A DNA stretch of 63,884 bases, filler included, from Collodictyon triciliatum (taxonomy: Eukaryota), in the NCBI GenBank assembly GCA_043381765.1. It is 31 parts of 31 records of this genome, joined end to end, with 100 filler letters (N's around TTAATTAATTAA, not from the genome) between each part and the next. Parts side by side here need not be neighbours in the genome. Positions count along the whole stretch, not along the records: positions 8,283 to 10,252 come from JBHJMP010009797.1; 30 more parts are not named here. The stretch is one strand, 5' to 3'. Positions 1 to 63,884 of this stretch are shown here, piece by piece. The translations under genes and the position numbers were made by a program. The notes beneath the pieces are model-generated. The model was given only the letters and a program-made list of their open reading frames with translations, was not told the origin of the DNA and searched no databases. The number at the start of each line of letters is the position of its first letter. Position 1 is the first letter of the stretch.

Positions 1-519
1 GTTTTTTGTTTTTTGTTTTTTGTTTTTTGTTTTTTGTTTTTTGTTTTTTGTTTTTTGTTTTTTGTTTTTTGTTTTTTGTTTTTTGTTTTGTTGTTTTTTA
101 TTTTGCTGTGTCTTTGTGTTGAACGCTCTGACCTCCTTGACGGCGCTAGTGCCTTGTCTCACAGTCAAAAAACCCCAGTGCAAGTAACAATGGGAGATGC
201 GATCAAAACTGCGCCGAAACCACAACGGGCCCAGCGCGTTTACCAAACACGAACAAAGGCACCACCCGCGGTCTCAAGGGACGAGGAGCAACCCGAAGAG
301 GCCTCCCAACACATTAGAGACATCGCTCCAGGTAATCCTGATATCTACTTTGAACGCGTGGCGCGCGGGTGTATACTCAAACTTGGGCAGCCGTATCTTA
401 ACCTCGCGTTTCTATGTATCTAACGTGGCCTCTTGCTGCGCCGGCATGCAACTCACTATTCGGGTAGCTGATAAGGAGAGGCTGAGCGTGTGGATCGAAG
501 AAAAAACATATGAATGTAA

Positions 520-1687
520 GCGACTTATGCTAGATATAAAGATTGATAGATTATTGTTGCATGTTTTTCTTTTGCTGCAACAAGCAGGAACTTACCGTGA
601 ACGATGCAATAAAATCATTATTGTTCACTGTGACCAACATATTCTTACTTTATCTGATGGACCCTTGACAACCTGGAATAGACTTGGACCATCCGGCTGA
701 TATTCAGATTCATTCCTGTAAGATGGGCAACCAGAATTATGCTTTATAATCTTTTTACTTTTGAAGTATTTTGTAGAGAATCAAGTTCTTCTTTATCTTA
801 GCGATAACCAATCCACCGGTAAAATATGTACGATTTTTGTTCTATCAGGGGGTAAACGTTTGTCTACTGCTTTTGAGCAATGTTGTGAAGGCATGCTGGC
901 CTATATGACCGACATCCATCTTGTTGAATGTGAAAAAGAGGTTACCATTCACGCAAAAGGTAACACGACACACCTTTTCATTAATTTTTTTTTTACGAAT
1001 CAATTGATATCTTTTATTTTTTCCCTTTATTCAATATAAAGGGGTTTCGATATCTTTGAATATTACTTTCATTCGCATAATTATTATTATTATTATTTTT
1101 TTTTTTGGTAATTGAAGGCAAATTTTAGATGATTTTTTTTGAAAACAACCTTCAACCATTTAACAGGGTCGCACATGAACCATCTTCTGTTTGACTTCCT
1201 GGATAAGTTCTTGTATGTCTTTACTGGCGATGGAATCATATGTAGATACATAGTAATTCAGAGATTTGACGAAAAAAACTTTGAGATAGAAGCTAAAGGG
1301 TATATGATGGAGATAGATACACCAAAACACAATTTATTATGTTGTCTGCATGGATTCATTCTTGAAACTATATCCAGCGTGACTGTGTCATTATTATTAT
1401 TACACGAAAGAAAATGAACTGTATATGATGGAATCATATTCGTAGATGACAATATTCTGAAATTTAGATACGGTGAGAAATATTCCCAGGCGAAGCACAA
1501 CCAAGGAACAGAAATCAAAGCAATCACTTATTCCGCGATGCAAATCAATACGGATGGTCCTGAAAAGCATGTCTATGTGATTGTGGACATCTAACTCGCT
1601 TTTTAAGGGACAGATAAGGACATTTTTCATAAATAAAACCCTTGAACAGATATAATTTTTATGATTTCTTTCCTCAAAATATGACAT
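520..1687 (-). pseudogene. Degenerate multi-exon gene of unknown family
   Basis: Exon-like blocks bounded by AG/GT contain in-frame TAA/TGA/TAG (e.g. MQTT**IVFW, QTFTP**NKNR). Confidence 0.35.
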
Positions 1688-1925
1688 TTAGTTGTGTTGG
1701 CCATTTCTATATATATAAAAAAAAACAACTACATTTCTGCCATGATAGGTAAACTTTTTTGGAGCCATGATTAAAGCTATTTTTTTTTTCAATTAATTTT
1801 TGAAGTCGCATGATTTTACTTCATCTTTCCAAAATATGATGTCAAGTTAGATATTGCTTTTATATTCAACAAATATGAACTACTTTTCTTCCTCCCCCCC
1901 CTTTTTTTTTTTTTTTTTTTTTTAT

Positions 1926-1971
<46 letters not shown>

Positions 1972-2071
1972 NNNNNNNNNNNNNNNNNNNNNNNNNNNNN
2001 NNNNNNNNNNNNNNNTTAATTAATTAANNNNNNNNNNNNNNNNNNNNNNNNNNNNNNNNNNNNNNNNNNNN
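1972..2071. other. Artificial contig spacer (44 N + TTAATTAATTAA + 44 N); first of about 30, recurring every ~2.06 kb
   Basis: Identical 100-bp spacer with stops in all six frames; the intervening contigs decrease steadily in length. Confidence 0.98.
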
Positions 2072-2368
2072 AAAAAAAAAAAACAAAAAAAAAAAAAAAA
2101 AAAAACACAAAAAAAACACAAAAAAAACACAAAAAAAACACATAAAAAACACATAAAAAACACATAAAAAACACATAAAAACACATAAAAAACACATAAA
2201 AAACACATAAAAAACACACAAAAAACACACAAAAAACACACAAAAAACACATAAAACACATAAAACACATAAAAACACATAAGAAACACATGCAGCACGC
2301 AATAATGACCATCCGTTCATGATATTTTTCCAGTAAAGATCCTTGGGCTTCACAGACAACAAGGTGAG

Positions 2369-4041
2369 ATGAGTCAGCGGAGTAATAAAAATGGACAGTC
2401 ATCAAAAGAATCCCTTCATCAAGTTCAGCGAGAACACAAAGAAAAAAACTTGGGAAAGGTTGAAGTTGAAAAAGAAGAATGGGCTTATTATGATGACGAC
2501 GAAGACGATTACGGCGAATTTGATGAAGAATACAATTACGGCGATGAAGGGTATTATGATGCATATAATTACGATGACGGCGAAGAGTACGAGGATGACG
2601 AATATGGAGGAGGAGGAGGTTGGTCTCATATAGAACCTGCATTTGAAGATCGGCTGGGTGACCCAGCGGAAGAAGGACGGTCATACTTTATGGATGAATC
2701 CGATATCGTGGAATGGTGGGATGGGAGTGAGTCAGAAAACGAGGGCGACAGTGGGGAAAACAGCAGCAACCAAACGCAGATTCCAGAAGAACTGAGACAA
2801 GAAGGGTCTCGGTGGGCTGAGGCAATCGAGTCCGGGCGTCGGGAATTAGGTCACAACACTTTCTGTGCTCTTCCAAAGAAAATATGGATTTGCCTTGTCG
2901 AAGGAAACTTCCTGACACATTCCAAAAATGCGATCAAAACAAGGAACAAAAAGCTTCCAGAGATGATTTGGTCAAACTTACGCGAGCATGTAGAGAGTAC
3001 CGAAGAAAACGAGCCAAACTTTGATAAAGGGGACGACGAGTGGTATCGCTGGAGAATTCCTCGCAACGTGAATGAATGGGAATTCTCATATGTAGGGAAA
3101 GCATCAAGAGGACGACGTAAAGTGTATATCAAAGGACCGGACGTGTGGATTGGCTTTACGAAGAAACCCCTTGATGTTTCTGTTGACTGGATTGTACCCA
3201 ATTCGAGAGGAAAAGAGCCTGTGAGCGAGGAGGAAAAGATACAATCCATTCGGTTCGTTCGGTGCAACGATACCATAGTTGAAAACGTCTCAAATCAAAT
3301 GTACGGAGCACATGACATTAGAGTCTTTTGGTGCCTTTGGTCTGGAGGGAATGCTCTTCACAAGATCAAATTCAGTGCGTGTCTGGAAGAGTTGAATCTG
3401 AACGGGGCAGGGGTTTCATATTTACCAGAGTCGATTGCTTTGCTAACCAATCTTCGGTACGTATCATTGCAAGTAAACAATATATCTGTCCTGCCAGAAT
3501 CGATTGGAAATTGGTCCAAGCTGGAGTTTTTTGATTTGTCTCTCAACACCGGCATGATATTCATAGAGGACGGCGCCCTGCCCATCTTTAAGCTTTCTGT
3601 CCGCAGGGGCATCTCGTCGCTTCCGGCTTCATTCTCCAAGCTCACCAAACTGCGAGACCTGCGACTCAACGCGGTGCCTTCTCTGTTTTTGGAAAGTGAG
3701 ACGGCTAGCTCAGGTGGTAAATTGCTTGTTTCACAACAAAAGATGGAGAAACTGGGGGAAATGCTTGGACACCTGACAAAGCTTCGCCGCCTGGATGTCT
3801 CTCGAAACCGTTTGGGTGGACTGCCGCCATCGTGGAGCCACTTCACGTCCATCACAGAGGTCCACTTTGGGGACAACTCGATCTTCCCCGAAAACAGCTC
3901 CATCCCCACACCCTCGCTCCATGTCACGGAGGTGGCGAATCATTACGACCAATACTCTGCCCTCTTCAACGTAATGACCCAGCTGCCGCCGGCGATGCTG
4001 TCCTGGACAAACATCACCCTCCTGAACCTAGACGAGGTTGG
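2369..4041 (+). CDS. Leucine-rich repeat protein with acidic N-terminus, 3' truncated
   Basis: About 557-codon ORF with LxxLxLxxN motifs (LEELNLNG, LRYVSLQVNNISVLPESIGN, LRRLDVSRNRLGGLP). Confidence 0.9.
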
Positions 4042-4141
4042 NNNNNNNNNNNNNNNNNNNNNNNNNNNNNNNNNNNNNNNNNNNNTTAATTAATTAANNN
4101 NNNNNNNNNNNNNNNNNNNNNNNNNNNNNNNNNNNNNNNNN

Positions 4142-5207
4142 GCATTAGAGAGCGGTGATTTGGAAGGACTTGCGGGGTTCGTGCTTGTCTCCAGCTCGCG
4201 GTGAGCGGGGTGTGGGTGATGCCCAGTGTTTCTCCCCACCGTTGATGTTTTGACTTTTTGTAGGGTGTCGGCGGCGATATTTTGTATCGAAAGAATTTGG
4301 AGTAGGCCATAGCCATCGAAAACTGCATAGACTGCGCACCGTTAAACGAGCTTTCGTTCTTGAGGCGGAAAAAGAATGGCGATGGGATGTCCTATGAGAT
4401 TGGTCTGCGTCAGCACCATTTTCCTTTGTTATTCAGGACGGCTGTGGTTGGCTGTGCATCTTGTGTGCGGAATGCGGTGGAGCCTGGCGTTGTGATGTAT
4501 GAGCCATCTTCTTTGAGTGAGATTTCTCTGGTGGTGGCCGCGTTGCCTTCATGAATCTGTTTGATGATGCAGAGGCCTTTCTAGTTATCCCAGCATATTT
4601 GTCCTGCTGCTAGTGGCTCGTTCAGGGGTATTGTCATATCGCAGTGAGTATACAGAATCTTCCAACGCGAGAGCAAAGGCTCGGGTGTGTTTGGAGGTGG
4701 TCGTGGGATTGTTATTTGTTGCAACTGTGTTTTGAAGTGTGCACACAGTTTGGTGATGAGTTTCTACATCCCAATTTGCCAAAACCCTTTCGGCTGCATG
4801 AACATGTCCGTCCACCACTTCATGGTCAGCGATATCCATGCAGTTTTGGGTGTGATGAGTCCAACGCCTCCCTCTGCGGGTGGCTTAATCAGTGTTTTGA
4901 TTTTGTATTGCTGTCTCTTTGTTGTGATCAAGGTGCGGCATATACTCTCCAGTGTGCCGAGATGCTTTTGTGGTAGGTGAGAGCCCTTCATGTTGTGGAT
5001 GAGGGTCGATAGCATGAGTTGGTTCCATAGCCTCGCTTTTCCGATATCTGAAAGATGGAATCTTTTCCAAGAGGCGATTATGGACTTGATATTGTTGACC
5101 AGCTTGTCACACTTTTCTGAGCAGCCGCTCCCAAACATTATACCCAGGTATCTGAGTGCGTGGTTTGGGTATTTCCAGTCGAATTTTGGTTCGGTAAATA
5201 TACAGCT
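4142..5207 (-). mobile_element. L1/Tx1-like non-LTR retrotransposon ORF2, C-terminal part, degenerate
   Basis: LRYLGI, WKRFHLSDIGKARL and PPAEGGVG motifs typical of the L1-clade RT C-terminus; stops and frameshifts downstream. Confidence 0.85.
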
Positions 5208-6111
5208 TCAGCAGAGGTATACCAACAAGGAACTCGGTGATGCTCTACCAACTACCCCTGGATGTATGGCCGCAACTCCTTCGTGAGGAGCTAAAGCCGT
5301 TCAGACCGACCCATGCAGATATCAAAAAGGACAAAGGTTTCTTCACAGGCATGGCCGTGGTGAAGCTTCTTTATCACAAGAACCAGCTCCCTGCAAAGTT
5401 TACGGTCATGGGCAAAAAGTGTCCAAAGCGCATCCTCAAAGAGCGTCCACCAGATACGAACAACGAATGACAAGTAAAAGCCCCGCAAAAGAATACAACC
5501 GCCAAGCAGATAAGCAGCAAAGGTTCAAGGAAGCCAAGGACAGGCAACAACTGAGTCCGCAAGACTCACAGCAGATACGCGCATACAGCGACAGCGACGA
5601 TGACATGGAAGGAAATCTCGGTACCTCTTCAGAATCCTCGCACTCGAGCCATCCACCGCCAATACTGGACAAGCCCGCACATCGTAAGACCCAAGAGCAC
5701 CAAATCTCCAAACCTCGAAAGAAACCCCCCCTTAAACTACCCATTCAGACTGGCGTGAATATGGTTAACATAGGAGGCCTCAAGGCAGTCTTCGTTACAT
5801 ATCCGAAAGGATACTCCAAAGAAAAGGCAGCACAAGAACCAGCGCCCACCAAATATAGTCCGTTTATCCTGCCCCAGCCCGTCGCACCGAGAACCAAGGA
5901 GCAAGAGCAAACAGCACAAGTCGAATTCAAGCTTGGAACTTCACACACCAAAGACAGTCCGAGCAATCAGGAGCGTATGTTTCTAAAACCACAAACGCGT
6001 ATCCATACTCCGGTTAAGCAAAGTCCACTGCCGGCTACGCATGGTTCCGAAACCAGGGGACGGTCAAGCACCACTTCCGATAATTCCAGACAAACAACGA
6101 TGTATCGCTTT
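5208..6111 (+). mobile_element. Probable non-LTR ORF1 fragment (RRM-like part plus low-complexity tail), frameshifted
   Basis: YQLPLDVWPQLLREELKPF...FFTGMAVV...LPAKFTVMG resembles L1/Tx1 ORF1; composition matches the adjacent ORF2. Confidence 0.55.
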
Positions 6112-6211
6112 NNNNNNNNNNNNNNNNNNNNNNNNNNNNNNNNNNNNNNNNNNNNTTAATTAATTAANNNNNNNNNNNNNNNNNNNNNNNNNNNNNNNNN
6201 NNNNNNNNNNN

Positions 6212-6383
6212 CAACAGCTGCAGCCGTCTTGAGTGTCAGTCGAAGAATCTCACCGGCTGTTTCGCGCAGGTTTTGAGCGAAGGGACATTGCACAAATGTG
6301 TGCTCAATGGGCTCATCACCGTTGCTGCAAAGTGTGCATTGTTGGGAGACTTTGCCAGCTTTTGCCGCGCGCGTGCCTATCTC
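6212..6383 (-). mobile_element. L1-like ORF2 C-terminal zinc-binding fragment, 5'-truncated
   Basis: CTLCSNGDEPIEHTFVQCPFA matches the CxxC...ExxxHxFxxC (zf-RVT) motif. Confidence 0.75.
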
Positions 6384-7980
6384 CAAAAAAAAATAAAAAA
6401 TAAATATACTTGACAAAGCAATTAATCCGATTATGAAAAACACAATTCAAGATGAACAAAAGTCAGAGTCATTGGTTCAAGAAACTTGATTGAAGAACAT
6501 GCCAAAACAAGGGCTGTCAGAGGGAGGTATCGCAAAAGAAAATTCATTTTGCTCTTGCTCAGTGCTGCTCTCTTTATTTTCTTTTTTTGATGAATTTGTG
6601 ACTTTGCATGGTAAGTTTACAAAGTTTTGTGGCCGAACTCGATGGGAATAGATACTGTGATGGAAGAAATAATGACAGAACAGCACAGTGGATAAATAAA
6701 ACCAAGCTTATAATAGAAAATGTAACGAAATATGCTGAATCGAATAATTATGAGTCTTCGAGGATATACATAATAGAGTCAGGACTTTCTGTTTTTACAT
6801 CCGTATACGTAATTCCATATTTTCCCACAGTAATAATATTAGCATAAGTAGAAAGGAATCATAGAAATAAACTGAAATAATTGGCTGAGTCGTTTTCATG
6901 CAGAACAGTGAGTGTCGACCGGATATTTTGTTATGCTTTCCTAATACCCAAATCTATGCTTTCTAATCGTTTTTTTATTTTTATTCTTTTTCTCTTTTAT
7001 TTTCTTTTCTCTTTTCTCTTTTTCTTCTTTTTCTATTTTTCCTCTTTCTCTTTTCTCTTTTCTCTTCTTCTTTTTTCTATTTTTCTCTTTTCTCTTTTCT
7101 CTTTCTTTTTTCTTTTTTCTTTTTTCTTTTTTTCTTTTTTTCTTTTTTTCTTTTTTTCTCTTTTTCTCTTTTTCTCTTTTTCTCTTTTTCTCTTTTTCTC
7201 TTTTTCTCTTTTTCTCTTTTTCTCTTTTTCTCTTTTTCTCTTTATTTTCTTTACTTTTTCTTTTCTTTACTTTTCTTTACTTTTTCTTTTCCTTTCTCGT
7301 CTTATAAAACCAAAGCAAACAAATATAAATGTCATATTCTGACTTTACATTCTTTTCCCTCCCTATTGTTTGTCGGATGCATCGACAGGCTCCTACATAC
7401 CGAGTTCTGTCGATTTACATATGCTCGTTATGTACTCTTGGAGGAACTATGAAAGAATTGCAGCCCCAGTTATCTATTCAGAAATTAAATATCAGTCCTT
7501 AATTGAATAGTAGCTTATCTAGAGATAATAAATGCAGCAACTGCAAGTCAGTACGAAATCTCGATTCATCAGATAGAAGCAAGGACAGCTTTGGCCGAAA
7601 AACGGAATTGGCTATTGAAGTGATTGTTGTTTATGTGATTGTCACCAACTAGTTCGATGCTTTATTTGAAATACTACCCGAAGAAATGATGATATGAAAG
7701 TTTTCTTATTAAGAATGAAAAAGTGAATTTTTCAACGTTCTCTATTTTCTCTGTTGACATCAAAAAGCTTTACGAAAAAGAAAAAAAAGAGATAGAACTT
7801 TGGGTAATTAGACTATTTTGTTGTGGTGGGTTTTCTGCTTGCATTTGAGTATGATTGCGTTTTCTTTTTATTTTATGGTAGCAAGAGCGAGAGAAAGATG
7901 AAGAGAGTACAGAGTGTGGAGATGAGAAAATCGAAAGAGGTGGAGTGAGAGAAAAGACAGGAGAACAAATGCAGGTCTAT

Positions 7981-8182
<202 letters not shown>

Positions 8183-8282
8183 NNNNNNNNNNNNNNNNNN
8201 NNNNNNNNNNNNNNNNNNNNNNNNNNTTAATTAATTAANNNNNNNNNNNNNNNNNNNNNNNNNNNNNNNNNNNNNNNNNNNN

Positions 8283-8368
<86 letters not shown>

Positions 8369-9179
8369 GTAATAGTAATAAAAGGTAATAAAAAAGGCTT
8401 CGGGCTCAAGATCAGTATGAATATAATGCTCAGCATTGGTTGCTCTGATTCATTAATCCGTTTCTTTTTTCTTTTTCATTTTTCGTTTTCTTTTCGGTCT
8501 CATTTAGCCTGTAAATGGATAAACTTCATAGCAAAGGTTGTGACGAACGTGGTTTTATCCCTTCCAAGGCACAATACTTTTTATACAACGAATGTGTACC
8601 CATATATAGCGGTTTATTGCACAGACAACCATCAAATTAAATCTGGGTTGACGAAAGCAGGAGCTTTGACGAATCCAAGAAACAACCTGAGTAATATAAT
8701 GGTACGATTAGTATATATAGAAAGGTTAAATTACTTAATAATCTAATTCTATTCATATAATCAATTTATATTTTATTTTCTATTTATGTAATATTATCAC
8801 TAAAATTCAAAAAATACAAACAAAACCCTTGCGTTGGTACAGACAGAAATCACCCTATGAACCTGCCACCAAACATGCATTTCAAAAAAGCATACCATCC
8901 ACACTTGTAGCGGTTATCATGTTGCTTGAGGCCGATATGTTGACTTTCAGTCGCAATGGCTATACAGTCGTCCTTTCGAACTCGCCGAATCAGCTCTCAG
9001 CGTTATGTCTCAAATCACTTATAGAAAACTTTGTGTGTCTGTTTGCCACAAAGCGCACATTTTGAGGGTCTCGGTAGATGCCTAATTTTACATAAATTGA
9101 TTTTACACAGTTGTTTGTATTTATTAAATTGACTGATTAACTAAAGTTTTATTAAATTGAAAACTCGGTAGCTTTCTAA

Positions 9180-10252
9180 AGGAAAAAGTAAAACAAAGAC
9201 TTTCAGACGAAGAAAAGAAAACGTCTTGAGTCTGAGAAACTAAAGTCTGTAAAACCAGACAATTGAAATGTGAAAACATCTCTAAAGTCGATTGTAAAGA
9301 ATGCAGATGACTATGACAAAACCAACGATACGGTTTTATTGTGTCATAATTTGGTTACCGACACTTATCTGTTTGCAACATGTTACATATTGAAATCACA
9401 ACAGCTCCCAACAATCGATGAAATGTTAATTTTATTTTTTTGTACGCTTTAAAAACAATCGGAGTAGTTTCACAAGATAGACCCGCAAGTTTTTTAAAAA
9501 AAAACAGATATGAGAGATGACATGATGACTGTTTATCTCAATGATTTTCGATTTATTTTGTCCCGAGAAGAACGCTTTCCGTTGGTTGGATTATCTCATG
9601 TGTTACCGTACTTGGCAAAGCAAATATTAACAGCTTATCATAATAACATTAAGGAGCATTAAGGAGCATTATGTAAAGAGGTTACTGCGTTTTATAAATC
9701 AAGCAGTTCCTAAAGATGAAGAATACCACGGGAGTTTTTAAAAAGGCAGAGTTACCGAAGTTTAAAAAAAAAGCCATATTCAAGAAACTCGAAATACCAG
9801 ACAAGACAAAGAAAGGGTTATAATACATATGCATCATATCATTCCCAGCGATATTGTAAAAGGTGTCGAATATGACGTCAAAGTCAATCCAAGTAAGTAC
9901 ACTCCATGTCTGATTTACGTGAATCGTATTTTTGAGGACAGTGGAACCAAACTGTTTCAACCAATCTCTATAAGAGTCAACAATATACCATGTCATATTA
10001 CTCTAGATACTGCATGTTTGATAGGTCTACTAGTATCATCTGGAAAAAAATTATTAAAGACGAATATATCAGGATGCAAAGAGACCCTATGGGATAATTT
10101 CTTTGAAATGAAGAAGAGGGTCTTTCATCAAAGAGACTTCAATTTTAAATACATGATACAAACAGACGGCTTGGCGGTATCATTAATGTTTGAAAAGAAA
10201 GTCATTTCAAATTCGAAATTCAAATATAGTAATAAAAAAAAAAAAAACAAGA
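9180..10252 (+). pseudogene. Fanzor1-like (eukaryotic TnpB-derived RNA-guided nuclease), N-terminal part, frameshifted; RuvC beyond the contig end
   Basis: Ordered motifs VKTSLKSIV, LPYLAKQILTAYHNNIKEH, KRLLRFIN, YDVKVNP, KLFQPISIR..IPCHITLDT, LWDNFF, FKYMIQTDGLAVSLMF; intronless; 10-bp duplication at 9651-9670 breaks the frame. Confidence 0.72.
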
Positions 10253-10692
10253 NNNNNNNNNNNNNNNNNNNNNNNNNNNNNNNNNNNNNNNNNNNNTTAA
10301 TTAATTAANNNNNNNNNNNNNNNNNNNNNNNNNNNNNNNNNNNNNNNNNNNNAAAAGAAACAAGCAAAAAGAAACAAAAAAGAAACAAAAAAAGAAACAA
10401 AAAAAGAAACAAAAAAAGAAACAAAAAAAGAAACAAAAAAGAAACAAAAAAAGAAACAAAAAAAGAAACAAAAAACAAGCAAAAAAGAAACAAAAAGAAT
10501 AAACAAACAAACAAACAAACAGGGTGCTGAATAGCAAACGAGGGACTAAAATCGAGATGATAATCATGGAACATATAAAGACAGGCATTAAAGCGTTGGA
10601 AATATCCCTAAGAGAGGAAGAGTATTGCGAGGGTAGGAAGCGATAGTACTAATAAAAGAGATCAACAGAGAAAGGATAATCGCAGCCCATAC

Positions 10693-11616
10693 TTTTTTCT
10701 CCTCTATTATACGCCTCCGCATTCCCCACTCCAACTCTTTGGCCTTGCTGAGCTCCTTTGTGGAGTCTCGCAGTTGTCTGGTGGAGTCGTGGAATCTGGC
10801 ACTTGTCACTGAACTCCCTCTGCCTCGACCTCGTCCCGGGGGTCTTTTTGGAACAGCTGCTTTGACAGGGACGCCCTCTGCATCAAATGGGGTCTCTGTA
10901 ATCTCTGACAGCGGCCGTGGTTTTTTGCTACCTTTATCAACATATATGTTCTTTCTTTTCTGTGAGGGTGGTTATGGACAAAGTATGGTTGAGAAGAATG
11001 TACCTGAATGTTATAAGTGACCCGCATATACAGACATATAAATATCCAAGATAGCAAATAATGGTAACCTTTTCATCCTTCTCTGCGCCATCCTCTTGAT
11101 TTACTTCGGGTGTATTATCAACCTCATCGTCGTCAAAATCAGAGTCTATCACATCCTCCTCCTCTGTCATGCAATCGAAACAGGATACGTGCAAGAGAAC
11201 AGACACTCATTAGACAAGCCAAAAAGAAATAATATATTTATGGGGAAAAATAAATGTTTTTTTTTTTTTAAAAAAAAAGACCTGAGCCTGCTTCATACTC
11301 CCCATCATTTTCTTCCTCTCTAAAAAAATCTTGTCCCCAGAACTGCTCATCGGCATCGAGTTCTTCACCCACAAGCTTCTTCATCCTTTTTTTTTTTTGA
11401 GAAAAGTTAACAAGGAGTATAGATAAAAGAGAGAAACTAACTGAAATACAATACAATACAATATAATATAATATAATAATAATAACAATAATTATAATAA
11501 CAATAATTATAACAATAATTATAACAATAACAATATATGCTCTACACACAAAGACATCTATACAGAAAGGATTACCGTTTACCGCGGGTGCTTCTTTGGG
11601 GGAGCTTTGCGTCCAT
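10693..11616 (-). CDS. VPS72: Vps72/YL1 (SWC2) N-terminal exons, 3' truncated
   Basis: Spliced MDAKLPQRSTRGKR|MKKLVGEELDADEQFWGQDFFREEENDGEY|EEEDVIDSDFDDDE; GT-AG introns. Confidence 0.85.
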
Positions 11617-12538
11617 CTCACAAATATTTGCGCTTCTTGGTTTTGAGTGACTGGCTAAACGCGCGCAAGAGTGGGCGAATGGTTTTTGTTTATTTTTATT
11701 TTTGCTTTTCTTTGTATTTATATTATTATTATTATTTTTTTTTGGATTTTATTATTGCTTCTTTTTGTCCATATATGTTGTTTTGTGGGTATAATGTTGG
11801 TCAGATCGAATCACCAATTCCCAACTTTGTGAAGATCAAAGCATCCCGCTGATTTTAAGGGTTGTGAGGAAGGCAAAGCGAGGAGGACATCGTTTGGATT
11901 GTGTGGTGTTTCAGAAGGCGGGAAAGTGCTAAACAACTCAGGCCGGTTTGCTCCATGAGTTTATCTATGCAAATCTTTCAACAATTTTCATTTTCATACC
12001 TCCTCTTTTCCTATTTCCCTTTCTTTTATTTTCCTTTCTTACCTATCCTTTTCTTTCCTTTTCTTTCCTTTTCTTTCCTTTTCTTTCCTTTTCTTTCCTT
12101 TTCTTTCCTTTCCTTCCCTTTCTTTTTCTTTTCTTCCCTTTCTTTCCCTTTCCTTCCCTTTCTTTTTCTTTTCTTCCCTTTCTTTCCCTTTCCTTTCCTT
12201 TCTTTCCCTTTCCTTTCCTTTCTTTCCCTTTCCTTTCCTTTCCTTTCCTTTCCTTTCCTTTCCTTTCCTTTCCTTTCCTTTCCTTTCCTTTCCTTTCCTT
12301 TCCTTTCCTTTCCTTTCCTTTCNNNNNNNNNNNNNNNNNNNNNNNNNNNNNNNNNNNNNNNNNNNNTTAATTAATTAANNNNNNNNNNNNNNNNNNNNNN
12401 NNNNNNNNNNNNNNNNNNNNNNTTTCTTCCTTTCTTCCTTTCTTCCTTTCTTCCTTTCTTCCTTTCTTCCTTTCTTCCTTTCTTCCTTTCTTCCTTTCTT
12501 CCTTTCTTCCTTTCTTCCTTTATATTTCCTCTTGGCAG

Positions 12539-14250
12539 TTTGCGCTTTTGGAGAAATTTAAGAATTGATAATAACTGTTTGCCATTAGATTTTGCGACGA
12601 GCTCAGTCCATATGTTAAATCGTTCGAACATGAGTCACAAACCACTTCATTGGTTATTTCAGAGAGTAGCTATCTATCACATCGACTCAAGTTTTACCTC
12701 TCAAAATTTCCGAAAAACATGTCCATCCTTATTCTGGTGGATGCCGCAGATATGTGTATGTTAAACCTGCATTCCATGCTAAAAGGGAGGAAAATAATAC
12801 CCTCATACGTCTAAAAGGTCTCCATGTTTCCCTGCTTATTACAGGTTTATCAGAATCAAATTTCCCTCAAAAAATTTTATTTAAATTTTCTTTAGTAATC
12901 AACCATCAGGGAAAGTTTGATATGAATTGGATCCCAGAATCTTGGATAAACCCCAAAATTAAAATTATTGTCACATGTCAAACATCCGTCGATTTGAAGG
13001 GGCATATTCAGAACTTGCAAACCCAACCAAATATATTGAATGTCTCTATGCTTAATACTGAAGAAAGGCTGTTGTTAATCAAGCAAAGTCTGATGAAATA
13101 CAATTACTCACTTTACCCAAGCATTCGCGAGAAAACAGAGGTTTGATTCATTCTACCTTTAAGCCTTTTTTTCTGTTGATTCTTTTATAGTTACCAAATG
13201 ATTTGAAAATCAAAGGACTTTATGCTACCGGGGTTCATCGAATATGAAGAAAGGAACTGGCTTCACTATATATCCTTCAAAAAAACTGGGAATCCACTGA
13301 CGTTGAAGGGGGTCGGTTTACAATTTTTTATGTTCTCATTTCTTTTTGAATATTATATTCATATATGGCCTTACTACGCAGGTTGTTGCATTAGTTCATA
13401 AAAAATGCAATGTTAGCGACCAGACCAGTATAGAGGTTGAGCTGGATAAGATTGGTAGAGAATACGACCGTTCGATATCTCGATATTTGGAACTGATATC
13501 ATCATTGTAAATACCAATTATCATAAATATTTGATATTCTTGAGGCATTTCGATTGTCATTAGGGTCATTCTTTTCTCTTCCATTCGATTAAATTCTTGG
13601 AAAAAATCATTTATTAGATATAACCAAAAAATGGTTAAAAATACGATAACTTATATACTATGCTCTCAAAATGGACTCTTAGAGCACGAACTGAGGTGCT
13701 GATTGTTTTTACTTGAATTCATTTCTCTGTATTTGTTTATATTCATTTTTTAATTTATTCATCCCATCGTGATTCAAATATCACCCTTAATTAATTGACA
13801 ATAAGCTCGACAAATTGGTTCACAACCATTTTTAATGGCACCATCATATACATTAGAGAATTATGTGGGAGCCATGAAGGATCGTTTTCTTCTTATGACT
13901 GGGCATTACTGATTAGTGTATGCTCTTTTTTTTTTAAAAAACAAACAAACAAACAAACAAACAAACAAACAAACAAACAAACAAACAAACAAATTATAAT
14001 TTTGCTGCGTATTTTTATTCCCACAAGTACTCTATTTGTTTCATGCAATTATGTGGAATCAAACAGTCCCAATAATCTAATTATCTTTCACCGATTGAAC
14101 ATTACCTGCATAATTTTATTTTATATGTTTATTTATTTACATTGTAAATTATAGGATATTGCCCAATACATATCACCTTGGATGCTCGAAGCAGAATTAG
14201 AGGGTGTTAGGATTACTAATGACAGAACCAAATCGTCCATAGCATATTAG
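12539..14250 (+). pseudogene. NACHT/STAND NTPase (TEP1/NWD-like) fragment, multi-exon, frameshifted
   Basis: Walker-B-like ILILVDAAD, WIP..KIKIIVT, TGNPLTL, ILCSQNGLLEHEL; frame breaks inside exons. Confidence 0.6.
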
Positions 14251-14492
14251 TAATGACATGACGAAATAAAGCTGTCATTTTCAGTTGTTCTTCTCTTCTC
14301 TTCTCTTCTCTTCTCTTCTCTTCTCTTCTCTTCTCTTCTCTTCTCTTCTCTTCTCTTCTCTTCTCTTCTCTTCTCTTCTCTTCTCTTCTCTNNNNNNNNN
14401 NNNNNNNNNNNNNNNNNNNNNNNNNNNNNNNNNNNTTAATTAATTAANNNNNNNNNNNNNNNNNNNNNNNNNNNNNNNNNNNNNNNNNNNNT

Positions 14493-16411
14493 AATTCCAA
14501 ATTCGTATTGTTTTGTCGCTACCTCCTGATACGATTTTAGTTCTATCTGGGCTCAAACTAACGCTATTAACCGAACTTGTGTGACCTGAAACTGTCAAAA
14601 TCAAGCTGAAATCAGGAAAATTCCACATTTTAATATATGCATCATCACTTGCAGAGAGAAATTTTGTTCCATCTGACACAATTGAAAAACCATTAATTGT
14701 AGCAACATGTTCTGAAAAAATGTGAATTATCACTCCATTTGAATAATTCCATATTCTAATTGTATTATCGCTGCTTCCAGAAATAATTTTTGAAGTATCT
14801 GGAGAAATGACAACTGTTTTGACGATTCCAGTATGTCCGCTGAATGTTCTTATCAAATCTCCATCTGATATGCTAGTAAGTTTGATTGTTTTGTCGCTAC
14901 TTCCAGAGACGACTTTCGTTCCATCTTGCGTGATGGAAATGCAATTTACTGAATCTGTATGTACTTGAATATTCTGAACTACTGTTCCGTCGTTGATATT
15001 CCATACCTTAATTATTTTATCAGCACATCCTGACACAATTTTTGAGCCATCAGGGGTCAAAGCTACACTGTTAACTATTCCGGTATGTCCGCTGAATGTT
15101 CTTATCAAAGCTCCATCTGACATGCCGGTAATTTTGATTGTTTTATCGCTACTTCCAGAGACGATTTTCGTTCCATCTTGCGTGATAGAAATGCAATTTA
15201 CTGAATCTGTGTGCACTTGAATATTTTGAACTATTCTTCCATCATCAATACCCCACACTTTGATTGTCTTGTCCACACTTCCGGAGACAATTTTTGAACT
15301 GTCAGAACTCAATATCACTGCCTGTACACCATCTGCATGCCCAGTTAATGAGCGAACTAAATCTCCATTATTCAAGTTCCAGATTCTTATGATATTGTCT
15401 GAGTGCCCAGATATGAAAATTGATCTCGATTGAGATGCGGTTATACATAAAAATGGAGAGCCTGCTAATGAATTTATAAGGTTTCCGTTTGATAAATCCC
15501 ATAACTTAACCGTCCAATCTGCACTTCCTGATGCTATCTTCAAGCCGTCAGGAGTTACAATTACTCCCAATACGTAGTTTGTATGACCCGTCACAGTGCA
15601 GATCAAAGATCCATCGAAGAGATTCCAGATTTTTATTGTTTTATCATCACTACCTGATATGATTCTTGCGCTATCTGGTGTTAAAACTACAGAACAGACA
15701 AACCCTAAATGACCTTTCAATGTGCGAATCAAAGCTCCATCAGAAAGATTCCAAATTTTGACTGTTTTATCATTACTTCCAGAAACAATTTTTGTACCAT
15801 CTGAAGAAACAGCAACACTGCGAACAGCACTAGTATGACCAGTCAATATGCGAATCAAAGCTCCATCTGAAAGATTCCATATTCTTATAGTCCAATCCCA
15901 ACTACCAGAAATAATTTTTGAACTATCAGGAGTAACAGCAACACCGCGAACAGCACCAGTATGACCAGTCAATGTGCGAATCAAAGCTCCATCTGAAAGA
16001 TTCCAGACATTTATTGTGGTATCATGGCTCCCAGAAATAATTTTTGAGCCATCAGGAGTAACAGCAACACTGCAAACAACACTAGTATGACCAGTCAATG
16101 TGCGAATCAAAGCTCCATCAGAAAGATTCCAAATTTTTATTGTGGTATCAGCGCTTCCCGACAAAACCCTCGTCCCATCAAAAGTGACAGAAACACTCCA
16201 AATCTCATTAGTATGACCAAGTAATGTACTAATCAATTTTCCATCAGAGATATTCCATATTTTGATACTTCTGTCCACACTAACACTTACAGTCTTTGAA
16301 CCATCAGGAGTAACAGCAACACCACGAACCCATTGACTATGTCCTATTCCAACAGTATAGACAGAAGTAACTTGGCCATGGCAAGAAAAAAATTGACCCA
16401 AAAAAAGGACT
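14493..16411 (-). CDS. WD40-repeat protein exon (~15 repeats, double propeller), both ends incomplete
   Basis: About 640 open codons of GH...SV.++PDG.KI+SGS.D.TI+IW repeats. Confidence 0.95.
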
Positions 16412-16619
16412 CCTATAAAATCATTTTAGCCAATAAAACCAAATTTCAGCAGAAAAAAANNNNNNNNNNNNNNNNNNNNNNNNNNNNNNNNNNNNNNNNN
16501 NNNTTAATTAATTAANNNNNNNNNNNNNNNNNNNNNNNNNNNNNNNNNNNNNNNNNNNNGACAAACAAGTTTGAATAAAGATATCCTGATATATTAAATA
16601 AGAAATAGATGCCACTCTA

Positions 16620-17610
16620 GATACATAAAATTCAACCTAAATGAGTCTAGAGTATTTGTATCGCTTCTCAAAGAACGCTCTGAAAAAATAGAGATTTGCT
16701 GCAGATGTGGGAAAACTAAACATTGTTATCATGTCTGGATTGTGCTTGAAATGCCAAAAGAAAAGAAAATTGTCTTAAAGTAAAACTTTTTTCCACATCA
16801 TCACTTAACTCATCAAACATCAATAATTCTTTTCAAAGCACTCATTAATTAATGGAGAGAAGGCAAATTTTATCATTTGTTCATTTAAATCGACAGAGCA
16901 GATACCAAAAAAAGTAAGCAAGAGCCTCCAGTGGTTCACAAGATAATCAAAAAATTCAAATAGTATCTCTTGACCACCCTGGTTAGTCTGTTTAAATCAA
17001 CCTTGAAGCTGTGAGAAACCACACCGTCTAGCGCTTGTTGGTTGGGAGTTGCAGAACATAAATAAACAATGAGTCCTAAAAATGTCATCATCAGATTGCC
17101 TTTTATTACAAGGGGACCAGGTGATGAAGAGGCGAGCAGAACAGTTTGTCCAAAATCCATCAAATTATTGTCTGTATGTAGATATGCGTTTATCTCTCTG
17201 ATGCTGGATACTGTTTGAAACTTTTTTAAATAAAATATGAACATGAATAAAGTTTTCACCTACTTTTCGAAATAAGCCAAACTTCGTGCCATGTAGCGAC
17301 AACGGTCTTGATTCTGGACGTTCTCCTGCCTGCCAAAATGCAAACCTCTATTTAATATTCAATATCGGCAACAAAAATATCGAACTCTCAACAGGTGACA
17401 AGCTCTCACGTATTTCTGTGTGTGAAATGTGTTCTTCGTTGTGTTTTGTGGGAATAAGATCGACTATTTTGCTCTGTAAATCATCTGGGTTATCTCAACT
17501 CATTTTTATCCCGAAATCTTGGACACCTCGTTTGCTTGTGTTCACTTCAACATCACTCCTTTCACAAACGTCGCTGTGTTCCAAAAAAACAACTTTATCT
17601 CCCTTTATAT
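16620..17610 (-). pseudogene. Degenerate coding region of unknown family
   Basis: Long exon-like frames interrupted by TGA/TAG. Confidence 0.3.
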
Positions 17611-17900
17611 AAATAAAAGAAATGAAGTAAAAAGGAAAAAAACACAGCTCCTACGCGAATAAAATATGCATCAAACAAGTATACGCCCAACGAACGAGCG
17701 TTGGCAAACAGCAAAAAACCATAGCAATAATATTAAAATATCAATTATTTCAGAAAAAGGGAAAAAAGAGAGGACGAAAAGCTGTTTTATTTCTTTACAT
17801 ACCCGGAAAATATAATATGCAATCATTTGCTTTGTCACTTGACCACAAATCACAATACGATGCACAGATATGGACACAAGTATTGTATTTACTATTACCA

Positions 17901-18527
17901 TTTTTTTACTCTAAAAGTCTTAGCTGTTGAGCCCGTCCCAACAATCTTTCAATCAACCATCAGGCAAGTAGTTCCAAAGTAGGTGGTGATGTGTGGGAGA
18001 TAGAAAAAGAAAAACAGGGATAAAGATAAAAGAAAAAAGGGAAAAGAGAGGTCCTTGGGGCTTGATAAGAGACACATGGATTTCTTTTGGGGACGCGTGA
18101 TAGTGTCCCGCGAGCATGAGAAAAGGGACAGGTGATATTGATTGGATGGAGGAGGGGGAATGCTGCTTTGATGGCGCAAGGTGTCGAAAAGGATGGTGAA
18201 AAGAAAAGTGAGGTTCGTTTGATAAGCACTAGGTCGAGTGTAAAGAGAATTCTCTGCATGGTTGACTCACTTCCTTCCAGACCGTATTAGGGTCTTTTCA
18301 GTAGGGGTTGTCGAAGGGATTTCTCCCTCTTGCTTGCAAACCCTATGGCTATAAGCTTCCACTCCCTGGTGTCTCTCTCAACCAAGGTCGGGAGTTTTGG
18401 CTTTGATACCGCAGGTCTTGCAAGTGGATTTGGTCAGCTATTCAGGACTCACGTGTCATGAGGTGTTAGCTGCCTGCAGTCTCCCGGCTCAGGGAGTCTG
18501 TTAATGGGTTCGTTTGGGGTAGGGTAT
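17901..18527 (-). mobile_element. Interspersed repeat family C (retroposon-like 3' end), copy 1
   Basis: Near-identical to 53487-53601 and 53702-54027 on other contigs; ends in a hairpin plus A-rich tail. Confidence 0.85.
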
Positions 18528-19188
18528 NNNNNNNNNNNNNNNNNNNNNNNNNNNNNNNNNNNNNNNNNNNNTTAATTAATTAANNNNNNNNNNNNNNNNN
18601 NNNNNNNNNNNNNNNNNNNNNNNNNNNAAAAAACAAAAAACAAAAAACAAAAAACAAAAAACAAAAAACAAAAAACAAAAAACAAAAAACAAAAAACAAA
18701 AAACAAAAAACAAAAAAAACAAAAAAAACAAAAAAAACACAAAAAATAAAAAATAAAAAAAAAGAAACATGAAAACAAAAAACAAAAAAACAAAGACAAT
18801 AATAAGATAAAGGAAAAACAACAAAATCGAAAAAAACACGACCAAGTTCTCAAACGAACTTCTCACAGTCATTGAAGAAGTCCTATGTTTCTAATCAAAT
18901 GCTCGGAATGGACCGTATGAGTGTCCATCGCGTGCTTTACAGCGAAATATTGGCATGATGTCCGAAGAGTCTTTTATTATACGCCATTTTTTTGACAGGA
19001 TTTTTTATTTTAAAATTGATGTCAATTAGAAAAATAAATGCCACGGCTATCGTAAGGACACCTTATCTGACAAACAAATCAAACCCTTACAAACAAGATA
19101 ATTTCATCCAACTATTGCCTTATTTTTTCATTTGACTTTCAGGTTCTGTTTTAAAAATAAAATAATATCGTTTAAGTTCCAAAACTTT

Positions 19189-19265
19189 ATCCATTGCAAT
19201 AACGTTCCCTCGGTCCTGCACAAAGTTGAAAGGAAGAATAAAAAAAATCCATTGCAATAACGTTC
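19189..19265 (+). mobile_element. Micro-insertion family B (39 bp) with a 19-bp perfect TSD
   Basis: ATCCATTGCAATAACGTTC at 19189-19207 and 19247-19265 flanks CCTCGGTCCTGCACAAAGTTGAAAGGAAGAATAAAAAAA. Confidence 0.85.
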
Positions 19266-20014
19266 ATTTAATTTATGATGCGATTTAGCAAGTTGTTTAT
19301 AATAAACTAGCCCCTGATATACGATGTGTGATTATTCTGCGAATCTCATTAAACTAATCAGAAACTCTTTGAAATGTTGTAAACTTGTGGTTTGCAGGCC
19401 TGAAGATACTGTGCTTCACCAAGCAGGATGTAGTACCTCCATCAAGATATTTAGAAGATGACCCAGTTTGACCGACTGACGCAATTTTTTTTTTTTTATC
19501 GATGAGTATTGCTGCAGAGCAAAACCTAGAACTCCACAATTGCTTTTTATCTGTGTTTTTTTAATGCAAAATTAATGCGAGCATCGCTATTTTCTCACAA
19601 AATGTATATTCCGCAAGCACTTGACTTGGTTCTGCACTGATTAATATGTCCACAAACTCGCTTGTATTTGGTTGTGAAATAACTCTGTTACACTTAATCC
19701 GTTTTCTTGTGAAAATGGACTGTCAGTGTGGTCCTCGGCTGATTTCGTTTGGAGACCACCTATTGAGAATTGAATCCCCTCCACTTTCATAACATTTTGC
19801 ATTTGCTCAGACTGCACGATGATATGCGTGTTCTGCTCCAGTTTGACATAGACACAAGGCTGTTGATGTTCCGCAGATTAGTTTTGAATATGATGAAGAG
19901 CGCATAAATCAGATTTCAAACAACCCATACTTTGTACACACACTCAGCGTGGTTGGTCTTCCTATAATACGAGTAGAAAGGGCCAAATCCGATGTCATCA
20001 ACGCAATGATGTTT

Positions 20015-20074
20015 TATCTCTCCTCTAATATCTTTGAATCGAATAAAGGAAAAAAATATCTCTCCTCTAATATC
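20015..20074 (+). mobile_element. Micro-insertion family A (24 bp) with an 18-bp perfect TSD
   Basis: TATCTCTCCTCTAATATC at 20015-20032 and 20057-20074 flanks TTTGAATCGAATAAAGGAAAAAAA. Confidence 0.85.
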
Positions 20075-20894
20075 GCAGGCTACTTTTTTTTTTTATCGCT
20101 ACCAAATGATTATAAAATCCAGCTGTCTGGTGGTGTAGGAGGAGGAGTGAGACGCTCTTCCTTTTCTTTTTTTCTTTTGTATTTTTTTTCAAAATGAACA
20201 AATAAATATTTGGTTTGAATGAAAGAAAAGAAGCAAATGCTTTGGAGTCGCCGCGTCACTTTTATTTTTGCACCCATCCTCACTCGGGCTGCCCTTCCAG
20301 TGCCATCATTTTTTACAATTCGAATTCCACTGAATAACTACTGACTAATACCTCCAATATCCTCCCCACATAATCAGCCACAGTGAATAAAATGTCTTTT
20401 TTTTTCATTTTCACTTCATTCTCACTATTTTTTTTTTAATTCCAATTACATTATTTTCTTTTTCTTTTGCTTTAATTCCATTTTTTTAATTGGTTATCAT
20501 TCATTCACTCACTCACTCACTCACTCACTCACTCACTCACTCACTCACTCACTCACTCACTCACTCACTCACTCACTCACTCACTCACTCACTCANNNNN
20601 NNNNNNNNNNNNNNNNNNNNNNNNNNNNNNNNNNNNNNNTTAATTAATTAANNNNNNNNNNNNNNNNNNNNNNNNNNNNNNNNNNNNNNNNNNNNTCATC
20701 ATACGGGTAAAACAAGATATATGATGTTCATAAAAAAAAAAAAAAGAATCCCCAAGCGCGGCTGTGAAAGACAAAATCTGGTAATGGTCAACGAATATAG
20801 CAGTTTTCTGTCCTGGAAACGACTCTTTCTGATTACGAAAAAAATAAGGACATCGCCAAACTAAGCTACTCTCCAGAATTCGTTGTTTATTATT

Positions 20895-20983
20895 AATTAC
20901 TATCATGTTTTTTTTTTTATTCTTCCTTTCAATTTTGTGCGGGATGGTGGAGATGTTGGCCTTGGTTCAATTACTATCATGTT
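20895..20983 (-). mobile_element. Micro-insertion family B (59 bp) with a 15-bp perfect TSD
   Basis: AATTACTATCATGTT at 20895-20909 and 20969-20983; the minus-strand insert ends CCCGCACAAAATTGAAAGGAAGAATAAAAAAAAA. Confidence 0.85.
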
Positions 20984-22782
20984 GTTATTCGAGCGGTATA
21001 TTCTTTTTACGCAAGGTGTATATACACCGTTAGGGATAAATGTGCTTCTGTGGCTTTATTAACTCATGAAACCTATTTTTTTGCTTGACTATCTGAGAAA
21101 AAGACAGCTCATCCACAATCGAACCCAGTGGTGTTTTTATTGGCATGGGTCTTATCATTTGTCTTCAATTCGCTACTGCAGACAAAATTAAAGCATTTCT
21201 TTGAGAAAACGGTGCGCTAGTTTCTACATAGGCGTCCCTTTGAAGTAAATTGGGGAGAAAACATTGTTTTTATTATTAATTCGAAACAAATTTTATCAAA
21301 AAAAAATACTCAATAAAGAGGGTGTTAAAATCCATACAGGTTTGATTCATTTAAGGATATTAGAATGAGGAAAGGAAGCGGGCGACCGTACCAAGGAGTG
21401 ACAATTATAGCAATCTACTCATATGTCATCACAGATACAGCCACAACTTCATGAATTTGTTTTATAATTTTATTACAGATGCATAAATTCGTTGCACAAA
21501 TTTAATCAACGGAAAACAGAAGTGTGTAATCTCGTACGAGCAAATGATAGAGAAAAAAATCTAATAAGTAATTATTTTGTTAGAAGGTTCCACTTCTCTT
21601 TGATATTTGTCGAGACAATCACAAAGAAACATGTAAAACGGTAGACTTCGATTGTAATGAATGGGCAAATAATCATGGAGGATACGTTTGTTTGTTTTTT
21701 GAATTAAAAAAACATACATACTCCTACAATAATGACTTGTAATTCGAATGTGCACACTAGTATATATATTGGTGGTGCATGGACTGATTCAAGGAATGTC
21801 GAATGCGTGCAATGATGTTAAATCTGGCGTCATCTGCAAGCGCATGGAGCAGAATTTAACAATTACAGGAGCGACGACAGAACAGAATTTTCGATAGTCT
21901 ATCAACTTCCACTATTGTTAAAAGATTATGGAGTCAACGTTTAGGAAAAATTGCAGAATAAACTTTTTTTTTAACCTCATATGTAATATCAATTATTTCA
22001 AAAAAATGTATAATTTGTTGGGCTACTATTTGATTTCATGGACAAATTATGATAAATTTCTTGCCATAGTTAAGGTTTAATACTTACCTCTTGGCAAGCT
22101 ATACGAGATAGAAAGTTTGTTTGGTAGGATGTAAGACCAATATCCGCATTTTGAAGTACGTTTATTACCTTTCGGATAATGGATATCACTCAACACGTCC
22201 ATTTTAAGTGGGAGTATATGCAAAATGGGACATCAGTGTCATTCTGTAATGGTAGGTGCAATAGTGAAAACGTTTTCTAAAAAAAACCTCATTATGGAGG
22301 ACATAGAATGAGCCTTCCTTTGATAATTGCCGCAGCTCGCCAGGTGAAAATACAGAGGCTAGCTCTACGATAGTTATTTTATTTTGGTTTACTTTTTTTT
22401 TTTTTTGGAAATTTATATTATTTTTATGATGGAGGAAATATTTTCAAATTGTGAATCACAAATAATTGTTTATGATTCATTAAGAGCATAACTGCATGAA
22501 AATTGGCTTCTTCAGATATCCATGAGGATTTATTATGGAAAGAGTCTTGACGAATTTATTTGCCAATGATAATGATAATGATAATGATAATGATAATGAT
22601 AATGATAATGATAATGATAATGATAATGATAATGATAATGATAATGATAATGATAATGATAANNNNNNNNNNNNNNNNNNNNNNNNNNNNNNNNNNNNNN
22701 NNNNNNTTAATTAATTAANNNNNNNNNNNNNNNNNNNNNNNNNNNNNNNNNNNNNNNNNNNNAGACCTGAAAAAAAACAAGG

Positions 22783-22842
<60 letters not shown>

Positions 22843-23055
22843 TTATAATAAAAAAAAAATAAAACAATAAAAAAAAAAAAAAAAAAACAGCCTATTAGTT
22901 GCATTTAATTTAACTTATTTATATATATATTGTTATTGTTCCTATCATTCGTTTTAAGGCTTTCAATTAAAAATAATAATACAATAAGATGAAATGACTA
23001 TTGTCAATCAGTCTCGCTATGTCATGACACGGAGCGGGTTGGGGCGTTGGGTTAC

Positions 23056-24409
23056 CTCCCTCGAAGTGGCTGAGAAGCTCTTGTTTGGTGAAATTGCAAG
23101 ACGTAATCACAAATAAGCCTTTCTTCTTCAAGGCAAAAACAACGCTCGTTCGGTATTTGATCTTTGCCTCCCGCGAATCCTCTGCAAGCGCGATGGCGTC
23201 GAATGTCCCTTTGTCATGGATCAGCTGTGTTTTTGTTTTTGTTTTTGTTTTTGTTCCTTAAATCTGAAGCAAGAATCATATACTCCTATCTTATCTGAAA
23301 AAAAAAATTCTGCTGAAATGAAATGAAAATACTTGAGGGTGTTTGGTGTATTAAAGACAGGGCTATTTAATGATTAATCTAGCTAGTATTTATACATCAA
23401 AAGATTCGGGCTCGAGTGCAGTATTCAACACATCATCAACCTATGATGATTCGAGTAAGGTGACTGAGGATAAATTGAACAAATGGGGCACAAACATTTT
23501 CTTTTCTAATTGAGTATATATAAAAGAAAATAAAAATAAAAAAGTAAAAGAAAAGAACTCAGTATGAAATAGTTCAATACAAAGAAAGCCCAACCAAGAA
23601 AGTTGCTTGTAATCCTTTTTCTTTGGCAACGCTGATGGACAAATCAATCGCAGGTTTTGAATAGTCTGTTCCTGTTAGGTTTGTGAAGCCAGCTTTTTGC
23701 TACCACGTTATGAATGGGCAATATCAGTAATAATAATAAAAAAATGAGGAAGAAATGTATAAAGTAGCATCAAGAAAATATCTGGATCATGACAGGTTGG
23801 ATAAATCCGTCAAAATTGATAATTCAGGGTTCTTTTCTTTTGTATGATGCTATTCATGAGAAAATATTCATTCGATGCGGGTCTACATTATCATCACTAT
23901 ACCATTTGACAGAGGAATATTGCGTTGCCGCAACCGACATCAAGAACACTGTCTGTCTTTGATATGCGCTCCAAGCTGGCGATCCACTTTGGAATCCGAT
24001 CCTTGCAGACATGTGCAAACCAGGCTTCTCCAGGATCCCCAAACTCTTCAAAATTTTTCAGGTCTCTCGTATAGAACTGGTCCCAGCTATGCAGAGGCGA
24101 AAGAGTAATAGAAATACAATATAGAAAGATGGAATATAGAAATACAATATAGAAACATAGAATATAGAAATACTATTCTTTGGTCCCTAAACGAGAGCTG
24201 GGGAGGTCATCCAAATCCCGTTCCTCATTGTCTTCCTCATCGTCTTCCTCGATGTCTTCCTCTTCGCTGCCGCCTTCGTTTTGTTCATCTTCGACTACCG
24301 GAACTGATTCGTGCTTATCTCCTTCTGTCCCTGCGGATTGGACCGCACAAGGCTCGTCATTTTCGACAGGGTTGTAGGCTTTGTCACTTGCATGCTCACT
24401 CTCTGACAT
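23056..24409 (-). CDS. EEF1AKMT2: eEF1A lysine methyltransferase (METTL10/Efm4 family), 5 clear exons, 3' truncated
   Basis: SRLGTKE|YWDQFYTRDLKNFEEFGDPGEAWF...VLDVGCGN...|GFTNLTGTDYS...|IHDKGTFDAI...FVITSCNFTKQEL. Confidence 0.9.
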
Positions 24410-24828
24410 TCACGATTAAAATGTGAGACCTGAAGAAAAAAAATAGTGAAAAATTAAACATAACCCAATGATCATAAGAAAAAAAAAAGAAAAGGAAAGA
24501 AAAAAATGAACAGAAAAAAGAAAAAGAAAAAAGAAAAAAGAAAAAAGAAAAAAGAAAAAAGAAAAAAGAAAAAAGAAAAAAGAAAAAAGAAAAAGAAAAA
24601 AGAAAAAGAAAAAAGAAAAAGAAAAAAGAAAAAAGAAAAAAGAAAAAAGAAAAAAAGAAAAAAGAAAAAAGAAAAAAGAAAAAAGAAAAAAGAAAAAAGA
24701 AAAAAGAAAAAAGAAAAAAGAAAAAAGANNNNNNNNNNNNNNNNNNNNNNNNNNNNNNNNNNNNNNNNNNNNTTAATTAATTAANNNNNNNNNNNNNNNN
24801 NNNNNNNNNNNNNNNNNNNNNNNNNNNN

Positions 24829-25200
24829 TCGGAGGACATCGAAGCTGAAAGACGAAAATGGGAATCACGACACATCAGGTACTACGAGCAAATCGACCGA
24901 TGGTTCTTCGGACTCGGCAAAGAAAAAGAAATGACGCTCTACCCTCCACCGACAGAGTCAGACGAAAATGAACCGCTGCTACCTGAAGAGATTGACAAAA
25001 CCAACATTCAAAAGTTCTACGCCGATGTGTGGAAGAAACGAGACTTTGACCGTGCAACCCTCAACCTGGTAACAAACAACTGCTCTGTGGCGAACGAAAA
25101 GGAGGCAGAATCCATGGTCAAAGACATTGATGACAGCGAATTGTGGAGCGCTATCAAGTCCATGCCGAACCCAAAGCACCAGGCCCTGACCTCCAGTAAC
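24829..25200 (+). mobile_element. L1-like ORF2 fragment just upstream of the RT core, frameshifted
   Basis: IQKFYADVW...IDDSELWSAIKSMP followed, after a frameshift, by KAPGPD. Confidence 0.75.
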
Positions 25201-39410: not shown

Positions 39411-40298
39411 AGTCCTTGAAGATGAAACAACCCTCGGAGAAAATGACGAGGAGTTATCTGAGCAACCTAGTGAAGCAGCGTCCCAAACCACGCCGATGTC
39501 TCCTCCGAAATCACAGAATTGGTTTCGCCGGCTCTTCCAAAGAGAAACTGACAGTAGTGATGAAAGCGGAGCCGCACCAACAAGACCTGCCAAGGATATG
39601 GACTACATAGTGCAGGTCACATAGTTTACAAGCAATCCAGTAGCTTTTTTTCAACATGGATGGCGATTGCTTTATTACACATGAATGCATTATATTTATT
39701 TAATCCATCGACTTTGAATCGAATAAAGGATTTTTTTTTTATTGAATCCATCAAAATTACTGCCTTCTCTCTTATTTCCCTTCTCTGGGTCAAACATAAC
39801 CAAGTTATTTTCATCTATATCTTCAGTTCTCTCACTGACAAGGTACAATAATCTTTATCTGTCGACGATAGTTGGAACTAAGAATCCAACAAGCTCAAAT
39901 TGAGCAAGAAAGGATGGACGCAGAGTTATTGCAAGAGTACAACCTTTTCCACGAAAAGAAAGTTGACGACTTTAAAAAGATGCTAGACATTTACAGCAAG
40001 TGTCAGGCTAGTCACCATCGAGATGTAAGTTGCTTGAGGCTGAAAAATTTCTGCATATTCGAATAGATTGCCAGCGTAAAACATTTTGTAAACATATGCA
40101 CAGGCATTTCACATCTTTTGCACGCTTTCTTCAAGCTGCACACTAGACACTTGCCATGATTATCTTAATATCACATACTATTCACTAAATGAGGCGACAA
40201 AATCTCACGATATCACATTCTATCGTCTGGTTGAATAGGCTATGGAAGCATGGACTAAACTGCCGGCTGTTCTTGATAGAGTCAAAAAAATAGGCTAG
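39411..40298 (+). CDS. Sorting nexin BAR-domain C-terminus (Vps5/SNX-BAR-like), last three exons
   Basis: LELRIQQAQIEQERMDAELLQEYNLFHEKKVDDFKKMLDIYSKCQASHHRD|AMEAW. Confidence 0.7.
39695..39752 (+). mobile_element. Micro-insertion family A in an intron, 15-bp TSD with one mismatch, T-rich tail
   Basis: TTTATTTAATCCATC / TTTATTGAATCCATC flank GACTTTGAATCGAATAAAGGATTTTTTT. Confidence 0.7.
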
Positions 40299-40549
40299 GT
40301 AGTTATGCATTTTTTCTGAATGGTTTATTTTTTTCCATTCTGATGACAAGTGTTATACATGCAAGCTTTATTTTATTTACCATCGCTTGGTCTTTACCAT
40401 TAGATTATAAGATATATGAAGGCTCAGGCCAACCCAGCTCCTTTGCATTTTCTGAAAGAAGCTTGCCTACTAAGTCGGCGTAGTTCTTCACATCAAGGAG
40501 TAAAAAAAAGGAAGAAAAAAAAGCGCCCCATATAGAATAAAAAATCACA

Positions 40550-41150
40550 TTTTACTTCAGATTTATGCTCTTGAATGTACTGTTGATGCTTTCCACCTGT
40601 CTGAATAACCCCAACCCTGACACGAGAAAGCAAACTAACTGCAAGCACGAAGCAAGAGAATCGAAGGAAATAATCAAGAAAATACCTCTGGGAAGGGATG
40701 TTATATTCTTTGTGTGAAAAAATCATAAATACTGGCGAATGAAAAGGGAGATTGCGCTCGCGACCAGAGCCATAAATTGTCAAAGAGAACCATTGGAAAT
40801 GACCTCAAAAAACTCTGATGCATATAGTTCAAACGAGGGTTTTAAACTCTGCAGCGAAAAGGAGCTCACCAGCAACCTGCCGTTTGTGCCACAACCACGA
40901 CAACCAAGCATAAAAGGCAAGAGAAAAGACTCCTTTGTCCCTTCGAAAACAATCAAGCACCTTAGATGTCTATCCATACTTTCTCTGGAAAATATACTTT
41001 TGGCGATCGCATCTGCTGACAAAACAACCAAGGACAGCAGAAAAAGTGAAACGGCCGCCGAAGCAAACTTGCGGACGCAATGTTGTCGGGTTGTTTTCAC
41101 AAAATCCTCCCGAACTAATATCTCCTGCTCACCATTCTTTTCTCCACTCA
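40550..41150 (-). pseudogene. Hydrophobic membrane-protein-like frame with two in-frame TGA
   Basis: ...ISNGSL*QFMALVASAISLFIRQYL*FFHTK...; the frame continues through both stops. Confidence 0.35.
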
Positions 41151-41597
41151 CCTGCACTGTGTACTGCTTACGAAAACAAAAAAACAAAAAAACAAAAAAA
41201 CAAAAAAAACAAAAAAACAAAAAAACAAAAAAACAAAAANNNNNNNNNNNNNNNNNNNNNNNNNNNNNNNNNNNNNNNNNNNNTTAATTAATTAANNNNN
41301 NNNNNNNNNNNNNNNNNNNNNNNNNNNNNNNNNNNNNNNTGTTTGTTTGTTTGTTTGTTTGTTTGTTTGTTTGTTTGTTTGTTTGTTTGTTTGTTTGTTT
41401 GTTTGTTTGTTTGTTTGTTTGTTTGTTTGTTTGTTTGATTGATTGTTTGATTCGTTTAGTGAGTAGATTTATTGATCTGATTTATGGTAAAGGCATAGAT
41501 GACGAGAAAAGGGAACAAATTGTCTTTAAAAAGTAAAAGTAGAAAAGAAAGGTTTGTGATGCTCCTTGGGGTTTAGATGGGATGGTCTGTTTCCTTG

Positions 41598-43098
41598 CTA
41601 TGAAGAATTAGATGACTGGGCAGCCTTGCTAACGACAGAGGACATAATTGTCGAGGATTCTTTCAGTGTAAAAAGGTCTTTGATGATAGCCTGAAGGATG
41701 CATTACTTTAGTATGTGATTATTTAATCGATACATTCATTTCTTATATCCACGCACAGTATTCTTTGTGTAAGAATGAATGCTGGATAAGTGACTATAAA
41801 TAAAGGGGCAAAATGAATAGGACATAAATAAATTAAAAAATTCGAACCTGCCAACTAAGGCTAATAGAGATTAGCGAGCAGTTGATAGGCGTGATTGTTG
41901 GTGTCGGCTCCATGGATTTTGCAAATATGGACCGGATACCCGCAAGTCTCGATTGGTCGCCACTGTCAGCTGCATGTTATAGAAAATTGCATGAGTGAAA
42001 GATTTATAAACATGCGCATTTATAGATAATAATACTCCCAGAAAAGAAAAAAATAGATGTTTGTTGATGTCTTCCCCAAAAAAATAAACGTAGCTACTTT
42101 CCTTTCCTTTCCTTTCTGCTTTTCTTTTCTTTTCTTTTCTTTTCTTTTCTTTTCTTTTATTTTATTTTATTGTTTTTATTCTATATCTCAAATTATGAAA
42201 AGGACTGGTAAAGTACTTTCAGATATGGGCAACAGAGCCATCTGTGCTTTGCCCTTCCTATTAGGCCCGCTGATGGTAAAGAATGTTGGAGACGGGCCTT
42301 TTGCTCCAAAAATAGTTTTGATTACTGAAACTGGGGCCGATGATTGAGAAGACTCTAATTCGGTTTGCAGTATGTCATACCTACATAATTGTGTTGCTTA
42401 TGATGCTTCGATACATAAGAATCATTTGCATGGCATAAAAAGACAATATAAGATGCCGAACCCGACTGCACCCTGAAAGATGGTGACCTCTCTTGATGTT
42501 CCTGGGTGAATCCCGCCACGCGCGGTGATTTCGACGCAGACATACTCATCCTTATTTCGAACGGCAGCGTCGTGGAAGATGTGCTCAAAATCGTCGATGC
42601 AAAAGTATATGTCTGGATACGTGGTTGTGTGGCGGTCGTCCTTTGTGCGGTCCATGCGCTGACGAGAGGGGGTCGCATAGACGTTTTTGCTGATGCAGTG
42701 GATGACGCGCCATCTACGAAGGAAGCTGTGGCTGTCGGGGCCACTTGCAGAGGCATTTGCAGGGGCCGAGACAGACGCGGCTTTGCGCGCACAGACAGCA
42801 AAGCTGAGGGTGTATTGGAAGCAGTTGCAGATGGCGTTGAGAAAGAAGGATTCTTCCCAGTGCACAAGTGGGTCGGAGCGCGTTGGGATGGTGCTGCTGA
42901 CCGACGGATGGTTACGTCGCACAAAGAGCGGGTCCCCGTTTTCTGCGTTGAAGAAGCCTTTGTTTTTTACGAAAAAGAGCAGGTCGTCTGTCTCTGCCCG
43001 TGTGGTCTGCAGGAAGAAATCATGGAAGGCTGCGTACCAAAAGTCCATCTCCGCATTCGATGGTAGCTCGCTAGTCTGCTCAACCTCGGCTGCACCGT
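41598..43098 (-). CDS. KIAA0930: KIAA0930/DUF2045 family protein, 4 exons, 5' truncated
   Basis: DDLLFFV, WEESFFLN, VYATPSRQRMD, YPDIYFCIDDFE, VCVEITA, GPNRKGKAQMA. Confidence 0.85.
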
Positions 43099-43112
43099 CT
43101 GTGTGTTTTATT

Positions 43113-43301
43113 GGGTATTTTTGGGTATTTTATTGGGTATTTTATTGGGTATTTTATTGGGTATTTTATTGGGTATTTTATTGGGTATTTTATTGGGTAT
43201 TTTATTGGGTATTTTATTGGGTATTTTATTGGGTATTTTATTGGGTATTTTATTGGGTATTTTATTGGGTATTTTATTGGGTATTTTATTGGATATTTTA
43301 T
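43113..43301 (+). repeat. 12-bp minisatellite (GGGTATTTTATT)n, intronic
   Basis: About 15 tandem units next to the acceptor of the KIAA0930-like exon. Confidence 0.95.
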
Positions 43302-43606
43302 NNNNNNNNNNNNNNNNNNNNNNNNNNNNNNNNNNNNNNNNNNNNTTAATTAATTAANNNNNNNNNNNNNNNNNNNNNNNNNNNNNNNNNNNNNNNNNNN
43401 NTTTGTTTCTTTTTGTTTCTTTTTGTTTCTTTTTGTTTCTTTTTGTTTCTTTTTGTTTCTTTTTGTTTCTTTTTGTTTCTTTTTGTTTCTTTTTGTTTCT
43501 TTTTGTTTCTTTTTTACAAGCATGTTAATGTGTAAAGAATATGACATAGCAGTAGTATTGTGTTCAGTCATTCTTTGGAATTTCTGCTTACACTCGAATG
43601 GTATAG

Positions 43607-45362
43607 TACGGTTGCCGAGCGTCCTACGTGCAAATTATCTTGCAACAGATCATTTATGGCTTAAGGCATCTGCACTCTAATAATATTGTGCACAGAGACT
43701 TGAAGCTAGACAATATCCTCATTTCCAATCAGTTTCGCATCAAGATTGCCGATTTTGGCTTTAGTAATAAGTTTCAGCCAAACGAAAAAATGAAAAACTT
43801 TTGTGGTTCTATGACCTACGCCGCTCCAGAGATCTTATCGGGAAGACCTTACGACGGGCAAGCTGCAGATGTTTGGGCTGTTGGTGTCATTTTATTTTCA
43901 CTATTGAACGCATATTTTCCTTTCGGTGATAACGACCACGAGAGTATGAGAAAAGCAATATGCAGAGGGGAATGTGCCTCGATGCGACCTACAACCAATG
44001 TTGTGCAGTCTCTTGTTATGGGCTGTCTCTTAATCAACCCAGAAGAACGAATCACGATTGACCAGATTGTGAGGCATTATTGGTTTCTTGTAGGCCCTGT
44101 GAAAGACAAACAAGTGTCTCTTAGAGCTCCTAAGGATAAAGATTATGATTTTCGAACACACCTTCTCCCGGATGATGAGCTGCTTAAGTTCAGAGATATC
44201 ATGGACGGAAGCCTAAGGTATACTTCGACGTGGAACTTCAACTTGAATGATTTAAATGTTGGATATTTTTCAAAACCGCAAAACGAATCTGACCTTGGAG
44301 ATGACAGTAGCTTTGTAATTGGCAGCTTGAAGAAACTTTGGAGAAAAACTTTTGATTCCCAGGACATTGAGGTTCGAAATGTCATATCTCCACTTTCATC
44401 CAACATCAATTCTGATGATGTACCAATGGTGTCGCATAGACCGATGAACCAACATCATGACTCACACACCCAGCAAGTATACCCAAAATCCCAAGTGTAT
44501 GAACCCCCTTCTCCTCGACCCATACCACCAGTCGAATATGACCCCCCAGCTAGGGATAAGACTGACCGTAAGAATGTTTCCGTAACCATCTCTGCCCCAG
44601 AACCCCATCACGAGACGACTCGAGTAAGAAACAAGTCGAGAGGAATCAGTTTCAGTGTAGAAGGCCGCGACCGAACCTCGAGCTTTAGAAGAAAGTCTGT
44701 AAAACCTGAAGTTGTTGATTTGCCAGATGAAGTTATCCTCGACAATGGAGTCATCGTGAAGTCCGCTCAATCTGAGGTCAAGGTCCAACGAACTCGCAGC
44801 ATTCTTCTGCGAGCGAAACCAACCCAGATATATATTCCCTTGGAGATTTGCAGCGAACTAGGCGATTCCCACTCTCATTCTGAACTGTATCCAACCCTTA
44901 TAGACAAACAAGTTGCCTCGCATTCGGAGTATAGCCCAACTGCACATGTATCTTCATCGCCATTCCCAACTGAACTTCAATACCAGTCTCAGTCCCAGTC
45001 TCAATCTCAATCTCAGCCTCAATCTCAATCCCAATCTCAGTCTCAGTCTCAGTCTCAGTCTCAGTCTCAGTCTCAATCTCAATCTCAGTCACAGTCACAG
45101 TCTCAGTCTCAGTCTCAGTCTCAATCTCAATCTCAGTCTCAGTCTCCGTCTCTGTCTCACTTTCATTCTGAATTATCTCCAAACCTGACTAACGAACTGC
45201 AACTCGCCTCGCACTCGGAGTATACCCCAACTGCACATGTATGTCCATCGGCATTCACAACTGAATCCCAATCCCAATCCCAATCCCAATCCCAATCCCA
45301 ATCCCAATCCCAATCCCAATCCCAATCCCAATCCCAATCCCAATCCCAATCTCAATCTCAAT
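43607..45362 (+). CDS. CAMK-group Ser/Thr kinase (SNF1/MARK/TSSK-like) with poly-SQ tail; both ends incomplete
   Basis: HRDLKLDN, DFGFS, FCGSMTYAAPE, DVWAVGVILF. Confidence 0.92.
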
Positions 45363-46043
45363 NNNNNNNNNNNNNNNNNNNNNNNNNNNNNNNNNNNNNN
45401 NNNNNNTTAATTAATTAANNNNNNNNNNNNNNNNNNNNNNNNNNNNNNNNNNNNNNNNNNNNGCAGTAATTATACCAATTTATCACACAGAGACTTGCAG
45501 ACATCCAATTTCTTATATTATACGAAATATCATCATTAAGAGAATGTTTAGTGGCTGTATGATGCATAAGCAAATCACATCTATATTATTATCAAATCAA
45601 AAAAGCAATTAAAAAGCAAAGAATTCATTTCACATTGAAATATACTTGTTTATACGAATAGTTTATATCATAACAAAAAAATAGTATGCAGATTGATAAT
45701 ATTGAGCTTTAAGATTTAATACAACGTAGCTTTTTTAGCCTTTGAAAGCATCCAAAATGCATCCAAAATAAAAATTGACAAATCGAACAATATCATTCAT
45801 GAAAAAGGAGAATAACTTGTTTTATTATTGACACTAAATAAAACTAATGAATGCGATCTTTTTAACATGCAACAAACACGAAGGAATAGGAAGATTCATA
45901 ACATATATGCAACCGAAACAAGCACCGAGTCAACATCAGCATTCTCACTATCGACGAAGTCTGCACAAATACATACAAATTCATCAAAAATTTTTTATAT
46001 ATATTAAAGAGCATTGATTACTTATGCCAACTACTGAGCACAG

Positions 46044-47422
46044 GCTGTCCTCGAATGAGTAAACCATCACCTAGGAAAAATCGAGCTCAAGGCGAAGAAC
46101 ATCCGCGATGACTTTATGGACGGGTTCTTTTTGGCCATGCTGATTGAGGTGGTCACCCGATAGTCCTTGGAAAGCTACCATTCCCGCTTGTTTGCGTATG
46201 ACTTATTTATGATGTTCAAATATTGTTTTTTTCATGGATTGTTATTTAATACCTTTGTATATCAGTGACAAAGCTATTGAGGAGGAGGCTCTTGTTGACG
46301 AGAATTAAAAACTCATCGTTGATTGGTTTCTGAAATGGAATGTGCGTTATGAGGCTGTTGCTTCTCAGGCCCATTAGGCTGGTTTACTTTATTTGATTTA
46401 AAGGGAAATGTTTTTTGAACTTTTCACATATCATCCATTTATTTTGTATGAGTGACGTATAAATATTCTTACAGATATTCCCTACGAAATGCTCCAGTAT
46501 CTAATTAGACAAAGTGTTGGCCATTTGGAAGCATTGACGTAACAATACTTTTTTTTATTCTTTATTTTCCCTATTTTGAAACATGTCAAAATTTAATCTC
46601 TCAATGTTAAGAATTGTAGGAAAACTGTCGTGAGAGGTGCGATATCACTGCCAAGAAGCTTTACGAAAGAGCGAAGACCCCGTTTCCGTTCCATGGTTGA
46701 TATTTGATTTATTTTTTTAATTTTTATTTGATTTTATTGTTTTATATTTGTTTCTCAACTAAATTAAATTTAAACATTGATGCAGGTCTTAGTCTGGAAG
46801 AAAAAGGGTATGTTGTGCTCATCCACACTTGTATTCTTCTTGACAAGGTAATTAGTTAAAATTGAATAAAATATATCAAAATCATTGTGTTTTATAAAAA
46901 ATAATGTCGATTACAAACCAGATGAAGCTTGCTCGTGAAGACCTGAAGGAGAGGCAATACAAGAACTGGAATCCAGCTCCACAAAGATACGTGACACCTA
47001 CACCACCGGTACTCATTGTTTTTGAGGAGCGCGTCATCTGTGTTTTCCTTTCGTCGACTTTCCGTGAAATGCAGCAAGAAAGAGACGAGTTCCTCAATAA
47101 TGGAGCCTCTGAGTAAGTAAAACCCATTTATATAATAAATTCATGATAAGGAATGATAATTTGATGCTTTTATTTTTCTTACAATATAATTTTTATGCCA
47201 TGTTGAAAAGGCTTGCAAGAGCATTGGAACTGGACCCTGTCTTTATCGACTTGCGCTGGGGTCTGACTTCTGTGGACAGTAGTGAGGAATGGGTAATCAC
47301 AATATTAAAAATATATATTTGACAGTTTTTAGAATATTTAGCATTTTATAAAATAATAACCTTCAATTTTCTCTTATTTTTTCAAAGTTTGTGGTTTGCT
47401 GCCTGGACTCCATCGGAAAATG
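46044..47422 (+). pseudogene. Calponin-homology-like plus DUF4062 (TEP1/NWD N-terminal) multi-exon pseudogene
   Basis: LE*VNHHL..DDFMDGFFLAMLIEVV, LVDEN*KLI (CH); VFLSSTFREMQQERDE and FIDLRWG (DUF4062); stops at 46056, 46161, 46306. Confidence 0.7.
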
Positions 47423-50400
47423 NNNNNNNNNNNNNNNNNNNNNNNNNNNNNNNNNNNNNNNNNNNNTTAATTAATTAANNNNNNNNNNNNNNNNNNNNNN
47501 NNNNNNNNNNNNNNNNNNNNNNAAAGACAAAATAAACAAAATAAACATAAAAAAACAAGAGAGAAAAAGACAGAGGTATAAAACGAAAAAAAAGCAGATA
47601 AAAGGAATAAACAAACAACAGAAAGGCCGCGGGAATGAAGCCATACATGCGAGGTCCTATGCCACGCAGATATGGCTTCTAACGATTCTGCTGGAGGCTT
47701 AGCCGGCCATTAGTAATTGAGTGAATCAGACTATTAAAATTTGATGAATCAGACCATAGTGCATTATCCATCGTGCCATTTGAAAGTGTTATTAGGCAAA
47801 ATATATTATTTTCCAGATATTGATCACTAAATGCGATTTGAATTCTGCTTAATGTGTAATTCTGGAAAATTCCTTTTTTCCGTTTTGTCTGTGGTGCTGA
47901 ACCAACAAAACCAGCCGCACCCAAAAACCCACCCGCGTTGATATTCTCATTTCTCTTATAGGAAAGAAAAAAAAAGGGAAAAGATCTTGGCGTGGCTGTG
48001 TGATGCGGTGCCCATGTTGGAATAATGATTGGCGCTTCCATTAAAATATGGAAAGTGGGTTCAAAAGTGACAAAAGGTTGACCGTAGCCGATTTTTTTTT
48101 ATATATATAGACAACAGATAATGAAGGAGGGAGAATTAAGACCTATCTACACGAACAAGCATAGGCAGAGATACAACAGATGTTACACGTGGGGCTCATA
48201 CTACAGGGCTGAATGCGAAGCAAGCGTATTTCTGGATTATACATAGAGTCGCCTTTGCTGCCATTGCCCCTTACTCGGCATTAAACTCTTCAACGAAAGA
48301 AGAAAACAGCCAGCGATTCATCGTCTTCTCCAGCCCCAGAATATCTCCAAGGTTCAGTTCGTCCAGAACACTGTGCTGAACGCATAGCTGGGTGGATTGC
48401 TTCCATAGGTCTAGTCCTTTTTTCCATTCACTCTGGGCACGGGCCAACATCTTCACTCGATTTAGAGTATTATATTCGACCGAAACAGAGCGGCTATGGG
48501 TTTGCATAGGAGCGATTTGGCTCGAGAGCGCCGAAGTGCCGTTGGCTTTGAAAAAAATAATATGCGCGGCTTACTTTCTGACCTTATAAGAGTGGGATAG
48601 AAAGTAGGCTGGGCATGATAGTAAAAGAATATGGGATGCAGGTATTTAAGCCTCGAAAATAAACAGACCGATGTTTGCCGGTGGTGTTGCAGACGAGCGT
48701 GATTGTGGAGTCGAGTTGGCTGTGGATGAGTCAGCTTTATGTTCTGTTGCTGACGTGCTTTCTAGCAAGACTTCAACCTCCTTAAGTACTTTTTGAGAGG
48801 AGTCGGATAAACAAAAGATAGGTCCAGTACAACAGATCGCTTTACACCTGAGACTAGGGAAAGTTTGAATCAGCTTCATCGTTCATGGTCGAAAAAAGAG
48901 AAGAAAAAGAAGAAAAAGAAGAAAAAGAAGAAAAAGAAGAAAAAGAAGAAAAANNNNNNNNNNNNNNNNNNNNNNNNNNNNNNNNNNNNNNNNNNNNNNN
49001 NNNNNNNNNNNNNNNNAAAGAAGAAAGAAACAAAAGAAACATAAAAGCAAAAAGAAACAAAAAGAAAAAGAAAAGAAACAAAAGAAACATAAAAACAAGT
49101 CTAACTCCTTCCTTTTCCCTCCGGTTCACGCATGTTAGTGTGAAAATAACGCAGCAAAAATAAGAGAAAACTCTTACAAACCAAATCTAAGAAATTATAA
49201 TTTCATGAAAAAAATAAACAAATATCTCATTTCTTCATAAACCATATTTCCTGAGGAGCAAGCAGTTGGACCAACTTCGGTGCTTGTGATTCCTTCAGAT
49301 AAGATGCTACACTTCACCACTTTGATTGTATTACTCAAGTATGAAATCAACAACAAGAAGAAGAAGAAAGAAAAAGAAAAGAAAAAGAAAAAGAAAAGAA
49401 GAAAAAGAAAAGAAGAAAAAGAAAAGAAGAAAAAGAAAAGAAGAAAAAGAAAAGAAGAAAAAGAAAAGAAGAAAAAGAAAAGAAANNNNNNNNNNNNNNN
49501 NNNNNNNNNNNNNNNNNNNNNNNNNNNNNTTAATTAATTAANNNNNNNNNNNNNNNNNNNNNNNNNNNNNNNNNNNNNNNNNNNNTTTTTTTTTTTTGTG
49601 GTTCTGAATCTTTTCTTCCCCTTTTTTTTTTTTTTTTTTTTTTAATGAATCGTCGAAGATAGAAACCCAGATGCTTTCCATAATCCGCACCGCTACCGTT
49701 TATCTTTTTTTTTTTTTACATATATATTTTATTCTATCTTTCAATCTTGTACAAGGCGGTGGGAATGTTGGCTTTGGTTAACTAGCTATCATTTGCATGG
49801 ACACTGCTAATGTATATCAGAGATACAAAAACTAATCAACATCTTCTTATGCTTTGTAGATGCCCGAAAGATATTCAGCTGATGTCTATTTTATCATCCA
49901 AGTAATGTCCAGTATAATACTGGCATGATGCATGATGTGTTACCATTTGGAAAAAACATCTTTATAGTCTAATGCCTATTGGAATGATTAGATTTCTGCT
50001 GGACCATGAAGGGCAAGCCATCAACAAGAATTGGGATACATATCCCTTGAGTGACCCCCAACTAAAATATGGTTTATATTTTATTTCATTAAAGTCGCAC
50101 ACACATACATACACGCATGCACACAAGAAAAAAAAAGTTTTATCATTTGCTCATCAAAAAAAAAAAAAAAAAAAAAAAAAAGAAACATGTGGAGATAAAA
50201 ACTATTTATCCCTTGTTTTTTTTTATTTGTTATTTTTACATATCTAATATTATAATGAGTGGTTAATCAACGCATAGTCACGTTGCGAGTGATAATGAAC
50301 CACGGCAATAATAATAATAATAATAATTTTATACTTTATCGTGCTGGCAATTTTAAAATAAGAAAACAAACAGCTTCTTCATCGTGCTTTGCCTCGCTCG

Positions 50401-51230
50401 AGTGCCTCTACGCATTATTCAACAGATATAAGTTGACTTCAACAGAAGAAGCACATGTCCCAGACATTACAAGCTGGATAAAAAAATACCACGTTGAAGG
50501 CCAGGATGCAGCAACAAAGAAGACCCCATAATCTTTTCACGCCCGCAGCATTTGCAACGCAGGCATACACACTTTCTGCACCAACACACGCCCTCGGAAC
50601 AAAAAAAAAAAAAATGAAAATGAAAAGAATACAAAAAGAAAAATGAAAAATGAAGAGAATAAAAAAAAATTCAAAGAAAAAGTGAACGTGAAAGAGAGAA
50701 AAAGAAAACGGTATCTCTTTACTGCAACAACCACGCACCAGAAGCACACTAAACCAAGAACCGTATGAAACGCAGCGATGAATGAACATGCTACCCTAAG
50801 CATCATATGCCAGATGAAAGATCTGGAGTATCGCTCGGCTCTATGATTCATAATCCTTCAACAAAAGGCAGCATGTCTTTCTTTTTCTTTCGCCACTTTG
50901 AATACGCAGCTGCGTTTGTGGATGACGTTGTCTCGCGGAAAATCGCGCTCATCTAACCTGTCTTTCTTTTTCTTCTTTTTCCTCTTCCTCTCCGTTTCTT
51001 TCCGTCTCTTCTCAGAATATTCAAAAACAAACTAGTCAAGGCTCAGACGAGACAGGGAGCGTGTTCTCTTGAGACCCATAAAAATAAAATAATAAAAGGG
51101 AGCCTCACAATACTTCCCCCTTTTTCTTTCTTTCTTTTTTTTTTTTTTGACTATGCTCTTCTCTTCCAACGCTGCAGGCAAGCAGGCTCAAGGCAGGTCG
51201 CCTCTGATCGGGGTTGGTTCGGCATAAGGG

Positions 51231-51394
51231 ATGTCCTTCAAGAGCAAAGTTGCCCTGTGGTTTCTCTACGTCTTTGAGCTCTCTATCGCCTTCGTCGGCT
51301 CTGTCGGCCTGGCCATTTCACTGTATGGGCTGTATTACTGGTACATGATTCCCCAGATGCAAGTGTCACAGCCAATCTTCTTCGACTTTTCAGA
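51231..51394 (+). CDS. Seipin-family first exon
   Basis: TM segment followed by LYGLYYWYMIP....PIFFDF; GTATGC donor. Confidence 0.6.
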
Positions 51395-53486
51395 GTATGC
51401 GGCTATTTTTTCCTAATATTTTACAATTAGTTTTCTTATTTTTATTTTTGCTTTTTTGCTTTTTTGCTTTTTTGCTTTTTTGCTTTTTTGCTTTTTTGCT
51501 TTTTTGCTTTTTTGCTTTTTTGCTTTTTTGCTTTTTTGCTTTTNNNNNNNNNNNNNNNNNNNNNNNNNNNNNNNNNNNNNNNNNNNNTTAATTAATTAAN
51601 NNNNNNNNNNNNNNNNNNNNNNNNNNNNNNNNNNNNNNNNNNNATCGCAGTTTCTTCGCTAGCAACTGATTGTCTGGTTTCCACCTGAGTTGGCTTTTGT
51701 TTGTTAGCCTGTTTTCGTTTGCCTGTAGATACCTCGGGGTTAGGAGGCGTGTCTTTAGTTGTAATCGGGGTTGGGGCTGGGCTCTTATATCCTTTCGGAC
51801 GAATACTTGCTCTAGAGGGGTACCCTCCGACCATCTTGTGCTCCTCGTTGGTTGGGCTCGTCCGCGTGTTACGGGTAAAACGAGGATTTACAAAGATAGC
51901 TTTGGCCAACTTGGCCTAATTAGTTTCTTAGGTGGGCGCGATACCCTCGATAGAAATTTATTTTATCAAAAAAAATTCTTTTGGGAAATCGAGATGGTAA
52001 GACGAAACCCTGCCAATTGCTGGCTAAGGACACGATACTTTCCGATATATTGTTCTTGGTTAAAAAACCTAGTGACCATGCTCTTGAGAATTTTCTCTCT
52101 TCAGGAGCAGTTAGGTTTACAGAGCAGATGAGCAGTGTATTTATCTCTTTGACTAGGTAGTGGTAACCACTTTATCGGGTTTAAATAACTCTTGGACTGA
52201 ATCCAGTTAACATCGATTAGATGAAGGATTAATGAGTATTCAAAAATATTGTTCAGTTGAATTTTAAAACAGGATATTGATAAGTGTGCACCCTTGAAGA
52301 CATATTTTAGCTGAAATGGGAGTGTTTGTGCGAACGAGATGAATGAGCCTGTCGGTGATGAATACTGTCATGTTTTCTTTTCTCGGGAAGCGATTCCTAG
52401 TCCGATGGCTGAGTCTTTCATAATTATAAAAGTCACTTCCTTATCGTTGCACTTTCGGGCATTCATCACATCTCGCAGTTTATTGTACATATTCGTGCAG
52501 TTTGTGAAGGAAAGGATTTTCATTATTTTTTGTATAGGTATATGAAGCAGTCTTTTTTCTTTGAAGAATTTGCTCTATATTGCTTCCATTAACAGTGGTA
52601 TGCCAGTCACTTATTATTGATTGAGAGTTTGTCTCCATGCAAGCTCGCCCCTCACATGATGTTCGCGCGTTATCGTTCTAGTCTCGTTGGATTTCATCAT
52701 GAATTCAATTGAATATGTGGATGTGCGTCAATAAGAAATAAAACAATATCCATAAACATTAAACAATACGAAAGAAAAGCAAATGAGAAAAGGAAAGAAC
52801 TAAGTTTGTGCATCCCATATCATTTTTATAATAGGTTATAGTATAGATTGAAAATATTTACAATTTGTAGTATGTCGAATACTGTGTCATAAATCTTCCG
52901 AATTTTTGCAGCAGGAATACACGTCGTGCATCATTGGGAGATATCGCACCTGGAGCATTCGAGAATGTTCTGCCTTCCCAATAATTGATCGAAAATCCGC
53001 CGACTTAAGTAATCATAAGCTCAGTCCGCGTAATCGCGTCCACTATGCGTTGAAATGACAGCATATTTATTCGGATGGAAGATTCGTCGGACTTTGTGGG
53101 ATATTTAACCTTCGTCCCGTCGAAATCACTGCTGCCCTGCGCTCTTTCTTTCTCGCCGCCTTATCACACTACTTACTTGCAACGCGCATTCCATTCTCTG
53201 TGTGCACGACCGGACCTCTTTCACTCGAGCAACGATGCTTTTTTTATTTATAGTATATTGATACAAAAAATAGCATCGATTTTAATTACTCAACACTTTA
53301 TATACTGCCCTTTATCGTTTTCTCATACCATATTAGGAATTATCCCGTATAATTTTCGCCAAATCTTCGCTTTATAATGTACCGTATCTTGTGTACCGTA
53401 CCTAATCCTCGCCTATAAAAAAAAATAAAAAAAATAAAGGTGTGATGGAGCGTGGATAAAGCAAAGGACTTAACTCTTTTTTTCCA

Positions 53487-53601
53487 TTTTATTCTAAAAA
53501 TCTTAGCTGTTGAGCCCGTCTCAACAATCTTTCATTCAACCATCAGGCAAGTAGTTCCAAAGTAGGTGGTGATGTGTGGGAGATAGAAAAGAAAAACAGG
53601 G
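53487..53601 (-). mobile_element. Repeat family C, copy 2 (3' end)
   Basis: Near-identical to 17904-18019. Confidence 0.85.
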
Positions 53602-53701
53602 NNNNNNNNNNNNNNNNNNNNNNNNNNNNNNNNNNNNNNNNNNNNTTAATTAATTAANNNNNNNNNNNNNNNNNNNNNNNNNNNNNNNNNNNNNNNNNNN
53701 N

Positions 53702-54027
53702 CAAACGAACCTCACTTCTCTTTTCACCATCCTTTTCGACAGCTTGCGCCATCAAAGCAGTATTCCCCCACCTCCATCCAATCAATATCACCCGTCCCTT
53801 TTTTTTTCTCATACTCGCGGGACACTATCATGCGTCCCCAAAAGAAATCCATGCGTCTCATATCAAGCCTCAAGGACATCTCTTTTCCCTTTTTTTCCTT
53901 TTATCTTTATCCCTTTTTTCTTTTTTACTATCTCCCTTACATCACCGCCTACTTTGGAACTACTGCATGATGGTTGAATGAAAGATTGTTGAGACGGGCT
54001 CAACAGCTAAGACTTTTAGAATAAAAA
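53702..54027 (+). mobile_element. Repeat family C, copy 3
   Basis: Reverse complement of ~17904-18221 with few differences; ends ...CTTTTAGAATAAAAA. Confidence 0.85.
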
Positions 54028-54555
54028 GAGGTTTGTAGATTTGAATATCGCTTACCAGCATAATTAAGTACAATAACATGATTTCCAGCTTTAGATGAAG
54101 CTTATTTGGAATTGTTTCAATTACGCACTTTTGTCTCATTTTTCAATGAAATGCACCAAAGTGGAGAAGACGCTTTTTTTTTATAAAAAAATAACTCAGT
54201 TCATCCAAATTTTTTCGTTTTGTAACACCAACTCGCTTCAGCGCGCAAGAATCTATAGACAACCCCCGGACCCTCGCGCATTTATCAACGAATCAGCCCG
54301 GCCTCGCGGAAACAGGCCTCCAGGCGACGGGCTTGACCCAACACACCTAAACCCCGGGTTGGTTACTGTGACTTCCATCTTATACTAAATAACTAATTAT
54401 TTTTTTTTTGCTTTATTCGATAAATAGAAAAGTCTGTACTTTTCTACAGCCCGATGTAGTGGTCGCACCTTGGCTGGTGGTACGGATTTGTACTGGGTTT
54501 GGGTTAGGGTCAGCTCGGTATGGAAGCTGAATCTATGACTCGTCACTATTCGCTC

Positions 54556-54653
54556 GTGAGGGAAGGATAGTTTTTTCCCCCTTTATTCGAGTGAGAGAAG
54601 GATAATTAATATTCTGACACTTTGAATCGAATAAAGGAAAAAAAATATTCTGA
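54556..54653. mobile_element. Two adjacent family A micro-insertions in opposite orientations
   Basis: 54571-54590 (minus, TCGAATAAAGGGGGAAAAAA) between GTGAGGGAAGGATAG/GTGAGAGAAGGATAA; 54618-54643 (plus) between two AATATTCTGA. Confidence 0.8.
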
Positions 54654-54748
54654 AGAGCTGCAACCATCAGGGGCTCTGGCCTGAATTCGATCCGAGGCAT
54701 AATTTCCTCATGAAGACGATTGACCACACAGTTACCCTGCCACCCTCG

Positions 54749-55658
54749 CAACACAACACAACAACACAACAACACAACAACACAACAACACAACAACACA
54801 ACAACACACCAACACAACAACACACCAACACAACAACACAACAACACACCAACACCATATCATATCATTTCACAGCATTTCATAGCATTTCATAGCATTT
54901 CATAGCATTTCATAGCATTTCATAGCATTTCATAGCATTTCATAGCATTTCATAGCATTTCATAGCATACCATACCATACCATACCATACCATACCATAC
55001 CATAGCATACCATACCATACCATAGCATACCATACCATAGCATACCATACCATACCATAGCATACCATACCATACCATACCATACCATACCATACCATAC
55101 CATACCATACCATACCATACCATAGCATACCATACCATAGCATACCATACCATAGCATACCATACCATAGCATACCATAGCATACCATAGCATACCATAG
55201 CATACCATACCATACCATAGCATACCATACCATAGCATACCATACCATAGCATACCATACCATAGCATACCATAGCATACCATACCATAGCATACCATAC
55301 CATAGCATACCATACCATAGCATACCATACCATATTACCATACCATATTACCATACCATATTACCATACCATATTACCATAGCATATCATACCATAGCAT
55401 ACCATAGCATACCATACCATACCATAGCATAGCATACCATACCATAGCATACCATACCATAGCATACCATAGCATACCATAGCATACCATAGCATACCAT
55501 AGCATAGCACACCATAGCATAGCATACCATACCATAGCATAGCATAACATACCATACCATAGCATACCATACCATAGCATACCATACCATAGCATACCAT
55601 ACCATAGCATACCATACCATAGCATACCATACCATAGCATACCATACCATAGCATACC
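54749..55658 (+). repeat. Compound satellite: CA-rich 8-mer, then CATAGCATTT 10-mer, then CATAC/CATAG pentamer mosaic
   Basis: Tandem units directly visible. Confidence 0.95.
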
Positions 55659-55758
55659 NNNNNNNNNNNNNNNNNNNNNNNNNNNNNNNNNNNNNNNNNN
55701 NNTTAATTAATTAANNNNNNNNNNNNNNNNNNNNNNNNNNNNNNNNNNNNNNNNNNNN

Positions 55759-55828
<70 letters not shown>

Positions 55829-57622
55829 AACCCTAATCTTCTTCAATTTTGAATCGAAGTAAAAAAAAAAAAAAAAAAAAAAATTGCAAGTCAGCGATAG
55901 GTGCTATGTTTTATCAACGAGAATTGCAGTCGCGTATTTTGGAGACATCCTGCAAGGGGGACTGAGATGCGTTCTTACCACTGGTGAATAATTATTCGGG
56001 TGTCTTTGCCATACACAAAAATAAATAAATATGTTTGAAATAATTACAGCTCAAAATAAAAAATTGTCTCAAGAATATGTACATCATAGAATAAAATACG
56101 ACACTATACCTTGAGTTGAGACAGAGAATATGTAAAATCAATCGCAGCTTGTTTCATCTCCGATGCCTTAATCATAGCGAAATTTAGATGAGCAACGATG
56201 ATAAAAGAATAGGATTAATTGGCCATGGTCATGTACAACTTCCCTCCTTGCACAAAAAAACCCGTATTTGTATGGAACCATAAGAATAGGGAGAAATTTT
56301 TTAGATAATAAAGAAAAAAGAAATAATACATTGAAAAATCATTTGGTTAATTCGTTGCTAAGAAACATATACAGTACGAATATTTACGTAATTCGTTTTG
56401 AACGACACAAGGTCATGTCCATTTTCAAACTTGTACTCGAACTCAAAAAGACTGTCGAAAGGCCTGGAGTGGAAAGCTCGGATGCTCTTATAGTCGTAAG
56501 TTTCGATAATTTCCTATTTTTTTTTATTTCTTGAGTTGCGCACTTCAAATCACTAATTCGTACTAATTGCTTAATGGTGATGTAGTCGTGACTTCTTTCA
56601 CGAAATCATGAGAAAAATGAGGACATCTCATGTAAGAATGTATTTGAATCGCAAATACTACCTCTGTTTTCTTGTTCAAAACAGAAATACCATCGAAGCC
56701 AAATTCCTAATTCATTTTGGTGAATATATATATGCAATATAACTGGACTTTGAATCTTAAATGTATGCTACATTTGGAGAAAAAAATAAGGAAACAAACC
56801 AAAATAACTTTCCGGGGTTCTAGTTTCCTCTATTAATAATAAATGGGCATAGAGCGATCAAGGGATAATTGAGTAATATAGAGAAACGTTATGAATTCAA
56901 AAGACACAGTTTGGTATTAGTGCTTCCTTTCATTTGGCAAAAATAGGTTTATCATTAAAAGGAAAGTAGATTTACTTTGCCTTCGAACCTCTGTATTTTC
57001 TTAGGATGCTGGAATTCGACAGTATCTGTTTCTCTTCCAGAAGGTTTCAAAGCTTCAGTATTTTCCCCTACTTCGCCAGACACCTGGGGAGTATCAATGT
57101 GATCGATGTTCTCCACATTCGAAGCGACTTCTTCATCCTCATTTTCAAGTATCGGAGCAGCTACAAAGCCTTAAAAGAATACAGAACACCAAAAGGTAAT
57201 ATTTACATACTGGGTATAAAGAAAGAGTTGGCGAGTATGTCAGTGCTACCAGATGTGTTTTTTATAATATATATATCTTTAAACCTGGGTGATATAAGCT
57301 TAAGTAAATATTGAAAATAGCAAGGAACAAAGTAAAAAAAAAAGTCTAGGGTCATCTTCAAGTCAGTGCAATCCAAAATCACGAACCTTGAGTCGACCTC
57401 GCTTGGGATCGTGAGACAGTAGATAAGACATTTTGAAACCATGAATTCGATCTTTTCCTCTGAGACATCTGACAAGTCCCTTATATTTCTAGTGATGTTC
57501 TAAGGGAAGAAGGTATAGTATTTTGTTGGGTGGTCTTTTTCTTCCCTCCTATCTCCCTTTCAAAGCTTTCTCCTTTTTGTTTGTTTGTTTATTTTATTTT
57601 GCTTTGCTTTGTTTTGTTTTGT

Positions 57623-57653
<31 letters not shown>

Positions 57654-57928
57654 GTTTTGTTTTGTTTTGTTTTGTTTTGTTTTGTTTTGTTTTGTTTTGT
57701 TTTGTTTTGTTTTGTNNNNNNNNNNNNNNNNNNNNNNNNNNNNNNNNNNNNNNNNNNNNTTAATTAATTAANNNNNNNNNNNNNNNNNNNNNNNNNNNNN
57801 NNNNNNNNNNNNNNNCTCTTTCTCTTTCTCTTTCTCTTTTCCCTTTTCTCTTTTCTCTTTTCTCTTTTCTCTTTTCTCTTTTCCAATTATACATATCGGG
57901 GGGTCCGCCTAACTCTGGAACATCGCAG

Positions 57929-59027
57929 GGGGGTGCTGCAGTTGCTGTCAAGATGGACGTGTCCAGCGAGAAAGATGTTGATGATGGCGCATCTCATATC
58001 CTGAGCCACTTTGGCCAGCCTGTCTACTCATTGGTTTCAAACGCGGGATTGCAGCATATTCAGCCTTTGCACGAGCTTAAGTATGAGTCTTGGAAGAAAA
58101 TGATGGGCGTTCATTTGGATGGTGCCTTCCTCACCACCCGAGCTTGTATGAAACAGGCCGGTCTAAATTATAAATAAGTGATAAAGCTATAATTGAATTA
58201 TTGGCTAAGAATTCAGTCGATGGTCTCAACTTTCATCGCTCTTGATAACAAACTATCACCTTTTAGATGATAGAACACAAAACGGGAGGCTCGATTCTCT
58301 ACATGGGCTCAATTCATTCCAAGGAGGCATCCAAGTTAAAAGCGCCTTATGTTGCTGCCAAGCATGCGTTGATTGGCTTATGTAAAGTATGAATTTGCTA
58401 AATATAAATTCTGTTTTAGTCAGTTTTTGAAAGAAGCCACAGAGAAATATGCACCAGCCAAGAATACTCAAAGGATTGCCCAAATTGATCATTTATATAG
58501 TATAGTTATTTGAGCGCACATGTTTATGAATATGCGTTTATAGGCTGTTGCTAAGGAGGGAGCCGAACACAAGATATGGTCGAATGTCATATGTCCGGGT
58601 TATGTAAAGACTCCTCTTGTTATGAACCAAATACCACAACAAGCCAAGCAATTTGGAATCACTGAGGAGGAGGTATGCTTTTCATGAATGTTATTTTATT
58701 TTTTTCATCCGCTCATCCATTAAAAATAATCAATGGCTGCTATAATATGAAAAGGATATTACGACGTATGTCCCAATTTTCGACTGGGTACATTTAATTG
58801 GGTGCTTTGAATAGTTTGTTTCTTTGCTAAGTTTTAACCGGTCCTACAACAAACGAACTTTGTAAACATCTTAGGTTATCAAAAATATCTTCCTTAAAGA
58901 TACCGTGGATTACGAATTCACAACGCCCGAGGACATCGCACAAGTGACCTGGTTCTTTGCCGCGTTTTCAAATCGCGCATTGACGGGCCAGTCACTAAAT
59001 GCATCTCACGGATGGTGCATGCACTAA
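57929..59027 (+). CDS. bdhA: Bacterial-type D-3-hydroxybutyrate dehydrogenase (SDR); exons 57929-58156, 58267-58386, 58544-58672, 58875-59027; 5' truncated
   Basis: [39 protein letters not shown] (YxxxK), [23 protein letters not shown]. Confidence 0.88.
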
Positions 59028-59580
59028 TCTCTTGCCCACACCAGAGATGCGGTCAATAATCTTTTGCAATGTGCTGGCTGCTGGAATAAAGAGAAACAGA
59101 TACAGAAGAGAAAAAAAAAGTTTTCTAACAAAGTGGCAGCATTGTGTTGGTGCTTGTGGCGAATTATAAATTCCAGATTCGATTGGAAGCTTCTTCGGAA
59201 GGCGATCCATTCCCGTTCTTATCCGATTCCGAGAAAAAGTGAGAGTGACGCAAATGCGCGGGTGGGGAGTGCAAATCTCAGTCGATTGTGTCAACTTTGG
59301 CGGCGGTGTGAATCTGCCAACGCGGCAAAGAGCAACACGGGACTTTGAGTCTTGTTTTCCGACTTATTTTGCGGGCCCTTTGAGAAGAGATGAGGACGAA
59401 CTGATCGGCTCATAATTCAGCAACGCCACGTTACACACTCGAGGTGTAGTCGTAGTAAACAAAAGCTGCAAAGGATATTTGTATCACTCTGGCCAGCCTG
59501 GGTGCTATGATCTCGGTACTAAAATCAAGGATGCAAGCTCTAGGGCAAGTCGCAGGGAAAGACAGAACAGTTGAGTAGAA

Positions 59581-59631
59581 ATGGTCAAGACTTGGTTGCC
59601 TTTGGAAGCAAACCCTGAAGTCATGAATAAG
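59581..59631 (+). CDS. Ubiquitin C-terminal hydrolase (peptidase C12, UCH-L3-like), first exon
   Basis: MVKTWLPLEANPEVMNK followed by a GT donor. Confidence 0.8.
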
Positions 59632-59678
59632 GTTCTCGTTATTTTTTTAAAGCCACATAGTTTTTTTTCTTTTTTGTT

Positions 59679-59771
<93 letters not shown>

Positions 59772-60534
59772 GNNNNNNNNNNNNNNNNNNNNNNNNNNNN
59801 NNNNNNNNNNNNNNNNTTAATTAATTAANNNNNNNNNNNNNNNNNNNNNNNNNNNNNNNNNNNNNNNNNNNNTTTGTTTATTTTAACAACACCGCCGTGT
59901 AGCGTTGCGCCACAGAAAAGACTTGGCGAGCGGATTATTTTGATGAGGACTTTTGTGGCTTAAGGTCACATACTAAATTTACGATATGTTATGTTTGCTA
60001 TTAGATTAGGACACACGCGCGTGGCGTTTTGGGGGTAAAACTACTTAAGTTACATGAGTATATAAATGTGTGATAATTATCATATTTTTATCATATTTTA
60101 CTATAATTAATGGCATAGAAACATATATAGAACGTATGATTATAATTTCCACAAGTATTTCACAAAAATAGATTTTTGTGGTCATAGCCTAATCCACCAA
60201 TCAAAATGCGACACAACGCCCGCCCTGGATTTATAGGCTCTCTTGTGACGGGCGTGTGCCGCTCTATAAAACGGCCAACAATTCCGCTGGCAATTGCACC
60301 GCACGTCGGTTTCGGGCGGCAAAGATTAAAGGCGAACAAAGATATGTCAAAAGTGTGAGAGGTACAAAACTGCAAAGAATGCCAAAAAAGCAGAAGACAA
60401 ATGGTTCTTTTTTTCCCTTCCTTTATTCGATTCAGGATGAAGACACAAAATACTTAGAAACACCAATATCCTCTTCTTACGCATTTTCACTTAATACCAG
60501 CCATTCTAAAGGACAAGATAGATATCCTCGTAGA

Positions 60535-61386
60535 ATGAAGGTATAGTTGGTTTTTTCTTTTTTATTGGACATGTATTTGCCGTCATTTTCTTCTAGCATG
60601 TCGGCTTTTTTTCTCGAAGGCAAATATAGATAGCAAAGCCGGCGAAGGAGAAAACCTCAAAGATACCCAAAGAATATACCCCAAGATTTTTGGCGACAGC
60701 ATTACATGTTTTCAACTGAACTCGCGACCGCGTATCAGTACCCTCATCTTCAAGATTTTTTCTATTGAATTATTCCACCTGCAGACCTTCGAAGAGTTTT
60801 ATCCATACTACCTAAAAGAGCACTCCAACCCTTACAACCGTATTTTACACTTTATTGGGACATCGGGTGCTATCTACTTCGTATGTCCACTAGAATTAAG
60901 AACTCATCTACCCATTTTGTTTTTCGACTTTATTCTTTTTGAAAAATTGCGAGGAAAATGTGCTTACTACATAATCGTTGTAAAGGTATTGATGGCCTTT
61001 GTAAGGCTCACCCCCATGAACATCCTGAGTGGATTTATCTGCTTATATAGCTTTGCATGGTACGAATATTTAACCATTCGCGCTACATGAAATCAATACT
61101 CAACCTTCTCTTTACTGGCAGGGTGGGTCACTTCTTCATCGAGCACAACAAACCAGCCACGTTCAAAGTATTCGCGATTTAAAATACTACAAAAGATAAC
61201 ACAATCATGAACATACTCAGCAGAATACAACTTTGTAAATCCCCAAGTTTATCATTAAGAATTAACTTTTCAACCTGCTGATAGTATCCTGGATGGTCGC
61301 TGAGGGCTGATTTGCGCATGTATCGCCAACTGCTTACTGGACACCTGAGTCTTTATTCGCACTATCGCACACCGATTCGCAAATAA
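60535..61386 (+). CDS. Mpo1-like / DUF962 membrane protein, multi-exon, apparently complete
   Basis: TFEEFYPYYLKEHSNPYNRILHFIGT, FAWVGHFFIEHNKPATFKYP..SLRADLRM. Confidence 0.85.
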
Positions 61387-62097
61387 AGCATTCGCTGGCA
61401 CCACTACAGCACAGAATAAACCCATCCAAAGACATTTCACACGGACATCCTTTCAAGCGACGATTCGTTATGCGGCCTACATACCTTCTTTCCAGATTAT
61501 CTTACCCCCAACAGCCAAAGTAATTTTATTTGTCATTTCCGCATTTGAAAAACATATTTGGTATGATTAAATTTGAACTGTTACTTGCGCAGCGCGGTTT
61601 TTTTGAGGCGATCCAGAAGCACGCGCTTTTCTCTTCCCTTTCGTCCATCTATACCCTTTCCCCTCACCCTTTTTCTTCAACGGAGCATCGGGATCTGGAG
61701 AGATACGGCCTATTATTCGAACTTTAATAACTTCCCCATAGAAATGCTTAAAAAGTATAGCAGATATAAAAACAAAAAAACAAAAAAACAAAAAAACAAA
61801 AAAAACAAAAAAAACAAAAAAACAAAAAANNNNNNNNNNNNNNNNNNNNNNNNNNNNNNNNNNNNNNNNNNNNTTAATTAATTAANNNNNNNNNNNNNNN
61901 NNNNNNNNNNNNNNNNNNNNNNNNNNNNNATAATGATAATGATAATGATAATGATAATGATAATGATAATGATAATGATAATGATAATGATAATGATAAT
62001 GATAATGATAATGATAATGATAATGATAATGATAATGATAATGATAATGATAATGACAATGACAATGACAATGATAACAAAACTAGAAGGAGCATAC

Positions 62098-63611
62098 ATT
62101 TAAAAAGTGTTATAAACGTTAGTGCTTGAAGGCTGACTTCTGGGAATTTGGAATGGAGGAGTACTCTAACAATATGCAAACCCTCTGCTTCCTCCAACTT
62201 TAAAAGTGCATCAGCTGTCGTAAAGAGAACAAATAAGCACATAAATGTTGATATAAAAAACACTCAGTTTTATCTAAAGGCATATATGTTCTACTTTATT
62301 CATACAGGTCCGAAATAGGGATATAGAATGTTTGAGTTCGCTAAACAATACCATTTGATATTATATTAAATAGTGTGGATGCGATATTCAATTGAATCAT
62401 TTGGTCCTGAGAAGTACAAAGGTAGTATGTTGGTTGTAGTCCTCCATTCTTTGTAAAGTAAGTCAATGACAGTGGCTTCACTACGATTATTGGTTAAGGT
62501 TGTGACGTGATGAAAGTATTTATGATTAGAAGGAAGAGGAGGAATTGAAAAAGACCAAAAAAATAACATTTCGAAATATAAAGCTGAGCAGGTTTTTACA
62601 CAAATACACCAGGAATATACTAACATCAGAGTAATATAAATGTATTAAAAACGTATCTAGTAAATTTAATAAAATAAATTTATTATGTTATGAAAAATAC
62701 ATTTTTCTGTTAAATTCCTCAGCCCAAGACTTGTGTATTGCTGTATTTCCTTGTCCATGGAATATGCAAAACAAACAAGACATTGCAATCCACCCTCATT
62801 TATGATGTGTTGTTTTAATTCAGCTATTTTGATTTAAAAAATGTATAAATGGACCACCATTAAATCTCCCGATGCAATAAAAAAAGAAAATTGCAGGTTT
62901 TTTATTTTCCCTTTTATTCGATTCAAAGTTGAATGAATACAAGCGTAAATATGTCTTCTTTTCCTCTTCTTTTTTTTTTCACCATAAATATTCGAGTCAT
63001 TAATATGCATAAAGTTAACCTTCGTCTATAGCGCATAAACTAGATAATGCTCTTGCCGCATCTCTTTGAATTTGAACATCAGAAGACCTTGTCATTCCAA
63101 TTATCAATTGAAGATGTTCGTGTATGGCTACTTCACAATTTTCGACTAAAAATAGTGATATGAAATAAAATAAAATTATCTTAGATTATGATATTACAGC
63201 CGCATCATACATCAGAATCGTTATTTCTAAGATAGGAATATTAATAAATAAAAGCATTTTTTTCAAGGTCGGAATGGGCCTCACTTTCTTCTACTAGGTT
63301 AGCGAACGTAGCAATTATGATGCGCTGTATTTTTTGACTTTTTGACGAACTGAGCTTCCTAAAACATCGAAGCACTCCTGAGGAAACCATCCCTACTCTG
63401 TTTTTACCTGTAAAGAAAATTGATCATGTCAGAGTGGAACATAAATTGGCCTTTAACTTGTGGCTCCTTTGTGAATCAAATATGCTAAAATATGTGCGAT
63501 GAATGTTACGGTTCTTGGCCATATTTTCAAAAGTTTCACAGATGAGAAGGGTAACAAGCCCATCATGGATATCGCATAGCTTGGTCAACGTATCGATAAT
63601 ACCCATCAACC
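62098..63611 (-). CDS. Armadillo-repeat protein, internal exons
   Basis: NRVGMVSSGVLRCF..., SSDVQIQRDAARALSSL, GGLQCLV...DKEIQQYTSLGLRNL, GLHIVRVLLHS. Confidence 0.7.
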
Positions 63612-63690
63612 TTACATCATAGCCATCTAGGTAGCAAAAGTATGTAAAAAGGATATAAAAAGATATGGTATGCAGCTTTCATTTTGTTTT

Positions 63691-63884
63691 GTTTGATTAT
63701 GTTTGATTATGTTTGGTTATGTTTGGTTATGTTTGGTTATGTTTGATTATGTTTGATTATGTTTGATTATGTTTGATTATGTTTGATTATGTTTGATTAT
63801 GTTTGATTATGTTTGATTATGTTTGATTATGTTTGATTATGTTTGATTATGTTTGGTTATGTTTGATTATGTTTGATTATGTTT
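63691..63884 (+). repeat. 10-bp tandem repeat (GTTTGATTAT)n
   Basis: Directly visible, with GGTTAT variants. Confidence 0.95.

Follow-up and report, generated by a model that had tools for sequence, protein, structure and literature searches.

A probable relic of a multicopy Fanzor1 repeat in a free-living eukaryote, broken and cut off ahead of its nuclease domain

Background

What kind of gene is left at a locus where motifs of an RNA-guided nuclease follow one another in order across broken reading frames, and could that gene still work? Fanzor1 proteins, the counterparts of TnpB in eukaryotes and giant viruses, are carried by transposons and cut DNA under RNA guidance. As described for intact proteins (PMC10432273, PMC11423790), Fanzor1 assembles into a ribonucleoprotein with an omegaRNA, whose transcript comes from the 3' end of the element and crosses its right inverted repeat, recognizes a short TAM through residues of REC and WED, unwinds the target from a residue of the WED-RuvC loop, and cleaves with a RuvC site (D...E...D) that is aided by a C4 zinc-finger NUC/TNB domain. 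Solved structures represent three such proteins: SpuFz1 (8gkh, 9ceu-9cez), PpFz1 (9cf0-9cf3) and GtFz1 (9cer-9cet) (Saito et al. 2023, PMC10432273; Xu et al. 2024, PMC11423790). The account of SpuFz1 names D383 (with N385), E541 and D606 as metal-coordinating and catalytic, and lists as TAM contacts the REC residues R96, Q129, Q130 and N133, the WED residue R291, and also Y345 (PMC10432273). A C-terminal motif for Fanzor and TnpB alike, D-X(125,275)-[TS]-[TS]-X-X-[C4 zinc finger]-X(5,50)-RD, was given by Bao & Jurka 2013 (PMC3627910).

Fanzor1 genes are recorded from protists, fungi, algae, animals and giant viruses (PMC3627910, PMC10432273, PMC10530073), and about 60% of Fanzor ORFs are reported to have a predicted nuclear localization signal (NLS), often N-terminal (PMC10530073). 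Incomplete copies are on record: among the 42 loci published for S. punctatus, 19 are full-length and the others partial, and the same genome has 134 "ghost" elements that lack an ORF (PMC10432273). The presence of Fanzor1 in eukaryotes is already known, then, and partial or decayed copies are documented; what is new here is an unannotated dead copy and the Fanzor1 repeat family to which it belongs. Our answer, held with good confidence, is that positions 9207-10252 (+ strand) are the N-terminal REC/WED half of a non-functional Fanzor1 relic, a member of a multicopy repeat family in a free-living eukaryote.

Results and discussion

A short contig among unlinked neighbours

The window (the whole stretch of 63,884 nt that was analysed) contains 30 artificial linkers of the form N44-TTAATTAATTAA-N44, which divide it into some 31 contigs, each close to 2 kb long. 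The contig with the Fanzor1 fragment is 1970 bp long (8283-10252) and lies between the linkers at 8183-8282 and 10253-10352. Whatever stands past those linkers, to the left of 8283 or to the right of 10252 (after 10352), is unrelated and physically unlinked to it. In windows of concatenated contigs any context called "downstream" across a linker is meaningless, and gene models on contigs of about 2 kb will be clipped by contig ends.

GC content around the locus is 32%, within a range of 30-47% across the window, and the contig starts with an (ATT)n microsatellite resembling that of another contig of the window (39277 onward). Other contigs encode ubiquitin, a protein kinase, and WD40, LRR and ankyrin proteins. 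The Fanzor1 contig presumably comes from the same organism as these contigs with eukaryotic genes.

Ordered motifs across broken frames

Every motif listed in the first-pass annotation is found on the + strand, between 9273 and 10182 and in the order claimed: KTSLKSI (9273-9293), YLAKQ (9609-9623), AYHNNIKEH (9633-9659), RLLRFIN (9679-9699), YDVKVNP (9871-9891), KLFQP (9949-9963), IPCHITLDT (9985-10011), WDNFF (10090-10104) and MIQTDGLAVS (10153-10182), the last containing the TDG strand. The frame is indeed broken, as that annotation had said: it is mod 0 as far as 9659, mod 1 from 9670 on, and twice strays briefly into the third frame. A frameshift-aware alignment matches 9207-10252 to residues 2-337 of P0005, a homologue of 648 aa; the two are colinear from residue 2, with 192 of 333 aligned positions identical (58%). 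Against a second homologue, P0004, the match is likewise colinear from residue 2 and extends over residues 2-328 (194/323 identical, 60%). The limits first proposed for the feature, 9180 and 10252, fare differently: homology begins only at 9207, and at the other side it does reach 10252, which is the end of a contig and no gene end.

Read from left to right on the + strand, the fragment opens with a basic, NLS-like stretch, KKRKR (9210-9224), which the alignment shows to be common to P0004 and P0005 and which can be regarded as a putative NLS. The REC part (9267-9659; KTSLKSI ... YLAKQILTAYHNNIKEH) has two compensating shifts inside; it is defined by the frameshift-aware alignment and by a match of the piece P0003 to GtFz1. 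A weakly conserved linker with two further shifts follows in the alignment (9670-9811, YVKRLLRFINQ ... KKAIFKK ...), and leads to the longest open piece (9811-10251; the translated piece P0001, 161 aa, spans 9769-10251), assigned from homologues and a structure model to the end of REC and part of WED. A base-level check shows an A14 run (10233-10246) where the contig ends.

The catalytic half was correctly said to lie outside the window. In P0005 the TDG strand is at residue 312 and the DPG of RuvC at residue 364, and the alignment to the window copy ends at residue 337, which puts the end of the contig 27 codons ahead of the first RuvC aspartate. What removes the nuclease half is the end of the 1970-bp contig; no deletion is visible at the locus. 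One might take the aspartate of TDG itself for that of RuvC-I. This candidate was rejected: the DPG that aligns to SpuFz1 D383 comes 52-61 residues later in the full-length relatives (52 in P0005). TDG is a conserved strand upstream of RuvC-I; across 61 aligned sequences T132 never varies, and conservation of D133 and of G134 is at least 90%.

Assignment to Fanzor1

The reading of the locus as a decayed Fanzor1, REC/WED half, is borne out by direct matches, by a family profile, by the predicted fold and by the motifs of full-length homologues. A phmmer search of PDB with P0001 returns Fanzor1 chains only, from Parasitella (9cf0, E 3.9e-5), Spizellomyces (8gkh, 5.6e-3) and Guillardia (9cer, 0.015). 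The much shorter P0003 (53 aa, the AYxNNIxxH block) matches the Guillardia protein GtFz1 (9cer) at E 0.019. A profile built from seven sequences (A1) raises these matches to E 1.1e-58, 8.2e-58 and 6.6e-53, on three distinct chains that represent the same Fanzor1 proteins, and finds nothing else in PDB at E<=0.01: no TnpB, Cas12 or Fanzor2 chain. The profile matches reach to within a few residues of the C-termini of SpuFz1 and PpFz1, and the GtFz1 match ends at profile position 555 of 612. Applied to the six-frame translation of the window (hmmsearch), A1 scores i-E 2.7e-64 over 9652-10245 and 4.7e-38 over 9207-9851, and elsewhere in the 63.9 kb it gives nothing better than i-E 0.29.

An AlphaFold2 model of P0001, computed from a 61-row alignment, has a mean pLDDT of 83.9. 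In a Foldseek search of PDB, Fanzor1 chains take all of the first seven places (E 6.3e-4 to 8.9e-3, probability 0.99-1.00); the match in eighth place has E 3.5. The TM-scores are low, 0.35-0.42 normalised to the query, with rmsd 13-16 A; in the model this may reflect two sub-domains of the fragment that are placed differently, and the fold evidence is taken as supportive, weak alone.

Comparison with the three solved proteins shows the same order of conserved REC and WED blocks, namely K-T-x-K close to the N-terminus, AYxNNxxxH, YDV..NP, F...PLR...P.H..(D)T and the TDG strand. The window piece corresponds to residues 625-732 of the SpuFz1 chain. With D383 as anchor the offset is 394, which makes this about 231-338 of the protein and gives about 5-340 for the fragment as a whole. 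The TAM-contacting positions R96, Q129, Q130, N133 and R291 of SpuFz1 are inside this range, and Y345 is just past it, near the contig end. The differences are as plain: identity in the structural alignment is only about 18-23%, and the window copy, unlike SpuFz1, PpFz1 and GtFz1, has a broken frame and stops short of RuvC-I and all that follows it. Its contig yields no legible omegaRNA, TAM or inverted repeats. The KKRKR stretch, taken together with the eukaryotic genes on the other contigs, suggests a Fanzor rather than a prokaryotic TnpB.

Intact relatives and the missing half

Seven longer relatives of P0001 were recovered from a collection of 5.8 billion proteins. The closest are P0004 (331 aa, 63% identity to P0001), P0005 (648 aa, 60%) and P0006 (291 aa, 57%), with E 7e-48 to 4e-45. 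A search for relatives of near-equal length gave only three short proteins at E<=1e-5, none of them near-identical. P0004 and P0005 share with the window copy the N-terminus (M)KKRKR...NVKTSLKSI. Of these three only P0005 is intact (DPG at 364, C4, TRD); P0004 and P0006 are partial, and the window copy is a pseudogene.

The C-terminal halves of the full-length relatives contain VGVDPGK, AYGDWS, NEFRTSK-CCNC...CKEC and TRDFNSANNI. The pattern DPG ... [TS][TS]..CxxC...CxxC...RD is present in 5/5 close full-length relatives and in 157/160 ORFs from fetched loci, and the Bao & Jurka motif is found in P0005 at residues 364-604. A strict regular expression for that motif matches 60 of 132 representatives of at least 560 aa, a figure that undercounts variants. 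An alignment with SpuFz1 puts DPG, the glutamate of (D/N)E(F/Y)xTS and RD of the relatives on D383 (with N385), E541 and D606. The full-length relatives match the solved Fanzor1 proteins from one end to the other and retain the RuvC D/E/D and the C4 zinc finger. Homologues without a C-terminal RuvC and zinc finger would have spoken against the original identification; DPG, C4 zinc finger and RD are all present in each of the five close full-length homologues. By extension, the missing half of the window copy would once have borne RuvC and a zinc finger, an omegaRNA would have lain 3' of it, and the element would have been mobile.

Pfam models cover these relatives unevenly. PF07282 (Cas12f1-like TNB) scores 31.6 bits in P0009 (cut-off 26.3) and stays below the cut-off in P0007 and P0008. 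Separately, PF26935 is a precomputed domain of 7/7 homologues, and the local Pfam copy did not return PF26935.

The broad lineage is large. Among 1.84 billion, the A1 profile finds 6992 representatives (of clusters at 50% identity) at E<=1e-3 and 1372 at E<=1e-30. In metagenome data it has 307 confirmed stretches in JGI contigs and 215 in IMG/VR; 80 of each were fetched, and in 160/160 fetched loci the ORF that matches is intact (median 624 aa). When they are clustered at 65% identity, 151 of the 160 come together, and all are about 37-44% identical to P0005. Contig names of 31/80 listed IMG/VR loci include GVMAG, which we take to be the label of giant-virus metagenome-assembled genomes. Intact Fanzor1 genes of the broad lineage are plentiful, and common in giant-virus contigs. 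The Fanzor1 proteins of viral contigs (IMG/VR) and the transposons described by Bao & Jurka 2013 (PMC3627910) share one family profile with the window copy. Close to that copy the only intact protein is P0005, with its cluster mate P0013. The suggestion that intact copies may exist can be kept for relatives about 60% identical, and not for this genome.

Lesions and the case for decay

At 9207-9209 (+), the position of the start codon, the window copy reads ACG, and its translation begins TKKRKR where P0004 and P0005 have MKKRKR; the start is lost. An in-frame TGA at 9264-9266 takes the place of an Arg in relatives (KPDN*NVKTS vs KPDYRNVKTS). At 9650-9669 a base check reveals a 10-bp tandem duplication, TAAGGAGCAT in two identical units, which introduces a TAA and switches the frame from mod 0 to mod 1; nothing corrects this before the contig ends. 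The alignment also shows four simple frame shifts: one in or near a T7 run (9435-9441) and its compensation in an A9 run (9496-9504), then one near a T5A5 run (9735-9744) and a compensating shift near 9803-9811, all on the + strand. Each of these lesions was inspected at the nucleotide level.

How much of this is genuine decay? Homopolymers (T7, A9, T5A5) contain or adjoin at least three of the four simple shifts, and the four form two compensating pairs, a pattern characteristic of homopolymer sequencing errors; the shifts may therefore be such errors, and the decay is perhaps overstated. The main evidence of decay is the ACG in place of ATG, the TGA and the 10-bp duplication, none of which is an error of the homopolymer type. 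The first-pass description of the locus as decayed can be retained on these three lesions, with the qualification that part of the frame shifts may be sequencing error.

Pressed further, the same doubt becomes the proposal that the gene is intact and possibly active, that its lesions are errors of a draft assembly, and that only the contig end truncates it. The homopolymer runs and compensating pairs favour this proposal, as does an assembly in 2-kb contigs, one of which breaks here inside an A14 run. The remaining lesions are of another kind, however, and the shift caused by the duplication has no compensation. Other copies, too, read T at position 9208 (giving ATG): one related metagenome contig in the soil run X2 and four in the freshwater run X5, where T has a depth of 43.1 of 45.6. 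A tree of 87 rows, made from 325-340 N-terminal profile columns by a quick LG+G4 maximum-likelihood search and rooted at the midpoint, groups the window copy with P0004, P0005 and P0006 (SH-aLRT 100) and gives it an end branch of 0.49, 3 to 5 times longer than the 0.097-0.14 of these closest relatives. So long a branch fits relaxed constraint; a more distant sub-lineage would look similar. On this evidence an intact gene is unlikely, and the copy is very probably truly dead.

The locus probably arose as follows. What is preserved is the front half of a Fanzor1 gene whose intact ancestor would have used an omegaRNA, TAM recognition and RuvC cleavage. This copy then lost its ATG and gained the TGA and the 10-bp duplication (plus, possibly, the four shifts), to become a non-functional relic. 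The relic is one of many copies in a repeat family, and the assembly contig merely stops before the catalytic domain. As it stands, the window copy is incapable of Fanzor1 activity because it has no start codon, an interrupted ORF, and a nuclease half that is outside the contig.

A repeat family and its upstream stretch

Contigs of four metagenome runs, in which the shares of sampled words are small (0.06-0.13), were aligned to 8400-10252; all the records are contigs, and depth is accordingly not copy number. The freshwater run X5 gives 119 contigs, of which 6 are at least 99% alike to the window sequence, 13 are at 95-99%, 40 at 90-95% and 60 below 90%. X5 contigs that are 85-99% alike cover 30/30 bins of 8400-10252, the non-coding upstream part included, which indicates that the ORF and at least about 700 bp upstream are one repeated unit. 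A second freshwater run, X1, and the soil run X2 each contain short contigs that differ from the window little or not at all, among them one of 259 nt with no difference in X1 and two matches over 151 nt in X2, one with 0 differences and one with 1. The organism or a very close relative is thus present in freshwater and soil samples.

The non-coding stretch upstream of the ORF that belongs to the same unit by contig coverage (8508-9206, +) probably represents the 5' portion, or left arm, of the element that carries the gene. Within it, 8820-9090 gives no RNA-fold signal on either strand (z 0.71 and 0.15), the stretch has no Rfam and no tRNA match, and an upstream ORF of 107 aa (8742-9065) has no Pfam match. 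Comparison of 8400-9206 with the 160 fetched loci, by tblastx and blastn, yields nothing better than E 0.22. Inverted repeats on the contig were considered as element ends and set aside; they are short, AT-rich and not nested, and are taken as chance. The left boundary of the element was not located on the contig. Searches by tblastn with six homologues and by the profile find no second Fanzor1 copy within the 63.9-kb window. The tblastn matches at 18.6-18.9 kb (E 0.23 to 9.5) were rejected, as a profile i-E of 6 and lysine-rich low complexity mark them.

Origin of the contig

A contig of 1970 bp without a host gene might not be protist nuclear DNA at all, and might instead come from a giant virus or a co-sequenced organism with a Fanzor1 element. 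Viral contigs contain many relatives with about 38-44% identity to P0005 (the 215 IMG/VR stretches, with GVMAG names in 31/80 of those listed), and a locus from a viral contig, L081, is among the neighbouring clades of the tree. Against such an origin, several lesions together with many copies 85-95% alike fit a decaying cellular repeat family better, the (ATT)n microsatellite recurs in the contig at 39277 onward, and the GC content of 32% matches that of neighbouring contigs, although each of these arguments is weak. We consider a viral or foreign source quite improbable, and retain a relic in a repeat family of the eukaryote itself. A chance resemblance of motifs, or a prokaryotic TnpB, for which one could cite the failure of the local Pfam copy to give a family for any window piece, is exceedingly improbable, given profile scores of i-E 2.7e-64 and 4.7e-38 at the locus against 0.29 or worse elsewhere in the window, PDB matches of the A1 profile to Fanzor1 chains alone at E<=0.01, and the combination of an N-terminal KKRKR with a large REC domain that is typical of Fanzor1.

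What the relic may stand for

Beyond annotation, the significance of one dead copy is slight. A more far-reaching reading, which we think rather doubtful, is that a free-living eukaryote of fresh water or soil may harbour a recently active multicopy Fanzor1 family that includes intact, omegaRNA-guided members, that the placement beside giant-virus clades would reflect transfer from virus to protist (or the reverse), and that the dead copy would be its fossil. If intact members were recovered, they would add one more natural lineage of RNA-guided nucleases, for which the nearest intact relative is about 60% identical and the solved Fanzor1 proteins about 20% identical.

Fanzor1 relatives in public sequence collections

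P0006, a 291-residue relative of the decayed Fanzor1 piece in the window, is a partial Fanzor1 carried on a contig of 11103 bp and publicly annotated (NCBI/JGI) simply as "hypothetical protein." Its N-terminus starts inside the AYHNNIKEH block, the TDG and DPG motifs are retained, and the C-terminus runs out into unrelated residues before the position of the zinc finger. P0006 is probably one more Fanzor1 copy, truncated or frameshifted, that has been annotated as a gene.

Among the 160 Fanzor1 loci fetched (the best 80 of 307 JGI metagenome stretches and the best 80 of 215 from IMG/VR), 151 fall into one cluster at 65% identity or better. The contigs that bear these loci are in many cases long, reaching 287 kb, and many have GVMAG (which we take to mean giant-virus metagenome-assembled genome) in their names. 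A single Fanzor1 lineage thus shows remarkably little variation across many giant-virus-like contigs of aquatic origin.

Make-up of the window and its other genes

The window (1-63884) chains about 31 contigs, each roughly 2 kb with length slowly falling along the series, through N44-TTAATTAATTAA-N44 linkers that carry stops in all six frames (1972-2071, 4042-4141, and so on to 61830-61929). Because this chaining is artificial, gene order or context read across any linker in this assembly is invalid. Microsatellites and low-complexity repeats rich in purines or pyrimidines, e.g. (ATT)n, (AAGAAACAAAA)n and tracts rich in GAAA, form the ends of many of the contigs or fill them (8283-8380, 39277-39430, 6900-7300, 10353-10500, 12000-12520, 26600-26790 and 35150-35860), and such repeats probably explain the strong fragmentation of the assembly.

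Several contigs encode ordinary eukaryotic genes, supporting a eukaryotic source: a ubiquitin fragment (7984-8181, minus strand), an LRR protein (2309-4041, plus), an ankyrin-repeat protein (29080-29898, plus), a GTPase-like protein (33263-34639, plus), and a protein kinase with a long (SQ)n tract after it (43607-45001, plus). An open frame with at least 13 WD40 repeats (14492-16425, minus; Pfam WD40, E = 9.6e-137) spans its entire contig and is truncated at both contig ends. A 147-residue open frame (4764-5207, minus) had no Pfam match at E <= 0.001; by eye alone, it gives the impression of the tail of a retroelement ORF.

Follow-up and report, generated by a model that had tools for sequence, protein, structure and literature searches.

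The interval 20015..20074 of the DNA analysed here holds, on the plus strand, a 24-nt insert (20033-20056) enclosed by two identical copies of the 18-bp sequence TATCTCTCCTCTAATATC (20015-20032 and 20057-20074), and it raises the question of how so short a sequence, made up of 17–18 nt that correspond to the tail of a LINE (see below) and of A7, came to lie there. The earlier note on this DNA had offered two answers, namely an extremely 5′-truncated retroposon inserted by target-primed reverse transcription (TPRT) of the L1 type, or a tiny RNA that is itself mobilized. In the following, this insert and its relatives are called family A and the insert itself copy A1.

The window, i.e., the whole stretch of DNA that was analysed (63,884 bases), is composed of 31 scaffolds of about 1.96 kb each, ordered by length, and represents several loci, not one. 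The scaffold joints have the form N44-TTAATTAATTAA-N44 and the window contains 33 N-free pieces with 60,567 bases. Simple repeats, mostly A/T-rich microsatellites, are found at 33 of the 66 piece ends, indicating a fragmented short-read assembly that was broken at repeats. These terminal microsatellites are often of the type (A)nC or (A)nG (e.g., 1-104, 18628-18790, 41173-41239, and 61769-61829). A-rich simple repeats abound in this genome and might have originated as the tails of retroposons. The DNA is eukaryotic, with long open frames for WD40, LRR, ankyrin, kinase and GTPase domains and a non-coding GC content of about 32%; the kinase ORF shares at most 46% identity with any protein relative, and the DUF2045 ORF 82% with a EukProt transcriptome protein. 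ARAGORN found no tRNA genes in the window and there were no Rfam matches at the gathering threshold. We also observed an interspersed repeat of about 330 bp, to which no type was assigned (17903-18221, 53702-54027, and 53487-53601; 91–96% identity, two copies at scaffold ends), and a WD40 protein exceeding 640 aa in length (14494-16425, minus strand) whose 126-bp units are 73–78% identical in DNA, which suggests a recent expansion or concerted evolution of these repeats.

The family A motif, ACTTTGAATCGAATAAAGG followed by an A-rich tail and with AATAAA 2 nt upstream of the tail, is strongly over-represented in the window. The core plus tail had been claimed for at least five independent contigs; allowing up to three substitutions, the 19-mer core occurred six times, in six different scaffolds. 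The shorter string TGAATCGAATAAAG gave 12 matches with up to two mismatches, compared to a mean of 1.48 in 100 shuffles, none of which reached 12, and TCGAATAAAGG gave 9 matches with up to one mismatch, compared to 1.61 expected, a value again reached by none of 100 shuffles. Altogether, eight copies of the family are clear and one, at 46383-46403, is decayed, while two more, at 1008-1041 and about 55850, are doubtful. The nine copies counted hereafter (the clear ones and the decayed one) are distributed over 7 of the 33 pieces, which corresponds to about one per 6.7 kb.

Besides A1, three clear copies are bracketed by locus-specific direct repeats. Copy A3 (39695..39752, plus strand) has a 15-bp duplication with one mismatch (39695-39709 and 39738-39752) around a 28-nt insert (39710-39737), which consists of an extra G, a 19-nt tail, an A and a T-run replacing the A-run. 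Copy A4 (54608..54653, plus strand) shows a perfect 10-bp duplication, AATATTCTGA (54608-54617 and 54644-54653), around a 26-nt insert (54618-54643) keeping 20–21 nt. Copy A7 (54556..54604, minus strand) carries a 14-bp duplication with one mismatch, or 17 bp with two (54556-54569 and 54591-54604), and in its 21-nt insert (54570-54590) only TCGAATAAAGG is kept, followed by G3, A6 and C. The repeats at A1, A3 and A4 confirmed the coordinates and the lengths of 18, 15 and 10 bp given earlier, and the repeat at 54556, then described as 15 bp with two mismatches, is replaced by the scoring above.

The remaining copies are without a duplication. Copy A2 (37899..37924, plus strand) has a variant core (G to A), of which 18 nt are kept, and a short A-tail; A5 (62901..62929, minus strand) keeps 19 nt with one substitution and ends in the tail GGAAAATAAAAAA; A6 (60408..60434, minus strand) keeps 15 nt (TGAATCGAATAAAGG) with the tail AAGGGAAAAAAAG and no clear duplication; and A8 (54400..54424, minus strand) has about 12 nt of tail (ATCGAATAAAGC) and A10. 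The decayed copy A10 (46383..46403, minus strand; CTTTAAATCAAATAAAGTAAA) has no duplication either. The flanks at 37900, 60408, 62901 and 54400 gave repeat scores of 3.5, 5.5, 2 and 3.5, respectively, none above noise, in agreement with the previous description of the first three of these places as lacking a clear duplication. The copies A4, A7 and A8 lie no more than 250 bp apart (54400-54653), and two of them adjoin each other in opposite orientation, so that their duplications abut. The probability of finding three of nine copies so close by chance is about 0.004, and the interval is a possible integration hot spot.

Duplications of 10–18 bp are hence present at four of the eight clear copies, with flank-repeat scores of 18, 11.5, 10.5 and 10. 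As a control we scored virtual inserts of comparable size, 3000 of them in sequence shuffled by blocks and another 3000 in the window as it is, applying a low-complexity filter. A score of at least 10 was found at 0.07% of the shuffled sites and at 0.6% of the sites in the real window, and a score of at least 13 at none of the 3000 sites of either kind; when the filter was omitted, the rates rose to 4–6%, inflated by microsatellites. At these rates, chance does not account for the observed duplications, so that the comparison with shuffled sequence proposed beforehand spoke for real target-site duplications. Their length varies from locus to locus (18, 15, 14 and 10 bp in family A; 19 and 15 bp in a second family, family B, described below), and each follows a T or an A and lies in AT-rich surroundings. 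The A-rich tail immediately precedes the 3′ duplicate in three of the four family A cases and in both family B cases, A3 having its T-run at this place. At the 5′ junctions we found 0–1 nt of microhomology (A1 and A4) or one extra G (A3). No terminal inverted repeats were found at the family A inserts, and the duplications are not of fixed length.

A further prediction of the insertion model is an allele without the insert. We aligned contigs (Logan) of four metagenome runs, here X1 to X4, to the region 18800-20590, large parts of which remained without cover; the runs with parts of the scaffold 18628-20595 are all labelled as freshwater or lake metagenomes (shares 0.05–0.14). Record 18 of X4 (151 nt, depth 6.3) matches 19902-20019 with 4 other letters in 118, then jumps from 20019 to 20065 and continues with 28 nt that reach into the unique flank on the right, so that it is without the insert and without one copy of the duplication. 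Both ends of the joint fall inside the duplications (the left at 20019, the right at 20065), as the duplication model predicts. The joint skips 45 nt compared to the 42 expected, the extra 3 nt corresponding to one CTC unit of the CT-rich duplication, and the empty-site haplotype is about 3% diverged from the window. The filled form was found in record 7 of X2 (19955-20105, no differences) and in records 3 and 4 of X1. Record 11 of X3 and record 19 of X4 gave short partial matches over the A1 insert. In addition, the T-rich stretch 20154-20190 showed a very high summed contig depth (558 in X4 and 71 in X3), which is probably due to low-complexity cross-matching. The insertion at 20033-20056 is therefore present in some wild freshwater lineages and absent in another, the absence being read from one contig, whose shorter side measures 28 nt and whose kind of joint can, in metagenomes, also arise from repeats. 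The search for empty sites that had been proposed was in this way answered by one contig, and the polymorphism of A1 among wild freshwater populations points to recent activity.

The exact 18-mer of the motif occurs at 35 loci of the metagenome collection, and only one of these, L008, has an A-run after and an A before it. The other 34 matches are due to chance, in contigs that are unrelated and for the most part look like coding sequence, and chance also accounts for the matches in genome contigs (20 of 20 bacterial) and in viral contigs (3 of 3). L008 is a 1157-nt contig in which ...CTACACTTTGAATCGAATAAAGG is followed by A10 and then by AT-rich flanking sequence, and upstream of the motif it turns into a GC-richer coding region. 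A 202-aa frame of this region contains the pattern C-x2-C-x9-H-x4-C and matches the Pfam family zf-RVT (“zinc-binding in reverse transcriptase”) with an E-value of 1.5e-7 and 32.4 bits, above the cut-off of 27.5; after a frameshift the ORF proceeds in a 133-aa frame, whose stop lies about 93 nt before the motif and A-run. Thus, the same 21 bases and A10 as in family A close the 3′ UTR of L008, and A4, which reaches 1–2 nt past ACTTTG, matches L008 there too. No duplication was found around the motif in L008, which carries at least 1030 nt of the element.

A word search detected no longer homologues of the L008 ORF, and an exhaustive HMMER search with it returned 14 relatives. Seven of them are fragments with 59–98% identity, and four are full-length proteins of 1226–1275 aa (P0129-P0132), in whose alignment the L008 frame falls close to the C-terminal end (residues 974-1123 of 1226 in P0129). 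All four full-length relatives have an Exo_endo_phos domain at the N-terminus and RVT_1 in the middle, and three of them a sub-threshold zf-RVT; judging by its domains, this architecture is that of the ORF2 of APE-type, L1-like LINEs. By tblastn with the metagenome relatives we found two fragments of such an ORF2 in the window, which Pfam had missed, both on the minus strand and both running off a scaffold start. The first (4143..5195) covers the region after the reverse transcriptase and is 63% identical to P0123 over 189 aa (E 4e-73); it also matches residues 730-1067 of P0129 (E 3e-22) and L008 (71% nucleotide identity over 320 nt). The second (6213..6386) covers the zinc-knuckle region, with 62% identity to P0127 over 58 aa (E 3e-18) and 78% nucleotide identity to L008 over 51 nt. 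Pfam detected no reverse transcriptase at E 1e-4 or better in 42 further ORFs of the window. The related ORF2 fragments show that this genome hosts the LINE group of L008, though not demonstrably the subfamily of L008 itself. The link between family A and a LINE runs through one 1157-nt metagenome contig, perhaps of another species, whose ORF2 DNA is 71–78% identical to the fragments in the window. The LINE ending in the motif that was to be looked for was thus found in part: L008 supplies the 3′ end of ORF2 and the terminus of the 3′ UTR, but not the reverse transcriptase region, and the window itself contains no 3′ end of a LINE.

The copies are insertions that in four cases carry duplications and in one case have an empty allele, and they are identical to the terminus of a LINE 3′ UTR. 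Taken together with the A-rich tails, these results bear out the proposal of L1-type TPRT with extreme 5′ truncation, and we consider it highly probable that the family A copies are dead-on-arrival, extremely 5′-truncated tails of an L1-like LINE, and not a mobile element themselves. The parent, as part of the same reading, would be a LINE with an endonuclease, a reverse transcriptase and a C-terminal zinc knuckle, living in this freshwater eukaryote. The absence of a duplication from four of the eight clear copies and the T-run in the place of the A-tail in A3 weigh against this explanation, as do the dependence of the LINE link and of the empty allele on one contig each and the lack, in the window, of copies of intermediate length and of a LINE 3′ end.

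We infer the order of the TPRT steps and the cause of the early stop as follows. The LINE endonuclease would nick AT-rich DNA with a stagger of 10–19 bp, and the poly(A) tail of the LINE RNA would be reverse-transcribed using the freed 3′ end as a primer. After 11–21 nt of the 3′ UTR (...CTACACTTTGAATCGAATAAAGG) the cDNA would be abandoned, or its template lost, and the stub would be joined to the other side of the break through 0–1 nt of microhomology or with one extra base. Filling in the stagger would then generate the target-site duplication.

The second family, found by self-comparison of the window, points to the same kind of event. Family B has the sequence TCC[T/C]GCACAAA[G/A]TTGAAAGGAAGAATAAAAAAAA at two places and ends in ...GCACAAAGTTGAAAGGAAGAATAAAAAAAA. 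One copy (19208-19246, or 19189-19265 with the duplications; plus strand) is a 39-nt insert with a perfect 19-bp duplication, and the other (20910-20968, or 20895-20983 with the duplications; minus strand) a 59-nt insert with a perfect 15-bp duplication, the two stubs keeping about 31 and 50 nt, respectively. A diverged, longer copy lies at about 49727-49800 on the minus strand. In three of the four metagenome runs (X1, X2, and X4) contigs match only 34 nt of family B; their loose 5′ ends have a common sequence, which is also present in the 59-nt copy, and in X4 the depth over family B is about 100, compared to about 6 nearby. The shared 5′ extensions indicate that family B, too, derives from the 3′ terminus of a longer element with many copies, truncated at different points. 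There are hints, to be taken as a lead only, that families A and B may be the tails of related LINE subfamilies.

Some further similarities were noted. When positions 100-215 of L008 (minus strand) were compared with the family B copies of the window, the last 30-odd bases of families A and B could be aligned loosely, with the common pattern GCACA..TTGAA..GAA..AATAAA. A 32-nt A-tailed similarity, GATTTT..AATCATTTGGTA.C.ATAAAA, occurs at 20084-20119 and at 13180-13211, both on the minus strand, with 84% identity; one of its copies is separated from the A1 duplication by 9 nt, with the two tails facing each other, and no duplication was found for this similarity. This similarity may represent a third stub family. 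A scan of the window anchored on A-runs yielded no A-tailed, duplication-flanked short inserts other than families A and B.

The property of family A that remains to be explained is its shortness, which the earlier note had already stressed. In an alignment on L008, the part of the 3′ UTR end kept in the nine copies measures 20–21, 19, 19, 18, 18, 17–18, 15, 12 and 11 nt, so that none retains more than 21 nt, none matches L008 upstream of its retained tail, and intermediate copies, from 22 nt to about 1 kb, were not seen in the window. The 5′ ends accordingly lie at −11, −12, −15, −18, −18, −18 (or −17), −19, −19 and −20 (or −21), a variation from −11 to −21 as truncation predicts. Fitting a constant-hazard (geometric) model with a hazard of 0.15 per nt, the probability that six of nine 5′ ends fall within −17 to −21 is about 0.26, and the probability that no copy exceeds 21 nt about 0.19. 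The same hazard predicts 0.04 for a copy of 31 nt and about 1e-70 for the 1030 nt or more of L008. A constant hazard thus fails beyond the first few dozen bases, so that truncation is at least two-phase: reverse transcription often fails very early and in some cases proceeds to long copies. Young copies of great length are lost from the interior of scaffolds through assembly bias, but this bias cannot account for the missing copies of 22–100 nt, given that scaffolds contain internal repeats of 59 and 328 bp. A structural block of reverse transcription, which had been suspected, found no support in the last 161 nt of the L008 element, whose fold (z −0.23) is no more stable than that of shuffled sequences.

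It is tempting to go one step further and to propose that the commonest integration outcome of this LINE is an 11–21-nt “micro-retrocopy,” present about once per 7 kb, clustered in hot spots and recording a discrete early failure of TPRT. We advance this only tentatively, giving it clearly less credit than the general reading as truncated LINE tails. The discrete point of failure, distinct from random truncation, could be the transition from initiation to elongation, or it could reflect a template that has been trimmed to the footprint of a bound protein.

A different reading of the same shortness is that the template itself was a discrete tiny RNA of about 19–21 nt plus poly(A), mobilized in trans by the LINE, for which a preferred 5′ end is expected. 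Such an RNA could have been processed or sliced from the 3′ part of the LINE transcript and be shielded by the reverse transcriptase or by a poly(A)-binding protein. It would account for six of the nine starts falling within −17 to −21 and for the lack of copies above 21 nt in scaffolds that could have displayed copies of 22–100 nt, and it fits the two-phase truncation implied by the existence of long copies; moreover, for the short retropseudogenes of human it has been proposed that the template is trimmed ahead of reverse transcription or in its course (PMC2831318). The 5′ ends, however, span 11 positions, neither their cluster nor the upper limit of 21 nt is significant under the geometric model, the family B stubs keep about 31 and 50 nt, and Rfam recognized nothing in the window. 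The claim of a tiny mobilized RNA with a defined 5′ end therefore fared poorly, and we regard it as unlikely.

It is more improbable still that the motif terminates some abundant mRNA of the host, in which case the copies would be processed pseudogenes of very small size, generated in trans, and the position of the motif next to ORF2 in L008 a coincidence. AATAAA 2 nt before the tail would suit an mRNA, and short human mRNA-derived retrocopies with duplications of about 15 bp are known (PMC2831318). In L008, however, the motif stands about 93 nt past the end of ORF2 and is not surrounded by a duplication, and at a density of about one copy per 6.7 kb we estimate a chance of about 1–2% for a landing within 100 nt of the ORF2 end; the agreement of A4 with L008 over a further 1–2 nt also argues against coincidence. 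Lastly, filler DNA at double-strand breaks, DNA transposon footprints or an assembly or adapter artefact would suit very short inserts, of which four of the eight clear ones lack a duplication, but these origins can practically be dismissed given the variable duplications (10–18 bp) without terminal inverted repeats, the A-tail that always adjoins the 3′ copy of the duplication, and the filled allele in two independent runs and the empty one in a third, which rule out an artefact of this one assembly.

Understood as truncated LINE tails, these inserts show that duplications and A-tails read by eye recover retrotransposition events far below the size handled by repeat finders. Each stub marks a break made by a LINE and then repaired and, since the stubs are frequent, this genome would be mutated by LINEs far more than its recognizable LINE content suggests. 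If their shortness reflects a specific early failure of the reverse transcriptase, the stubs offer a useful natural system for the study of that step; otherwise they belong to ordinary LINE biology. Should micro-retrocopies really be the commonest outcome, they would provide a natural, genome-wide read-out of abortive TPRT, and a major class of LINE-caused mutations would escape standard repeat annotation.

Among known systems, a footprint of a DNA transposon or a MITE was rejected in view of duplications of 10–18 bp and the lack of inverted termini. SINEs with LINE-derived tails, such as Platy-1, resemble family A in being short, A-tailed, flanked by duplications and dependent on a LINE, and Platy-1, with about 100 bp, is called the shortest primate SINE (PMC4864456). 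A SINE, however, has a head that derives from tRNA, 7SL or 5S RNA and bears an internal Pol III promoter, and it spreads from source copies, whereas the family A stubs are headless and not transcribable as units; with inserts of 21–28 nt including the tail, no tRNA genes, no Rfam matches and 5′ ends that are not fixed, we rejected this class as well. Closer in kind are the short mRNA retropseudogenes of the human genome, which Terai et al. (2009; PMC2831318) found by a poly-A tract and by duplications peaking at about 15 bp. According to that study, an uncapped, trimmed template would be lost to degradation while it is being reverse-transcribed, and microhomology would then serve to join the short cDNA thus exposed; there, “short” means up to 300 bp, and the novel set has a median of 356 bp. 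The signature is the same as in family A, which differs in keeping 11–21 nt and in deriving from the LINE's own RNA (in cis). In the open-access literature we found no description of LINE stubs of about 20 nt, which is weak evidence of their absence from it.

The best match is with the truncated copies of L1-clade LINEs, which have, like family A, an A-rich tail, locus-specific duplications of 10–19 bp and a variable truncation point, and whose 5′ junction shows either 0–1 nt of microhomology or a single additional base. The putative parent likewise resembles L1-clade LINEs in the C-terminal zinc knuckle of its ORF2 and in relatives with Exo_endo_phos and RVT_1. Truncated L1 copies typically still measure hundreds of bases to kilobases, and unlike them family A keeps only 11–21 nt in nine of nine cases, at about one per 6.7 kb. 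The kind of insertion, a dead-on-arrival, 5′-truncated LINE copy, is thus already known, and what is unusual in this genome is the shortness of the copies, their density and their local clustering.
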